In this document: piece after piece, positions 1 to 64,000 of the stretch
How the letters are laid out: the number at the start of each line of letters is the position of its first letter
How positions within the stretch are numbered: the first letter of the stretch is position 1
Assembly (NCBI GenBank): GCA_965249725.1
Contig: CBDFMQ010000002.1
Coordinates: forward strand, 160,001-224,000
Reading direction: 5' to 3'
From: Longimicrobiales bacterium
GTDB taxonomy: Bacteria; Gemmatimonadota; Gemmatimonadetes; Longimicrobiales; Gaopeijiaceae
DNA: 64,000 nt
Notes under the pieces: generated by a model
What the model was told of the DNA's origin: nothing
Database searches by the model: none
What the model saw: the letters and a program-made list of their open reading frames with translations, nothing else
Program-made: the position numbers and the translations under genes

Positions 1-324
1 CGTCCGCGTTCACCACGCGAGCGCCCCGGATCAGAATCTCAGGGACTTCCTGTCCCGCCCCCCGTGCGGCATCTCGGCTGTCGCGTCGCAAGCTCGCTGT
101 GTCGGCAGGGCCCGCGGCGAGCCCGAGTGCCGCGGCGCCCATGGTGTGTATTGCGTGGCGACGGTTCATGCTGGGGCCCCCTCCATTCGGCCGAATCCTC
201 CGAACTGGTTTTTGCGTCTACCAGCAAAGGTCTCCGAGTCTACCGACAAAGAAAGAGTCCAGCGAGGTCGTTGCCTGGCCGGGCTTCTCCTGGAGCACCG
301 TGATCAAAGCCGGAAAGTGTCCGC

Positions 325-648
325 TCAGCCGCTCGTCTCCGCCGGTTCGCGCACGGTCCACCCCATCGCCTCACACACCTCAGCCGGTGTCACGCCCAGG
401 TCGCGAAAGCGGCGAGCGATGCGTTCGGCCAATTCTCGATGGACATCCCCGACATCGCCGGAGGGTGGGGCCTTCTTCGCTACGATGCGTTTGCCTCGAG
501 ATTCGAACACGAGGGTGTCGCCCACGTGCAGTCCGAGGCGGTCCCGGAGTTCCTCGGGCAGCGTCAACTGCCCGTCTTCGTCTATGTTCGCAGAGAACTG
601 GACCATGTTTTTGCTCCTCGTCATCGTCATCCCACCCACAACACACAC
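325..648 (-). CDS. AbrB/MazE/SpoVT-family DNA-binding protein
   Basis: IDEDGQLTLPEELRDRLGLHVGDTLVF matches the swapped-hairpin AbrB pattern; the true start is probably one of the downstream Mets. Confidence 0.75.
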   Translation of the reverse strand: MCVVGGMTMTRSKNMVQFSANIDEDGQLTLPEELRDRLGLHVGDTLVFESRGKRIVAKKAPPSGDVGDVHRELAERIARRFRDLGVTPAEVCEAMGWTVREPAETSG

Positions 649-842
649 CTAGTTCTACGCTCACGGGTGAAGAAAGATTCTCGCCCGACTGTTCACCTCC
701 AACAGACGGGGCCTCATTCACCGACTTACCCGAGAGCCGCCATCTCTTTGGCCCCCCAGCCTCGAAACTGATAGGGTGTTTCCGTTCGGCATGATCTGAA
801 TCCACCGGCCATTGGGTCGGTCGGTGCTCACAGGAGGAATCG

Positions 843-2450
843 ATGGGGGAGAGACGCGTCGGCGCCTGGGTCGCCCTGATCCTCTGCCTGTCGTGGCTGG
901 TGGAGGGGTGCGCCACACCGGGTAGCGCCGCGCCATCTCGCGCGGTCGATGTGGTGGAGCTCACCACAGCGCAGATCCAGGCCGGGCTCGCTGCCGGCGA
1001 TTTCACGTCGCTGGATCTCACCCGCGCGTTTCTCGGTCGCATCGACCTGTATGAGGAGCACTACAATGCCCTGATCTCGATCAACCCAGACGCCCTCGAC
1101 ATCGCCAAGAACCTGGACAAGGAGTACCGAGAGCGGGGCCCGCGCGGACCCCTTCACGGGGTGCCGGTGGTCATCAAGGACAACCTCGACTACGGCGGGC
1201 TCGTTACGACCGCGGGTTTTTCCGGATTCAGCGAGGCTACCGGCGGTGTGGACATGATTCCGGGGGACGACGCGGCGGTTGTGGAGCGACTGCGCGAGGC
1301 CGGTGCAATCGTGCTCGGAAAGACGAACATGCCCGACTTTGCCGGCCATGGTACGCGAACGAACAGCTCGGTGGCCGGGGTCACTCTCAACCCGTACAAC
1401 GTGGACAAGGCACCCGGCGGATCGAGCGGCGGTACGGCCACGGCGGTCAACGCGAGCTTCGCAGTCCTGGGCCTCGGGACGGAAACAGGGGGGTCGATAC
1501 AGAACCCTGCGGCGGCCCAGGCCCTGGTCGGCGTGAAACCGACCTTCGGGTTGGTGCCCCTCGAGGGTGTGGTGCCGATCAATGCGACCTACATCGATGT
1601 GGTCGGGCCGCTCGCCAAGACGGTCTACGATGCGGCGATCACTTTGGACGTTCTGGCTGGGCCGACGACGGAGGACCTCGCGACGTATTCGGCCGTCGAG
1701 CACATCCCGGAGGAGGGGTATGCCGCGGCCCTGAGCACTCGGGCCTTGGAGGGCAAGCGGTTCGGATTGGTCGGATCCGGTTGGCGCGAGGAATTCCTGC
1801 CTCTGGCACCTGAGACCGAGCAGGCCTACCGGCAGGCGATCGACATTCTCGAGGAGCAGGGAGCCCGGGCGGTGGACGACCCGTTCCGGGGCCGGGGCTT
1901 CATCGAGCTATATGACGAAAGGCCCCGGGTGTCCGTGGGCTCCCACGACATGTTCGTGTACTTCCAGGGGCTCGGTGACGACGCGGCGTTCCACAGCGTC
2001 GACGAGTGGGAAGCCCTGACCGGAGAGGAGTTCCGCGGCGGGAGGGCAAACCGTCCCCCGGTCAGGCCCAGCGCCACGGAGGAGGGCGACGCCTTTCAGG
2101 CCTGGCGGCTTCAGATTCGGGAGCGGTTCCGCAGCGTGCTCGAGGAGTTCGATCTCGACGGGCTTTTCTTTCCACAGGCGGGGTCCCCGATCCGCGATCT
2201 CGTGGAGGATCCGGAGCGCCCGGACTACAACCCGAACAACCACCCGGAGCTTCCCAGCAACATCACCAACGAGATCGGCCTGCCGGTCGTAACCGTGCCC
2301 TTCAGCTATTACGACGACGGCACCCCGTTCGTCATCGCCTTCATCGGGGACACCTGGACGGAGGCCGACCTGCTGGGGTTCGCGTACGATTTCGAGCAGG
2401 CTACCCAAGCGCGGATACCGCCAGAAGTGATGACGAGCACCGGGCGCTGA
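843..2450 (+). CDS. Amidase-signature family enzyme, probable lipoprotein
   Basis: GPLHGVPVVIKDN, GGSSGG and GTETGGSI motifs; N-terminal lipobox-like VEGC; AGGAGG RBS upstream. Confidence 0.9.
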   Translation: MGERRVGAWVALILCLSWLVEGCATPGSAAPSRAVDVVELTTAQIQAGLAAGDFTSLDLTRAFLGRIDLYEEHYNALISINPDALDIAKNLDKEYRERGPRGPLHGVPVVIKDNLDYGGLVTTAGFSGFSEATGGVDMIPGDDAAVVERLREAGAIVLGKTNMPDFAGHGTRTNSSVAGVTLNPYNVDKAPGGSSGGTATAVNASFAVLGLGTETGGSIQNPAAAQALVGVKPTFGLVPLEGVVPINATYIDVVGPLAKTVYDAAITLDVLAGPTTEDLATYSAVEHIPEEGYAAALSTRALEGKRFGLVGSGWREEFLPLAPETEQAYRQAIDILEEQGARAVDDPFRGRGFIELYDERPRVSVGSHDMFVYFQGLGDDAAFHSVDEWEALTGEEFRGGRANRPPVRPSATEEGDAFQAWRLQIRERFRSVLEEFDLDGLFFPQAGSPIRDLVEDPERPDYNPNNHPELPSNITNEIGLPVVTVPFSYYDDGTPFVIAFIGDTWTEADLLGFAYDFEQATQARIPPEVMTSTGR

Positions 2451-2551
2451 CTTGTGGTTACCCGCGGGCCGACCACATTTTGCGTGCGATGTCCTGGTCG
2501 ATGCCCGCCCGACCGCGTCTCTTTAAGACCTCGAGGTCCCTAGGAGTGACC

Positions 2552-3970
2552 ATGCGTCCGCGTACACTGCCGATTCTGCTCGCCCTCACCATGGCGGCTG
2601 TGGCCGTCGCCTTTACGTCGCCCGACGCGTTGGCCCAGGTGACTTGCTTCGGTGACCCGACGTGTGTCCAGCCCGTAACCGGCTATCCAGTGGGCCGGCC
2701 GGGTACGCCGAACATCGAGGTCGTCTCTCACCAGCCGCTGCCCGGCGCGCCCTTCAGCCACGCCGACATCGAGATGGAGCAGGAGATGGACCGGCCCTTC
2801 GCGTATATCGCTCAGCGCTTCGGTGCTTCGGGCTTCTATGCGATCAGCCTCGAGGACGAGGCGCATCCGGAGGTCCTATACCGCTACACGGTGGACGATC
2901 CGGATCTGCACCTCGGCACCGGCTGCGTAGACATCAAGTATGCCAAGGCGGAGGGCCGGTACTACGTCATCGTGTCCTGTCAGTTCGGGCAGGGTGGGCC
3001 GGACTTCGACTTGGGTGCGATGATCTTCGACGTGACCGGGCTGCCGGACGCTTCGACCGTGAGGAAGGTCGCGGAACTCAGGCTGCCGGATCTGCCTGGC
3101 GGCTTCCACAACGTCTACACGTACCGTCACTCGAACGGCCGATCGCTGTTGCTGGCGACCACCCAGTCGAAAGACGCGTTCATCTACGACATCGCCCAGC
3201 TCGCCGATGGCAACCTCGATCCGGTGTCGGCCATTTCCGTGCCTCAGCCTTCGGAGTCGCGCAGCCGTCAGTGGCACGACATGTACGTCGGCTTTCTTCC
3301 CGACGCCGGTCAGGACCGCTTCTACGGAGCCGGTACGGGAGGATTCCATGTGTATGACATGACGGACGTGGAGAATCCACGGCTCCTGACGTCGGTCACC
3401 GGCGTGCCGGGCGTCGAGAACGGACACACCTTCACCCCCACTCCCGACGGCCGTTACGGACTCGGTATGCCCGAGCCTACGTACCAGCACTCGCCCGTCC
3501 GCTTCTTCGACTTGAGACCGGAGGGGTCGGAGGGCCAGACGCCCAACATCGTGAGGGGGTCCGGAGTCGGGGCCTGGATCGCCAAGTTCGGAGGCTCGAC
3601 CCACAACCATGAGATCCGTTGGCCCTATGTCTTCATTTCGGCCCAGGACGACGGACTCCAGATCGTGAACATGGCCGATCCCACACACCCGTTCACAGTC
3701 GGCTACTACAACACTCGCATCGGGCCGATGCTGTACGGCGGTGGAGACCGCCCGAGCCAGGCTACCACGGGGAACATCTATGACGGTGCCTGGGGCATCG
3801 ACATCCGGGACGAGGACGGGCTCATTGTCGTGAGCGACTTCACTACGGGATTCTGGGCCTTCAGGCTCGACGGCTTCGAGGGCTGGAACGGTAATGACTG
3901 GAACATGCCCGACGTTTCGAGCGCCCAGCATTGGGATGAGAGCCCCGATCAACCACAGGAAATCAGGTAG
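2552..3970 (+). CDS. Secreted LVIVD/choice-of-anchor-B-like beta-propeller protein, tandem copy 1
   Basis: ATG 2552 after AGGAG; signal peptide ending ALA-QVTCFGDPTC; motifs GFHN, WHD, GHT, HNHE, GLQIV, GAWGID. Confidence 0.7.
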   Translation: MRPRTLPILLALTMAAVAVAFTSPDALAQVTCFGDPTCVQPVTGYPVGRPGTPNIEVVSHQPLPGAPFSHADIEMEQEMDRPFAYIAQRFGASGFYAISLEDEAHPEVLYRYTVDDPDLHLGTGCVDIKYAKAEGRYYVIVSCQFGQGGPDFDLGAMIFDVTGLPDASTVRKVAELRLPDLPGGFHNVYTYRHSNGRSLLLATTQSKDAFIYDIAQLADGNLDPVSAISVPQPSESRSRQWHDMYVGFLPDAGQDRFYGAGTGGFHVYDMTDVENPRLLTSVTGVPGVENGHTFTPTPDGRYGLGMPEPTYQHSPVRFFDLRPEGSEGQTPNIVRGSGVGAWIAKFGGSTHNHEIRWPYVFISAQDDGLQIVNMADPTHPFTVGYYNTRIGPMLYGGGDRPSQATTGNIYDGAWGIDIRDEDGLIVVSDFTTGFWAFRLDGFEGWNGNDWNMPDVSSAQHWDESPDQPQEIR

Positions 3971-3978
3971 GAGACATC

Positions 3979-5439
3979 ATGCGTAAACCAAACCTGACGG
4001 TCCCCCATCCGCTCGCGCCGGCCGCATTCGCGCTCGGACTGGCCACTCTCGGACTGGTCACTCTGGGACTTGGGCTGACTGCGGCGCCCGCTTCGGCGCA
4101 GGTCACGTGCTTCGGCGACCCGACGTGTATCCAGCCCGAGACGGGCTATCCGGTGGGCCGACCCGGCACGTCGAACATCGAGGTGGTCTCGCACCAGCCT
4201 CTGCCCGGCATCCGCTTCAGCCATGCCGATATCGAGATCGAACAGGAGATGGATCGTCCTTATGCGTATATAGCGCAGCGCTTCGGTGCCTCAGGCTTCT
4301 ATGCCATCAGTCTCGAGGACGAGAACCACCCCGAGGTACTCTACCGCTACACCGTCGACGATCCCGATCTGCACCTCGGGAGCGGATGCGTCGACGTCAA
4401 ATACGCGAAGGCCGAAGGGCGGTATTTCGTGATCGTGTCCTGTCAGTTCGGACAGGGCGGGCCGGACTTCGACTTGGGTGCCATGGTCTTCGACGTGACG
4501 GGGCTCCCGGACGCCTCGACCATCCGGAAGGTCGCGGATCTCCGTACTCCGGGGATGGGAGGCGGCTTCCACAACATCTTCACATACCGCCACTCGAACG
4601 GCCGGACCCTCTTGCTCGCGACCACGCAGTCCGAGGATGCGTACATCTATGATCTCGCCCAGATCGCGGCGGGAGACCTGGATCCGGTGTCGGAGATCGC
4701 CGTCCCGCAGCCCAGAGCTAGTCGTACGCGTCAGTGGCACGACATGTACGTCGGCTTTCTGCCCGACGCGGGTCAGGACCGCTTCTACGGAGCGGGCACG
4801 GGCGGCTTCCACGTGTTCGACATGACCGACGTTGAGAACCCTCGCCTGCTAACGTCCGTGACGGGCATTCCGGGTGTGACGGACGGTCATACGTTCACGC
4901 CAACGCCCGACGGGCGGTACGGACTCGGCATGCCCGAGCCCACCTACCAGAACTCGCCGATCCGCTTCTTCGATCTGCAGCCGGAGGGGTCCGAGGGACA
5001 GACGCCCAATGTCGTCCGTGGCTCCGGGGTCGGAGCCTGGATCGCGAAGTTCGGAGGCGCGACCCACAACCACGAGGTGCGCTGGCCCTACGTCTTTATT
5101 TCGGCTCAGGACGACGGGCTGCAGATCGTCAACATGGCCGATCCGACGCACCCGTTCACGGTTGGTTACTACAACACCCGTGAGGGCCCGATGCTCTACG
5201 GTGGAGAAGGCGCGCTGATGACGGGCAACAACACGACGGGCAACATCTACAACGGTGCGTGGGGCGTGGACATCCGGAACGCGGACGGCCTCATCGTCGT
5301 GAGCGATTTTAATACGGGCTTCTGGGCGTTCCGACTGGACGGTTTCCAGGGATGGAACGGGAACGACTGGAACATGCCGAACATCTCGAGTGCCCAGATG
5401 TGGGACGAGACTCCAGACCAACCTCAGCAGATCCGCTAG
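3979..5439 (+). CDS. Secreted beta-propeller protein, tandem copy 2
   Basis: Mature region near-identical to copy 1; RBS overlaps the upstream stop (TAGGAG). Confidence 0.7.
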   Translation: MRKPNLTVPHPLAPAAFALGLATLGLVTLGLGLTAAPASAQVTCFGDPTCIQPETGYPVGRPGTSNIEVVSHQPLPGIRFSHADIEIEQEMDRPYAYIAQRFGASGFYAISLEDENHPEVLYRYTVDDPDLHLGSGCVDVKYAKAEGRYFVIVSCQFGQGGPDFDLGAMVFDVTGLPDASTIRKVADLRTPGMGGGFHNIFTYRHSNGRTLLLATTQSEDAYIYDLAQIAAGDLDPVSEIAVPQPRASRTRQWHDMYVGFLPDAGQDRFYGAGTGGFHVFDMTDVENPRLLTSVTGIPGVTDGHTFTPTPDGRYGLGMPEPTYQNSPIRFFDLQPEGSEGQTPNVVRGSGVGAWIAKFGGATHNHEVRWPYVFISAQDDGLQIVNMADPTHPFTVGYYNTREGPMLYGGEGALMTGNNTTGNIYNGAWGVDIRNADGLIVVSDFNTGFWAFRLDGFQGWNGNDWNMPNISSAQMWDETPDQPQQIR

Positions 5440-5447
5440 GAGATATC

Positions 5448-6887
5448 ATGCGTCAACCAATTCAGTCGGTTCTGTATCCGGTCCTCCGCGCTGCCACGCT
5501 CGCGTGCGTAGCCGTAGCACTCTCGACCTCCAGCGGGATGGCCCAGGTGGTCTGCTTCGGCGACCCGACGTGTGTCCAGCCGGAGACGGGCTACGCCATC
5601 GGACAGCCGGGTACGCCCAACATCGAGGTCGTCTCACATCGGCCCCTGCCGGGAGAGCGATTCAGCCACGCCGACATCGAGATCGAGCAGGAGATGGACC
5701 GGCCCTTCGTCTACATCGCTCAGCGCCACGGCGCATCGGGCTTCTATGCGCTGAGCATCGAGGATGAGGAGCACCCTGAGGTTCTCTATCGCTACGTCGT
5801 GGACGACCCCGATCTCCATCTCGGCAGCGGATGTGTGGACGTCAAGTATGCCAAGGCCGCCGGCCGGTACTACGTGATCCTCTCCTGCGAGTTCAGCCAG
5901 GCGGGACCGGACAGCGACCTCGGGGCGATGGTCTTCGATGTCACGGGACTCCCTGATGCGTCGACCGTACGCAAGGTCGCGGAGCTCAGGGTCCCCGGGA
6001 GGCCTGGGGGCTTCCACAACATCTTCACCTACCTTCACTCGAACGGCCGACCCCTCTTGGTCGCGACCACCAAGGAGGCGGAGGCGTGGGTGTACGACCT
6101 CGAGCAGGTCGGCGAGGGTGTCACGGAGCCCGTCTCGGCGATCTCCGTCCCGAATCCGACGGCAACCAACTACCAGACGTGGCACGACATCTACCTCGGC
6201 TTCCTTCCGGACGCAGGCCAGGATCGCTTCTATGGGGCTGGGGGAGGGGGCTTCCACGTGTACGATGTCACGGACCTCGAGAACCCGCGGCTCGTCACCT
6301 CGGTTACGGGGATTCCGGGGGTTACCGATGGACATACGTTCACACCCGGGCCCGCCGGCCGCTTCGCGATCGGCATGCCGGTCCCGACCTATCAGCATTC
6401 GCCGCTCCGTTTCTTCGACCTGCGCCCTGACGGGTCGGAGGGCCAGGCGCCGAACATCGTGAGGGGCTCCGGGGTCGGCGCTTGGATCGCGAAGTTCGGA
6501 GGAGCGACCCACAACCACGAGATACGCTGGCCCTACGTGTTCATCTCCGCCCAGGACGATGGGCTCCAGATCGTCAACATGGCGGACCCCACGAGGCCCT
6601 TCACGATGGGATACTACCACACGCGTGGGACCCCGGCGCTTTTCGCCGGCGAGGGTGCTCTGGACGCAGGTACGGCGAACACGGGCAACATCTACAACGG
6701 TGCCTGGGGGGTCGACGTGCGGAACGCCGACGGACTGATCGTGGTGAGTGACTTCAACACCGGGTTCTGGGCGTTCCGGATGGAGGGCTTCCAGGGCTGG
6801 AACGGAAACGACTGGAACATGCCGAACATCTCGAGCGCGCAGGACTGGAACTTGGAGCCCGATGAACAGACGCAGGAGATGCGGTAG
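5448..6887 (+). CDS. Secreted beta-propeller protein, tandem copy 3 (most diverged)
   Basis: ATG 5448 after TAGGAG; same motifs as copies 1 and 2. Confidence 0.7.
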   Translation: MRQPIQSVLYPVLRAATLACVAVALSTSSGMAQVVCFGDPTCVQPETGYAIGQPGTPNIEVVSHRPLPGERFSHADIEIEQEMDRPFVYIAQRHGASGFYALSIEDEEHPEVLYRYVVDDPDLHLGSGCVDVKYAKAAGRYYVILSCEFSQAGPDSDLGAMVFDVTGLPDASTVRKVAELRVPGRPGGFHNIFTYLHSNGRPLLVATTKEAEAWVYDLEQVGEGVTEPVSAISVPNPTATNYQTWHDIYLGFLPDAGQDRFYGAGGGGFHVYDVTDLENPRLVTSVTGIPGVTDGHTFTPGPAGRFAIGMPVPTYQHSPLRFFDLRPDGSEGQAPNIVRGSGVGAWIAKFGGATHNHEIRWPYVFISAQDDGLQIVNMADPTRPFTMGYYHTRGTPALFAGEGALDAGTANTGNIYNGAWGVDVRNADGLIVVSDFNTGFWAFRMEGFQGWNGNDWNMPNISSAQDWNLEPDEQTQEMR

Positions 6888-6906
6888 CGATCGGAGAGGA
6901 GCGACA

Positions 6907-8343
6907 ATGAGAAGGCTGACCTCAAAGATGGGTCGCGCCGTGCTCGGCGCGCTTTTGCCAGCGACACTGTTGGCTTGCCTCATTCCCGACAGCGGAAAGG
7001 CCCAGGTGACCTGCTTCGGCGATCCGACCTGCATTCAGCCGGAGACCGGGTACGCCGTGGGGCGACCCGGGACACCCAACATCGAGGTGGTCTCGCATCA
7101 ACCGCTCCCCGGGGTGCGCTTCAGCCACGCCGACATCGAGATCGAACAGGAGATGGACCGGCCTTATGCGTACATCGCGCATCGGCTCGGCGCATCGGGC
7201 TTCTACGCCATCGGCCTCGAAGACGAGGAGCACCCGGAAGTGCTCTATCGGTACGTCATCGACGAGCCCGATCTGCATCTGGGGAGCGGATGCGTGGACA
7301 TCAAGTATGCCAAGGCCGAGGGACGGTACTATGTGATCGTCTCGTGCCAGTTCGGCCAGGGAGGGCCCGACTTCGATCTGGGGGCGATGGTCTTCGACGT
7401 CACGGGGCTCCCCGACGCGTCGACGGTCCGCAAGGTGGCGGAGCTCAGAACTCCCGACATGGGGGGCGGCTTCCACAACATCTTCACGTATCGGCACTCG
7501 AACGGCCGCACGCTTCTGCTCGCGACGACCCAGTCCGAAGACGCCTTCATCTACGACCTGGCTCAGGTCGCGGCAGGCAACCTCGATCCGGTTTCCGAGA
7601 TCGCCGTCCCGCAGCCTTCGGCGGCGCGTACTCGCCAGTGGCACGACATGTACGTGGGCTTTCTCCCGGATGCCGGGCAGGACCGCTTCTACGGCGCGGG
7701 CACTGGGGGCTTCCACGTCTTCGACATGACGGACGTGGAGAACCCGAGGCTCCTCACTTCCGTGACCGGCGTCCCGGGCGTGGAGAACGGTCACACCTTT
7801 ACGCCCACGCCCGATGGCAGGTACGGACTCGGTATGCCCGAGCCCACCTATCAGCATTCGCCGATCCGTTTCTTCGACCTGCGACCCGAAGGCTCCGAGG
7901 GACAGACGCCCAACGTCGTGAGGGGCTCCGGGGTCGGAGCCTGGATCGCCAAGTTCGGAGGCGCGAGCCACAACCATGAGTTGCGCTGGCCTTACGCTTT
8001 CATCTCGGCGCAGGACGACGGGCTCCAGATCGTCAACATGGCGGATCCCACGCACCCCTTCACAGTCGGCTATTACAACACCCGCGAGGGCCCGATGCTC
8101 TTCGGTGGCCAAGGTGCGCTGATGACCGGCAACACCACCACGGGCAACATCTACAACGGCGCCTGGGGCGTGGACATCCGCAACGCGGATGGCCTGATTG
8201 TGGTGAGCGACCTGAACACCGGCTTCTGGGCGTTCCGACTGGACGGTTTCGAAGGCTGGAACGGCAACGATTGGAACATGCCGAACATCTCGAGCGCGCA
8301 GACGTGGGATCAGAGTCCGGATCAGCCGCAGCAGATCAGGTAG
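6907..8343 (+). CDS. Secreted beta-propeller protein, tandem copy 4
   Basis: ATG 6907 after GAGGAG; mature region very close to copy 2. Confidence 0.7.
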   Translation: MRRLTSKMGRAVLGALLPATLLACLIPDSGKAQVTCFGDPTCIQPETGYAVGRPGTPNIEVVSHQPLPGVRFSHADIEIEQEMDRPYAYIAHRLGASGFYAIGLEDEEHPEVLYRYVIDEPDLHLGSGCVDIKYAKAEGRYYVIVSCQFGQGGPDFDLGAMVFDVTGLPDASTVRKVAELRTPDMGGGFHNIFTYRHSNGRTLLLATTQSEDAFIYDLAQVAAGNLDPVSEIAVPQPSAARTRQWHDMYVGFLPDAGQDRFYGAGTGGFHVFDMTDVENPRLLTSVTGVPGVENGHTFTPTPDGRYGLGMPEPTYQHSPIRFFDLRPEGSEGQTPNVVRGSGVGAWIAKFGGASHNHELRWPYAFISAQDDGLQIVNMADPTHPFTVGYYNTREGPMLFGGQGALMTGNTTTGNIYNGAWGVDIRNADGLIVVSDLNTGFWAFRLDGFEGWNGNDWNMPNISSAQTWDQSPDQPQQIR

Positions 8344-8483
8344 CGCCATCTCTCAGGATGGAGTCCTGACCGTGCGCATGACCGTAATGGGCGGGGACGT
8401 GACCTTCGAGTTGGACGAAGCCGGGGGCCGGTAGGCCCCCCCAATGGACGCTCTTCTCGCACACCCTGAAAGGGAGAGGAAAC

Positions 8484-9014
8484 ATGTTGCTCTACGGGTC
8501 CAAAGAGCTCGCGGCGAGCTTTCGCACCGTGAGAGGGAACACGCTGGCGGCGGCGGCCGACCTTCCCGCCGACAAGTACGACTTCCGACCCGCTCCGGAC
8601 TGCCGCAACGTCGAGAAGCTGCTGACACACATCGCGCTGGCGTACCGCTTCCAGCATCAGATTCATGGCGTCGAGAAGCAGTCCAACCTGGAGGGGTTCG
8701 ACTTCCCCGCATTGATGGCGAAGCTCGGGGCGGAAGAGGCGAAGCCACGCACCAAGGACGAGGTCATCGACCTGCTCGAGAAGGAGGGCGAGGTCTGGGC
8801 CGAGTTCCTGGACGGGGTTTCCGACGACTTCCTGAATCAGACTGTGAGTTTCGGGCCTGGCGCTCCGCCCAAGAGCCGACTCGAGATGCTGATGTCGGTG
8901 AAGGAGCACGAGATGCACCATCGTGGTCAGGTCATGGTGGTCCAGCGGATGCTGGGCATCGTGCCTCACCTGACGAGGGAGCGGGAGGCACGCATGGCCC
9001 AGGCGGGGGGATGA
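8484..9014 (+). CDS. DinB/YfiT-family protein
   Basis: YDFRPAP...LLTHIA and C-terminal EHEMHHRGQ...RMLGIVP DinB signature. Confidence 0.85.
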   Translation: MLLYGSKELAASFRTVRGNTLAAAADLPADKYDFRPAPDCRNVEKLLTHIALAYRFQHQIHGVEKQSNLEGFDFPALMAKLGAEEAKPRTKDEVIDLLEKEGEVWAEFLDGVSDDFLNQTVSFGPGAPPKSRLEMLMSVKEHEMHHRGQVMVVQRMLGIVPHLTREREARMAQAGG

Positions 9015-9865
9015 CGGGGCCCGTGTGTCGCCTTCAGAACCGCCTCGCCCGGTTGGCACCATTGGCCATCGCCATCAGCCTGGTGGCCGTCCCCATACCG
9101 CTCTCGGCCACCTGGTCCGTCATCGCGGTGGACGCCCGTACCGGCCGTGTGGTCATCGCATCAGCCACGTGCGTGCCTCAGGACCGCTTCGCGGGATTCC
9201 CGGCCAAGGGCCTCATGGACATCCAGGCGATCGTCGTGCCGGGCGTCGGTGTGGCGGCGGCCCAGGCTGGTGTGGACAACACCAGGGAGAACCAGCGGCT
9301 TATCTACCGTGAGCTTAAGAACGGCACGCACCCCGATGGCATCCTCGAAATGTTGAAGCAGGACGAGAACATCGAACGACGTCAGTTCGGCATCGTCGAC
9401 ATGATGGGCCATTGCGCCGGCTTCTCGGGCAGCGGAAACGGTGCGGCATCGTTGTCCGTTCAGGACACCGTGCCCGGCACGGAGATCTACTTCTCGATCC
9501 AAGGCAACATCCTGGCATCCGACGACGTGGTACACACGGCGGTGGAGGCGTTCAAAGCCGAGGGCGGAACGCTCACGGATCGTGTGATGGCTGCAATGGA
9601 CGCCGCCGACGCAGCCGGCGGGGACGTCCGCTGCACCTGCGAGAGCGAGCCCGTGCTAGAGGCTCCGTGCGAGGCCAAGACCGCGCACGTGGCGTACATC
9701 CTGGCCGCCGATCCTGACGACCCCGAAGGGGAGTCGTTCAACGACGGGCAGTACGCGCTCTACCTGAGCGTTACGGACAACGACATCATGCCGGAGGAGA
9801 ATGCGAATCCGGTGGTGACGCTCAGGATGCGGTACGATGCGTGGAAGGCGGGGCAGGGGGGCTAG
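9011..9865 (+). CDS. DUF1028-family (Ntn-hydrolase-like) secreted protein
   Basis: Signal peptide then TWSVIAVD; VPGVGVAAAQA, RQFGIVD, QGNIL and GGDVR motifs; ATGA overlap with the DinB stop. Confidence 0.75.
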   Translation: MTGPVCRLQNRLARLAPLAIAISLVAVPIPLSATWSVIAVDARTGRVVIASATCVPQDRFAGFPAKGLMDIQAIVVPGVGVAAAQAGVDNTRENQRLIYRELKNGTHPDGILEMLKQDENIERRQFGIVDMMGHCAGFSGSGNGAASLSVQDTVPGTEIYFSIQGNILASDDVVHTAVEAFKAEGGTLTDRVMAAMDAADAAGGDVRCTCESEPVLEAPCEAKTAHVAYILAADPDDPEGESFNDGQYALYLSVTDNDIMPEENANPVVTLRMRYDAWKAGQGG

Positions 9866-9897
9866 GGCTCAGGCGCGAGGCGCTTCATTGCGCCGAG

Positions 9898-11658
9898 CTA
9901 GCGTGACCCGCCGGCCTTCGCCTCCGCTTCGACGTCGGCCACCCACTCGTCGAGGAGCCCCCGAAGCCGCCGGGCCACGTCCTGTCTGATGTTCGACAGG
10001 TCGTTCCGCTCCCCCGGGTCGTCTTGGACGTTGAACACGAACGAGGCCCGTCCCCAGTCGACGTCCTGTATCAGTAGCTTCCAATCGCCGCTCCGGACGG
10101 CTCGATCGATGCCCCCGGTGGCCCGCCAGAACAGGGTGCGCTCCACCTCGGGTGCCTCTCCGGTCAGGATGGGCAGCAGGTTGATACCGTCGAGATCCAG
10201 GTCGGTGGGCACGGACGCACCGGTGGCCGCCAGAATGGTCGCCGTAACGTCCATTGTGATGCCCACCTGCCCGGTCACCGGCCCTGCTGGAATCACACCC
10301 GGCCAGGCCATGATGGCCGGCACACGAATCCCCCCCTCACAGACGGTCCCCTTACGGTTGAAAAGCGGTGCGTTGCGCGAAAGCCACTCGCCGCCGTTGT
10401 CGTTGGTGAAGACCACCAGCGTGTTCTCGGTCAGCCCGGCATCGGCGATCGCCTGCACGATGGCCCCGATGCCCTGGTCGGCGCGCTCGAGCATGGCGAT
10501 GTAGTCCTCCCGCGTGCTCGTATCCTCGCTGTGCGGCTGCAGGTGGGCCGCATTCCGTCGGGCCACCGACAGCATGTCGGGCGGTTGGTACGGCCAGTGC
10601 GCCGCGTTGTACTGCACGGAGAGGAAGAACGGTCGGCCGGCGTTCTGATGGATGAAGTCGACGGAGCGGTCGGTGATCAGGTCGGTGAGGTAGCCGTCCG
10701 CATCGATCCGCTCCTCGTTCTCCCACAGGTCTGATGCACCCTGACCGTTGGTGTGTTGGTAGTAGTCGACGTAGCCCGACTTGAAGCCGTAGAAATAGTC
10801 GAAGCCGTGCGCACCAGGACTCTGATTCCGCTTGTAGCCGAGGTGCCACTTCCCGACGAGACCCGTGGCGTATCCGCTGTTCTTGAGGAGCTGCGGCAGC
10901 GTGCGCCCGTTCGCCTCAAGCCCTCGCGCGTTCAGCACCAGCCCTCCCCAGAACGACTCGCGGGCGCTGCCCATCGGTGCTTCCATCCCCACCCTCTGTT
11001 GGTACCGACCCGTGACGAAGCCCGCGCGGGTCGGCGTACACGCAGGGGCGTTGGCGTAGAAGTCGGTGAAGCGCACTCCGTCGTTCGCGAGCTGATCGAG
11101 GTTGGGGGTTCGGATGTCGGGTCCCCCGTAGCTGCCGAGGTCTCCGTAGCCGACGTCGTCGGTCATGATGAAGACAACGTTGGGGCGGGTTTGGGCGTGC
11201 AGGAGTGATGGGCTCGCGAGGACCGTCAGGAAGAACAGAGCCGTGACGCTTAGAACGCGTGGCCCCCCCCAGACATCCGAGGCGTCCGAGGGGACATTAC
11301 CGCGATTCGTGATCACCTCCTGGATCGCATCCATGAGATCTTGCGGATCGACGGGCTTTTCCAGCGCCGCCACGGCTCCGTACTGAATCGCAAAGGGAAG
11401 CTTGCTGGAGGCAGCACCGGAGACGGCGATGATGGCGGCGTTCGGGTGCTTTCCGAGCAACTCTTGAATGAGTCGGAGCCCGTCCACATTGGGCATCTGG
11501 AGATCCGTGACCACGACGTCGATGTCGTGCTCCTCGTAAACTTTCAGCGCGGCCTCGCCATCACCGGCAAAGTAGGGCTTGTGACCGGCGTCCTCGACCA
11601 CGGTGCTCTCGAGGAACCGGTCCATCTCCTCGTCGTCGACGATCAGCACGCTTGCCAT
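9898..11658 (-). CDS. Response-regulator receiver domain fused in frame to a secreted-type arylsulfatase
   Basis: N-terminal VLIVDD, TDLQMP, KP receiver motifs; then a signal-like segment and the sulfatase motifs PNVVFIMTDD, CTPTR, GKWHLG, DNG. Confidence 0.8.
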   Translation of the reverse strand: MASVLIVDDEEMDRFLESTVVEDAGHKPYFAGDGEAALKVYEEHDIDVVVTDLQMPNVDGLRLIQELLGKHPNAAIIAVSGAASSKLPFAIQYGAVAALEKPVDPQDLMDAIQEVITNRGNVPSDASDVWGGPRVLSVTALFFLTVLASPSLLHAQTRPNVVFIMTDDVGYGDLGSYGGPDIRTPNLDQLANDGVRFTDFYANAPACTPTRAGFVTGRYQQRVGMEAPMGSARESFWGGLVLNARGLEANGRTLPQLLKNSGYATGLVGKWHLGYKRNQSPGAHGFDYFYGFKSGYVDYYQHTNGQGASDLWENEERIDADGYLTDLITDRSVDFIHQNAGRPFFLSVQYNAAHWPYQPPDMLSVARRNAAHLQPHSEDTSTREDYIAMLERADQGIGAIVQAIADAGLTENTLVVFTNDNGGEWLSRNAPLFNRKGTVCEGGIRVPAIMAWPGVIPAGPVTGQVGITMDVTATILAATGASVPTDLDLDGINLLPILTGEAPEVERTLFWRATGGIDRAVRSGDWKLLIQDVDWGRASFVFNVQDDPGERNDLSNIRQDVARRLRGLLDEWVADVEAEAKAGGSR

Positions 11659-11735
11659 GGCATCACGGATCTGAGAGGTCAGTCAATTGAAGATTGTCCC
11701 AACTATTACGGTGTGATGTGACACATGCAAGCGCC

Positions 11736-13085
11736 TCAGTGCCTCGGAGCCCGCGCCGGCCGCCGCCTCGGATTGTTCATCGTCCTCGGCGTGTCCCATT
11801 CGAACCTGCCGTCCCGCTTGTAGACCTTTCCGTCCTTCATGACGAAGTGGACTCCCCGGAGTGCAGCAACATCGCTCAGCGGGTTGTCACTGACGGCGAT
11901 GATGTCGGCTGCCAGCCCTGCCCTGAGCACGCCGCTGTTCACACCAAGAAGCTCGGCGGAGTTCTTCGTGAGCATCTGGAGGATGTACGAATCAGGGATA
12001 TCCGCCGCCTTGTAGCTGTCCAGGAACTCCAACGTGAGTTCACCGCGGGTCCACCCGTCTCGGATGTAGACAACGTCCGTCCCGAATACCATTGGCACGC
12101 CGAATCCGTAGGCTCGGCGGATGCGATCGACCGCTCTCGCGTAATTCTCGGGGCTGTGCCGCGAAGCCGGGAAGTCGGTCCCGCTGAGATAGGTCCCGCG
12201 CTCGGCCATGAGCTGGAGGGTCTCGTCGGTGGGTCGTGTCCCGTGCTCGATGGAGGCCACGCCGGCTAGGGTAGCGTTCCGGATGCCCTCGTCCGTGTGG
12301 GCGTGCGTCATGACCTTGATGCCGACGTCACCGGCCTCTTCCACCGCCGCACGGATGTCGTCCACGGAGTAGATGTAGGGCTGGTTGTCGACGATGAGCT
12401 TGATGAAGTTCGCGCCGTAGTGGATGTTCTCGCGGATCGCCTTACGGATCTCGTCCTGGGTATCCGCATATGTGTATTCGGGGTTGCCGAGGTCCGGCTT
12501 CTCCGGCTGCATCTGAAACTGACCCCCGAACGGGGCGATCATGATGCCGGCGGCCTTCATGTTCGGACCCGGTATCCAACCGCCTTCGATCGCCCTCCTC
12601 AGGGTCACGTCGCCATAGAGCCCGTTGTTGCCGGCGTCGCGTACCCATGTGAAGCCAGTCTCGAGCATATTGCGGGCCTGCATCGTCCCCTGAGCGACGC
12701 GAAACGCCGTCGGCTCGATCAGGCTCGTGTAGTAGTAGGATCCGAAGTCGTTGATGTCGGCGCCCGGCATCTCGGTGAGCGCCAAGTGAGTGTGGACGTC
12801 CATCATGCCCGGGAGGACATAGGAGTCCGAGAGGTCGATCACCTCCGCGCCGGAGGGGATGTTCACGTTGGGGCCCAGCGCCTGGATGATGCCGTCCTGG
12901 ACCAGGATGACCTGGTTCGACACGGCTTGGCCGTTCTCCACGTCGATCATGTTGCCGGCCCGGATGGCGATGGTCTGTGCAGAGGCCGATCCAAAGATCG
13001 CGGTCTGGAGCAGGAGAAGGAGGAAGAAGAGGAAGCCGCGCGTGGCGGTACGGATCGTGATGGCGTGACTACTAGCCTGTCTCAT
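11736..13085 (-). CDS. Metal-dependent amidohydrolase (Xaa-Pro dipeptidase-like), secreted
   Basis: PGMMDVHTH, HAH, SIEHG, FGTD and ADIIAV motifs. Confidence 0.85.
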   Translation of the reverse strand: MRQASSHAITIRTATRGFLFFLLLLLQTAIFGSASAQTIAIRAGNMIDVENGQAVSNQVILVQDGIIQALGPNVNIPSGAEVIDLSDSYVLPGMMDVHTHLALTEMPGADINDFGSYYYTSLIEPTAFRVAQGTMQARNMLETGFTWVRDAGNNGLYGDVTLRRAIEGGWIPGPNMKAAGIMIAPFGGQFQMQPEKPDLGNPEYTYADTQDEIRKAIRENIHYGANFIKLIVDNQPYIYSVDDIRAAVEEAGDVGIKVMTHAHTDEGIRNATLAGVASIEHGTRPTDETLQLMAERGTYLSGTDFPASRHSPENYARAVDRIRRAYGFGVPMVFGTDVVYIRDGWTRGELTLEFLDSYKAADIPDSYILQMLTKNSAELLGVNSGVLRAGLAADIIAVSDNPLSDVAALRGVHFVMKDGKVYKRDGRFEWDTPRTMNNPRRRPARAPRH

Positions 13086-13134
13086 GATGTCCTCGCGTGG
13101 AGGGTTGATGCGCGGCCGGGGTGGGTGATCCATC

Positions 13135-15411
13135 TCAGCTCCCCGGTGTCAGCAGCAGGCGGTACTCGGCGTTCGCCTCGACGGCCTCACGGCTGAACGA
13201 CAGCGGGAAGTACTCTTGGTTGGCCCAGCTCTCTGTGAGGTTGCCGTAGAAGGGACTACCCGGACGCTCCGATTGGCCGGGTGCGTTCGTGCCCACCGAT
13301 CCGTCGAGATTCGAGAAGTCGATGACCTCACGGAACGTCGCTCCGATTGCGGCGACCGTGCCGGCGCCGCCCGTCCGCTCCGCCGCTGGCAGGTCGTACG
13401 CGGACACCAGCGAGTGGGGGAACTCGCTCCGATTGGTGCGCCCCCATCGCCAATCGGCCGGATCGTCACCTTGCTCCTCACGCAGCATCTGGAGTGCGGT
13501 GGTGAGCACATACTCCGGATCGATCTCCGCGCGGCCCGCCGGCTGCCCGAAGCCGAGGTCCGCCAGCACGCCACGAGCATGACCGAAGAGTGCCGCGGCG
13601 CGATCCTCTCTCCGGTAGACTCCATCCCAGTCCGCCAGTTCCTGCCTGTACCGCTCGACGTCCGCGTCCTCGGAGGTCCACCCACTGAAGATCTCCGCCC
13701 CCTCGGCCGCGGATGCCGAGAACGCATCGTGCTGCAGATCCTTGGAGTCCTGAACCGTGAACCCGCTTCTCGTCGAGATCACCTCGGAGACCCGCGCGAA
13801 CCGTGCGAACGGGCCCTGGGTCTTGAAGAAGAGCGGCGGGTCGTATCCCGGTGGATGGATGTCGTGATTTGCGGTGCCGACCCATCCCCGCTCGGGATTC
13901 AGCTCCCGTGGAAGGTCGTCCCGGAAGCCCTGCCACTCGTACTCGCCCGTGCCCGGCACCGGCAGCCGCCCGTGCCATCCTTCCCGGCGAGGTGATAGCG
14001 CGGAGGCCTGCCACGCGATGTTCCCCGATGCGTCGCCGCACACCATGTTCTCGGTCGGTGCGAACCAGTAGTCGAGCGCGTCCAGAAACTCGACGCAGTC
14101 CGACGCAACGTTGAGCCGCAGCGCGGCGAGGTAGCCGGTGCTACCCGGCTCGTGCATCGTCGAGCGCATTGCGTACATCAGTCCGTTGTCCGCGTCTTCG
14201 TGGAAGATGGGTCCATGTCGCGAGAACTTGAGCTCCACGACATCCGCCCCCCCGCCGCGGATGCGGATCGTGTCGTATTCGATACGGAGTGCCTCCCAGC
14301 CGTCTCCGAAACGGACTTGGTTCGGATCCTCCGGGTTCACCTGTTCTACGTAGACATCGGACTGGTCCGTCCCGACGATCGTGAGGCCCCAGGCGATACG
14401 ACCGTTGTGACCGATCGCCACGCCGGGCAGGACCGGCTCGGTGGACCCGATCGCCGTCCACCCCGGGGCGTCGAGGTGCACCATGTACCGGAGCGAGGGG
14501 TTGGTGACCCCCCGGTGTGGGTCGTTGGCCACGATGACCTGACCGGTGGCCGTGCGCGAGCCGCTGATCGCCCAGTTATTGCTTCCCGGCGACGTCTCCC
14601 GCACACCGAGATTCAGTGAGACCCTCGCGTCGGACCAGGTGTCGAAGGGAGAGACGAGGGCAGGCCTGACGATCGTGCCCTGAAATCCTCGGAGACCCGC
14701 CGGCACCGCACCGTCGATGATCGTGTAGTCGACGCTCTCCGGGACGACCAGGTCACGGAAGGGGGTCGGGCGTGCCTGCTGGTTCGCCTGTTGGGCCCCG
14801 ATCTCTGCTACGCTCCGAGCGAGCAGGAGCTCACGCCCGGCGTCTCGCGTGGGCATCGCGGTGGCGATCCGGAGCAGAGGCGTCTCGATGCTCCACGGGA
14901 GAGGGCGGAGGCCGGTCAGTTCGAACTCCACCGGTAGTCGGCCCGTGGCCTCTGCATGGGCGATGTAGGCGTTGACCCCTGACGAGAACGCCTCGAGGAT
15001 GCGACGGCCTTCCGGGTGATAGCTGTTGAACTCCTCGTCGGTCCAGGGCCCCCGGTACTTGATGAGCCTCGCGAACCGATCGTGTGCGAGGGCGCCCGAG
15101 CCCAGAATCTCTGCCAGCCGGCCCTCTCCTGCACGCCGGTACATGTCCATCTGCCAAAGGCGGTCCTGTGCTTGAACGAAGCCTTGGGCGAAGAAGAGAT
15201 CGTCGATGTCGTCCGCATAGATATGGGGGACACCCCACGGATCGCGGATCACTTCCACCTCGGCCTGAAGGCCGGGCACCGAGATCGTTCCCTCGATCTG
15301 TGAGAGATGCTCCCGTGCGAGCCCCGCGAAGTCGCTTGGCGCCGACTCGCAGGCGGCGGTCGCGAGGATGACGCCTGTCGCGAGTGAAACGACAAATCGA
15401 GATGTCTGCAT
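13135..15411 (-). CDS. Penicillin acylase (peptidase S45) family lipoprotein
   Basis: RDPWGVPHIYA, QDRLWQMD, GSNNW catalytic Ser, ANDPH; lipobox TAAC. Confidence 0.9.
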   Translation of the reverse strand: MQTSRFVVSLATGVILATAACESAPSDFAGLAREHLSQIEGTISVPGLQAEVEVIRDPWGVPHIYADDIDDLFFAQGFVQAQDRLWQMDMYRRAGEGRLAEILGSGALAHDRFARLIKYRGPWTDEEFNSYHPEGRRILEAFSSGVNAYIAHAEATGRLPVEFELTGLRPLPWSIETPLLRIATAMPTRDAGRELLLARSVAEIGAQQANQQARPTPFRDLVVPESVDYTIIDGAVPAGLRGFQGTIVRPALVSPFDTWSDARVSLNLGVRETSPGSNNWAISGSRTATGQVIVANDPHRGVTNPSLRYMVHLDAPGWTAIGSTEPVLPGVAIGHNGRIAWGLTIVGTDQSDVYVEQVNPEDPNQVRFGDGWEALRIEYDTIRIRGGGADVVELKFSRHGPIFHEDADNGLMYAMRSTMHEPGSTGYLAALRLNVASDCVEFLDALDYWFAPTENMVCGDASGNIAWQASALSPRREGWHGRLPVPGTGEYEWQGFRDDLPRELNPERGWVGTANHDIHPPGYDPPLFFKTQGPFARFARVSEVISTRSGFTVQDSKDLQHDAFSASAAEGAEIFSGWTSEDADVERYRQELADWDGVYRREDRAAALFGHARGVLADLGFGQPAGRAEIDPEYVLTTALQMLREEQGDDPADWRWGRTNRSEFPHSLVSAYDLPAAERTGGAGTVAAIGATFREVIDFSNLDGSVGTNAPGQSERPGSPFYGNLTESWANQEYFPLSFSREAVEANAEYRLLLTPGS

Positions 15412-15452
15412 GGCCTCGCCCCCGGCTTGTCGAAACATGCGTGTGGAACTGA

Positions 15453-18107
15453 TCACGGCAGCGCAAATACCAGGACGTCCGATCCCCCGGCGATCGCCAC
15501 GTACTGTTTGCCGTCTGCCATATAGGTCATGGGTGAGGCCTTCCAGAACTGGTTGGCCTCGAACCGCCAAAGCGGGTGACCGTCCGCTGCGTCGGCGGCG
15601 GAGAAGGCGCCGCTGTCGTCCCCGTAGAACACGAGTCCTCCCGCGGTACTGAGCGCTCCGCCCCAGGTGTCGGCGTGGCCAGCCTGAGGGATCTCCCAAG
15701 CGATCTCGCCCGTGTCGAGGTCGATCGCCCGCAGGTATTTCTTGCCCGGCTCGCCCGGGACCAGGCGGGTCGAGCCACCGTAGAACGACTCGCCCTCACG
15801 CCACCACTCGTCCGACTTCGTGTAGATGTTGCACTTCTCGAGCGCCATCACATAGAAGAGCCCCGTCCCGGGGCTGAAAGCGGTCGACATCCAGTTGGTG
15901 GCCCCTTCAATGGCGGGGCAGGCCTTGACGCCTTCGTAGCTCGGCACTGCGCCCGGTACGAGCACAGGCCTGCCGTCGGGGCCGATTTCGGTCGCCCAGG
16001 TCAGGCTGTCGACGAACGGCTCGGCCATCAGCAGCTCGCCACTCAGTCGGTCAAGCACGTAGAAGAACCCGTTGCGGCTGGCCTGCGCTAGGAGCTTCCG
16101 CTCGGACCCACGGAAGGGAGCATCGATGAGCATGGCCGTCTGCTGCGCGTCCCAGTCGTGCACGTCGTGTGGCGTGTACTGGAAATACCACTCCAAGGCC
16201 CCGTCGTCTGGATCCAGAGCGAGCACCGCGTTCGAGTACAGGTTGTCGCCCAGGCGCTCGTCCCCGTTGAAGTCGGGGCAGGGGTTGCCCGTGGTCCAGT
16301 AGAGGAGGTCGGCCTCGGGGTCGTAGGTGCCTGTGAGCCAGGCCGTGGCGCACCCGTGCTCGAGGGCTCGGCCGACCCACGTCTCCGAGGGCGGCTCTCC
16401 GGGCAGAGGGACTGTCCAGAAGCGCCACAACTCCTCCCCCGTATCAGCGCTATACCCTGCGACGAACCCCCGAGCGCCCTCGTCGCCGCCCGACGTCCCC
16501 GAAATCACCATGTCCTTGACCACCAACGGTGCCGACGTGGCTCCGTAGTGCTCACGGTAGTCGGCCATCTCGGTCTCCCACACAAGACTGCCCGTCCGCC
16601 GGTGCAGGGCGATCAAGTGAGCGTGGTCCGTGGCCAGGAACACCCGATCGTCCAAGACCGCCACTCCCCGGTTGATCCCACCCCGCGCATCGCCGATGAG
16701 CCCCGGAGTACGGGGGCGGGAGTAGTGCCAGATCTGACGGCCGGTCACGGCGTCCAACGCATAGACCTGGTTTGCGGTCGTGACGTACATGGTGCCATCG
16801 ACCACGACCGGCGTGACCTGCAGGCGGCTGGCATTCCGGATCGGGAAGATCCACTCGACCGAGAGGTCCGAGACGTTGCCGGTATCGATCTGATCGAGTG
16901 GGCTGTGCCGATTGCCGCTCAGGTGGCCGTGGTAGGTGGGCCAATCGCCGAGGCGTGGGTCGGCGATCTCGGAGAAGGGGACCGGGCGGGGAGGCTCGAT
17001 TTCCGCGATCTGTGCGTGCAGCGCAGGGTTGTCGGCTGCCGCGGCCACGAGCGAGCGCACGTACTCGACGAGCGTGTCCAACTCGTTGCCCTCGAGGGTG
17101 GCGGCGGGCATGCCGCCTTCTGGGACACCAACCGTGATCAACGACCGGAGAGCCTCGGGTGAACTCGCTCCGACTCCGTCGGTCCGCACGATGCTCGGCC
17201 CCAACTCACCGCCGGCCCCGTCACCTCCGTGACAAGCAGCGCAACGTCCCTCGAAGAGCTGCCGGCCTTGGGTGGCCGTGCGCTCCGGCGGTTCACCCGC
17301 CTGGCCAGCCTCGAAGACCAGATAGCCGAAGCGGCTCGGCTCGTGGACCGTCGAGCGCGTCGGGGACCACGCCAACTCTTCGACTTCGTAACCCGCGCCT
17401 CGGCTGTACCGATAGAAACCGCCCCGCCAGGTGTCGCCAGGCTCAGGTGTCGATGCCTCCAGGTCGGAGAACGGCACCCTTGCTTCCACGACCCAGTGCG
17501 TGTCCCTGTCGCTGGCGTCCTGGACTGTGCCCAGCACAGCAACGGCACTGGTCATGTCGGTCGCGGTGTAGTCCCAGTCACCCTCGATGCCTTCGGACAT
17601 CCCTGCTGCGTCCAGGGTGTTGACGATGACGGCGTCGAAAACGGCCCCTAGCGGGTTCCACTGTAGCTCGATGTACCGAGTGAGATCGCCCGAAGTGATG
17701 AAGAGCTCGGCGACCTCCTCCTCCCAGAAGCGGCTGTCACGCTCGGTGAACGTTCCTTGGATCTCGGAGTCGCTCACGATCCAGGCCATGTAGAGGGCGG
17801 AGTCGTCGTAGAAGAGGCGGACGTCCGTCGACTCCCTCCCTATACCCGCACCGTCGTTACGGACCAACGACAATCCCGCGGCGGTCCGCCACACGGTTTC
17901 GTCCAACCGGCCGTCGACAGCGACTGCCTCGGTGGAGCGCGGGATCGAGATCCGATTCGGGGAGATGCCCGAGGATTGCTGGGCGCCGGCGAGGACCGGT
18001 GTCGCCAGAAGGATGACCGGTGCGGCCAGAAGAGTGGGCGTGCACCATCCGCCAGACCGGAGCGCGCCATGTCCGCGAAGACGCCTAGGGTCGGATCGAT
18101 GGAGCAT
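15453..18107 (-). CDS. CBM9-like domain + cytochrome c + PQQ-dependent dehydrogenase fusion
   Basis: VDGRLDETVW CBM9-like N-terminus; CAACH heme motif; WPTYHG, NRGVA, YWTTGNP, PHDVHDWD and ASPMTY...GKQYVA PQQ motifs; start uncertain. Confidence 0.8.
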   Translation of the reverse strand: MLHRSDPRRLRGHGALRSGGWCTPTLLAAPVILLATPVLAGAQQSSGISPNRISIPRSTEAVAVDGRLDETVWRTAAGLSLVRNDGAGIGRESTDVRLFYDDSALYMAWIVSDSEIQGTFTERDSRFWEEEVAELFITSGDLTRYIELQWNPLGAVFDAVIVNTLDAAGMSEGIEGDWDYTATDMTSAVAVLGTVQDASDRDTHWVVEARVPFSDLEASTPEPGDTWRGGFYRYSRGAGYEVEELAWSPTRSTVHEPSRFGYLVFEAGQAGEPPERTATQGRQLFEGRCAACHGGDGAGGELGPSIVRTDGVGASSPEALRSLITVGVPEGGMPAATLEGNELDTLVEYVRSLVAAAADNPALHAQIAEIEPPRPVPFSEIADPRLGDWPTYHGHLSGNRHSPLDQIDTGNVSDLSVEWIFPIRNASRLQVTPVVVDGTMYVTTANQVYALDAVTGRQIWHYSRPRTPGLIGDARGGINRGVAVLDDRVFLATDHAHLIALHRRTGSLVWETEMADYREHYGATSAPLVVKDMVISGTSGGDEGARGFVAGYSADTGEELWRFWTVPLPGEPPSETWVGRALEHGCATAWLTGTYDPEADLLYWTTGNPCPDFNGDERLGDNLYSNAVLALDPDDGALEWYFQYTPHDVHDWDAQQTAMLIDAPFRGSERKLLAQASRNGFFYVLDRLSGELLMAEPFVDSLTWATEIGPDGRPVLVPGAVPSYEGVKACPAIEGATNWMSTAFSPGTGLFYVMALEKCNIYTKSDEWWREGESFYGGSTRLVPGEPGKKYLRAIDLDTGEIAWEIPQAGHADTWGGALSTAGGLVFYGDDSGAFSAADAADGHPLWRFEANQFWKASPMTYMADGKQYVAIAGGSDVLVFALP

Positions 18108-18362
18108 GCGGTCGTGTCTCGGGCCCGGGAAAGTGTGCGCTTACCGTGTCGCTCACCGGAAGACGGGTGTTCATGATACGGGCCTAGGAGCGTGAGTTCA
18201 AAGCGGGCGCCGGCCCCGCGGGCGTCCCCCGGGGCATCCGGTCAGGAGAACTCCCACATGTTCGAGGGTAACATCCGGATGGTGCCAGGTGGGGGCCGGT
18301 GGCATGTTTTCGAAGGTTGGCGTTCACCCTACTCGATGTCCTCATTGCGGGAGAAAGAGATC

Positions 18363-18941
18363 ATGGGCGTGAGATCCGCCGTCCACGGACTCGTCATCAT
18401 CAGTGCCGCTACGTTCGTCGCGGGGTGCTCCGGCTCGCCCTCAGGCGATGGTCCGACCGCACCCACCGCACCCACGGGACCCACCGTGCTGCTCTCGGTC
18501 GTGCCGGCGGTCGGCACCGTGGACGTCGGCCTCACCGCGGATATCGAGGTCCGCTTCAGCCAGTCGATTCCGACGACGATGCGGAACTATATCGCCCTGC
18601 ACGACGGGGATTGTCCGGGACCGGTGGTGGGAGGGATGTGGTCTCGCACGAGCGATCAGGTGGGGCTCCACTTCATGTCGTTCGAGCCGTTGATGCCCGA
18701 GACCGAGTACACGATCCACGTCGGTGGTGGCATGACCGACGGGTCCGGCATGACCTTCGACCTCGGGACGCACGGCTTCGGCATGGGAGGCGAGTGGGCG
18801 ACCGAGGAGATGGTGCTCGGGCCGGATGGCATGGGGATGGGAATGGACATGATGGGCCAGACCATCAGCCATACCGGCCTTGGCTGGGCCTACTCCGATG
18901 GCACGTACGGGATGGTGTTCCAGTTCACCACGGGCGGTTGA
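18363..18941 (+). CDS. Lipoprotein with Ig-like (Big_5-type) domain and Met/Gly-rich tail
   Basis: Lipobox VAGC; IEVRFS...PLMPETEYTI Ig-like pattern; GMGMGMDMMG. Confidence 0.6.
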   Translation: MGVRSAVHGLVIISAATFVAGCSGSPSGDGPTAPTAPTGPTVLLSVVPAVGTVDVGLTADIEVRFSQSIPTTMRNYIALHDGDCPGPVVGGMWSRTSDQVGLHFMSFEPLMPETEYTIHVGGGMTDGSGMTFDLGTHGFGMGGEWATEEMVLGPDGMGMGMDMMGQTISHTGLGWAYSDGTYGMVFQFTTGG

Positions 18942-19021
18942 GCCGAGCCGCATAAGGGCGTTGCGGGGAGGGACCCCCGGGCCCATTGCGCCGACCGCGG
19001 TGCACCGACACCCTATCCGCC

Positions 19022-20287
19022 ATGACTCCCGTTGAGCTCAGTACCTTCGCGAAATCCCTGACCGCCGAGACGGCGTTCACCGTGCTCGCAATTGCCAAGA
19101 AGCTCCAGGCATCCGGTAAGGACGTTGTGGAGTTGGAGATCGGCGACAGCCCGTTCAACACATCCTCGGCTGCCAAGGCCGCCGGGATCGAGGCGATCGA
19201 GGGCAACCATTCTCGGTACTGCGCTTCACCGGGTTTGCCGGAGCTCCGTGCGGCCGCGGCCCGATATGCCCGAAACGAATTCGGTATCCCTGCCGAGAGC
19301 GAGAACGTGGTCGTAGGATCCGGCGCCAAGGTCTTCGAGCAGTTCTTCTGCGAAGCCTTCCTGAATCCCGGCGACGGTGTGCTCGTTTTCAGTCCCTACT
19401 TCCCGACGTATGTGCCCAACATCCTGCGCCGGGGAGGGCGACCGGTTTTCGCACCGCTCAGACAGGCGAACGAGTTCAGGCCTGATCTGGCTGATATCGA
19501 ACGCTTCCTTGCGGATGATCCCTCACCGAAGGGCATCTTCCTGAACTCGCCTCACAATCCCACGGGGGGAGTGGCCACCGAAGATGACCTGAAGGCCATT
19601 GCCGACCTCATTCGCGGCCGACAGGTCGCGGTTTTCTGCGACGAGCCGTACTGCCACATGGTGTGGAAGGGTCATCATCACTCGTTGATGGCCCAGCCCA
19701 ACATGCTGGATCACGGCGTCGCGGCGTACACCTTCAGCAAGTCGTACAGCATGGGTGGATGGCGGCTAGGGTTCGCGGTGTCTTCTCCGAGCACGGCCGA
19801 GCGGATGGGTACGATGATCAACACCACGCTCTCGTGCACGCCGCCGTTCGTCCAGTTGGCCGGCACGGCCGCTCTCGAGCACGACGGCTCCGAGCGGGAT
19901 GCGACGATGGACAAGTTCCGCGGTAAGGTGAGCCTACTGACCGAGGGACTCAATCGAATCGACGGGTTCCACGCCCTCGAGCCCCGCGCCACGTTCTACG
20001 TGTTTCCGAACGTGGCTGACGTCTGCGACCGGCTGGGGATCACCAGTCACGGGTTGGCGCTCTACCTGCTCGAGGGCGCGGACGACGACTTCGGCGTGGC
20101 CTGTCTCGGCGGCGAGTGCTTCGGCGATGCCGGGGCGGGCTTCCTGAGACTCAGCTGCGCGGCCTCCGACGAGCGGCTCGAGCAAGCGTTGGACTTCATC
20201 CCGACGGCCATCGGCCGGGATGAGCGAGTCCGCGCGTTCCTCGAGGCCCGCCCCGAGCTGCGGCTGGAGGCCCCCTACCTGCGGTAG
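19022..20287 (+). CDS. PLP-dependent aminotransferase class I/II
   Basis: GLPELR, NSPHNPTG, DEPY and SKSYSMGGWRLG motifs. Confidence 0.9.
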   Translation: MTPVELSTFAKSLTAETAFTVLAIAKKLQASGKDVVELEIGDSPFNTSSAAKAAGIEAIEGNHSRYCASPGLPELRAAAARYARNEFGIPAESENVVVGSGAKVFEQFFCEAFLNPGDGVLVFSPYFPTYVPNILRRGGRPVFAPLRQANEFRPDLADIERFLADDPSPKGIFLNSPHNPTGGVATEDDLKAIADLIRGRQVAVFCDEPYCHMVWKGHHHSLMAQPNMLDHGVAAYTFSKSYSMGGWRLGFAVSSPSTAERMGTMINTTLSCTPPFVQLAGTAALEHDGSERDATMDKFRGKVSLLTEGLNRIDGFHALEPRATFYVFPNVADVCDRLGITSHGLALYLLEGADDDFGVACLGGECFGDAGAGFLRLSCAASDERLEQALDFIPTAIGRDERVRAFLEARPELRLEAPYLR

Positions 20288-21450
20288 TCCCGCACGGGTG
20301 TCAGCCGGGCGCCGGTGCCTCCCGGCGGCTCCTCTTCGGCGACCACGGGCATCCGTAGCGTACCGATTCCGTCGATCGTCGCCACGATCTCCTCGCCGGG
20401 CTGCAGGAACCGCTGCTCGCCGCGAACCGCCGTCCCCATTCCGACTCCTCCGGACGTGCCGTTGTTGATCACGTCACCCGGAAAGAGCGTCACGATGGAC
20501 GAGGCGTACTCGATCACCTCATAGAGCGTGTGGATCATGTCGCCCGCGGTCGCCTCCTGCATCTGCTCGCCGCCGACGCTCAAGGTCTGCCTGAGGTTGG
20601 TCATGGGATCCCCGTAGAACTCTTTCGGCACGATCCACGGGCCCATCGGCGCGAAGGTGTCGTGTCCCTTGCCCACGAACCAATCCGATCGGAGCGGATT
20701 GCCGCCCGGGGGACGGCCTCCCCGATCCAAGATGTCGATCGAGACCATGTATCCGAAAATGTAGTCCTGCGCCTCGGGGGCGCTCACGTACTTCGCCGCG
20801 CGGCCGATCACCGTAGCCAGCTCGACTTCCCAATCGGTGCGGTCGCGACCCCAGGGGATCACCACTGCATCGCCGTTACCGATGACCGCACCTCGGGTCG
20901 GCTTCATGAAGAGGTAGGGCACCCCACGATTCTCACGTCGGGCCCTCCGCGCCTTCGCCCGCTCCTCCGGCGTGCCGGTCTCATCGACGTGGCTGTAGAA
21001 GTTGACTGCCGCGTTGAGGATCTTGCCCGGATACATGATGGGCGGAAGCGTCCGCACGTCCTCGACGTCGTGGATGAAGTCGGGGCGGGCCCCCATGGAG
21101 AGGCGCCCCTCGGCGACCAGATCGTTCACGATCTCGTAGAGTCGCGGCTGCAGCCCGTACTCGTATCGGCTGATCAACTCCAGCATGTCGGCCGGCATCG
21201 GGATCTTGGGGTACGCCGGGTCCATCTCCAACGCGGCATTGGCTGCGTCGAGGTCTACGATCAACTGGTCTCGCAACACGATCCCCACCTGTGCCGCACC
21301 TTGTATCTCGAACGTGCCGACTTTGAACGGCTCGGCGCTCGTGCGAGCCGGCCCTCCCTGGGTGGAGAGAGGCGCCGCGGTACCGAGGGCGAATAGCAGG
21401 ACGCCAAGGAGGCAGAACCCCGCCGGCTTCAGTGGGATGACATTGCGCAT
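20275..21450 (-). CDS. Fumarylacetoacetate hydrolase family protein with signal peptide
   Basis: DWEVEL, GKGHDTFAPMGPWIV, TLFPGDVI..GT; overlaps the convergent aminotransferase by 13 bp. Confidence 0.85.
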   Translation of the reverse strand: MRNVIPLKPAGFCLLGVLLFALGTAAPLSTQGGPARTSAEPFKVGTFEIQGAAQVGIVLRDQLIVDLDAANAALEMDPAYPKIPMPADMLELISRYEYGLQPRLYEIVNDLVAEGRLSMGARPDFIHDVEDVRTLPPIMYPGKILNAAVNFYSHVDETGTPEERAKARRARRENRGVPYLFMKPTRGAVIGNGDAVVIPWGRDRTDWEVELATVIGRAAKYVSAPEAQDYIFGYMVSIDILDRGGRPPGGNPLRSDWFVGKGHDTFAPMGPWIVPKEFYGDPMTNLRQTLSVGGEQMQEATAGDMIHTLYEVIEYASSIVTLFPGDVINNGTSGGVGMGTAVRGEQRFLQPGEEIVATIDGIGTLRMPVVAEEEPPGGTGARLTPVRDYRR

Positions 21451-21527
21451 TGGACTCCTCCTCATGGACGGTCTGCTCGGTTTCTCAGTCAATCGGCTGG
21501 CTCCCCCAGGCAATCCGGCCGGCTCCC

Positions 21528-23033
21528 TCAGGCGTTCGGGTCGATGTTCGCGTTGAGCCGGAACAGGTTGCCGGGGTCATACCGGTTCTTGATTCCGACC
21601 AACCGATCATAGTTGCGCCCATAGTTGGCGTGGTAGGTCGCGTCGGTTGCATCGGGGTCCCCGTCGTTGCCATAGAATCCCTTGGTGAACGGCTCGATCT
21701 CAGACCAGTATTGCCTCATCCAGGCCATGTGCGGGCTTCCGTCCTGGCCGTAGGCCCAGTCGGTGATGCCCAGCAAGTTGCCGAGGACATCTCGGTGCGA
21801 GAACGCGGTCGCGTCGTCCGCGACGCGCCCGATCGCCCCTCCACTCTGCTGATACGTGAGCACCGTCGTACGATCGGGGTGCCCTTCCATGTTTTCCACG
21901 ATTGCCGTGACTAGGTCGGCCGGGAAGTCAGTGAGGAAACCGCTCTTCAGATAACCGGCTCGGGCTCTGGGATCGTCGACGTCGCCGGAACTCTGAACGG
22001 CCACATAGTCCATGGCTTGAATAGTGTCCACCATGGGAGTGCCCAAAGCCCGGATCGGCGCGAGAACCCTCTCCGCGTCGTTCTCTCGTCCCGAATAGCG
22101 GACGCTGAAGCCGGCCATCCCCGGGCCGCCACCGGGCGGGTGAACGACCACGAAGCTCAGGTCGAGCTCGTCCGGGGCCTCCTGGCTGTAGTCCCCGAAC
22201 AGGGTGACTACGTCGTGCGCCCGGGTGATCGGGAAGAAGACGCTGCCGAAGACCACCGTGCGCTGCATGGGATGGAGCTGGAACTCGAACGACGTGACGA
22301 CCCCGAAGTTTCCACCACCACCTCGCACGCCCCAGAACAGATCCTGATTCTCTTCGGCGCTCGCATGATGGAGCTGACCATCTGCCGCCACCACGTCCAC
22401 AGACCGAAGGTTGTCGATGGACAGGCCGAAGCGGCGTCCCAGCCGCCCGAATCCGCCACCGGTCACCAGACCCCCGGCACCGGTGTGCGACACGGTTCCC
22501 ATGGTGGTGACCAGCCCGTGTGACATGGCCTCGTGATCGATCTGTCCCAGCAGGCTTCCGCCCGTGACACGGGCCGTTCGGGCCTTGGGATCCACCCGGG
22601 TGTTCCTAAAGAGAGAGAGGTCGATCATCATGCCCTTGTCGCATGTCGACTTACCCGACGCGCTGTGTCCTCCGCATTTCACCGCGACAAGCAGTTCGTT
22701 CTCTCGCGCGAAGTCGACCGCGCTCCTGATATCAGCCGTGCCCGTGACCTGCGCGATAAGCGCGGGGTGTCGATCGAAGGAGGGATTCAGAATGTGGCGA
22801 GCGTCGTCGTAGCCCTCGTCCCCACCCAGCAGCAGTGGTCCCTTCAGGCGGGCGGCCAGGTCGGCGACGTCCGCCCCCTTAAGAGTGATCTCCCGACCCA
22901 TACCCGTGATGGCATCCACATCGGGAGGCACCTGCTGATACGGGTTGTAGCGGGCCCCTAGCAGCCGTTCGGCGGGGAGGGTGGTCGCTATCGCTGCGGC
23001 GATGGAACTGCGGACGAAGGTGCGTCTCTTCAT
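21528..23033 (-). CDS. Tat-exported FAD-binding oxidoreductase (berberine bridge enzyme-like)
   Basis: MKRRTFV Tat motif; GGHS, DLFWGVRGGGGNFGVVT and KNRYDPGNLFR. Confidence 0.9.
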   Translation of the reverse strand: MKRRTFVRSSIAAAIATTLPAERLLGARYNPYQQVPPDVDAITGMGREITLKGADVADLAARLKGPLLLGGDEGYDDARHILNPSFDRHPALIAQVTGTADIRSAVDFARENELLVAVKCGGHSASGKSTCDKGMMIDLSLFRNTRVDPKARTARVTGGSLLGQIDHEAMSHGLVTTMGTVSHTGAGGLVTGGGFGRLGRRFGLSIDNLRSVDVVAADGQLHHASAEENQDLFWGVRGGGGNFGVVTSFEFQLHPMQRTVVFGSVFFPITRAHDVVTLFGDYSQEAPDELDLSFVVVHPPGGGPGMAGFSVRYSGRENDAERVLAPIRALGTPMVDTIQAMDYVAVQSSGDVDDPRARAGYLKSGFLTDFPADLVTAIVENMEGHPDRTTVLTYQQSGGAIGRVADDATAFSHRDVLGNLLGITDWAYGQDGSPHMAWMRQYWSEIEPFTKGFYGNDGDPDATDATYHANYGRNYDRLVGIKNRYDPGNLFRLNANIDPNA

Positions 23034-23198
23034 GATCAAACCCCTGGTTCGGCGGACTTGAAGTGGACGGGGCTCATGCGGCGGGCGTCCACACGACACC
23101 GTCGCGAATCTCGAGGGTAGCGGCGGGATCGTGGGCCTACATTGGGGCGAAGCGCGACGGGTCGCAACAACGCCCGTGGGCTCGTTTCCGCGTACGGC

Positions 23199-24125
23199 CT
23201 ACGGTCTGGTGAGCCTCTCGCTCAACTCCCTCAGCCTCGTCCGGGCGCCGAGGTCGTACGCCTGATCATGCGCCCGTGTCGCCTGAAGTCCTTGGAAGTA
23301 CTGACCGCTCTTGAGCGTGGGTGAGGTTACGAGTTGCAGGACCGCCTCCGCCCCTTCTCCCACGGTGCTCCTCGGCCTGAGCCCCCGCTCCAGCACCATG
23401 TCCGTGTCCATGTAGGTGGCCGGATGCAGGCTGCTCACAATGACATCGGTGCCCGCGAGCTCCTCGGCGAGATCGAGGGTGAACATGACCTGGGCGAGCT
23501 TGCTTTGAGCGTAAGCGCGTCCGTCGTCGTAACCCCGCTCCAGCATGACGTCGTCGAAGTCGATGGCTCTCTGGGCCGCCGACGCGACGTTCACGATACG
23601 CGACGGGGCGCTGTCGACGATCAACGGAAGAAGCAGGCGAGTGAGAAGGAACCCAGAAAGGTAGTTCACCTGGAAGTGCAGCTCGTGTCCGTCGCCGCTG
23701 ACCGGCCGGTTCGCGCCCTCGAGCCAGATGCCGGCGTTGTTGATGAGGACGTCGAGGCGGTCGTAGTCCCGCTGGATGGTCTCAGCGAGTTCTCGGACCT
23801 CGGCATATGAGCCGAGATCGGCTGCGTAGAAGCGGGCGCTGCCCACGCCGCCGCGTTCGATCTCATCCACCAGGGCTTCCCCGCGCTCCCGATTGCGGCC
23901 GTGTACGATTACGTGGGCACCGGTCGCCGCCAAACGGCTGGCCAGTTCTCGGCCCAACCCGCCGGTGGAGCCTGTGACGAGAATCACTTGCTGCTCCTGT
24001 TGTTCTGCCAGGTCAGTAGCCGTCGCCGCCACGGCGGCCAGCAGAGTCAGGCCTCCGACCAGGGCCGCCTGGATCCGCACGCGCGAGGTCCCGCCCACCC
24101 GCATAGCGGCGCGCCGCACGGTCAC
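23199..24125 (-). CDS. Short-chain dehydrogenase/reductase
   Basis: TGSTGGLG, NNAG and YAQSK motifs. Confidence 0.88.
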   Translation of the reverse strand: MTVRRAAMRVGGTSRVRIQAALVGGLTLLAAVAATATDLAEQQEQQVILVTGSTGGLGRELASRLAATGAHVIVHGRNRERGEALVDEIERGGVGSARFYAADLGSYAEVRELAETIQRDYDRLDVLINNAGIWLEGANRPVSGDGHELHFQVNYLSGFLLTRLLLPLIVDSAPSRIVNVASAAQRAIDFDDVMLERGYDDGRAYAQSKLAQVMFTLDLAEELAGTDVIVSSLHPATYMDTDMVLERGLRPRSTVGEGAEAVLQLVTSPTLKSGQYFQGLQATRAHDQAYDLGARTRLRELSERLTRP

Positions 24126-26402
24126 CTACCGCGACAGCAGGTACGTGAACTTCAACAGCACCTGACGGTCCCGGACCTCCGTGAGCCCGGACGGATCGCG
24201 GCGTACCTCGTCGAACACCAGGTAGATGTCGCTGCCCGGGCGGTAGATGTAGTTGAAGCGGGCGCTCGTGCTCCACTGTTCTGTCAGGGAGTTGTATTGG
24301 GTGAGCGTGCGCAACGTCATCTTCGGCGAGAGGGCGAAGTCTACTCGGATCGACCCCAGTTCCGCGACGAAATCACCGGCCGGCAGATCGACATCGTTCC
24401 GCGTGTATTTCCCTTCGGTCGACAAGCGGTCGGTCAGTCGCATGCCCAGCGTCAGGCTGACATCCGTGCGGTTGCCGTCGAAGAACGTCTGTGGCTTGTA
24501 CTGGACGCTCGTGTACAGACGACGCGACGGGTCGCTCGTCAGCCAAAACTGCCATTCGCCGAAGTTGTAGTCCCCCGGGGCGACGACCACGTCGGGGCGA
24601 AGCGCGAAGGGCTCATCGAGTCGCTCGAAGTAGTCGTTGTACCAGATGATCAGATAGGCCCCGTTGTCCATGCGGGCCCCAATCATGTTGTGGATCCGGC
24701 GGCTAAGGAGCCGGTTGTTCTGGTCGGACGTGTACGTGACGTTGACCATGGGCTCGAGCACACGGATCCCCCAGCGATCGGGCCTCGGATTCCACTCGAG
24801 GTGAACCCTCGTCTTGCGGATTCCGAGTCGGGGCACGAATCCGACCTCGGGGTTGAAGTTCTTCTGGAGATCCGAGTACTCGATGTGGGCCTGGTAGGAC
24901 TGATCGAGCCATTCGGCTCGGAAGTGCCCGCCCATATCCCTGTTCGAAACGCCCGCCGTGGACGTCTTCGCGATGAATCCGTTCATCGCCAGGTTGGGGT
25001 GCGGAGCCAGTACGAAGTCGGCCCCGAAGGTCCGATTGTAGTGGTCTCCGCTCGTCGCTTCTTTGTTGATGACGATGGCTCCCACCTTGGAGCGCGTGAG
25101 GATGCCGCGGCTGTAACGGGCCACCAGGAAGTTGTCGCCGGACGCCCCGAACGCCTCGTCCGTTTGGATGTCCATGACGGCGATGTTGTTGCGGCCCACC
25201 TTACCGGTCAGCCGGGCCCCTCCGATGATGGGGATCGCTTCGCCGGTGTCGGATAACCCGATGCGCCGGCTGAAGAACAGGTCCGCGATGCGCTGGAACG
25301 TGTTCGTCGTGCCGACGTTGAACTGTCCGGAGTTCTCGAGGAAGAATTCACGTTTCTCGGGCAGGAACAGGGCGAAGCGGGTGAGGTTGATCTGCTCGTC
25401 GTCCACTTCCGCCTGGGCGAAGTCGGTCTTGACGGTCAGGTCGAGGTTGAGTCCGGCGGTGACCCCGTACTTCACGTCGAGGCCGACATCACCCTGGCTC
25501 GAATTGTCCACGACGCCGTCCTCGGACAGGCGACGCCCACCACCGACCGCAAACGGCTTGATGCGAAGATCGAGCCCGCGGTTGAGTGACTGCAGACCCT
25601 GGAGGCTTCCCGCGAGGCTGACGCGGGTCAGCGAGTAGGCCTTCGGAATCGGTGCCCAGAACACCTGCTCGTTCTTGCGCCGGATGTTGCGCATGAAGTT
25701 GACGCCCCAGCTCTGTACTTCGCTGGCCGGGAACCGGAGCGTAACCAGGGGGATGGCGATCTCGGCTGTCCAGCCGTCGGCGGTCTGCCTCGTGGAAACG
25801 TGCCAGACCCCGTTCCAATCGCGGTTGAGGTTGGACGATAGACCGAACGTGCGCCCTTCACCTTCTTCGAAGACCTGTTGCTCGAGCTTCGCACCCAGTG
25901 GACTAGTGACGAACATGTAGCCCGAGCGAGAGTCCTCGAAGGTGTCGAGGATGATCTGGAAGTTGTCCTCGTCCAGGATCCGCGGAGAGTCGCGCCGCAT
26001 TTCGGTGGCGATGATCCCGCTCGGGCTCGAGTCGAACGCCCGAACGCCTATGTAGAGGTTGCTCTCATCATAGAGGAGGCGGACCTCGGTTCGCTCCGTG
26101 GCCACGGCACCCTCGTTGGGTTCCTGCTGCACGAACGCGTCGATGAGCGTAGCGCTGCCCCAGACCCCGTCGTTCAAGTCCCCGTCGATGTCCGGACCCT
26201 GATCCACTCGGACCGCCTGGGCTTGATAGGTGGCCTTGCTCTTCTGGGCGGCGACCGGTGCCGAAATGGCCGCGGTGAGGACGGCGGCGGTGGCGATGGC
26301 CAGGAGGGTGTGCCACAGCAGCGGAGGGACCGGCGCGTGAGCGAAGGGGGCAGCGCTTCTCGGCTGAGCTCCTCGGAGAGGAGCGGACGTGGATGTGCTC
26401 AC
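24126..26402 (-). CDS. CBM9-like/DUF5916-type outer-membrane protein
   Basis: IDGDLNDGVW, TDFAQAEVD, PEKREFFLEN, LFFSRRIG; C-terminal LLKFTYL strand. Confidence 0.75.
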   Translation of the reverse strand: MSTSTSAPLRGAQPRSAAPFAHAPVPPLLWHTLLAIATAAVLTAAISAPVAAQKSKATYQAQAVRVDQGPDIDGDLNDGVWGSATLIDAFVQQEPNEGAVATERTEVRLLYDESNLYIGVRAFDSSPSGIIATEMRRDSPRILDEDNFQIILDTFEDSRSGYMFVTSPLGAKLEQQVFEEGEGRTFGLSSNLNRDWNGVWHVSTRQTADGWTAEIAIPLVTLRFPASEVQSWGVNFMRNIRRKNEQVFWAPIPKAYSLTRVSLAGSLQGLQSLNRGLDLRIKPFAVGGGRRLSEDGVVDNSSQGDVGLDVKYGVTAGLNLDLTVKTDFAQAEVDDEQINLTRFALFLPEKREFFLENSGQFNVGTTNTFQRIADLFFSRRIGLSDTGEAIPIIGGARLTGKVGRNNIAVMDIQTDEAFGASGDNFLVARYSRGILTRSKVGAIVINKEATSGDHYNRTFGADFVLAPHPNLAMNGFIAKTSTAGVSNRDMGGHFRAEWLDQSYQAHIEYSDLQKNFNPEVGFVPRLGIRKTRVHLEWNPRPDRWGIRVLEPMVNVTYTSDQNNRLLSRRIHNMIGARMDNGAYLIIWYNDYFERLDEPFALRPDVVVAPGDYNFGEWQFWLTSDPSRRLYTSVQYKPQTFFDGNRTDVSLTLGMRLTDRLSTEGKYTRNDVDLPAGDFVAELGSIRVDFALSPKMTLRTLTQYNSLTEQWSTSARFNYIYRPGSDIYLVFDEVRRDPSGLTEVRDRQVLLKFTYLLSR

Positions 26403-26669
26403 GAGATGGGACCTCTCGGATCGTTCTGGGCTCGGACTCCATCAACCGAAAACCTCACCGATAGCGGGGTTTGGGTCAACGTCGCGCCGATCTGGAGCCG
26501 CGCCTTCAAGCCGACCCTCTCAGAGCCTCCGCATCCTCCAAGGCCTCCAGTGCGCGAGTCCACACCGCGAGGGGGATGTCGTCCTCACACGGGCGGCGAG
26601 CGGTATCAGCGGTCCCCGCCGCATACGTATGGTCGCATCCCGATCATACGTACAACCCTACCTTCAACC

Positions 26670-28289
26670 CTACCTGGTGCTCTCCCCCGAACTCCTCGCC
26701 GGCGAGCTACACTCCGGCCACTCCGCCCCGTCCGCCATCACCCGCCGATCTCTCGGCATCGGCTCCGGATCCTCCGACGCCAGATACACCAGCATCGCCG
26801 TCATCACCGCGTCATCTCGCAAATCGTCGAAGATGATTTTGTCGTATGTGTCCCGGTTCGTGTGCCACGTGTACAGCATCGTGTCCCAGCGGTTGGTCCC
26901 CATCGGTAGGTCCTCCCGCCGACCCTCTCCGACGCTGAAGCTGAACGCGGGCACGCCGGCGCACACGAAGGACGCATGGTCCGTTCCTCCCGACGAGGGG
27001 CTGCCGGGGATCTCGAGGTCCACCATATCCGCGTACTCGGTGGGTACACGCGCGAGCCAGTCTCCGAAATAGCCACCGGCGGCGGTGAACCCCTGCAGCG
27101 GGATTGATGTGACCGGGCCCGTTCCGTGGTCCGAGTTGAAGGCGGTGTGCGTGCGCTCGAGGATTTCGGGGTGGTCCTCTACGAACGCCCGTGACCCGTT
27201 CAAGCCCTGCTCCTCGCCGTTCCACAGGGCGCCAATGATGGTGCGACGGGGGTTTGGAACGGCCGCCTTCAGGATGCGCATGGCCTCCATGATGGCGACC
27301 GCGCCGGTTCCGTTGTCCAGCGTGCCGGAGCCGCCGTCCCACGAGTCGTAGTGGCCGCCGAGGATGACGAACTCCTCGGGCTGGGCGCTCCCTTGGATCC
27401 TGGCGATCGTGTTGAAGACCGGGACCTCACCGAGGAAGCGGGCCTCGGCCTCGACGCGCAGCACCGGAGACTGCCCGTTTTCCGCGAGGCGGTACACGAG
27501 CCCGTACGCCTCGCAGCTCAGGTCGAACACCGGCGCGCGCTCCGTATTTGTGCCGAAGATTTTGTTCACGCCCCAGCCCTCCGACCACTGCGAGCGGATG
27601 ACGCCCGCCGCCCCGGCGTCGTCAAGCGCCTCGGCCAGCATCCGTCGGTCGACCCCCGTGTTCTCCTCACGTGTACGCCATGCCTCGATCGCCCGCTCGC
27701 GCTCCGCGGTCATCTGCTCGAGCGTGCTAGGCCGGGCGAACCACTCGAGGTTATCCCGCGGCCGGCAACTCGTCTCCGGACGAGAGATCAGTACGAACTT
27801 GCCGCGCACCTGTGGCAGCCAAGCCTGGAACGCTGCGGGACCGTCGACGTCGGCCAGGATCACCACATCCGCTTCGACCGGGCCGTCGGTAGCGGGGCTC
27901 CAGGCGGCGGCCATTCCCTCCAGCGATCGCACCCTCGGGGACACGAGATCGATGTGGCTGATTCCTCGTTCCCAGCTCCGCCAGGTACCGTACTGCTCTT
28001 TCTCGGCTTCGATGCCCCACTCGGTGAACTTGGCCACGGACCAATCGTTGGCCCCCGCCATGGCGGGCGAGCCTGTGAGGCGCGGCCCGATCGAGTCCAT
28101 CATCACCTGTCCCAGCTCGTAGATCTGCGAGCGATCCACGCCCTCCTCCCAGAGGGCCCGGATCACCGGGTCCTCTGACGGGAAGGATTGGGCTGCTGCT
28201 GAACTACTCGTGCCGGGCTGGGCAGGGGCAGCGAGGATGGAAAGGGACGCCAACGCGCACACGAACAGGACTCGGACCGAGGGCCTCAT
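26670..28289 (-). CDS. M28-family aminopeptidase/carboxypeptidase Q-like, secreted
   Basis: GGHYDSWD, DNGTG, GEEQGL, TDHASF and WHTNRDT motifs. Confidence 0.88.
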   Translation of the reverse strand: MRPSVRVLFVCALASLSILAAPAQPGTSSSAAAQSFPSEDPVIRALWEEGVDRSQIYELGQVMMDSIGPRLTGSPAMAGANDWSVAKFTEWGIEAEKEQYGTWRSWERGISHIDLVSPRVRSLEGMAAAWSPATDGPVEADVVILADVDGPAAFQAWLPQVRGKFVLISRPETSCRPRDNLEWFARPSTLEQMTAERERAIEAWRTREENTGVDRRMLAEALDDAGAAGVIRSQWSEGWGVNKIFGTNTERAPVFDLSCEAYGLVYRLAENGQSPVLRVEAEARFLGEVPVFNTIARIQGSAQPEEFVILGGHYDSWDGGSGTLDNGTGAVAIMEAMRILKAAVPNPRRTIIGALWNGEEQGLNGSRAFVEDHPEILERTHTAFNSDHGTGPVTSIPLQGFTAAGGYFGDWLARVPTEYADMVDLEIPGSPSSGGTDHASFVCAGVPAFSFSVGEGRREDLPMGTNRWDTMLYTWHTNRDTYDKIIFDDLRDDAVMTAMLVYLASEDPEPMPRDRRVMADGAEWPECSSPARSSGESTR

Positions 28290-28477
28290 CGATGCCTCCG
28301 TGAGATGGGATTCAGCGACGCGAGCGGGGCCGATACGCGCTTTGACTCGCCTCTCACGCCGGGTGGGAAAGTAGGGGGGTTCAGAGGCGGGGAATACCTA
28401 CGCCGATTGCGCATCGACGCTCCCGCCCCGACTCTGTCGGTTCGGACTCATGTACAGCCTGAACCTTGGAGTCTCCG

Positions 28478-29242
28478 ATGCGTCTTGAAGGTCAGCGAGT
28501 GCTTGTCACCGGCGGATCCCGCAGCATCGGCCGCGGGATCGCCCTCGGATTGGCGCGCGAAGGAGCCGATGTGGCGGTCAACTTCAGGAGTAGTTCCCAG
28601 GACGCGGAGAGCGCTGTTGGAGAGATCGAAGGGGCGGGGCGCCGTGGCGTGGCCGTGCAGGGTTCCACCGACTCCGGCTCCGACGTCGAACGCTTTGTCG
28701 GTGAGGCCCACGACTACCTGGGCGGCATCGACATCCTCGTCAACAACGCCGGGATCTTGAAGCGGACGGCACTTCTCGATATCAGCGAGGAGGAGTGGGA
28801 CTCCATCCTGGACGTCAACCTGAAGGGCTACTTCCTCGTCGGTCAGGCGGTGGCGCGGCGGATGGTCGCGGACGGAACGCGAGGGGCCATCGTGAACGTG
28901 TCCTCCGCGGGTCAGGCGGTCGCAGCGCCCAACCTCACCCACTACTGTGTGGCCAAGGCGGGCGTCGACATGCTCACGAAGCAGATGGCGCTCGAGCTGG
29001 CGCCCCACAAGATCCGGGTGAACTCCATCGCTCCGGGGCTCATCGAAACGGACCTGAACCGGGCCGACATCGCTCGGGAGGACTTCCGGGAGCGCCGGCT
29101 GGCCCGCATCCCACTCAAGGAAATCGGGGTCCCGGAGGATCTGGTAGGGGCCGTGGTGTTCCTGGCGTCGAACCAAGAGGCGCGGCTGGTGACAGGCGCG
29201 TCGGTGTTCATCGACGCCGGCCAGACGATCTGGGGTGCCTGA
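28478..29242 (+). CDS. Short-chain dehydrogenase/reductase (FabG/glucose 1-dehydrogenase-like)
   Basis: TGGSRSIG, NNAG, YCVAK and IRVNSIAPG motifs. Confidence 0.9.
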   Translation: MRLEGQRVLVTGGSRSIGRGIALGLAREGADVAVNFRSSSQDAESAVGEIEGAGRRGVAVQGSTDSGSDVERFVGEAHDYLGGIDILVNNAGILKRTALLDISEEEWDSILDVNLKGYFLVGQAVARRMVADGTRGAIVNVSSAGQAVAAPNLTHYCVAKAGVDMLTKQMALELAPHKIRVNSIAPGLIETDLNRADIAREDFRERRLARIPLKEIGVPEDLVGAVVFLASNQEARLVTGASVFIDAGQTIWGA

Positions 29243-30296
29243 GGGTCGAAGGTCGGCGGACCCGGGGATCGCCTCGGGCCGCATCGGTCGGTTGTTCACG
29301 ATGCTAGCGGTGGCCGCGCTCCCGGTCCTCGCCTGTGGGGGACCGGACAGTGTGTCCGAGTCCGCCACCTGGAAGGTGCGCCTCTCTCACGTGCTCTCCA
29401 GTAGCTCCGAGCTCCACCTCATGGCCGAGCGCTTTCGGGACCTCATGCTCGAGCGTACCGACGGCCGGTTCCGGGTCAGCATCTATCCCTCGGGACAGCT
29501 CGGCGGTGAGCGGGTTGCGTTCGAGCAGATCCAGGTCGGTGCGGTGCACATGGCCATCTCCGGGACTCCCGTGCTCTCGGGCTGGGTCCCCGAGGGGCAG
29601 ATGTTCGACCTGCCGTTCCTCTTCGAGAGTCGCGACCATGGCCTCGCCGTCATGAACGGCCCGATCGGCGACTGGTGGCGGGATCTGCTGCTGGAGCGCA
29701 CCGGAGTCCGATCTCTCGGATTCCTCGATTACGGCTTCCGGAACGTCTACAACAAGCGGCGGGCCGTCGACGTGCCCGCAGACCTGGACGGGCTCAAGCT
29801 CCGGGTCCTACAGAACGCCACGTACCTGGCGGCCTACTCGGCGCTGGGCGTTCAGGCGACGCCCATGAACTACGGAGAGGTCTACTCCGCACTCCAACAG
29901 GGTGTGATCGACGGTGGGGAGGCCAACCCGATCGGCTTCGTGAGCAGCCGGCTCTACGAGGTGGCCAAGTTCTACAGCTTCACGTCCATCACGTACAACC
30001 CGATCACGTTCCTCGTGAACGAGCCGTTCTACCGGTCGCTTCCGGGTGACATCAGGGCCGCCATCGATGAGTCGGCCGTGGAGGCCCTCGCCTACCAGAG
30101 CGAGGTCGCTCGCCGGATGGAAGCGGAGGCGCTGGAGCAGATGCGGGCCAACGAGGTGGAGATCTCGCGTCCGAATGTCGCGCCATTCGCGCCTTCGGTG
30201 CGACCGCGCGTTTGGGACGAGCTGGCGGCCCGGCTACCCGACGGGGAGGCCTTGATCGCGCGGCTGGTGGACGAGGTGGGGAGGGCGAGGCCGTGA
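29235..30296 (+). CDS. dctP: TRAP transporter solute-binding subunit
   Basis: YPSGQLGGE, DLPFLF, DLDGLKLRV, EVYSALQQGVIDG; start may lie downstream. Confidence 0.88.
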   Translation: MPEGRRSADPGIASGRIGRLFTMLAVAALPVLACGGPDSVSESATWKVRLSHVLSSSSELHLMAERFRDLMLERTDGRFRVSIYPSGQLGGERVAFEQIQVGAVHMAISGTPVLSGWVPEGQMFDLPFLFESRDHGLAVMNGPIGDWWRDLLLERTGVRSLGFLDYGFRNVYNKRRAVDVPADLDGLKLRVLQNATYLAAYSALGVQATPMNYGEVYSALQQGVIDGGEANPIGFVSSRLYEVAKFYSFTSITYNPITFLVNEPFYRSLPGDIRAAIDESAVEALAYQSEVARRMEAEALEQMRANEVEISRPNVAPFAPSVRPRVWDELAARLPDGEALIARLVDEVGRARP

Positions 30297-30814
30297 TGGG
30301 GACTGCGCTTCGCAACCAGATCAAGGCGCTGAACCGCCGCCTGGTCGCTCTCGAGACCCTCGCTGCGGGAGGGCTCATCGTGACCGTGTGCGCCGTCGTG
30401 CTCCTTCAGGTCGGCATGCGCTACCTCTTCGCCTACCCCAACCCCTGGAGCGAAGAGGTGTCACGCTTCTGCTTCATTTGGGTGTCGATGCTGGGTGCGT
30501 CACTGGCGGTGGAGTACGGGGCCCACTTCGGCTTCGACCAGGTCACCAAGGGACTGTCTCCGAGAGCGAAGCCCGCCGTGGAGGCGTTTGCCGCGACGGT
30601 CGTGTTCCTGTTTTCTCTCGTCCTCGTCGCGACGGGCGTCTCCCTCATGGCGCTCACGATGGGTGAGCGATCATCGGCGTTGAATCTGCCGGTCGCGTGG
30701 GTATACGTCGCCGTGCCCGTGTCGGGGGCTTTGATGGTGGTCCACCTGTTGGCCGGGGCGGGGCGGCCGAAGGCGCTCGAAGACCAGGGGTCGTCCCCCG
30801 AGGCCATCGAATGA
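30296..30814 (+). CDS. dctQ: TRAP transporter small permease
   Basis: WSEEVSRFCFIW..LGA; four hydrophobic segments; lies between dctP and dctM. Confidence 0.85.
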   Translation: MGTALRNQIKALNRRLVALETLAAGGLIVTVCAVVLLQVGMRYLFAYPNPWSEEVSRFCFIWVSMLGASLAVEYGAHFGFDQVTKGLSPRAKPAVEAFAATVVFLFSLVLVATGVSLMALTMGERSSALNLPVAWVYVAVPVSGALMVVHLLAGAGRPKALEDQGSSPEAIE

Positions 30815-32088
30815 TGGGCGGCCTGCTCCTCGGGACTTTCGTTGCGCTCGTGTTGGCCGCCGTACCAATCGGTTTCGCTCTCGCCACTGCCGCCAGCGTC
30901 GCGGTGGTCGCGGCGGACCTCCCGCTCATCATCATCCCTCAGCAGATCGTCGCGGGAATGGACTCGTTCCCGATGCTCGCCGTGCCCCTCTTCATTCTGG
31001 CCGGATTTCTCATGGACGTGGGGGGGATCAGCCGCCGCCTGGTGACACTCGCTCGCACGCTCGTAGGACACCTTCCCGGTGGGCTGGGTCAGGTTGTGAT
31101 CATGGCCGAGATCTTCTTCTCGGGCGTCTCCGGCTCGACCTCGGCAGACGCCGCGGCCATCGGCGGCATCATGGTTCCGCAGCTCACGGCCAACGGGTAC
31201 ACCCGTGCCCGCGCGACCGCGATCGTCTCGGCGGCGTGCGGGATGGGGATTCTCATCCCGCCCGCCATCGTCATGGTCGTATACGGCGTGATCGGCAACG
31301 TGTCCGTGGGAGCGCTGTTCGTGGCCTCGGTCACGCCTGCGCTACTGATCGCCATAGGCCTCATGACCCAAATCGGATGGCAGGCCCGAAGAGAGGGATG
31401 GCCGGCGGGGGAGCGTGCGTCGTTCGCCGAGGTGCGGCTCGCCGCGATCGACGCGGTGCTCCCGCTCTTCATGATCGTGGTCATCCTCGGCGGTATCCGC
31501 TTCGGCCTTTTCACACCCACCGAGGCCGCGGCGGTCGCGGTCGCCTACGCGCTGCTCTTGGCTGGGCCGGTGTACGGGGCGCTCCCGAGGGCCGAGTTGT
31601 GGAGCAAGATCGTCCAGACGGCCATGGTGTCGGGGATGGTGTTGTTCGTGGTTGGGGCCGCGCGGTTGCTGGGATGGGTGCTCGCCGTCATGCAGGTGCC
31701 GCAGGCGCTGGCGTCCTCCGTGGTCGCCTTGGGGGGCGGCCAGGCGGGCTTCATGATCCTCACCATCCTGATTTTCCTTCCGCTCGGCGCTATCCTCGAG
31801 GGGGTGCCGGCGGTCGTCCTGTTGACCCCGATCCTTCTGCCCCTCGCGCGTCAGCTCGGCATCGACCCGGTGCACTACGGCACGGTCATCGTCGCTACCC
31901 AGGGGATCTCGGTGTTCCTACCGCCCGTTGGCGTGAGCCTGCTGGTAGCGTGTTCGATCGGGGGTGTTGAGCCAGCGGAGGTCGCGCGGCCGCTCTGGCC
32001 GTACCTGGCACTGATGTTGGCGCTCACGGTCGTGATCGCGTTCGTGCCGGGGGTGGTGTTGTTCCTGCCGAGTTTGCTCGGGTATTGA
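30811..32088 (+). CDS. dctM: TRAP transporter large permease
   Basis: LAVPLFILAG, SGSTSADAA, LIPPAI, TPTEA and GIDPVHYG motifs. Confidence 0.9.
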   Translation: MMGGLLLGTFVALVLAAVPIGFALATAASVAVVAADLPLIIIPQQIVAGMDSFPMLAVPLFILAGFLMDVGGISRRLVTLARTLVGHLPGGLGQVVIMAEIFFSGVSGSTSADAAAIGGIMVPQLTANGYTRARATAIVSAACGMGILIPPAIVMVVYGVIGNVSVGALFVASVTPALLIAIGLMTQIGWQARREGWPAGERASFAEVRLAAIDAVLPLFMIVVILGGIRFGLFTPTEAAAVAVAYALLLAGPVYGALPRAELWSKIVQTAMVSGMVLFVVGAARLLGWVLAVMQVPQALASSVVALGGGQAGFMILTILIFLPLGAILEGVPAVVLLTPILLPLARQLGIDPVHYGTVIVATQGISVFLPPVGVSLLVACSIGGVEPAEVARPLWPYLALMLALTVVIAFVPGVVLFLPSLLGY

Positions 32089-32179
32089 TGGCTCTCCGGA
32101 CTCGGCTCCGTTGAAACCCCAGGGCGGGTCCAGCGTAAAAGCAACCACACGGTTGAGTACGGAGGAGCCTGGAGGCCGA

Positions 32180-33028
32180 ATGGCCGATCGACGACAGATT
32201 GTGTTGCTCATCCCCGCGCTCGCGCTGGTGTTTTCGACCGCACCCGCCGTTCGAGCGCAGACCATTCAGGGGATCATCATCGACTATGTGTCGGGACGCC
32301 CCATCGAAAGCGCGTCCGTAGAGTTGATGGATGGTGACGACGCCATTGTCGGCCAGGACGTCACAGATATCAACGGGTGGTTCTCAATGCCGGTGCCCGA
32401 CGGCGAGTGGTACCAAGTCCGCAGCCACAGCTTGGGATACATGCCGACTCTGTCGACCGCCTTCCACCTCGCGCCGGGGCAGGCCTTGGGGGCGGAAATC
32501 CGTATGGAAGTCGCCCCAGTAGAGCTGGAAGGGATCGAGGCCATAGTCGCACGCATCGAACAGGGGTTGGACGTGGTCGGCTTCTACGACCGTCGCGAGA
32601 TGGGATTCGGAACGGTTCGGACTCCCGAGGACCTCTTGAAGCGTCCCCCCCTCGACCTGTCCGATTTGTTCAGGGGCATTAACGGGATCAGGATGGTTCA
32701 GGCCACGTCAATGGCGGACATGGAGGTCTATTCCGCGCGACGGGTCTTCGGTGATATGTGCCGCCCCAGCATCAGCATCGACTTCATTATTGTTCAGCGG
32801 GGGGAACGGATGTCGCGGTTGGACGTGACCTCGAGCGACCTCGAGCGGTCGGTCGGGGGCGGCCGCGAGGTCAGGCGTTCCTTCTGGCAGGACCTGGTGA
32901 CTCCGCAGGAGATCGCCGCGATGGAGGTCTATCCGGGCCAGGGCGGATTGCCAGACTGGGTCTCGGGGGATGTCAGCCCTTGTGGGGCCGTGCTCATCTG
33001 GACGAAGGGGTACGTGGCGACGAAGTAG
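32180..33028 (+). CDS. Secreted carboxypeptidase-regulatory-like domain + TonB-plug-like protein
   Basis: Signal peptide; TDINGWF..., GFYDRR and EIAAMEVY...CGAVLIWTK pattern. Confidence 0.6.
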   Translation: MADRRQIVLLIPALALVFSTAPAVRAQTIQGIIIDYVSGRPIESASVELMDGDDAIVGQDVTDINGWFSMPVPDGEWYQVRSHSLGYMPTLSTAFHLAPGQALGAEIRMEVAPVELEGIEAIVARIEQGLDVVGFYDRREMGFGTVRTPEDLLKRPPLDLSDLFRGINGIRMVQATSMADMEVYSARRVFGDMCRPSISIDFIIVQRGERMSRLDVTSSDLERSVGGGREVRRSFWQDLVTPQEIAAMEVYPGQGGLPDWVSGDVSPCGAVLIWTKGYVATK

Positions 33029-33069
33029 GCGGTGCTCTCTCGCTGCCTAGGTCCAGCCCCGGCCAGGAA

Positions 33070-33102
33070 GGAGGGCCGACGCCCCACGGACGCCGACCCT
33101 CC
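33070..33102 (-). terminator. Hairpin between convergent genes
   Basis: 15-bp inverted repeat 33070-33084/33088-33102; its three mismatches become G-U pairs on the minus-strand RNA. Confidence 0.35.
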
Positions 33103-33148
33103 GTCACCAGTTTCGGTTTGCCGCACCAGCCCCGCTTTGCGGCACCGC

Positions 33149-33595
33149 TCAGTCGGCGGTGGCCAGCGTCGCGGCGGTGTCATGCTGAGCCAACCAGGCA
33201 TACGTCAGCCCCAGGATCCCACCATACATAAGGTGCCCCATCAGGCTTGGCAGCATGGCTGTCGCGGCGGCGGCGTTCCAGTTCACGCCTAGTCCCATGC
33301 CCATCATGAGCGGCATGAGCGTCAAGGGGCCCAGTACCCACCAGACCGCCCCATAGCCGAGACCGGTCGTCAGTCCGCTTCCCAGGCTGCTAGCCAACCC
33401 GCCCAGGACGACGGCGAAGCCGACGCCGATGATCACGCTGTTGACCATGTGTACCGCAAACCCCACGAACGCCGAGGGCTGTCCCACCATCTGTCCGATC
33501 ATGGGAAGCATTCCCATCATCCCCATCATTCCCCCGAAGATCAAACCTCCGGCGACGCCTCCGAAGGCGCCCCACTTCAGTCCTCTCGTGTTCAT
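33149..33595 (-). CDS. Small Met-rich membrane protein (about 4 TM)
   Basis: GGMMGMMGMLPMI, HMVNS and GHLMYG segments; AAGGAG RBS. Confidence 0.7.
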   Translation of the reverse strand: MNTRGLKWGAFGGVAGGLIFGGMMGMMGMLPMIGQMVGQPSAFVGFAVHMVNSVIIGVGFAVVLGGLASSLGSGLTTGLGYGAVWWVLGPLTLMPLMMGMGLGVNWNAAAATAMLPSLMGHLMYGGILGLTYAWLAQHDTAATLATAD

Positions 33596-33808
33596 CTACA
33601 TGTCTCCTTTTTAGGTCGTTTCGACCCAACGGTCGTGCTTGTTGTGGGGATCAAATCAGTAGGAACGGCCAGGTGTTCCAACGGAACCGGGTTGTCCGGC
33701 ACGGATTTTGTACCTGGTGAGGTCTTAACGCCAAGGGGTGGTGGGGCGTCGGACGCACACAATGGGGCGTCTGATGTACACAATGGACGATGAGTGGAGG
33801 GTAGGACG

Positions 33809-34255
33809 ATGAGAAACAGCCCTAGGTGGATCGCCTTTGCAGCGTTTGCACTCGTGGGAGCGTCCGGGAGCCCAATCTCCTTATGGGCGCAGGAGGTCGA
33901 GGAGGCGGGCCCCGAGGTCGAAGCGACCGAGGCCGCCGAGAAACAGGAAATCCGGATTCAGATCGACAATCAAAACATGCTCGAGTTGCATGTCTATGTC
34001 GTGACCGGCCCGATCGGATCGCCCTTGACCTCGCGGATCTCGCTGGGGACGGTCTACGCCCAGGGGAGCAAGACGTTCAAGCTTTCGGATTCGCTCGTCG
34101 CACACGATGGTCGTGAGTTTCGCATCTTGGTTCGGCCGATGGGGACCCACCGGTTCCTCGCGTCGGAGCACATCGTCATCGGCAAGAGTGGGACGGTGAA
34201 GTGGACGCTGATCCGCCCGCTCAGCAGTGGCGGGTACATCTCCGTCACGGAGTAG
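33809..34255 (+). CDS. Hypothetical secreted protein
   Basis: Signal peptide ending LWA-QE; beta-rich C-terminal domain. Confidence 0.55.
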   Translation: MRNSPRWIAFAAFALVGASGSPISLWAQEVEEAGPEVEATEAAEKQEIRIQIDNQNMLELHVYVVTGPIGSPLTSRISLGTVYAQGSKTFKLSDSLVAHDGREFRILVRPMGTHRFLASEHIVIGKSGTVKWTLIRPLSSGGYISVTE

Positions 34256-34260
34256 TGAGT

Positions 34261-34321
34261 ACGACAGGGCTCGGACCCTGCCCGTCCATGGGTAGGGTCC
34301 CGGCCCGCTCGTCGTTCTTTT
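34261..34321 (+). terminator. Intrinsic terminator-like hairpin
   Basis: GGACCCTGCCCG-TCCA-TGGGTAGGGTCC core stem extended by ACGAC/GTCGT and followed by TCTTTT. Confidence 0.55.
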
Positions 34322-34372
34322 GCTAGCGGACGAGGCCGCGCGGGCTCGAGTACGGCTTGTGGGCCGAAGCTC

Positions 34373-35737
34373 ATGAGCGGCATCTTGGACTCCATGCTCC
34401 GCAATGCACTCCAACTGATCTCGCTTCTGTATCGGCTCCACCCTGTGGGGCCGGTGGCCTACATGGTCGCAACCGCACCGGTACTGCTTTCGGCATCGCT
34501 CACGGCACAGCAACTCCGCTACGACCGGGAGTATCCCGAGATCGGCTACTACACGCACCAGCCGACTGACCCGGTCGCCGAGCTGCAGCGGTCGGTTGCC
34601 CGGGGCGAAGCGGTTTTGACGTTCGACCCGCGAGGCGGATACCTGGCGTCGCTTCTGGAATCCCTCGACGTTCCTGTCGAGTCCCAGATGCTCGTCTTTT
34701 CACGGACGAGCTTTCAGGAGCGTTTCATCTCGCCGGAGACCCCGCGCGCGCTCTACTTCTCGGACGAGGTCTACGTGGCATGGCCGCAGGGCAGCGACTT
34801 CGTGGAGATCGCGGCCATGGACCCTGCACTGGGTCCGGTCTTCTACACGTTGAGCCAAGCGCCGACGGCCACCCCCGAATTCCGGCGGGAATACGGTCTT
34901 TGCCTGCAATGCCACGACACCTACGGACTCTCCGGCGGTGGAGTGCCGCGCTTCCTCATCGGCTCCGGCGCTACGAACGAACTCGGCGAGCCCGACTCGC
35001 ACAACGCTTGGCAGCTGACCACGGATCAGACCCCATTGGACCGGCGTTGGGGCGGGTGGTACGTGACCGGTACCCATGGCCAGCAGGTTCACATGGGGAA
35101 CGTGGTGACGGAGGTACGAACGGGAGATCCGGCGTCGCGGCCGGCGGCTCCCGAGACTCATGGCAACCTCACGGATCTTGGCGGCCTCCTGGATACCTCG
35201 CCTTACCTCACCGGGCTCAGCGACATCGTCGCGCTCATGGTCGTCGAGCATCAGATCCACGTGCAGAACGTCATGACCCGTGCCGGCTGGGAGGCGCGCA
35301 AGTCGGGCGGGCCGGAGGGGTCGGGTCAGGCACCGAGCAACATCGATGAGCTGGGGGAGCCGCTCGTCCGGGCCATCCTGCTCGTAGATGAGGCGGCTCT
35401 TGAAGCTCCGATCGAAGGCACATCTGGCTTTCGTGCTCGCTTCGAGGGCTTGGGCCCGGCCGACGATGAGGGCCGCTCACTCCGCGAATTGGACCTGAGA
35501 CGACGCTTGTTCCGATACCCGCTCAGCTACCTGGTCTATTCCGACGCATTCGGCGCCTTGCCGGTCCACTTGAAGGAGCAGGTGTTCCTGCGGATCTGGG
35601 AGGTAGCGTCCGGGCAGGACAAGACCGAGGACTTCGACCACGTCACTGCGGCGGACGGAGTGGCCGTCCTCGAGATCCTCGAGGCGACGCACCCGGAGTT
35701 CGCCCAATGGATGTCGGATACGGCCAGCCGCCCGTAG
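34373..35737 (+). CDS. Hypothetical monoheme cytochrome c-type protein
   Basis: Single CLQCH motif; conserved-looking SQMLVFSRTS, PRALYF and RWGGWYVTG blocks; start uncertain. Confidence 0.6.
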   Translation: MSGILDSMLRNALQLISLLYRLHPVGPVAYMVATAPVLLSASLTAQQLRYDREYPEIGYYTHQPTDPVAELQRSVARGEAVLTFDPRGGYLASLLESLDVPVESQMLVFSRTSFQERFISPETPRALYFSDEVYVAWPQGSDFVEIAAMDPALGPVFYTLSQAPTATPEFRREYGLCLQCHDTYGLSGGGVPRFLIGSGATNELGEPDSHNAWQLTTDQTPLDRRWGGWYVTGTHGQQVHMGNVVTEVRTGDPASRPAAPETHGNLTDLGGLLDTSPYLTGLSDIVALMVVEHQIHVQNVMTRAGWEARKSGGPEGSGQAPSNIDELGEPLVRAILLVDEAALEAPIEGTSGFRARFEGLGPADDEGRSLRELDLRRRLFRYPLSYLVYSDAFGALPVHLKEQVFLRIWEVASGQDKTEDFDHVTAADGVAVLEILEATHPEFAQWMSDTASRP

Positions 35738-35951
35738 GGAGCCAGTCCGTTCGATCGAGGGCATGAGAGCCTCCTCTCTACCGAAACCTATTCGCGGTAT
35801 GATGGGACGTCTGTCGGGAGAATCCCTCGCGGCGACTGCTGGCGGGAAGGTGCAGCGGGTCGCACACTTCTCGGGTCCGTGACGTTTCGACGGCACCAGA
35901 GAACATCAAAGGGGATAGGCGTCCCATGATCCATCACCCGCGGAGGACCTC

Positions 35952-36755
35952 ATGAAGTCACGTGCCACGGCCGCGGCCGTCGCCCTCTTACTCGTCTCCG
36001 GTGCCGTCTCGGCGCAGCAGGGACCCGACACGGTCTTCCTGGATGAGCTCACCTGGACCGAGGTCCGTGCGCGTATCGAAGCCGGGACGACGACGGTCAT
36101 CGTGCCCACGGCCGGGACCGAGCAAAACGGCCCCCACATGGTGCTGGGCAAACACAAGTTCATCGTCAACCACGCCTCGAACCTGATCGCACGGGAGCTC
36201 GGCAACGCGCTGGTGGCACCCGTGGTCACCTACGTGCCGGAGGGGTCGGTGGAGCGGATCGCCCAGCACCCGCGGTACAATGGGACGATCACTCTCCCCA
36301 ACGAGCACTACATGAAGCTCCTCGAATACGCGGCTCGGAGTCTGGCCATGGGCGGATTCACGGACATCGTGTTTATCGGTGACAGTGGCGGAAATCAGGG
36401 TGGCATGCGTGACGTGGCGGCCATGCTGAACGAGGAGTGGGCCGGAGAAACGGCGCGGGTGCACTTCGTGGGCGACTACTACTCGAACAATGGCATCAAC
36501 GATTGGCTCATGGCGGAGTACGGTCATACCGAGGAGACGATCGGGGGGCATGCCGGCATCCGTGACACGTCGCAACTTCTTTATGTGGCGCCTCAGCACA
36601 TCCGCACCGATAAGCTTGCGCCCCTCGGCGGTGGTGAGGGGATGGGGGTCACAGGCGATCCCACCCTGGCGTCGGCCGAAAAGGGCCGGCAGGGGATCCA
36701 GATGAAGGTTGACGCCGCCTTGCGGCAGACTCGTGACTTGGTAGGCCCCAGATGA
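35952..36755 (+). CDS. Creatininase-family amidohydrolase, secreted
   Basis: ELTWTEV, GTEQNGPH, DSGGN, GHAG..DTS and GDPTLAS motifs. Confidence 0.85.
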   Translation: MKSRATAAAVALLLVSGAVSAQQGPDTVFLDELTWTEVRARIEAGTTTVIVPTAGTEQNGPHMVLGKHKFIVNHASNLIARELGNALVAPVVTYVPEGSVERIAQHPRYNGTITLPNEHYMKLLEYAARSLAMGGFTDIVFIGDSGGNQGGMRDVAAMLNEEWAGETARVHFVGDYYSNNGINDWLMAEYGHTEETIGGHAGIRDTSQLLYVAPQHIRTDKLAPLGGGEGMGVTGDPTLASAEKGRQGIQMKVDAALRQTRDLVGPR

Positions 36756-38101
36756 TGACTAGAACAGTACTTTCGGCGCTCCTCTTGGTGGTCTCCGTGT
36801 TCTGCGGCGCGCCACTCGCCGCCCAGCAGTCTTCCGAGGAGCGGGGCAGCGACAACCTCACGGTGGTGTCCCATCTGCCTCTCGGTGGGGCCGAGAGCAT
36901 GGCCGATATCGAAATCGAGCAGGACATGTCTCGGCCGTTCGTTTATGTGGCCCGCCAGATGCGGCGGGAGGACCGGCGATCACCGGGCGCTCCAGGCGAT
37001 CGTGGATTGGACATCCTCGACGTCTCCGATCCGGCGAACCCTGATGTGATCCACCGGTGGCGCATCGAGGATTCGGACCTGCACGTGGGTGCGGGCGGCA
37101 AGGACATCAAGACGTTCGAGTGGGACGGCCGTCACTATATCGTCCTGTCCTTCCAGTTCGGCCAGGGCGGGCCCAACGCCGACCTCGGCGCCATCGTCTT
37201 CGACGTCACGGGTCTACCGGATGTGTCGACGTTCCGTGAGGTCGCCCGGATCCAGGGCCCGGGGGAGTTGGCGGGCTTCCACAACGCTTATGTCTACCGG
37301 CACAGCAACGGCAGAGCGCTGCTCTTTTCGACCGTCGCGGGCCCGTTCGCCAATGTGTACGATCTGGGCTACCTGGTGGAGGGCAGGGAAGATGCTTTGG
37401 TTGCTCAAGTGCCGATCCCTCAGTCGGAGCAGGTTCCGGGTGCGCGGGGTTATCACGACTTCTACGTCGGATATCATCCGGACAGCGAACAGGATCGCTT
37501 CTACGGTGGCGGGACCGGCGGGTACTACGTGTACAACATCACCGACCTGGAGGACCCCGAGCTGCTCGTCACGCTGACCGGTGTTCGGGGGGTCGACCGG
37601 GGGCACACGTTCACTCCGTCTCCGGACGGCAGGTACGTCGTGGCCGAGGTCGAGTACCAGTACGCCCCACTCCGGGTTTTCGACCTCAAGCCGGGGCTCG
37701 ACGGCGAGGTGTCGAACATCAATCAGCCCATCGCCGCCTGGTTCGCTAATCCCCAGAACCTGGTCCACAACCACGAGGTCCGCTGGCCTCTAGTGTTCGT
37801 TTCGGCGTACCGGGACGGTCTACAGGTCTTCAGCATGCAGGACCCGAAGAAGCCGCGGACCGTGGCGCACTACGACACCTATCTCGAACCCGAGGGTGCC
37901 GGCGTGACGACGGGTGGGTGGGGCGTCGACGTCCGTAACGCCGACGGCCTGATCGTGTTGTCGGACAAGGAGACCGGCTTCTGGGCCTTCCGCCTCGAGG
38001 GATTCAGCGGGTGGAACGGTCTGGACTACGGAATGCCCAACGTGTCCAGCGTACAGGACTGGGAGAACGGACCGGCAGTGCAGGCTCGCTCGAGGCGGTG
38101 A
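36752..38101 (+). CDS. Secreted beta-propeller protein, second subfamily (copy 5)
   Basis: GFHN, YHD, GHT and HNHEVRWP motifs shared with the 2.5-8.3 kb paralogues; lacks the CFGDPTC N-terminus. Confidence 0.7.
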   Translation: MMTRTVLSALLLVVSVFCGAPLAAQQSSEERGSDNLTVVSHLPLGGAESMADIEIEQDMSRPFVYVARQMRREDRRSPGAPGDRGLDILDVSDPANPDVIHRWRIEDSDLHVGAGGKDIKTFEWDGRHYIVLSFQFGQGGPNADLGAIVFDVTGLPDVSTFREVARIQGPGELAGFHNAYVYRHSNGRALLFSTVAGPFANVYDLGYLVEGREDALVAQVPIPQSEQVPGARGYHDFYVGYHPDSEQDRFYGGGTGGYYVYNITDLEDPELLVTLTGVRGVDRGHTFTPSPDGRYVVAEVEYQYAPLRVFDLKPGLDGEVSNINQPIAAWFANPQNLVHNHEVRWPLVFVSAYRDGLQVFSMQDPKKPRTVAHYDTYLEPEGAGVTTGGWGVDVRNADGLIVLSDKETGFWAFRLEGFSGWNGLDYGMPNVSSVQDWENGPAVQARSRR

Positions 38102-38114
38102 GGCGCCAAACGAG

Positions 38115-38144
38115 TTGACAGGCTCTCGATCTCTCGACTAGAGT
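38115..38144 (+). promoter_or_regulatory. Sigma70-like promoter for the RT locus
   Basis: Perfect -35 TTGACA (38115-38120), 18-nt spacer, -10 TAGAGT (38139-38144); predicted start about 38151, just before the structured leader. Confidence 0.6.
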
Positions 38145-38161
38145 GAGCGTCGCCAGCCTGT

Positions 38162-38367
38162 GCTCTTCCAGAGTTGTGCTGACGGCACCTCGTACTCCTA
38201 CGAGTTGTCGACCGTTGTGGGCCTGCCGCCGTCATTTGAAGCTGTCCGACAACAGTGGCGGTAGGTGAGACAATAGGAATTGAGAACTTTCAGTTACCCG
38301 TCTGTTCCCTTTCGATTAATAGTTCGGCGCTCGCCGTGCTATGCCGTCGGTGCAACTCTGGGAGAGC
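38162..38367 (+). ncRNA. Putative RT-associated structured ncRNA
   Basis: 26-bp terminal inverted repeat (38162-38187/38342-38367) with 22 Watson-Crick and 4 G-U pairs enclosing several hairpins; no + strand ORF in the track; lies directly upstream of the RT. Confidence 0.65.
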
Positions 38368-38387
38368 GAGCTCTTGCCTAGCGTACG

Positions 38388-39629
38388 ATGATGCCGGGCA
38401 CCTTTGAGGCCATTGTCGATCCTGCGAACCTCAGAGCGGCCTATCTGGAAACTGTTCAGCGATTTGAAGAGCAGCGGAAAGGTCGTCGTTACGCGGGTAT
38501 TGACGGAATAAGCCTGAGGGACCTTGCGTTCGTATCGGCGTCATACCTCGAGACTATCCAGCAGGAGATGATCACCTCCTCTCCGCTTGATCCGACCTTG
38601 GAAATGAGCATTCCGAAAGCCGAGGGCGGCACGCGCCTCATTTACAGCTACACCGTCAAGGATCGCATCAAGGCGCGAGCGATCTCTCGTGTCCTCGAGC
38701 CCGTCTTCGAAGGGGCCTTCAGCCCTTTCTTCTTCTCTCACCGCACCACGCACCCACACTACAAGGCGGTCCGAAGCGTCGCCAAGCGATATCGAAGACA
38801 CTACGGGCAGGATACCGTGCTGTTGATAGATGTCGCGGACTATACGGGCAACATCAGGAAGGACCGCTTGTGCGAGCAGTTGCAGGGATTGGGCTTGGAC
38901 TCCAATACCATCGCTTTACTGGAGCTCTTCCTGAACAACAGCGTCATGACCTCCGAGGGCCTCGTCTATCCCGAGAAAGGCCTCGTTACCGGCGTTGGTC
39001 TGATGGGGCTCTTTGCGAATCTGTACCTGAATGATCTCGATCACACGGTGGGCCGACGGGTATCGCTTTATCGACGGGTCGGGGACGACTTGATTCTGAT
39101 GGATCGAGACAGCGAGAAGCTGGCCAACATCCATCGGGACATCACAGATCAGCTAGAGGAGAGAGGCCTCGAGCCGAGCGTGGAGAAGCTGTCGTTGATC
39201 AGGAGTAACGAACGGTTTCGATATCTGGGCTACTCGTTTCACGAGCGACGGATCTCAATTCGCCCGTCGTCGGTACGACGAATCGTTCAGCGTTGGAAGC
39301 GAATCCTGAGGTACTATCCCGGTTCGAAAAACGGAAAGCTGAGACGGCTCTCGAAGATCTTGTATGAGAATGAAGACTCGATCCATCGGGACTTTCTCAG
39401 GGTTATTGCCGACTATCGGTGTTGTACCGACGCAGGGCAGATCCAGGAGTTATCCGGAGTCTTCTATAGGGTGCTGACGCGGTATTTCTATGGCAGCTAT
39501 TCCCACCGGAAACAAAGAAAGGTGAGGCTACTGACGGGTCCGCTTGATGTCCCCTCACTATCCCGGTACTACTTTGATTTCCACCATGGAAGACGCTCAC
39601 TCTCAAGCCTGGCTGTTTCAGCGCGCTAA
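38388..39629 (+). CDS. Reverse transcriptase (group II intron-like, stand-alone, VGDD active site)
   Basis: AGIDG (RT0), IPKAEGGTR (RT1), DRI...LEPVFE (RT2), LIDVADY (RT3), GLVTG...ANLYLNDLD (RT4), YRRVGDD (RT5), FRYLGYSF (RT7). Confidence 0.9.
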   Translation: MMPGTFEAIVDPANLRAAYLETVQRFEEQRKGRRYAGIDGISLRDLAFVSASYLETIQQEMITSSPLDPTLEMSIPKAEGGTRLIYSYTVKDRIKARAISRVLEPVFEGAFSPFFFSHRTTHPHYKAVRSVAKRYRRHYGQDTVLLIDVADYTGNIRKDRLCEQLQGLGLDSNTIALLELFLNNSVMTSEGLVYPEKGLVTGVGLMGLFANLYLNDLDHTVGRRVSLYRRVGDDLILMDRDSEKLANIHRDITDQLEERGLEPSVEKLSLIRSNERFRYLGYSFHERRISIRPSSVRRIVQRWKRILRYYPGSKNGKLRRLSKILYENEDSIHRDFLRVIADYRCCTDAGQIQELSGVFYRVLTRYFYGSYSHRKQRKVRLLTGPLDVPSLSRYYFDFHHGRRSLSSLAVSAR

Positions 39630-41295
39630 TCGCATCAAGCACGAGCTGTACCCCTTGCGCCTCACGAAGCGTCAACGGGCATATCTCCGCGCTGTGCTGG
39701 AGCGCTACCGCCGCCGACTGAGCGGGATCACCGTCTTGATCCTCGCCGCCACTCTCTGCGAGATCGCGATCCCCCTGGTCACGCACGTATTCCTGAAGCG
39801 GTATTCTCTCCAGTTGGAATGGGGGCGACTCTCTTGGGCCTTCGCCGGGCTGGTCGCGCTGGCAGTCGTCTATCTCGGCATCGCGTATCAGCGGATCAAG
39901 CATGAGAAGACCGCCATCGTGCTGCTGCTGAATGAGTTGCGCCACGAGTGGGTGGCGTTCTTCTTGCGCAAGTCACCGCTCTCTCTGCGGCACCACGACA
40001 AAGGTGTCCTGCTCACGAGGATCAGCTATCACCTGTCCCTTCTACAAATGGGACTGGGGAACGCGTTCTTCGTTGGGCTACAGAGCGTATTGCTGGTGGT
40101 GGGCCTCGTTGCTGTGACCTTCTTCATCGACACTCGGCTCCTTATTCTAGTGCTCGCAACCCTGCCTTTCTGCGCCATCCTCTTTGCGGCAGGATATGTG
40201 GTCTCACGATTCTACCTGAGTCAGGATCAGACCCTCTATTCGAAGATCCTCCAGTACGTCTCAGACGTTTTCAACGAACTGCCGGCGATCCACTTCGCGA
40301 ACAAACGGCCAGCCGTGCTGGACCATCTCGATCAGATGGTGAGCATCGATTCCTACTTTCGGGTGCGGCGAGAGCTATGGCTGAAGTTCGGCAACGTCAT
40401 TCTCTTCGTGCTCCTGGCTCTCCTCACGGGGGCCTTCTACCTCGTGGAGACGATGGTGCCCTTCTTTGAGCTGGACGGTCGCGTACAGCTCCCCGTGTAC
40501 ATCATCGTCTCCGGCATCCTGATCAAGCTGCTATACCAGAGTCTGCGAGTGGGCTTGTTCGCTTTTCCAGTCACGCTCGGCTTAGTGCTCTGCATTGGCG
40601 AGGGCTTTCCCTTGGGGAAGAGGCGGAAGCAGCAACCCATCCGGGAGTTCTCGGAGATATCGTTTTCGGCGAAGAAGGTCAGGCTCTTCCCTGACGGACC
40701 GATGGTCCGAGACAAGGAGTTTCGTTTCCGCCCCGGTGACCGAGTTCTAATCACTGGTCGGGAGGGGTCCGGCAAGAGCACGTTGGGGCAGTTGTTCTCG
40801 GGGCTTGCTCCGCTTGGTTTCACCAAGCCCTGGCGGATCAGAGTGCAGGGAGAGCGCCTCTCGTACCAACATTGGAGAGACCGTGCGCACGGTCTGACGA
40901 CCATTAGTCCCTTCTTCCAGAGCCAGGGAACCGTCTTCGAGTTCTTTTCACAGCAGCACAGCTACGACAGCCCTCCAACTGATATCAGGGTCTTCCTCGA
41001 AAGGCTCGCGCCGTACCCCGAGTTGAAAGGACTCCTTTCGCACGTTCGCGTTTTGGGCAAGCGAATCACACCTCAAAACACGTCGTTCGCGGAATTGGGA
41101 ATCCTGCAGATGGCGGCGTGTCTGCTTCATGCCCCGCGCGTCTTGGTGGTAGACAACACCTGGTTGGATCTGCGTCACGAAGGCGTCGACCGGGTTCTTC
41201 AGCTGCTCGATCGTGAACTGACGTCTACGGTTCTGATATGCTTTGCTCGAAACCGGAACGACCACCTCGATTATGATCAGTATCTCACGATCTAG
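39586..41295 (+). CDS. ABC exporter-type half-transporter (TM domain + degenerate NBD)
   Basis: About 6 hydrophobic helices; Walker A GREGSGKST; Walker B VLVVDN; ATG 39586 overlaps the RT 3' end by 44 bp. Confidence 0.75.
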   Translation: MEDAHSQAWLFQRANRIKHELYPLRLTKRQRAYLRAVLERYRRRLSGITVLILAATLCEIAIPLVTHVFLKRYSLQLEWGRLSWAFAGLVALAVVYLGIAYQRIKHEKTAIVLLLNELRHEWVAFFLRKSPLSLRHHDKGVLLTRISYHLSLLQMGLGNAFFVGLQSVLLVVGLVAVTFFIDTRLLILVLATLPFCAILFAAGYVVSRFYLSQDQTLYSKILQYVSDVFNELPAIHFANKRPAVLDHLDQMVSIDSYFRVRRELWLKFGNVILFVLLALLTGAFYLVETMVPFFELDGRVQLPVYIIVSGILIKLLYQSLRVGLFAFPVTLGLVLCIGEGFPLGKRRKQQPIREFSEISFSAKKVRLFPDGPMVRDKEFRFRPGDRVLITGREGSGKSTLGQLFSGLAPLGFTKPWRIRVQGERLSYQHWRDRAHGLTTISPFFQSQGTVFEFFSQQHSYDSPPTDIRVFLERLAPYPELKGLLSHVRVLGKRITPQNTSFAELGILQMAACLLHAPRVLVVDNTWLDLRHEGVDRVLQLLDRELTSTVLICFARNRNDHLDYDQYLTI

Positions 41296-42745
41296 ATTCC
41301 GCCTGAGCAACCGCGAGCGGCGGTTCCTACAAAAGGGGGCGACACTCTTTGTGGCGTTCTCGGTGCTTGTTGTAGCCGCCTCGTTTCGCTTTGGAGACGT
41401 CCTTCGCAACCAGAAGCCCGCCTACTTCGTTACTGAGCAGGTGGTGGAGGGTCCTCTGCGGGGGAGGCTTCTCTTTAACGACGCCCCGAACAGCACCGCA
41501 CTATCGGAGTCCATCGTTTCCGTGATTCTCCAGGCCGAGCACTCGGCCGAGATGGGCATGTATTCCTTCAAGCACGAGGGGATTCGGCAGGCGTTGCTGA
41601 AGTCCTTCCAGGCAGGGAAGGTGGTGCACCTGGTCTTGGAACGCAGCAATCACCTCCAGCACGAGCGATTCTTGGGGGAGTACGATCTTCCGGTCACTGA
41701 ACTCGGCTCTTCGATTGGCGCGGAGCAGGGGGACTACGTACACCACAAGTTCTTGTTGAGCGACCGTGGTGAGAGGGGCGCTCAGCTGCTGGTCGGATCG
41801 CTGAACTACACTCCGCTCCAGGAACAATACGATCCCAGCTTCCTGCTTCACACGGCCGATCCGACCGTCCTGGAGGCGTTTTCAGCCGAGTTCGCACTCC
41901 TTGAGCGCAGGGTACGTGGTCGCAGCAAGCTCCGACAACCCGGCTACCGTCCATTGAGTAAGCGCCTACGATATTCCAATGGCCTCTTGGAGGTTTGGTT
42001 CGGACCCGGTATCGGGGGAAACTCCGTCAAGCACCGTCTCATCGATCTCATTCAGCAGGCGCAAACGGCCATCGATGTCATCATTTGGCAGATGACCGAC
42101 CGCGACGTTGCGCGCGTCCTCGTCGATAAGGCCCGAGAGGGCATCCCCGTGAGGATCATCACCGACGATTTCTACATTTGGGGCGATCATTCAGCGTTCC
42201 AGACGTTGGAGAACGCTCTCAATCAAGACGCTGACCTACCCATTGAGATCATCAGTGACTTGTACCGAACGCTCGATTTCTCGGGACTGATTCGAACGGA
42301 GGAGGACTATTTCAACCCCTATATCCACCAGCACACGTTGATCGTGGATGACAGCGTGGTCTTGTCGGGAACGAACAACTGGACGGCCAATGGCTTCTAC
42401 AGAAACGACGAAAGCGTCTTCGTTTCTGACGTCGACTTTTGGGTGGATGGGTTTCGGGCGTCGTTCGCCCGTCACTACGAACAGCTGCGAGGCCGTCCAT
42501 TGGTTGTGTGGCGAGAAGGAGACGAACTCCACGTCGGGGAGGGTAATCGTGATCTCCTTGGCAAGACCCTTGTTGCCTATCACGAACGGAGTGAAGTAGA
42601 AGAGGTGCCACGGCCGTGTTTACGAGTCACCGTAACCGATGTCTCTCACGCTATCGTCATTCCTCCGGCATGTCGAGGCCGACACATCGCCGTGCTCGTC
42701 CTGGACCGGCAAGACCGGATGGTGGCGGCCGGCTACGTCAGGTAG
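41273..42745 (+). CDS. Phospholipase D/nuclease-superfamily protein with two PLD domains and an N-terminal membrane anchor
   Basis: HHKFLLSD...GSLNY and HQHTLIVD...GTNNWT; overlaps the ABC gene end by 23 bp. Confidence 0.85.
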   Translation: MISISRSRFRLSNRERRFLQKGATLFVAFSVLVVAASFRFGDVLRNQKPAYFVTEQVVEGPLRGRLLFNDAPNSTALSESIVSVILQAEHSAEMGMYSFKHEGIRQALLKSFQAGKVVHLVLERSNHLQHERFLGEYDLPVTELGSSIGAEQGDYVHHKFLLSDRGERGAQLLVGSLNYTPLQEQYDPSFLLHTADPTVLEAFSAEFALLERRVRGRSKLRQPGYRPLSKRLRYSNGLLEVWFGPGIGGNSVKHRLIDLIQQAQTAIDVIIWQMTDRDVARVLVDKAREGIPVRIITDDFYIWGDHSAFQTLENALNQDADLPIEIISDLYRTLDFSGLIRTEEDYFNPYIHQHTLIVDDSVVLSGTNNWTANGFYRNDESVFVSDVDFWVDGFRASFARHYEQLRGRPLVVWREGDELHVGEGNRDLLGKTLVAYHERSEVEEVPRPCLRVTVTDVSHAIVIPPACRGRHIAVLVLDRQDRMVAAGYVR

Positions 42746-42795
42746 TTGGAAGTCCGACGAGGACCGCGACTCCCATATCGAATTCGACCAGGCCG

Positions 42796-43194
42796 CTAGT
42801 GACCGCTGTTGTCGGCCTCGCAGTTGGGGGCACAACCCGGGTTATCCTCGGGGTCGTTGGGATCACTTCCTGCATCCTCCTCCTCCCCGTTGGTCCATCC
42901 GTCACCGTCATCATCGTCCCCGGCATCCCTCGGATAGCTGTCAGCGTTGTCAGGGTCCGAACCATAGTCTCTCTCGTCGGCGTTGTTGGATCCGTCGCCG
43001 TCATTGTCTCCATTGGGGTCTTCCGGATAGTCCTCTGCATCATTCGGATCGGTACCCGCATCTTCTTCTTCGGCGTTGGTGAACTCATCCCCGTCATTGT
43101 CGTCCCCGGGGTTGTTTGAGGGGTTACATGCGGCCAAGAAGGTCGATAACAGTAGCGGAAGAAACAGCCTCTTTAGAGCATGGAAGTAGTTCAT
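42796..43194 (-). CDS. Small acidic lipoprotein with three thrombospondin type-3-like Ca-binding repeats
   Basis: Lipobox LAAC; three copies of DxDGDxxxNxxExxxG[ST]DPxx. Confidence 0.75.
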   Translation of the reverse strand: MNYFHALKRLFLPLLLSTFLAACNPSNNPGDDNDGDEFTNAEEEDAGTDPNDAEDYPEDPNGDNDGDGSNNADERDYGSDPDNADSYPRDAGDDDDGDGWTNGEEEDAGSDPNDPEDNPGCAPNCEADNSGH

Positions 43195-43389
43195 GTACCT
43201 TCTTGCCTCCCTCAGATTCACCCTTGGTGACGAGAACTAGAGCGGCGCCCTGCGGAGTTCTTGCGTCGTCATCGGTCGGGTAGCGGGTCTCGATCGTCGA
43301 CGCCACCCAGGTCGCGCGAAAGCAAGCAGTCCCTGGCGGCTCGGGACAACGTGATAGACGGAGCTGCTGCGGTCAACCTGAGGCTAGAT

Positions 43390-45399
43390 TCAGGACACTG
43401 AGTCCGACTGCCGAGCAATCTCCACACGGGCGTCGTTGAAGCACGCTCCCCCGCCGACCACATTCAGGTGCGTCGGACAGAGTGCGGTAGAGGTCAGCCC
43501 GTTCTTCGACGACTTCCGCCAGGCTCCCTTGGGCATCGACGCCACCCCCGGCCTCACCCGTTCCTCGAGCCGTGCCTCGCAGATGACTTCGCCCAGTTCG
43601 TTGAACACACGGACGACCTCACCGTCTGTGATGCCCCGCGGGGCGGCGTCCACCGGGTTGATGGACACCGACAGCACCGGATAGTTGAACTCGCCAAAGG
43701 TGCTCGACACCATCTTGTTGGTTGCCGGGCTGATCAATGTGAGCGGATACTCGGTGTCTTCGGCCGCTTCGTACTGATAGGGCTGTGGGCCGAGCTGAGA
43801 CGGGGTCAGGTGGATCCGGCCGTCGGGCGTGCGAGGCATGATCGTGCGGAGCTGGATCGCGCCGTCGGGAAAATCGACGGTGTCCACGCGTCCGGCCGAC
43901 AATGCCTCCACGTTCGCGGGACGACCCTCCAGGCTGAGTTCTTCCGCGACCTTCCGCATGTGGGTCTCACCGTCCCAGTCGAAGGGCGCATCGTCGAACC
44001 CGTTGGCCCGCGCCAACATGGAGAACACCTCGTCGTTGGGCTTCGCCTCCCCCATGGGATCGATCACCGGGCGGATCCCACCGACCACGTAGTTGCCGTA
44101 GCCGACTCGCAGGTCGTGCTGCTCCAGGAATGTCGTCGCGGGCAAGATGATGTCGGCGTAGTAGGCCGTATCCGTCATGACCTGATCGAAGACGACGGTG
44201 AAGAGATCCTCTCTCGCCAGGCCGCGGAGGACGGCATTCTGGTCGGGTACGGTGACCGCCGGATTGCAGTTGTAGACGAAGAGGCCCTTCAGTGGGGGGC
44301 TCTGATCTTCGTTCAGAAACTCCCCGAGAGACGTCATGTTGATGAGGCGCGTGGTCCAATCGACGTCTCCGTAGACTCGACTCGCGTTCACTTTGGCGGC
44401 CCCGGTGTTGCTCATCGTATAGCCGCCGGCATGGACCCCGAACTTTCCCATGAGCGCAGGCATCGCCAGGATGGCAGCGACTGCCTGACCGCCGTTGCGA
44501 TTCCGCTCCAGCCCCCAACCGCACCGGATGACGGCGGGACTGGCGTCCGCATAGGACCGAGCCAGGGTCTCGATGTCTTCGGCACGAACCCCTGATTCGG
44601 CGGCAGCGGCGTCCAAGGTCCACCTCTCGGCCTGTGCCAGCAGAGGTTCGAGCCCTGATGCCTCCTCGGCGAGGAACTCGTCATCGAGTTCTCCCGCCTC
44701 GTGCCAAAGCCGTATCATCGCGAGGGCCAACGGCAGATCGGTGCCGGGTCGTACCGGAAGGTGCAGGTCGATCTCGTTGTCGGAGAAACGGTTCCAGGGA
44801 TCGACCACGGCGACGAACGCGCCGTTCCGCTTCGCCTTACGCAGATACGGCACCAGATGGATGTTCGAGGCCTTGGGGTTCGCTCCCCAAACGATGATCG
44901 CTTGCGCGTCCGGATAGGCCTCGAACGGGACACCGGGCATCTTGCCGTACATCCCGATCGCCACCTCCGTGGTCGGGACCGCGCAGATGGTCTTGTCGAG
45001 GCGCGACGCCCCCAACCGTGCGAAGTAGAGCCTGTCCAAGCCGCCGTCGCTCAGGAGTCCGTTCGAGCCCCCGTAATGGTAGGGAAGGATGGCTTCTCCA
45101 CCCCACTCCTGTTTGATCTCCTCGAACCGCTCGGTGATCTCGCGGATCGCCTCGTCCCACGAGATAAGGACGTACTCGTCGGAGCCCTTGGCGCCCGCCC
45201 GTCGCATCGGGTGGAGCAGGCGGTCTTCGTGATAGACGCGCTGGCCGTACTGGCGGACCTTGTCGCAGATGAAGCCGTTGGTGACGCTGTGGTCTCGGCT
45301 TCCGGAGATGCTCTGCAGTTTGCCGTCCTCGACCCGCACCTCGAGTGCGCAGGTGTCCGGGCAGTCCATGATGCAGGTGGTGGCCAGGGTTTTCGTCAT
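43390..45399 (-). CDS. Molybdopterin oxidoreductase (DMSO reductase family)
   Basis: CIMDCPDTC...ICDK Fe-S motif, WGANP, ADIILPATT and C-terminal Mo-dinucleotide domain. Confidence 0.88.
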   Translation of the reverse strand: MTKTLATTCIMDCPDTCALEVRVEDGKLQSISGSRDHSVTNGFICDKVRQYGQRVYHEDRLLHPMRRAGAKGSDEYVLISWDEAIREITERFEEIKQEWGGEAILPYHYGGSNGLLSDGGLDRLYFARLGASRLDKTICAVPTTEVAIGMYGKMPGVPFEAYPDAQAIIVWGANPKASNIHLVPYLRKAKRNGAFVAVVDPWNRFSDNEIDLHLPVRPGTDLPLALAMIRLWHEAGELDDEFLAEEASGLEPLLAQAERWTLDAAAAESGVRAEDIETLARSYADASPAVIRCGWGLERNRNGGQAVAAILAMPALMGKFGVHAGGYTMSNTGAAKVNASRVYGDVDWTTRLINMTSLGEFLNEDQSPPLKGLFVYNCNPAVTVPDQNAVLRGLAREDLFTVVFDQVMTDTAYYADIILPATTFLEQHDLRVGYGNYVVGGIRPVIDPMGEAKPNDEVFSMLARANGFDDAPFDWDGETHMRKVAEELSLEGRPANVEALSAGRVDTVDFPDGAIQLRTIMPRTPDGRIHLTPSQLGPQPYQYEAAEDTEYPLTLISPATNKMVSSTFGEFNYPVLSVSINPVDAAPRGITDGEVVRVFNELGEVICEARLEERVRPGVASMPKGAWRKSSKNGLTSTALCPTHLNVVGGGACFNDARVEIARQSDSVS

Positions 45400-45409
45400 G
45401 GGGTGTCCT

Positions 45410-46561
45410 CTACGCTCCCAGGATCTCGCCGAGCGAGGCGAGCAGGTAATGCACGTTACGCTCACTCGCGCTGTAGCCCATCAGGCCGATACGCCATCCC
45501 TTGCCCTTGAGGGGACCAAATCCTCCTGCGATCTCGATTCTGTAGTCCTGCAGGAGACGCGACCGCACCGCTGCGTCGTCGACGCCCTCGGGGATCAGCA
45601 CGCAGTTGAGCATGGAAAGGCGATTGGTCGGATCGCCGAACAACTCGATGCCGAGATCGGTGAGTCCGGCCTTGAGCATGTCCCCACACTTCTCGTGGCG
45701 GGCGACGCGAGCTTCGAGACCCTCCTCGAGAATGATGCGCAGCGCCTCACGCATCGCGCAAATCTGGGGTCCAGGCGCCGTGTGATGATACCCTCGCTCG
45801 GGAGCCCAGTACTGCCGGTGTAGCAGCAGGTCGAAGTACCATGTATCAACGGCTGCCGTGCGGGATTCGATGACCTTGAGGGCGCGGTCGTTCAGTGTGA
45901 TGCAGGAGATGCCGGCCGGCCCCCCGATGCACTTCTGCCCGCCGCTGTAGCAGATGTCGATAAGCAGATCGTCAACGGGAATGTTGGCGCCGCCCAGTGA
46001 GCAGACGGTGTCGACCAGGAACAATTTGTCCCTCTCCCGGGCGAGCTGCCCGACTTCGGCCAGCGGCTGACCGACCCCCGACGATGTCTCTCCATGGACC
46101 ACCGCAACCATCTTGGCGTTGGGGTGGGAGTCGAGGGCGTCGCGAATCTGGTCGGGCTCCACCACCTGGCCCAACTCGACCTCGACTCGGATGGCCGTAC
46201 CACCATGGTGCTCGACGATGTCGCCCATACGCTGACCGAAGAACCCGTGGATGCCCACGATTACCTCGTCACCCGGCTCGACCACGTTGCAGATGGCGGC
46301 TTCCATCCCCGCCATCCCCGATCCGGGCAGGGTGATGGCCATCTCGTTCTCGGTCTGAAAGACATGGCGGAGCAAGGCCATGGTCTCATCCATGATCACG
46401 ATGAACTCGGGATCGAGGTATCCGAGGATCGGGCTCGTCATGGCCTGGAAGACACGTGGATGGAGGTTGCTTGGCCCCGGTCCGAGTAGCGTTCGCGGCT
46501 CGTGCACCAGTTGTTTGAAGGAGTCGGCGTCCGTGCTCTGAGCAGCCTGTGCGTGGGTCAT
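45410..46561 (-). CDS. Alanine-glyoxylate/serine-pyruvate aminotransferase (class V)
   Basis: LLGPGPSN, VHGETSSG, SGGQKC, YHHT and WRIGLMG motifs. Confidence 0.9.
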   Translation of the reverse strand: MTHAQAAQSTDADSFKQLVHEPRTLLGPGPSNLHPRVFQAMTSPILGYLDPEFIVIMDETMALLRHVFQTENEMAITLPGSGMAGMEAAICNVVEPGDEVIVGIHGFFGQRMGDIVEHHGGTAIRVEVELGQVVEPDQIRDALDSHPNAKMVAVVHGETSSGVGQPLAEVGQLARERDKLFLVDTVCSLGGANIPVDDLLIDICYSGGQKCIGGPAGISCITLNDRALKVIESRTAAVDTWYFDLLLHRQYWAPERGYHHTAPGPQICAMREALRIILEEGLEARVARHEKCGDMLKAGLTDLGIELFGDPTNRLSMLNCVLIPEGVDDAAVRSRLLQDYRIEIAGGFGPLKGKGWRIGLMGYSASERNVHYLLASLGEILGA

Positions 46562-46812
46562 ATCTCGGGTGTCTCCTCTTATTGCCGTCTAATGCCTCGA
46601 TGGGCGTTGCTAGTCGTGGTGTCCTGCCGAGGCCAACGGGGGGAACCGAGCGGCCGGAGCGAAGGGAGAAGATGCGTTAGGGGTCCACGATCGGCTAGCC
46701 GGGGTCGAGCCCGCCTCCCTTCCAACCTTCTCGCCCCGCAGCCCATCTCATTTAGGGACCACGGCCGAGAGCGAATGTCGGACGAACACACGGAACGCAT
46801 GGGAGGCGGTCG

Positions 46813-49266
46813 ATGCCGGCCAAGGAACTGTGGAATGAGGCCAAGCTGGCCGCTCGAACGCTTCTCCGGGCACCGGCATTTTCGATCCTGGTAGTCGCTA
46901 CGCTCGCCCTGGGCGTAGGCGCCAACACAGCCGTCTTTACGGCCTTGGACGCAGTCCTTCTCGCTCCGCTCCCCTACGACCAACCCGAGCGCTTAGTGCG
47001 TCTCTACGAGGATTGGATCGAGGACGACGAGCCGGGATTCCAGTTCCTGCGGGGCGCAGCCGTCCTGGAGTATCGCCAGTGGGAAGACGTCTTCGAGTCT
47101 CTCGGCGTCCTCTACACCTATCGCGAGATGGGTGGAGACCTGACGGACGGAGACCAGCCCGAACGTGTCATCGTCTCGTATGCCGACGCCGGCCTCTTCG
47201 AGTCGCTCGGGGTGGAGCCGCTCATGGGCCGAGCCCTGCTCGAAGAAGAGAGCATCTTTCCCGGGGAGGTGGTGGGTCGATCGCCCGGTGCCCCGGTCGC
47301 CGTGTTGTCCTTCGGGCTCTGGGAGCGGCGCTTTGCTGCGGATCCCGGCGTCGTGGGAAGGGCGGTCCAGCTCGACGGTAGCACGTTCCAAGTCGTAGGC
47401 GTGATGCCCAGCGGCTTCACCAACCCGTTCGGAAGCGCTCCCGACCTGTGGGTCCCACAGGACCTGCGCCTGGGTGGGTACAACAGTTGGGGCAACCACT
47501 ACCTGTCGGCGGTCGCTCGCTTGAGGGAGGGCGTTTCTCTAGATCTGGCCCAGGAGCGGGTGAACGCCCTGGTGGCCGGTCTCGTCGAAGCGAACGGTGA
47601 TGCGGAGGGATGGGCCGTCCAGCTCCACCCCCTTCGTGACGACGTGGTGGGCGAGAATCGTCGGACGATGCTCTGGATCCTGGCGGTGGCCGTGGGCCTC
47701 GTCCTTCTGAGCGCATGTGTCAACGTGGGCAATCTGGTCTTCGCCCGGAGCCTGGGGCGGGGCCGAGACCTGGCGGTGCGAGGGGCACTCGGGTCTGGCC
47801 GAACACGGCTCATGGCCCACCTGCTCATGGAGAGCGTGATTCTGGCGGTGGTCGGTGGCCTCGCCGGTGTGGCCGTCGGATGGGCGGGCATCCGGGGCAT
47901 TCTGATGCTCGCGCCGGACGCGCTCCCGGCGTTGGTGACACCGGAGCTCAGCGGACGCGTGTTCGTGGTGGCGCTTGGCGCGACCACACTGGCCCTTGGT
48001 CTCTTCGGCCTGGTGCCGGCGCTTCGCTTCTCCCTCACCTCGCCGGCCGACGCGCTGCGGGCCGGCGGTCGCTCCGGTACCGAGGGGCGCGGGCTTCGAG
48101 GCGTGCGTAACGCGCTCGTCGTCACGCAGGTGGCCGTCGCTCTGGTGCTCATGGTCGGTGCCGGGCTGTTGGTGCGGAGCTTCGCAGAGGTCCAGAGGGT
48201 GGACTTGGGCTTCAACGCTGACGGGGTGCTCACATACGAGGTACATCTCCCGGAAGCCCGTTATCCGGATGGTGACAGCCGGCACGTCTTCCATGAGACC
48301 CTGCACGACCGTGTCGCCGACCTTCCCGGTGTAGAGGCTGTCGGGGCCACGTCGTGGCTCCCGGTCAGCGGACGATACCACATCTGGGGAGTGACACCCG
48401 ACGTCGACCGCGTCGATGAGTCCGACCGCTGGGAAGGCGTGGATATGCGCTTCTTCGTGGGCGACTACTTCGAGGCCATGGGCGTCTCCATGGTCCAGGG
48501 CGCGGCTCCGAAGGACGTAGACGCCGAGGGCACTTTGCCCATATGGGTCAACCAGCAGTATGCCGACGCCATGTTCCCCGACGGTGACGCGATAGGTGCC
48601 CTGCTGCTCGCAGCCGGAGAGAACCGCAGGATCACCGGGGTCGTAGACGACGTGGCGTACGAGCCGCGCGGAGCGACGTCGTTCAAGGCGTACGTCCCAC
48701 ATGCGAATCATGCCGACGATCGGAACTGGGCACTGATCCAGACCGTCCGGGCCCGGGGCGACCTAGGTGCGTTGAGGGAGCGGGTTCGGGACGAGCTGAG
48801 TGCCGTGGATCCACAGTTGGTCCTGTTCCGCCCACGTCCCATGCAGAGCCTTCTGGCCTCCGCACAGGCTCAGGATCGGTTTGCCGCGAGCCTAATGGGC
48901 ATATTCGCCGTCTTGGCGCTCGTCCTGTCGGCGGTGGGTACCTATGGCGTACTGGCCACGGCGGTGGCGCGCAGGGGCAAGGAGATCGGCATCCGGATCG
49001 CGCTGGGTGCGGACGCGGCGGCCGTCCGGGGCATGGTACTCGGGTCGGCGATCGGTATGACCACCGGCGGTGCGATTCTGGGAGCGGTAGGTGCCTGGGC
49101 GGGATCCCGGTGGCTCCAAAGCCTGCTCTTCGAGGTGAGTGCCGCCGATCCGACCGTGATGGCCACGTCGGTCGTGCTCCTCGTTGTGCTCGGCGGCATG
49201 GCAGCCTGGGTGCCGGCTCGACGAGCAACAGGAGTGGATCCCGCGAGGGCGCTTACGACGGAATAG
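46813..49266 (+). CDS. MacB/FtsX-type duplicated ABC permease (ADOP-like)
   Basis: TLALGVGANTAVF, CVNVGNL, QVAVALVL, EIGIRIALGA and PARRATGVDP motifs. Confidence 0.88.
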   Translation: MPAKELWNEAKLAARTLLRAPAFSILVVATLALGVGANTAVFTALDAVLLAPLPYDQPERLVRLYEDWIEDDEPGFQFLRGAAVLEYRQWEDVFESLGVLYTYREMGGDLTDGDQPERVIVSYADAGLFESLGVEPLMGRALLEEESIFPGEVVGRSPGAPVAVLSFGLWERRFAADPGVVGRAVQLDGSTFQVVGVMPSGFTNPFGSAPDLWVPQDLRLGGYNSWGNHYLSAVARLREGVSLDLAQERVNALVAGLVEANGDAEGWAVQLHPLRDDVVGENRRTMLWILAVAVGLVLLSACVNVGNLVFARSLGRGRDLAVRGALGSGRTRLMAHLLMESVILAVVGGLAGVAVGWAGIRGILMLAPDALPALVTPELSGRVFVVALGATTLALGLFGLVPALRFSLTSPADALRAGGRSGTEGRGLRGVRNALVVTQVAVALVLMVGAGLLVRSFAEVQRVDLGFNADGVLTYEVHLPEARYPDGDSRHVFHETLHDRVADLPGVEAVGATSWLPVSGRYHIWGVTPDVDRVDESDRWEGVDMRFFVGDYFEAMGVSMVQGAAPKDVDAEGTLPIWVNQQYADAMFPDGDAIGALLLAAGENRRITGVVDDVAYEPRGATSFKAYVPHANHADDRNWALIQTVRARGDLGALRERVRDELSAVDPQLVLFRPRPMQSLLASAQAQDRFAASLMGIFAVLALVLSAVGTYGVLATAVARRGKEIGIRIALGADAAAVRGMVLGSAIGMTTGGAILGAVGAWAGSRWLQSLLFEVSAADPTVMATSVVLLVVLGGMAAWVPARRATGVDPARALTTE

Positions 49267-49403
49267 GTAGGGCCGCGGACGACCGCGAGAGTGAGCGCGA
49301 CGGCGACGGCGCCGACGGAGGAATTGGCGCTCCTCGTTTATGGCGATTACCCTAAGGCCAGCGCCCGCCGACAGCCCATCCGTCTCTTGCTCCGGAGGAA
49401 ACA

Positions 49404-51323
49404 ATGAGAGACCTGCATCGCGCGTATCTTGACGGCCAACTCTCGCGGAGGTCGTTCTTCCAGGGGCTTGTCGCTGCAGGGTTTACGACCGCGGCTGCCG
49501 GCTCGATGGTGGATGCAGCCGAGACGGGATCCGTCGAAGTCGACCTCGACGACACCCTCGACGACTCCTTCTATACGGTGACGGGTACCGGAGCCGACCT
49601 CCTCACCGAGCAGGTCAAAGCGGCGGGCTCCAAGTACATCTTCACGAATCCCGGCTCGGTCGAGGCGGGATTCTTCGACGCCCTGACGGATCGTCCCGAA
49701 CTCCAGGTCGTGATGGGCCTCCACGAGGGCATCGTGATCCCGATGGCCGACGGCTACAACAAGGTCACCGGGACCCCCGCCTTCGTGAACGTGCACACCG
49801 TAGCGGGCACGGCCCAAAGCGCCGGGCAGCTCTACAACGCCCACAAGTACGGCGCGGCCATGATCGTCACGGCGGGGCTCCAGGACAACACGGTCTACAG
49901 TGATGACGTCGGGCTCGCTCCGGCCCCGGGGTTCAGCCAGATCGAGACGGCTCGGCAGTTCACGAAGATCTCCTGGGAGGTCCGTACCGCCGCGTCCGCG
50001 GCCGTTGCCATCCGGCGTGCCTACAAGGTCGCCTCGACGGCGCCGGGCGGGCCCGTCTACGTCGCTTTCAGTCGCTCGGCATTCAATGACAAGGCGAGCG
50101 GACCGATATGGCCGGGCGAGAACTTCATGATCGACGCCAGGCCGCGGCCGGCCGTCGACAAGGTGGAGGCCCTGGCCCGCATGCTGATCGAGGCGTCCCG
50201 GCCGATCATCCTCTACGGTGACGAGATCTGGCGGGCCGGCGCGCAGGCCGAAGCCGTCGAGCTGGCCGAGCTTCTCGGCCTACCCGCATCCACCGGGTGG
50301 AACGCCTATAGCAACTTCCCCACGCTGCACCCGCAGTACGTGGGTGGGTTTGCTCCCAACGCCGAGTATCCGCGCGGCAGCGCGGATCTGGTGATCCAAT
50401 TCGGGACTCGTGATCCCGGCGGCGCCGGCATTCCGGACGGCACCCTCCTCGATGCGAACGCGAAGTTCGTCGCGGTGGGGATCGACACCAACATGCTTGG
50501 TCGTACGCAGCCGATGGACCTCGCGATCGTCGCCGACGTTCGTGAGACGGCCCGCGACGTAATGGAAGCCGTCAAGTCGATGGTCACCAAGGATCGTCTC
50601 AACAAGATCAGAGAGGAGCGTCTCAGCCTCGTTCTGCCAGCCGTGGAATCGAGGAAGGCGAACCATCTCGCCTCGGCAAAGGCCAACTTCAACCGCAGCC
50701 CCATCCATCCGGATCAGGTGGACTGGGAGCTGGAGCAGGCGGCCGATCCGAACGCCATCATCGTCGAGGAGAACTTCACTGGACGCCACAACTTCCAGAA
50801 CTTCGGTTACAAGGACGATCAGAAGTTGAGGCTCACCAAGGGTGGGTCGCTTGGGTGGGGCGTAGGTGCGGCGATCGGCGCCAAGGTGGGAGCTCCGGAC
50901 CGGCAGGTCATCCTATCCATCGGGGACGGCGCGCTCATGTACAGCGCTTCGGGGTTCTGGACGATGGCTCGGTACGAGATTCCGCTGCTGACCTTGGTAT
51001 GCAACAATCACAACTACCAGACGGTCCGGCACGCATTCCACAATCTCGGTGGCCGCATGGCCGAGACGGGCAACTACCATGGGATGTACCTCGGCAACCC
51101 GGAGATCGATTTCGTGGGTTTGGCAGCGAGCCAAGGGGTACGTGGGAGCCGCGTGACAGCCGCCAGCGAGCTCGGCGACGCCCTCAAGGAGGGCATCAAG
51201 GAGACGAAGAACGGCCGCCCCTACATGCTCGAGATTATGATCTCACGCACGGGTGGTGGTGCTGAGTCGGACTGGCATCACAAGATGAGCGTGGCGGATC
51301 TACAAGCGAAGACGGATGGATAG
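49404..51323 (+). CDS. Thiamine-pyrophosphate enzyme (benzoylformate decarboxylase-like)
   Basis: NPGSVE, GLHE..MADGY, GDG...NN TPP motif; N-terminal SRRSFF. Confidence 0.85.
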   Translation: MRDLHRAYLDGQLSRRSFFQGLVAAGFTTAAAGSMVDAAETGSVEVDLDDTLDDSFYTVTGTGADLLTEQVKAAGSKYIFTNPGSVEAGFFDALTDRPELQVVMGLHEGIVIPMADGYNKVTGTPAFVNVHTVAGTAQSAGQLYNAHKYGAAMIVTAGLQDNTVYSDDVGLAPAPGFSQIETARQFTKISWEVRTAASAAVAIRRAYKVASTAPGGPVYVAFSRSAFNDKASGPIWPGENFMIDARPRPAVDKVEALARMLIEASRPIILYGDEIWRAGAQAEAVELAELLGLPASTGWNAYSNFPTLHPQYVGGFAPNAEYPRGSADLVIQFGTRDPGGAGIPDGTLLDANAKFVAVGIDTNMLGRTQPMDLAIVADVRETARDVMEAVKSMVTKDRLNKIREERLSLVLPAVESRKANHLASAKANFNRSPIHPDQVDWELEQAADPNAIIVEENFTGRHNFQNFGYKDDQKLRLTKGGSLGWGVGAAIGAKVGAPDRQVILSIGDGALMYSASGFWTMARYEIPLLTLVCNNHNYQTVRHAFHNLGGRMAETGNYHGMYLGNPEIDFVGLAASQGVRGSRVTAASELGDALKEGIKETKNGRPYMLEIMISRTGGGAESDWHHKMSVADLQAKTDG

Positions 51324-51402
51324 CCTCTAGAGGTCCATCTTACAGGCGGTATTCTCGCCCGCACTCGACTTGGCTGGGTGTGGGCGAGTCCCTTTCTAGG
51401 TG

Positions 51403-51948
51403 CTAGCCCCGCGGCACGGCCAGGTCGACCGTCCCCACGTCGATCTCGACCGTTTGTCCGCCGGGCCGAAGATACACGGCGATCCGGTATTCTCCGTCGG
51501 GCAGGTCGTCACCCAGGATGGTGTATGCGCTCACGAGTCCCACCCGATACTCCGCGCTCTCGCCGGGAGACAATTCCACCTCTACCAGAGCCAGGGTGCA
51601 GTCCACCACATGACCGAGATCCCACGCCAGGTCACCCTGCGCGTCATAGGCCCTCATCAGCACCACACAGCCGTCGGGGAACGTCGCCGACTGGGTCGTG
51701 CCCGATTCGTTCCTGAGTACCACGGTGCCCCCGATCTGAACCGGGAAGGACTCGGCGACCGAGAACTCGGTCACACCATACGTGATTCCGTCGACCACCA
51801 TGGGATTCTGGAGATCGGGTCCGCTTACTGTGTCGTGGCAGGCCGCAAGGGCAACGGCCTGCAGGAGCGCGCCGCACACGGCGATGCCGCGCCACGCCAA
51901 GACCCCTCTATCAAGGCGTATCCGAGTAGTCGTCCGGCTCACGTTCAT
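51403..51948 (-). CDS. Hypothetical lipoprotein (Ig-like/BsuPI-like domain)
   Basis: Lipobox LAAC; two further Cys; LSPGES and LPDGEY patterns. Confidence 0.5.
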   Translation of the reverse strand: MNVSRTTTRIRLDRGVLAWRGIAVCGALLQAVALAACHDTVSGPDLQNPMVVDGITYGVTEFSVAESFPVQIGGTVVLRNESGTTQSATFPDGCVVLMRAYDAQGDLAWDLGHVVDCTLALVEVELSPGESAEYRVGLVSAYTILGDDLPDGEYRIAVYLRPGGQTVEIDVGTVDLAVPRG

Positions 51949-52064
51949 CTATTCGATCTCCGGTGTTGTGACCGTTCGTGGGTCCGTGGTCTCAGCCACC
52001 GCTCCGATAGCCAACCACCGCTCGTAGACATAACGCCCGAGGGGGACGATTTGTGACACATAGA

Positions 52065-53507
52065 TCAGCGTATGACGTACCACTCCGTTTGGTAGGGCCG
52101 GAAATACTCGTATCCGTTCTCGGTGAGATGGCCGTCATCCTCCATCGGAATCGTCACCGTGCCCCCGTCATACTCCGGGACCGCCGTCGTCGCGCTGAAC
52201 TCGATGGAGCGGTAGGCGCCGTCTCGCAGGTAGGAGTCTCGGCCCGGCGGTGAGGACAGATCCATGTTCCGCGCGTTGATCGAAGGGCCGAGGGCGTGGC
52301 CGTGGTATCCGATGGGGTGGGAGTAGAGGCTCGGTAGGAAGTCCACGCCCCCGAGTTTGTCGGCGATCGCCAGGGTGGCCTCCCAACCCGTCATCCCGGG
52401 CCGAGGCTCGGAAGCGAACGCCTCGTGCACCAGGTTCGCGTTTCGCAGGGCGGCTTTCAGTCCCTCGGGTACGTCGTTCTCGCCATCCCGCAGGATGTAC
52501 GCCACCTTTTGCCAGTCGCTCGCAAAACCCAGGTAGTCGAACCCGCAGTCCAGGTGGATGATGTCTCCCTGCTGGAAGACGAGGTCGTCCGGAGCGGGGT
52601 GGACGTAGGGGATCATCTCGCCGGTATCGGCATCGTAGCGCTGAACCGCCACATGGATTTCGAACCACGGCTTCCCGCCGACGCCCAGCTCGGCGATGCT
52701 CTCCTCGAAGAACCACTTGATGTCCGCCGCTCGGGTCACACCAGGTGTGATGACCACATTCGAGAGGGCCCTCTGCGCGATCACGTCGGTGGCCAGCACG
52801 AGAGACCGATACGGCTCCAACTCGCCGGGCAGGCGCGTGTCGAACACCGATTCGATCAGCTGCGCCGCAGACACGAAGCGCGACTCGGCTTCGGGCCCGA
52901 GCGCATTCGCGAGGAACCGGTAGCTGTCATGGGTCAGGCCGCTGTCGTGACCACGGTTGCCGCCCATGTTCAGTCCGATGGTGGCGGGCTGATACTGATC
53001 CCACAGAGCTCGTAGTCCGGTAGGCGTGTCTTGGATACCTCTAGCGTTGCGGGCCGAGGGCATCGGTTCGAAGAACCGGCGGTAGTCCGCGGTGGGCCGC
53101 CAGTAGTCGGAATAGCTGGCGAGGCCGTCCGCCCCCCGGTCTACGAAGACCAGAACATCTCGCCGGCGTACGTATTGCAGCGGTGGCGCCACATACTGGG
53201 TCACGGCATCGGGATTGAACTCCTCGCTGACCACGATCCACATCTCGATACTGTGCTCGCGCATCTGCTCGAGGAGTAGGGGTCGCTTCTGTTCCAGCCA
53301 CTCCAGGCGCAGCTCGTACTGGGCCCGCATTCCGAGCAGCTCGGGCATCCCGGGGATCACACGGCCGTCGAACAACTCGATGGGACCCGCATGCACGTCG
53401 GCGTCGTTGCCGGACGGACGAGAAGCGGTGTCGATCCCGGTGCAGGACGTGAGAAACAAGCCCCAGATCGTGAACGCGAGGGGCACCAGTGGCTGCCGGC
53501 TGGTCAT
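52065..53507 (-). CDS. M24-family (Xaa-Pro) peptidase, lipoprotein
   Basis: GDIIHLDCG..YLGFASD, HPIGYHGH, SIE and MEDD motifs; lipobox LTSC. Confidence 0.82.
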   Translation of the reverse strand: MTSRQPLVPLAFTIWGLFLTSCTGIDTASRPSGNDADVHAGPIELFDGRVIPGMPELLGMRAQYELRLEWLEQKRPLLLEQMREHSIEMWIVVSEEFNPDAVTQYVAPPLQYVRRRDVLVFVDRGADGLASYSDYWRPTADYRRFFEPMPSARNARGIQDTPTGLRALWDQYQPATIGLNMGGNRGHDSGLTHDSYRFLANALGPEAESRFVSAAQLIESVFDTRLPGELEPYRSLVLATDVIAQRALSNVVITPGVTRAADIKWFFEESIAELGVGGKPWFEIHVAVQRYDADTGEMIPYVHPAPDDLVFQQGDIIHLDCGFDYLGFASDWQKVAYILRDGENDVPEGLKAALRNANLVHEAFASEPRPGMTGWEATLAIADKLGGVDFLPSLYSHPIGYHGHALGPSINARNMDLSSPPGRDSYLRDGAYRSIEFSATTAVPEYDGGTVTIPMEDDGHLTENGYEYFRPYQTEWYVIR

Positions 53508-54931
53508 ATACTGCACTCCTGGCCTTGGGCGTCTACCATCGGCAGGCCGGCATCGGCCCACGCGGTCATGCCGCCGGTCACGTTGTAGAGGTCGTTGAAG
53601 CCATAGCGCAACAACATGCTTATGGCCGTGCTCGAGCGATCGCCTCCGCCGCATATGACCGCGATCGCGTCGTCGGTCGCCAACTCGATCTTGTCGATCT
53701 GCGCCGGGACATCCAGCTGGGGCGCCATGCTCGTGTAGGGCATGAAGTGGGCTCCCTTGATGTGGCCCTCGTCCCATTCGTCACTCTCCCGCACATCGAG
53801 CGTGCGCAGGCCGTTGGTCGACAGCCTCTGGTGCACTTCGTCGACATCGATCTGGGGCGTCACCTCCAATGCGGGTCCCGCATCGGTCCAGGCGTCGACT
53901 CCACCGTCCAGGTAGCCGGCCACCAATCCATCCAGTGCCACGAACGCCATCTTGTAGACGCAGTCTTGCGCCTCTTCGGCGGTCTCGGTGAGCAGAAGGA
54001 GCGGTGTGTTGTCCGGGACGACCCATCCGACTCGCTGCTCGAACTCCGACGACGTGTGCTTCACGTGGTAGGAGCCGGGGATACGTCCGGCTCCGTATGC
54101 CTCCGACGAGCGCGTGTCGATCAACGCGTGCCCGGTCTCCATCAGCTCCTGCACCCGCTCCAGGGAGAGAGGCGCGGCCGAAGGGATCGTGGGGGTCAGC
54201 TCGAGATGGCCCTGATTCGTGGCCACGATATTCAGGATGTTCGCGGGCTTCAGTGGCTGATCTTCATCCATGTAGGCCCTAAACCGGTCCCGATCCTTGA
54301 TCTGGAGAGCGTCATTGTAGCGCCGCTCGTATCCGACACTTGTGACAACCTTGCCACTAGAGACGCGGCCTCAGGTGGAGCCGGCCAGGTGTCCTGGATA
54401 GACCTCCACGTGGTCGGGAAGGTCGAGGAAGCGTGGAATCGCCACGTCGAAGAGGACCGGTGCCCCCTCTTCACCCTCCTGGGCCAGGTCGGGGCGCGCC
54501 ACATCACCCACGAGCACGAAATCGGCCGTGAGAATAAACCAGGGCTCGGGCCCTCGGGGGTAGTCGTATACCAGAAGGTTGATCTGCTCGGGGCGATGGC
54601 CGGGTACATGGACGATCTCCATTCCGACCCCGCCCATCTCGATGAGGTCACCGTGCTTGACCCGAGTGGCTTCGTATGTGATCTCGGCCAATTGCGGCAG
54701 GATCAACTCGCCGCCTGTCGCCTCGGCGAGGAGTCGAGCTCCCGATACCTGGTCGGCATGGCTGTGGGAGTCGATGACGTATCGGATTGTCGAGCCTTGC
54801 TTCTTGGCCATGTCGCGGTAGGGTCGGATGTCCCAGAGGGGATCAAACACAGCACATTCGCCGGTGCGCTGGCATCCGATCATGTAGGCCGCGCAACCCG
54901 TTTCCTCGCGGATGATCGTCTCAAACCACAT
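53504..54931 (-). CDS. MBL-fold hydrolase (persulfide dioxygenase-like)-rhodanese fusion with in-frame TGA, candidate selenocysteine
   Basis: ORFs 54371-54931 (SHSHAD, PGH, GDVARPDL) and 53504-54271 (two rhodanese domains, CGGGDRS) share a frame and are separated only by TGA 54371-54373 in YPGHLAGST*GRVSSGK. Confidence 0.75.
54342..54357 (-). promoter_or_regulatory. Candidate bacterial SECIS hairpin
   Basis: GTGGCA-AGGT-TGTCAC stem-loop on the minus strand; loop begins 20 nt after the UGA and has G at loop position 2. Confidence 0.55.
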
Positions 54932-55113
54932 CGCCGTACTCCTTGGAGTGGGTGTTGCCGCCGTGCTCGAGGCCGGCTCACGACCCCGTAAAATAGCATC
55001 TGCCGGGCAAAACGCATCTGTACAGGAATGCCGATTCTACGTAATCCTACGTATCGAATCTCACTTCTCCTTGAGGCATAGTTCGTACCGAGTCCGTTTT
55101 CAAAGGAGGAGAC

Positions 55114-56325
55114 ATGAATTCGAGACTGGCACGCGCGGCCGTGCGAATAGTGATTCTGCTCGCATCGCCGGTTTCCGTACTTCAGGCCCAGGAGGCTCCG
55201 ACCCGGGAAGCTCCGACCCAGACCGGATGGGAGCCGAACGGTCTCCCCGCGATCAACTACGACTCCGACGAGGGCTTCGGGTACGGAGTCCTGCTCGAGC
55301 TCTACAACTACGGGGACGGTGGGTACGCCCCATATCGATTCACTGTTCAGCCGACGGTCTTCCTGACCACGGGAGGCCGCAGGGACTTCACGCTCTTTTT
55401 CGACACACCCCATCTCTTGCCTGCGGGCTGGCGGGCCGATGTGGATCTCGGGAGCGAGAAGCAGATCGCGTCGCCGTACTATGGGCCCGGCAACGCGTCG
55501 GTCTATGACGAGGCCCTGGAGGATACCGAGGGCCAGTATTTCTACCGCTTCGGACGCACTCGCAGGCGTGCTTCGGTGAACCTCCAGCGGACGATCGGTA
55601 GTCTGCCGCTCCGCCTCCTGATGGGGGCTGGCATCAACCGCACGACGATCGAGTCGCAGCCTGAAGACGCGGTGGAGACGCTGCTCCGTCAGGACTATAC
55701 GGGTCGGGCGATTCCCGAGGGGTGGTCCAACCACGTTCGGTTCGGACTGGTGTGGGATACGCGGGATCGTGAGACGGGTCCACGCAGCGGCACCTGGACC
55801 GAGATTCTGGTACAAGGGGTCCCCGAGTTTCTTGGTAATGACACGGGATACTTGCGTTGGACCTTTACCGACCGGCGGTATTACCCGATGGGTGACCGTC
55901 TAACGTTTGCCAATCGGTTCTTGATCCAGAACATCGACGGCGTCGCGCCGTTCTACGACCAGTACGTGGTACAGTCTTCCTTCAAGTCGCAGGAGGGGCT
56001 CGGTGGGGCCAAGACCCTGAGAGGCATTCCCAAGAATCGCTATGTGGGGAAGGGCATGTTCCTCTGGAATGCGGAGCTCCGATGGAGGGCGTACGATTTC
56101 GAAATGCTGAACCGACCCTTCCATCTGGTTCTATCGGGCTTCGTGGACTCGGGGCGGGTGTGGGCGGACGGACTGGAGTGGGAGTCGCTGGTATCCGACC
56201 TCCATACGGGGTTCGGAGGCGGTGTGCGAATCGGAGTGGGCGAGAACTTCGTTGTGGCCGTCGACGTGGGCCACTCGAGCGAGGCCACCGCGCCGTTCTA
56301 CATCGGCCTCGGGTATCTGTTCTGA
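55114..56325 (+). CDS. Omp85/BamA-TamA-family outer-membrane beta-barrel protein
   Basis: LGGAKTLRG..NRY, NAELRW, GFGGGVR and C-terminal LGYLF. Confidence 0.8.
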   Translation: MNSRLARAAVRIVILLASPVSVLQAQEAPTREAPTQTGWEPNGLPAINYDSDEGFGYGVLLELYNYGDGGYAPYRFTVQPTVFLTTGGRRDFTLFFDTPHLLPAGWRADVDLGSEKQIASPYYGPGNASVYDEALEDTEGQYFYRFGRTRRRASVNLQRTIGSLPLRLLMGAGINRTTIESQPEDAVETLLRQDYTGRAIPEGWSNHVRFGLVWDTRDRETGPRSGTWTEILVQGVPEFLGNDTGYLRWTFTDRRYYPMGDRLTFANRFLIQNIDGVAPFYDQYVVQSSFKSQEGLGGAKTLRGIPKNRYVGKGMFLWNAELRWRAYDFEMLNRPFHLVLSGFVDSGRVWADGLEWESLVSDLHTGFGGGVRIGVGENFVVAVDVGHSSEATAPFYIGLGYLF

Positions 56326-56331
56326 GTAGCC

Positions 56332-57263
56332 GTGAGAGGGGTGCGCCAGGGGGTGCGCCAGGGGGTGCGCCAGGGGGTGCGCCAGGGGGTGCGCCGGGGG
56401 ACATCGATCACCTGGTGCTCAGCGTGCCCGATTTGGACCAGGCGCTAGCTGCTTATTCACTCATGGGCTTTCAAGTCTCGCCGAGGGCCGAGCACGATGC
56501 GCTCGGGACGGCCAACCACGTGTTCGTCTTCGACTCAACGTATTGTGAGCTTCTCGGTGTCGTGCGGCCGGAGGTCGCGAAGACATCGGTGGGCGGTGCA
56601 CTGGCCGCAGGCTCGGGAGTCTCGGGGCTCGCGCTTCGCGGGAGCGCGGATGGAGCCCGTGCCGACTACGCCGAGCACGGCATCGTGGCGGGCGACGCCA
56701 TCGAGTTCTCGCGCGACGCCAGAGTGCGCGATGAGGTCCGAAGGGCGCGTTTCCGGATCAGTAGGCTCGAGGAGAACGCGTTGCCGGGGTTCTTCACCTT
56801 CGTGTGCGAGCACCTCACTCCGGACTTCGTATGGTACGCCGGGGCGGCGCTGCACCCGAATGGCGTTACGCGGATCGCAGAAGTGATCGTGCAAGCCGAC
56901 GATCCGGCGGGGGCCACCAGTCACTTCGAGCGTATTCGGCTCGGTGCCGTAAGCGAGGAGGGGGGATTCTGGGTGGCGAATCTGGGGCCCCGGCTCACGT
57001 TCCACACGCCCAGAGAGCTCGGTGACCTCTATCCGGGGCTCAACCCGGGTCCGTTGCCGCCGTCTGCAGGGGTCCGGAGCTCCGGCGTGCCGACAGACTC
57101 GGTGATGTCGGGTACGGGCGTGGTCTTCTCGACCGCGTCGATCGGCGATGCGGTATCGTGTCTCGAGGAGGGAGGCCTGCCCTACGGGACCACCGAGAGA
57201 GGGTCGGTCTACCTGCTCCCCGAGGCCGCCTGTGGGACACTTGTGGAGTTCCGGCAGGTCTGA
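56332..57263 (+). CDS. VOC/glyoxalase-like family protein (start ambiguous, possibly frameshifted)
   Basis: IDHLVLSV.DLD, GTANH, HPNGVTRI and GTLVEF motifs; GTG 56332 is out of frame by one base. Confidence 0.7.
56337..56396 (+). repeat. 12-bp tandem repeat (GGGGGTGCGCCA) x5
   Basis: Directly visible; the first unit has 4 G, the others 5. Confidence 0.9.
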
Positions 57264-57276
57264 ACTTCGGCTCGCG

Positions 57277-57759
57277 TCACAGCCACTCGATGACCCAGGT
57301 GAACTTGAACGACCCGTTCGTCCAGGCGTTCGGGCCCAGGGCGTCCACGACGGCGGCCCCGAATTCGGGATCCGAGCCCGTCTCGACGGTCACGGCGATG
57401 AAATAGGGACTGTGCGTGGTCCAGTTGTCGTAGTTGAGCGTGTAGTTCTCTTTGGCAAAGCTGTAGTCGTCGGGAAGGTAGGGGGCGAGGCCAGTAGGCA
57501 TCGCTCCTACTGAGGCGTCAGGCGGCCATTGGCTGTTGTCGGCCAAATAGCTGACCACGGCTATGCGCAGGACCTCGAGGTCGGCGACCGCGTCGACGGC
57601 CTTGGCCTTCACGAGCGCCCTCTTGAAGTTCGGTATGGCCAGGGCGGTGAGGATCGAGATGATCGCCGCCACGACCGCCAACTCCACCAGGGTGAAGCCG
57701 CGACGGTCTCCAGGTCCCAGAATCGTCCGTAGCGTCCTCTTCGTGAGCCGCGTGGTCAT
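57277..57759 (-). CDS. Prepilin-type (type IV pilin/T2SS pseudopilin) protein
   Basis: RRGFTLVELAVVAAIISILTALAIP N-methylation motif. Confidence 0.88.
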   Translation of the reverse strand: MTTRLTKRTLRTILGPGDRRGFTLVELAVVAAIISILTALAIPNFKRALVKAKAVDAVADLEVLRIAVVSYLADNSQWPPDASVGAMPTGLAPYLPDDYSFAKENYTLNYDNWTTHSPYFIAVTVETGSDPEFGAAVVDALGPNAWTNGSFKFTWVIEWL

Positions 57760-58268
57760 GGCGAGGCGCCTTCCAGAACGATCTGAGCGCTGCCCACGAG
57801 GTCCCGGAGAGACTGGTCGGAGGAATAGACGACGACCTGCTCACCTCGTACGGCGGTGATCTGGAATCCGCCGCCGCCCGCGGAGACATACTCGAGACGG
57901 TCTACTCCAACCGGGTCGGGTACCGCCTCCTCCACGTTGGTCGGCAGTCTTCCCGTCTTTTCCTGGAAGTTCAGGATCTGGACGGCAACCATGTAGACGT
58001 CCATGCGCAGGGCAGACTCCTGCACGACGGGTGGAGGTGGCGCGAACGGTCGCGGCTGTAACGAAGCGGGGGGGGAGACCCAGAGCCAGGCTGAGACCAG
58101 AATGAGCACGACTGCGGCAACGGCTGGCCCCTTGCTCGGTCCCTTGGCTTGAAGTTGGCGTTTACCCTGTCGCTCTTTACGCTCGACCTGGTCGTCGAGA
58201 ACAGCCTTGAGGGCGTCGGCCGACTCGGCTCCAGAGGAGCCGCGGCGCGGGGGGGGCTGGGCACTCAT
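57756..58268 (-). CDS. Hypothetical single-TM protein coupled to the pilin gene
   Basis: One TM segment; FQEKTGRLP resembles pseudopilin helices; ATGA overlap. Confidence 0.55.
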   Translation of the reverse strand: MSAQPPPRRGSSGAESADALKAVLDDQVERKERQGKRQLQAKGPSKGPAVAAVVLILVSAWLWVSPPASLQPRPFAPPPPVVQESALRMDVYMVAVQILNFQEKTGRLPTNVEEAVPDPVGVDRLEYVSAGGGGFQITAVRGEQVVVYSSDQSLRDLVGSAQIVLEGASP

Positions 58269-58281
58269 TGGAGATCGCTAC

Positions 58282-58869
58282 TCAACTCTTGAGCGCTCCG
58301 ATCACTTCGGACACGGACCGCTGCCAACGCACCAAGTAGGCCTCGAAGCCGTCTGCGAACCGCTGAACATCGGAGTTGGCTTCCTCGGAGAGCGACGTGA
58401 TCCGGTGCTGTACCTGGACGATCGTACTGCCATCGTCCTGCCCGATCAGGTGCATGTCGAACTCCCACGTCTCCATGTCCGGCACATAAACCACGTACTT
58501 GATGCGGTTTGGTGGATCGGATTCCACCACCGTCCAGATCTGTTGGATCCCGGCCCGCTTGTGTGTCTGGCGCAGCACGGCGCCCGGCCGACCCTCGCCG
58601 GAGGCCGGATAGAGCAGCTCTACGTCCCAGGAGGGTGCCCGGAGGCTCTTACCCGCGGGCTCAAGGGCCGGGAATACCTCGGACGGGCTCGCTTGAAATT
58701 CGACCGATCCCGTGCGTTCGATGTGTGTGGGATCGAACGAGCGTTGTGCAGATGCAGCCATCGGAGTGATCCCCATTCCGAGAACGATCGGCAGTCCGAA
58801 GAAGAGTACCGACGAAGCGGCAACGGCCTCGCTTCGTTGGGTCTGAACGGCCCCGCGCGCCTCCGTCAC
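58282..58869 (-). CDS. SRPBCC/polyketide-cyclase-like protein with signal peptide
   Basis: SVEFQASPSEVF...WTVVESDPPNRIKY pattern; start uncertain. Confidence 0.55.
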   Translation of the reverse strand: MTEARGAVQTQRSEAVAASSVLFFGLPIVLGMGITPMAASAQRSFDPTHIERTGSVEFQASPSEVFPALEPAGKSLRAPSWDVELLYPASGEGRPGAVLRQTHKRAGIQQIWTVVESDPPNRIKYVVYVPDMETWEFDMHLIGQDDGSTIVQVQHRITSLSEEANSDVQRFADGFEAYLVRWQRSVSEVIGALKS

Positions 58870-59754
58870 CTAGGGTCCGCCCGGGGGGCTCGACGGGGGA
58901 TCGACGTTGGCTTCGAGTCGGGTCACGATGATCTCCATCGGTGCTCCGCCGAGCATGTCCTTCAGGCGCTCGATCTGCGGTCTGATCATCCGTTCCATCA
59001 TGCCGCGTTGGGCCTCCGGCATGTCGGCGAGCCGTGTCTCCATCTCCTCCAACTGCTGCTCCAGTTCGGTGGGATCCATCCCGTCCGGCGCCATGGAGGT
59101 CAGTCCCTGCCATGAAATCGATGTGCGGAACGGGTGGAGGTAGCCATCCACCTCACGGTAGTCGTCCATCGTAGAAGCCATCGTCACGACCCGCGCTTCT
59201 CCGTCGTCCGTCGTGGCATCCAACTCCATCTCCATCCGGACCATCACCAAATCGGACTGATCGACATAGAAGACGGCGCTACGCGGAGTCATCGGGGCGT
59301 CCTGTCCCGGTGGAGCCCCCATATCGATGCCCGTAAAGTCGTCGATGGCCAGACGATAGGCGGGCCGCCCGTTGACCTCCTCGGTGCCGTCGACGCGGAA
59401 GCGATCCGCCCACTGCCTGTGCACACGGGCGGATCCGGACCACGCGTCTGGCCCCTCAGTGCCCTCGATGGGCATGGTCATCCCACCCACGACCGTCATA
59501 CGGGGCGTCAGCATCGGCTCACCATCGACCACCTCTTTCACCATGTAGAGCGTGGTGGCGACACCCATCGTTTCCTGCTCGATGAGGAGGTTCTCGATGC
59601 CCGAAAGTCCTTGCCGTTGCTGCTCGACCATCTGGTCGAAGATGTCCGCGGCCGACTGAGCGGCCGCGGGAGTGGCGACCGCGGTGGCCACCGCGGTCGT
59701 GACGACGCCGGAGAACAAGGCCGTCAGGACAAGGCGAGGAAGGCTGATTCTCAT
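58870..59754 (-). CDS. Hypothetical secreted protein (LolA-like fold with Met-rich coiled tail)
   Basis: Signal peptide AAA-QS; GTEEVNGRPAY and DYREVDG..HPF patterns. Confidence 0.55.
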   Translation of the reverse strand: MRISLPRLVLTALFSGVVTTAVATAVATPAAAQSAADIFDQMVEQQRQGLSGIENLLIEQETMGVATTLYMVKEVVDGEPMLTPRMTVVGGMTMPIEGTEGPDAWSGSARVHRQWADRFRVDGTEEVNGRPAYRLAIDDFTGIDMGAPPGQDAPMTPRSAVFYVDQSDLVMVRMEMELDATTDDGEARVVTMASTMDDYREVDGYLHPFRTSISWQGLTSMAPDGMDPTELEQQLEEMETRLADMPEAQRGMMERMIRPQIERLKDMLGGAPMEIIVTRLEANVDPPSSPPGGP

Positions 59755-59971
59755 GGTCCCCTCCACAAGGGCGAATGCGCTGAGCGACCGACCCCCGCGT
59801 CGCCCGCCGATGCCTCCAAGTTAGCCTCCCCAAGCGGGCTTTGCTTGTAGAAGATGTTCACCCGATCCGTTGCTCGGCGGCGAAGTCAGGCAGTAGAATG
59901 CTTCTTGATGTCCGCTGACGGCCAACCCTACGATTCATATCCCGCCCGACCGAATCCAATCGAGGTTTCCA

Positions 59972-61309
59972 ATGAAAACGCACCACGCCCTAGTCCTTGC
60001 GCTTGCGGTGTTGGGCGCAGCACTCATACCGACTCGTGCGGTGCTCGCTCAGATCAACGAAGAGGAGCGCGGGAGTGACAACATCACGGTTCTGGCCCAC
60101 CTGCCCCTCGGGGAATTCCGCACCATCTCCGACGTGGAGGTCGAGCAGGACATGTCCAGGCCGTACGCCTATGTCGGTCGGCAGCTGGCGAGCGGTAGGC
60201 CACCGGAAACTCTGGTCGCGCGCGGCATGGACGTGGTCGACATCAGCGACGTCGAGAACCCGAAGGTCTTGCATCGGTGGCGGATCGAGAACCCCGACCT
60301 GCATGTGGGTGGCGGCGGTAAGGACATCAAGATCTTCAGCTGGAAGGATCGACATTACGCGGTCCTGGCGTTCCAGTTCCGGCAGGGGGGGCCGGATGCG
60401 GATCTGGGAGCCATCATCTTCGACGTCACCGATCTTCCAGAGAAGATCGAGGAGGTGGCCCGGATCCAGGGCCCCGGCGAGCTTGGCGGCTTCCACAACA
60501 TCTACGTCTACAAGCACTCCAACGGTCGGGTGCTGCTCTTCAGCACGGTTTCCGCTCCTCATGCCAACATCTACGACCTCGGGTATGTGGTCGAGGGGCG
60601 CGTCGATGAGGCGTTGGTGGCCAACGTCCCGGTTCCGGCGGAGGGTGGCAGGGGCTACCACGACTTCTACACAGGCTACCACCCCGATAGTGAGCAGGAC
60701 CGGTTCTACGGGGGTGGCACGGGCGGATACTACGTGTACAACGTCACCGATCTGGAGAACCCGGAGTTGCTGGTGAGCCTGACAGGGATCAACGGGGTGC
60801 GGAACGGGCACACCTTCACGCCTTCTCCCGACGGCCGCTATGTCGTAGCTGAGACGGAGTACCAGTATGCCCCCATCCGCATGTTCGATATCAAACCTGG
60901 TCTGGACGGTGAGGTGACGAACATCCGCCAACCGATCTCGGCTTGGACCGCCAACTGGCAGAATCTGGTCCACAACCACGAGGTGCGGTGGCCTCTCGTG
61001 TTCGTGTCCGGATACCGGGACGGCCTACAGATCTTCAGCCTCCAAGACCCCAAGAAGCCGAGGACCGTGGGTCATTACGACACGAACATCGGGCTCGAAG
61101 AAGGGGTCAACATCACGCACGGCGCGTGGGGTGTGGATGTCCGAAATGGCGACGGCCTGATCCTGATCTCCGACATGGAGACGGGCCTGTGGCTCTTCCA
61201 CATGGAGGGGTTCAACGGCTGGAACGGGTTGGACTACGGGCAGCCGAACATCTCTAGCGAGCAGGATTTCGTAAACGGGCCTGCAGTGCAGGCGGTGACG
61301 AGGAACTGA
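59972..61309 (+). CDS. Secreted beta-propeller protein, second subfamily (copy 6)
   Basis: Close paralogue of 36752-38101. Confidence 0.7.
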   Translation: MKTHHALVLALAVLGAALIPTRAVLAQINEEERGSDNITVLAHLPLGEFRTISDVEVEQDMSRPYAYVGRQLASGRPPETLVARGMDVVDISDVENPKVLHRWRIENPDLHVGGGGKDIKIFSWKDRHYAVLAFQFRQGGPDADLGAIIFDVTDLPEKIEEVARIQGPGELGGFHNIYVYKHSNGRVLLFSTVSAPHANIYDLGYVVEGRVDEALVANVPVPAEGGRGYHDFYTGYHPDSEQDRFYGGGTGGYYVYNVTDLENPELLVSLTGINGVRNGHTFTPSPDGRYVVAETEYQYAPIRMFDIKPGLDGEVTNIRQPISAWTANWQNLVHNHEVRWPLVFVSGYRDGLQIFSLQDPKKPRTVGHYDTNIGLEEGVNITHGAWGVDVRNGDGLILISDMETGLWLFHMEGFNGWNGLDYGQPNISSEQDFVNGPAVQAVTRN

Positions 61310-61436
61310 CTTGGGAAGGTGGCGCCGTTGCCCTTCTTCGTGGTGGCGGCCTAAAATACGATCTGCGGTAAGCGGTGGGCCGGGTCGAACGATTGGGCGC
61401 ATGACCGCGGAGTATCGAATCAAACGAGGTGGGAAC

Positions 61437-62756
61437 ATGAGAATGAATCGTACCGTAACGCTTGCGGCCCTTGCCGGGATGGTGTTCTTCGCCAGCAGCA
61501 CTGCGCTGTCGGCGCAGGACGACTCCGAAGAGCGTGGCAGCAGCAACATCGAAGTGGTCGCGCATATTCCGCTCGGCGTAGAGGTGTCGGACATCGAAGT
61601 CGAGCAGAACATGGACCGTCCGTACGTCTACGTCGCGCGGCAGCACCGCGGGCTGGACATTATCGACATCGCTGACCCTTACGACCCTGAGGTCATTCTC
61701 CGGTGGAGCTTCGACGACGCGGATGTGCACGTCGGATCCGCAGGAAAAGACATCAAGATCTTCGAGTACAACGGGCGGAACTACGTGGTGCACTCGGTCC
61801 AGTTCCGTCAGGGTGGCCCTGACGCCGACCTGGGTGCCGTCGTGTTCGACGCCACGGACCTCCCCGACGTCTCGACGTTCAATGAAGTCGGTCGCATCCA
61901 GGGCCCCGGAGAGCTCGGTGGATTCCACAACATCTACGTCTACCGGCACAGCAACGGCCGCCCGCTCCTGTTCGCCACCGTTTCCGGACCGTACGCCAAC
62001 GTGTACGACCTGGGCTATGTAGTGGACGGACGTGTGGACGAGGCTCTGGTCGCACAGGTTCCGGTGCCCGAGTCGCAGGCCGTAGCGGGATCGCGCGGAT
62101 ACCACGACTTCTACACCGGCTTCGACGCCGACAGCGAGCAGGATCGCTTCTATGGCGGCGGCACCGGTGGGTACTACGTCTACAACGTCACCGATCTCGA
62201 GAACCCCGAGCTGCTCGTCAGCCTCACGGGGATCAACGGGGTAACGCGTGGACACACGTTCACGCCCTCGCCGGACGGCCGCTACGTGGTCGCCGAGACC
62301 GAGTACCAGTACGCGCCGCTTCGCATCTTCGACCTGAAGCCGGGCCTGGACGGTGAAGTGACCAACATCCGCTCGCCGATCTCCGCTTGGACGGCCGACT
62401 GGGAGCACCTGTCTCACAACCACGAGGTGCGCTGGCCTTATGTGTTCGTTTCGGCCTATCTGGACGGTCTGCAGGTCTTCACGCTGTCCGATCCTGCGCA
62501 TCCAAAGACGATTGCCCACTACGACACGTATCTCGAGACCGCTGAGGACGAGATGGGTGCCATGAACGGCTCGTGGGGCGTCGATGTCCGCAATGAGGAC
62601 GGTCTCATTGTCATGTCCGACATCCAGACAGGCTTCTGGGCGTTCAAGATGGAAGGCTTCGCCGGTTGGAACGGGCTCGATTGGGGCGTGCCGAACATCT
62701 CCAGTGTGCAGGATTGGGAGAACGGGCCTGCCGTACAGGCGCGGACTCGCAACTAG
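61437..62756 (+). CDS. Secreted beta-propeller protein, second subfamily (copy 7)
   Basis: ATG 61437 after GAGGTG; close paralogue of copies 5 and 6. Confidence 0.7.
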   Translation: MRMNRTVTLAALAGMVFFASSTALSAQDDSEERGSSNIEVVAHIPLGVEVSDIEVEQNMDRPYVYVARQHRGLDIIDIADPYDPEVILRWSFDDADVHVGSAGKDIKIFEYNGRNYVVHSVQFRQGGPDADLGAVVFDATDLPDVSTFNEVGRIQGPGELGGFHNIYVYRHSNGRPLLFATVSGPYANVYDLGYVVDGRVDEALVAQVPVPESQAVAGSRGYHDFYTGFDADSEQDRFYGGGTGGYYVYNVTDLENPELLVSLTGINGVTRGHTFTPSPDGRYVVAETEYQYAPLRIFDLKPGLDGEVTNIRSPISAWTADWEHLSHNHEVRWPYVFVSAYLDGLQVFTLSDPAHPKTIAHYDTYLETAEDEMGAMNGSWGVDVRNEDGLIVMSDIQTGFWAFKMEGFAGWNGLDWGVPNISSVQDWENGPAVQARTRN

Positions 62757-62769
62757 AATTATTGGGCAG

Positions 62770-64000
62770 ATGAGAGTGCGGGCTTCCGCGCTTTCGCTCT
62801 TCGGCCTCGTCGCCTTGGTCGCTTGTGACCCGGGCGGCGAGGCCGTGTCGTTGTCGCCGGAGTTCTGGCCTGCGGGGGAGTTGGAGACCTACCTCGAACT
62901 CGGGAGCGTCCGTCAGCTGAGCCCTCCCGGAGTCCAGGCCGAGAACATCATGGTGGCGGGGATTACCACGGCCACGTCGGTCCGCGCCGGCTATGAGGCG
63001 TTACTACAGGGTGGATCTGCGGTGGACGCGGTCATGACGACTGCACTCACGGAGATCGCCCTGACCACTGGTGGCCCGGTCACGTTGGCCGGCGAGATGG
63101 TGATGGTGTACTTCGAGGCCGCCACTGGTGGTGTCCACTCGATGAGCGCCACGTACAACGCGGTCCTGGAGGAAAACGACCCGCTCACGATACCGCCTCA
63201 GGGGACGCCCAGCGGCCGGGCGACGTTGGTGCCGGGTGTCGCGGCCGGAATCGGTGCGGCGCACGAGCGCTTCGGGGTGCTCCCGTGGGCTGTGCTGTTC
63301 GAGCCGGCCATCTACTTCGCCGAGCACGGATTCGAGGTGAGCCCCACCAGGGCGGCGTACTTCGACGCGCGAGGTCACGTGCTCGCGCGGTATCCGGAGG
63401 GGCGGGACATCTTTCTGAAGGACGACGGCACGCCTTATGTGGAGGGTGATTGGATCACCCAGCCGGCCATGGCCCAGACGCTCAAGAACATGGCCGAGCA
63501 AGGCACGGACTATATCTACCGAGGTGAGTGGGGCGAGAAGCTCGTCGAGGCGGTGCAAGGAATCGACGGTCGCCTGACCATGGAGGACATGGATTCGTAC
63601 GAAGTCCTTTGGTCCGAGCCGGTGCATGCCACGTTTCGCGACTTCGACCTGTATGGATCGGCGTTGCCCAGCTACGGTGGGATCCACACCGCCGAGGCCT
63701 TCAACCTGTTCGAACTCGCGGACCTGCCGTCTCGAGGCCATCCGACCACGAGCCCTGAGTCGCTCTATTGGTTGTTGCAGATAGCCACCCTGCCCGAGCT
63801 CCTGAGTCCACCGTTGGCGGGAACCTTCCTCCCTGATGGACTCGTGGACCGCTACCTGCCCGGCGTGGATGTCTCGCCGGAGGGGAGGACCAGCAAGGCC
63901 ACCGCCTCCGAGCTGTGGGAGGCCATGCAGACGGATACATGGGTCGACGTGCACCAGGCGGTCGCCGAGGCGAGGGAAGCCGACGCCGCTGTCATCGAGA
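62770..64000 (+). CDS. Gamma-glutamyltransferase-family lipoprotein (runs off the window end)
   Basis: Manual translation from ATG 62770: lipobox LVAC, GGSAVDA, VPG...AHERFGVLPW..LFEPAI..AEHGF; absent from the ORF track because no stop falls inside the window. Confidence 0.8.
   Translation, partial: MRVRASALSLFGLVALVACDPGGEAVSLSPEFWPAGELETYLELGSVRQLSPPGVQAENIMVAGITTATSVRAGYEALLQGGSAVDAVMTTALTEIALTTGGPVTLAGEMVMVYFEAATGGVHSMSATYNAVLEENDPLTIPPQGTPSGRATLVPGVAAGIGAAHERFGVLPWAVLFEPAIYFAEHGFEVSPTRAAYFDARGHVLARYPEGRDIFLKDDGTPYVEGDWITQPAMAQTLKNMAEQGTDYIYRGEWGEKLVEAVQGIDGRLTMEDMDSYEVLWSEPVHATFRDFDLYGSALPSYGGIHTAEAFNLFELADLPSRGHPTTSPESLYWLLQIATLPELLSPPLAGTFLPDGLVDRYLPGVDVSPEGRTSKATASELWEAMQTDTWVDVHQAVAEAREADAAVIE

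Follow-up and report, generated by a model that had tools for sequence, protein, structure and literature searches.

Retrons and the DRT2, DRT9 and DRT10 systems have each revealed an unexpected mechanism of DNA synthesis and yielded tools, and the reverse transcriptases (RTs) of group II introns carry YADD as their motif C. In the passages that treat them (PMC12632851, PMC9226505), retrons, DRT2, DRT9 and DRT10 are described as an RT with a noncoding RNA (ncRNA), often accompanied by a membrane effector, and the ncRNAs of DRT10 (UG17) and DRT9 (UG28) as a large closing stem decorated with smaller stem-loops (PMC12632851). The G2L RTs, in the portion of Simon & Zimmerly 2008 (PMC2602772) that deals with them, are free-standing enzymes without intron RNA. 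Here we describe a unit that is built broadly as retrons and DRT systems are, though its RT is of another lineage and the partner proteins also differ. It lies in a 64,000-nucleotide stretch of DNA (the window) from a 4.16-Mb Gemmatimonadota (Longimicrobiales-like) genome and comprises an ncRNA, an RT, a degenerate ABC-exporter-like protein and a PLD-family protein (Table 1). A first-pass annotation had placed a promoter, a structured leader and three co-oriented, overlapping genes between 38115 and 42745, and all of them are found there; it also knew of no described class built in this way, and PADLOC 2.0, Pfam, NCBIfam, Rfam and the literature searched likewise gave no named system.

Table 1. 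Features of the unit and of the island that carries it, numbered from the first nucleotide of the window
Feature	Position	Strand	Basis or remark
Inserted island, ~5.3 kb	38093..43413 (about)	.	Lower GC; empty sites in congeners
Promoter-like site TTGACA-18-TAGAGT	38115..38144	+	Consensus match only
Pseudoknotted ncRNA, ~205 nt	38162..38367	+	Fold energy, relatives' covariation, model R3
ncRNA closing helix P1	38162-38187 with 38342-38367	+	Longest inverted repeat in region
ncRNA hairpin P2	38189-38204	+	
ncRNA pseudoknot	38204-38210 with 38247-38253	+	
ncRNA P3	38211-38230 with 38257-38277	+	Encloses hairpin 38241-38256
ncRNA variable segment	38278-38309	+	
ncRNA conserved box	38310-38322	+	
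ncRNA hairpin P4	38319-38342	+	
Reverse transcriptase, 413 aa, group II intron-like	38388..39629	+	Pfam RVT_1 E = 4e-17
ABC-exporter-like protein, 569 aa from ATG 39586 (583 aa from TTG 39544)	39586..41295	+	TMD fused to degenerate NBD
PLD-family protein, 490 aa from ATG 41273 (500 aa from TTG 41243)	41273..42745	+	Two Nuc-like lobes
Acidic lipoprotein-like ORF, 132 aa, TSP3 repeats	42796..43194	-	Pfam TSP3_bac E = 1.9e-10

Judged by its sequence, the RT belongs to the group II intron-like lineage, an assignment made in the first-pass annotation with which profile matches, fold match and tree placement agree. Residues D148, G232, D233, D234 and K267 are invariant across the family, and the active-site residues among them (D148, D233 and D234) are intact, with a motif C that reads YRRVGDD, thus VGDD where group II RTs have YADD. 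The best profile matches of the family are 7uim (8e-38) and 6ar1 (5e-37), and the AlphaFold2 model (pLDDT 93.6) has its closest structural counterpart in GsI-IIC RT, with a TM-score of 0.81 over its whole length and a superposition that takes in the fingers, palm, thumb and C-terminal domain. Pfam gave no match to a GIIM or endonuclease domain, although the thumb-like region still superposes on that of GsI-IIC, and the score against TIGR04416 was 126 bits for a cutoff of 300. Phylogenetically the family forms a clade of its own beside the group II intron, CRISPR and TOTE RTs, with a 98* branch dividing it from the GIIM, CRISPR and TOTE enzymes. An RT closest to those of group II introns and lacking intron RNA fits the description of a G2L RT; the unit nevertheless differs from the G2L classes, as these are described in the relevant part of PMC2602772, in having a pseudoknotted ncRNA of its own and constant partners, the ABC-like protein and the PLD, and G2L4 (PDB 9d4s) is distant from the RT (E = 4e-11, TM 0.68).

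Membership of other RT groups was considered and rejected. The Cas domains expected of a CRISPR-associated RT were found neither in the window genes nor in the 121 nearest neighbor ORFs of related loci, and RT-Cas1 proteins fall across the 98* branch. UG models matched all 47 family members, in the RT core only, with best values of 2e-39 (UG26) and 7e-39 (UG17, DRT10) against 1e-177 for the family's own profile, below member level for UG26, UG17 and the other UG-Abi groups; on the window RT the RT_UG17 model scored 104 bits. Against the family profile no retron RT did better than E = 1e-7, and retron_St85 (NF038233) scored 29 bits for a cutoff of 235. The RT family reached member level for none of the PADLOC UG family, retron or DRT models.

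The ncRNA is well supported as a folded RNA. The leader at 38150-38375 has a fold energy of -105.9 kcal/mol (z = -7.27), and none of 200 shuffles was as stable. When the structure, whose helix coordinates were read by eye from the window sequence against the relatives' alignments, was traced through the family, 46 of its 54 pairs, which include a 6-bp pseudoknot, had changed on both sides (0 of 500 shuffles as high), and 94.4% of cells were paired compared with 78.9% after shuffling and only 28-46% in slid controls. The pseudoknot helix, which did not figure in the first-pass annotation, is retained in at least 33 of 38 sequences, the window among the 38. Model R3, built with the window left out, matched 38193-38279 (30.9 bits, E = 0.014), and this was its sole match in the entire genome. 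The promoter-like site upstream is the only one of its kind in 37900-43400, where shuffles gave a mean of 1.5, and is therefore not significant alone; in most of the related loci, alignment A2 shows a TATAAT-like box 5' of the RNA.

In its architecture the RNA recalls both groups of described systems. Like the ncRNAs of retrons it lies 5' of the RT, with effectors in the operon and a long-range closing helix similar to retron a1/a2, but it differs from them in being pseudoknotted, and no Rfam family matched it. With DRT10 and DRT9 the unit shares a stand-alone RT, a membrane partner and, as far as the pertinent text of PMC12632851 describes those RNAs, the decorated closing stem, and the predicted fold of the RT resembles that of DRT9 (TM 0.71). 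In contrast to those systems, the ncRNA is directly 5' of the RT and the partners are a pseudo-ABC protein and a predicted ecto-PLD rather than a SLATT protein, for which neither PADLOC nor Pfam gave a match among the window genes. No consistent A-B-A' repeat of the DRT10 kind was detected in the variable segments: direct repeats, some of them A-rich, were detected at p <= 0.05 in 7 of 38 loci and not in the window, in a test that 3-4-nt segments would escape.

The first partner has the architecture of an ABC exporter (type IV fold), a six-helix ABC_membrane-type TMD joined to an NBD (Pfam ABC_membrane 43.8 bits, ABC_tran 33.2 bits). The mechanical ORF begins at TTG 39544; ATG 39586 fits the N-termini of homologs and a 569-aa database entry, and from this start the previously noted overlap of 44 nt with the RT gene is obtained. 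A functional ABC exporter has a Glu after Walker B, an LSGGQ signature and an H-loop His. The window NBD retains Walker A (GREGSGKST) but has lost the signature, carries N instead of E after Walker B and has no H-loop His. That the protein is degenerate, as had been proposed, holds throughout the family: among the 21 sequences of alignment A6 the residue after the Walker B Asp is N, S, D, A or H, the signature keeps only its Q, the H-loop His is missing and even the Walker A Lys is not conserved. The conserved part of the family is instead found in the TMD motifs. An NBD stripped of its catalytic residues family-wide argues against ATP-driven export.

The second partner belongs, on the basis of its motifs, to the nuclease branch (Nuc/NucT/Zucchini) of the PLD superfamily, whose motif is HxK(x)4D(x)6GSxN, two copies of it making up one active site. 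Its mechanical ORF starts at TTG 41243, and ATG 41273 gives the 23-nt overlap with the ABC-like gene that the first-pass annotation reported. A basic stretch at the N-terminus is followed by one TM helix, in keeping with the membrane anchoring noted there, and the positive-inside rule, read by eye, predicts an N-in protein whose catalytic domain faces outward. The earlier description as a double-PLD protein stands for the two lobes and needs correction for the second motif. Motif 1 is a canonical and invariant HxK(x)4D; motif 2 is HxH(x)4D rather than HxK, with His, Asp, Gly and Asn invariant and with His in place of Lys in all 28 sequences; both catalytic His are invariant across the family. 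The C-terminus forms a beta domain of ~85 aa with two Cys, a pair conserved in the long forms. An N-terminal membrane anchor is also present in Zucchini and PLD3/4. The closest sequence relatives are the HKD-fold nucleases Zucchini (MitoPLD), NucT and Nuc (2.5e-20 to 3e-17), and the fold matches include the two-lobed PLD3/PLD4 ssDNA exonucleases as well as PLD1/2, F13 and phosphatidylserine synthase; the unit's protein differs from the Nuc, NucT, Zucchini and PLD3/PLD4 proteins in combining two Nuc-like lobes in one chain with an HxH second motif, in the Cys-pair domain of its long forms and in the obligate linkage of its gene to an RT. The analogy drawn to DrmC of DISARM proved weak. DrmC is also a PLD-family protein, in a defense context, but the score to its model (47.8 bits) is far below family level, no other Drm genes are present, and the unit's PLD is membrane-anchored and double-domain.

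Linkage of the ncRNA, RT, ABC and PLD elements is conserved across homologs, making this a four-part unit. All three genes are present in 33 of 39 loci collected with the RT profile, in the order RT-ABC-PLD in 30 of the 33, whereas in the remaining three (L042, L044, L047) the ABC-PLD pair is divergent and upstream of the RT. The six incomplete loci end at a contig end (L009, L010, L041, L045) or gave no PLD match in tblastn (L029 and L015, with partial PLD at the contig end). Overlapping gene ends recur among related loci, with RT/ABC spacings of -107 to +23 nt (16 loci) and ABC/PLD spacings of -68 to -4 nt (the 19 loci with computable coordinates), and all three window proteins have the same nearest relatives (L009-L013).

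Elsewhere the unit comes mostly from ultra-small (CPR) bacteria, one CPR MAG having three copies (L017, L018, L020). The present host is not a CPR bacterium and has the unit once, within an island of GC 0.53-0.60 between flanks of 0.62-0.69 (GC profile). In two genomes of the same genus (G002 and G001) the site is empty, the flanking genes being only 53-57 nt apart. No terminal direct or inverted repeats, including target-site repeats, were found at the island ends. The island is self-contained and horizontally acquired, and the whole unit came as one 5.3-kb block that includes a promoter-like site. Neither the island and its empty sites nor the non-CPR host had been recognized in the first-pass annotation. 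Also inside the island, on the strand opposite to the three genes, is the 132-aa ORF, with bacterial, calcium-binding-type TSP3 repeats and a signal peptide and lipobox read by eye; it had no grouping match among the neighbor ORFs of other loci.

What might such a unit do? Our tentative preference, with retrons, DRT2, DRT9 and DRT10 as analogy, is for a conflict system of RT and ncRNA that acts through a pair of membrane effectors. The RT would bind the ncRNA in the manner of a group II intron RT and its intron, part of the RNA serving as template, and the RT-RNA complex or its product would reach the cytoplasmic face of the pseudo-ABC protein, at a basic N-terminal extension or at the NBD-like domain. 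The pseudo-ABC might then work as a switch operated by its ligand and not as a pump, its conserved TMD relaying the signal to the outer-face PLD or opening the membrane, and the outcome could be conflict or defense, through a nuclease or phospholipase acting at the envelope or through abortive infection. The first-pass annotation, in which DNA copied from the ncRNA either regulates an anti-phage membrane effector or is processed or exported at the envelope, is as a whole partly supported. Several observations go against a conflict role. It would be unusual for a cytoplasmic RT to signal to an effector on the outer face, where the PLD is predicted to be; only one of 80 kept IMG/VR loci belongs to the family and looks like a cellular fragment; DRT10-like repeats are not general; and up to three copies in a small CPR genome could equally mean a housekeeping role. 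There is also no defense-island context in the neighbor ORFs of related loci: the 121 nearest (from the 36 of 39 loci with flanking ORFs) encode housekeeping proteins, pilins, cupredoxin-like proteins and giant surface proteins, the only hints of conflict genes being Fic plus HTH (L019) and a DUF4143 AAA protein (L033).

The same surroundings lend some credit to a less probable alternative, that the unit serves envelope or nucleic-acid handling rather than defense. The pseudo-ABC and the ecto-PLD would then display or process, on the cell surface, a nucleic acid made by the RT-ncRNA complex. Its role could concern DNA at the surface or outside the cell, the uptake of DNA or, in episymbiotic CPR, the scavenging of nucleotides, and the Gemmatimonadota copy would be an accessory trait. 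Type IV pilin-like proteins (L017, L023, L027, L045), DprA (L014), RecG (L026) and the giant surface proteins are among the neighbors, one tiny genome has up to three copies, and a PLD of nuclease type, with a PLD3/PLD4-like fold and a predicted outward orientation, would suit this role. However, the neighbors may only mirror CPR synteny, ATP-driven export is unlikely for an NBD without catalytic Glu, signature and H-loop, no route of nucleic-acid translocation is evident, and portability as a stand-alone island is what accessory or conflict genes more often show.

Rather unlikely, in our judgment, is a lipid effector, in which the PLD is a phospholipase, the ABC-like protein a flippase-derived scaffold, and activation damages or remodels the membrane. 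The nearest named families of the ABC-like protein are MsbA and CydD type exporters, a weak likeness of 33-38 bits, and the PLD fold matches do include PLD1/2, F13 and phosphatidylserine synthase, but the PLD sequence matches favor nuclease-type members. From the sister clade a single RT locus was recovered (L212). There the RT is accompanied by a class 3 lipase and a canonical ABC exporter, but this is one case only, the exporter gene is convergent and outside the RT operon, and the similarity of this exporter to the unit's ABC-like protein (21% identity, hhalign E = 1e-20) may be a generic exporter likeness.

We give still less weight to the RNA being only a cis-regulatory leader, an attenuator or riboregulator, with the RT using other templates. 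Its 3' strand does stop 21 nt 5' of the RT start codon (10-15 nt in many loci), often with a U-rich tract 3' of it. Yet the RNA is duplicated in tandem in three loci (L036, L046, L009), and so stands as an independent element rather than as a leader alone, and in L036 and L046 the duplicates are complete, lie >300 nt upstream of the RT and each have their own closing helix. In the three loci with a divergent ABC-PLD pair, the RNA lies next to the RT and not next to that pair, and its size and pseudoknot are closer to RT-bound ncRNAs than to attenuators. Finally, a self-moving group II intron or derivative is highly improbable, for although the RT is nearest to group II intron RTs and the island is an insertion, none of the group II intron families of Rfam gave a match in 37900-43500 with the limit set at E <= 1, the RT is without a Pfam GIIM or endonuclease domain, the RNA forms a closed structure that lies entirely 5' of the RT, the genome has a single copy, and the island has an opposite-strand gene and no target-site repeats.

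A bolder proposal, which we consider a long shot, is that cytoplasmic reverse transcription is coupled to outer-face chemistry: an RNA-templated product or the RT-RNA complex would gate a non-hydrolyzing ABC fold that controls or feeds an ecto-PLD nuclease. Such transmembrane RT signaling or nucleic-acid display would have no counterpart among retrons, DRTs and CRISPR RTs, and would be native to episymbiotic CPR and transferable to ordinary diderms.

The unit adds to the described RT systems a lineage that branches on the side of the group II introns and has its own pseudoknotted RNA, together with a partner pair, an ABC fold without ATPase motifs and a predicted ecto-PLD with an invariant HxH, for which no description was found in the literature searched. 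The Gemmatimonadota copy is complete, GC-rich and self-contained in an ordinary diderm genome, its bounds set by the empty sites of two congeners, and should hence be easier to express and test than the copies of unculturable CPR. This copy shows, moreover, that the unit is able to pass between phyla in one piece.

The ORF listing and family scans bear out the three co-oriented genes of the first-pass annotation, which encode an RT, a fused TMD-NBD protein resembling an ABC exporter (here pseudo-ABC) and a PLD-family protein in which the family scan finds two PLDc_2 stretches. Alignment with homologues placed the starts of the second and third genes, the former matched by an identical 569-aa database entry, and with these starts the gene ends overlap by 44 nt (RT/ABC) and 23 nt (ABC/PLD), exactly as annotated. 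The promoter-like site is the sole such site of the region and is not significant taken alone.

Features of the unit and of the DNA around it, in window coordinates
Feature	Position	Strand	Remarks
Large ORF upstream of island	34373-35737	+	no clear Pfam family; weak LVIVD repeat match
Large ORF upstream of island	36752-38101	+	no clear Pfam family; weak LVIVD repeat match
Insertion (island)	38093-43413		~5.3 kb
Promoter-like site	38115-38144	+	TTGACA-18-TAGAGT
Closing helix (P1) of upstream RNA	38162-38187 with 38342-38367		longest inverted repeat in 37900-43600
Match of covariance model R3	38193-38279		RNA 5' domain
Conserved box of upstream RNA	38310-38322		
RT gene	38388-39629	+	413 aa; RVT_1 E = 4e-17; ORF listing and family scans
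Pseudo-ABC gene start	39586	+	ATG; alignment with homologues
PLD gene start	41273	+	ATG; alignment with homologues
Acidic lipoprotein-like ORF	42796-43194	-	132 aa; TSP3 (bacterial) repeats; inside island

The leader between the promoter-like site and the RT gene folds far better than its shuffles (-105.9 kcal/mol, z = -7.27) and matched no Rfam family even at E <= 1. A MAFFT alignment of the related upstream regions brings out conserved blocks and visibly covarying helices, and of the 48 pairs that RNAalifold gave for 12 sequences of one subclade, 40 show compensatory changes. A 6-bp pseudoknot between the 3' flank of hairpin P2 and the loop of the inner P3 hairpin was then found by script and added, and in the resulting 54-pair structure 94.4% of cells are paired, compared with 78.9% on shuffling (0 of 500 shuffles as high) and with 28-46% when, as a control, the partners were slid by 1-3 columns. 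Both sides have changed in 46 of the 54 pairs, and within the pseudoknot pairing is complete (100%) and five of the six pairs covary. With all 38 sequences, the window included, RNAalifold recovers the pseudoknot helix as seven pairs, six covarying, that are kept in at least 33 of the 38. The upstream RNA is real and pseudoknotted.

With the window left out, successive rounds of covariance modeling were run on the 85-position 5' domain alone. The first model (R1, from 12 sequences of a single subclade) gave no match in the window, with or without filters, the second (R2, 21 sequences) matched it at 18.1 bits with an E-value of 2.4, rough owing to a shortened calibration, and the third (R3, 32 non-window sequences) at 30.9 bits with an equally rough E-value of 0.014; by the same rough E-values the R3 site is the only match at E <= 1 across the whole 4.16-Mb genome. 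Three loci (L036:905-1509, L046:6375-6985 and L009:2570-3075) carry a tandem pair of complete RNAs before a single RT, with conserved scaffolds, differing variable inserts and a U-rich tract after the first copy, an arrangement that speaks for the RNA as a functional unit rather than a mere leader. The segment that separates the P3 domain from the conserved box varies greatly in length. Its direct repeats exceed those of shuffles in just 7 of 38 loci, the window not among them, so that a telomerase-like or DRT10-like tandem template is unsupported as a general feature.

A protein search with the RT returned ~50 full-length relatives at 31-45% identity, followed by group II intron RTs at E ~1e-20. 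Loci were sought with an RT profile in one genome per species (a scan with a single-protein query gave none), and the count of 39 refers to that scheme; by record title, 25 belong to Patescibacteria/CPR lineages, nine to co-assembly MAGs labeled 'Uncultured Gammaproteobacteria', a label taken from the title only, four are unclassified and one is from Flavobacteriaceae. The unit recurs in these loci: tblastn with the pseudo-ABC and PLD of the window found all three genes in 33 of the 39 loci (including L015 and L029, whose PLD is cut by a contig end), and the order RT-ABC-PLD in 30 of these 33. The ABC-PLD pair of L042, L044 and L047 is divergent and upstream of the RT, and contigs end within or after the ABC gene in L009, L010 and L045 and after the RT in L041. 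In almost every locus measurable by script the gene ends overlap, and the RT is always preceded by a non-coding gap (228-1104 nt), in many cases of higher GC than the RT gene. When 1.84 billion representatives were searched exhaustively by profile, ~50 clusters were listed at family-level scores (625 proteins at E <= 1e-30), and a search with the ABC alignment found at least 12 proteins among the 8000 best word-sharing candidates, a poor guide to family size. The ABC-like gene of L042 has an in-frame TAG at codon 326, which could reflect a pseudogene, a sequencing error or an alternative code.

The units of L014, L016, L028, L037, L046 and L132 are immediately preceded by giant ORFs (1150-2150 aa), most of which lack Pfam domains. 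L132, the one family member among 80 loci kept from IMG/VR, has two such giant proteins without Pfam domains in the same arrangement as CPR loci, and this 'viral' contig is probably cellular. In 12 of the 39 loci, which form the short-PLD subclade (alignment A9), a conserved protein of ~195 aa, TM-anchored, with an internal duplication of a helical repeat and no Pfam match, adjoins the unit. Its gene comes after the PLD in 11 loci (L021, L022, L025, L026, L028, L030, L031, L034, L036, L037 and L046), is upstream in L038 and is absent from the window.

Compared with solved structures, the family profile of the RT matched best to group II intron RTs (E = 8e-38 and 5e-37) and Cas6-RT-Cas1 (2e-33), then to DRT9 (8e-22), DRT2 (3e-12), a DGR RT (6e-12), G2L4 (4e-11) and retron RTs (1e-7 or worse). 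The AlphaFold2 model (pLDDT 93.6) is likewise closest to the GsI-IIC RT (TM 0.81), followed by DRT9 (0.71) and G2L4 (0.68). The PADLOC generic RT, UG26 and UG17 models match all 47 members, with best E-values of 1e-48, 2e-39 and 7e-39, whereas the family's own profile reaches 1e-177, and the NCBIfam group II model gives the RT 126 bits against a cutoff of 300. Beyond the family, the profile search yielded RT-Cas1, Cas6-RT and TOTE RT-primase fusions and GIIM-bearing intron RTs. In a quick maximum-likelihood tree of 79 RTs from the profile-search matches, in which UG and retron references are three distant rows only, the family and seven RT-only sisters split off by a branch with 98% SH-aLRT support, and the window RT falls inside the family crown. 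The active-site residues Asp-148, Asp-233 and Asp-234 are invariant in the family; motif C of the window RT reads YRRVGDD, where Pfam RdRP_1 also matches weakly (E = 0.0011).

The ABC-like protein had been called degenerate, and 21 aligned sequences agree. Conserved positions are in the TMD and coupling regions, and the NBD has no LSGGQ signature, no H-loop His and Asp-Asn instead of Asp-Glu after Walker B; the Walker A Lys is not conserved, the window having GREGSGKST. A co-fold prediction of RT and ABC-like protein (alignments A1 and A6), run without controls, scored 0.02, a value that has no bearing on whether the two bind. In 28 aligned PLD proteins, motif 1 (His-167, Lys-169, Asp-174, Asn-188) and motif 2 (His-362, Asp-369, Gly-376, Asn-379) are invariant, and position 364 is His instead of Lys in every one of the 28. 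The membrane anchor was also rightly annotated: one TM helix, with a basic stretch ahead of it, is present throughout the alignment, and by the positive-inside rule, applied by eye, the enzyme is predicted to lie outside the membrane. Long forms, that of the window included, have an extra ~85 residues with two conserved Cys. The closest sequence matches are Zucchini/MitoPLD, NucT and Nuc, and the folds closest to the model (pLDDT 90.4) are two-lobed PLDs, including the PLD3/PLD4 ssDNA exonucleases.

The unit of the window sits in a non-CPR genome, which is new relative to the mostly Patescibacteria/CPR related loci and shows that the unit is not confined to CPR. GC is 0.53-0.60 over about 38000-43500 compared with 0.62-0.69 in the flanks, and the genes that flank the island are contiguous in two congeners, with 53 nt between them in G002 and 57 nt in G001, which defines the insertion between two convergent genes. 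The family RT is absent from G001 and G002, where the search met only intron-type RTs (E ~1e-16), and the molybdopterin oxidoreductase next to the island shares 82-88% identity with genes from Longimicrobiales (Gemmatimonadota) MAGs. The nearest relatives of RT, ABC-like protein and PLD are from the same loci (43-46% identity), consistent with transfer of the unit in one piece from a donor yet to be sampled; the island ends showed neither an integrase nor direct or inverted repeats. Another TSP3 protein is near the unit in L024 (4718-5464). The congeners hold 9-14 near-identical copies of an intron-type RT (508-aa frames), whereas the genome of the window gave a single RT match with the same query, and a 449-aa ORF upstream of the island has many paralogue-like DNA matches in them.

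No entry of PADLOC, Pfam, NCBIfam or Rfam matches the unit, and no paper met in full-text searches joins an RT with ABC-like and PLD partners; the supplementary tables of Mestre et al. 2022 on RT groups and associated clusters may list unclassified family members. That paper (PMC9226505) links UG26 to a Vsr-like nuclease and UG17 to SLATT, and the comparison also drew on Tang et al. 2025 (PMC12632851), Simon & Zimmerly 2008 (PMC2602772) and a UG17 subtype preprint (10.64898/2026.04.29.721553).

We favor a retron- or DRT-like reading because those conflict systems come closest to the build of the unit, a portable cassette that joins an ncRNA and RT to membrane partners. A role in defence is weakened by the 121 nearest neighbor ORFs of related loci, hardly any of which is a conflict gene (they are housekeeping genes, pilins, cupredoxin-like proteins and giant surface proteins), by the presence of three copies of the unit in one small MAG and by the predicted outward-facing PLD. 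A role in the envelope or in nucleic-acid handling we consider rather unlikely. The sister clade was sought with a two-sequence alignment, and in the one true sister locus recovered (L212:3888-9241) a canonical ABC exporter with intact Walker B DE and H-loop is convergent with the RT and overlaps it, a class 3 lipase lies upstream, and a 10-nt word occurs twice in the 245-nt gap that precedes the RT. A lipid-directed effector, to which the exporter and lipase beside this RT lend some weight, seems more doubtful still. Returning to the retron- or DRT-like reading, we tentatively propose by analogy that the RT-RNA complex, or a product of the RT, would act on the pseudo-ABC, which may in turn control the PLD or the membrane.
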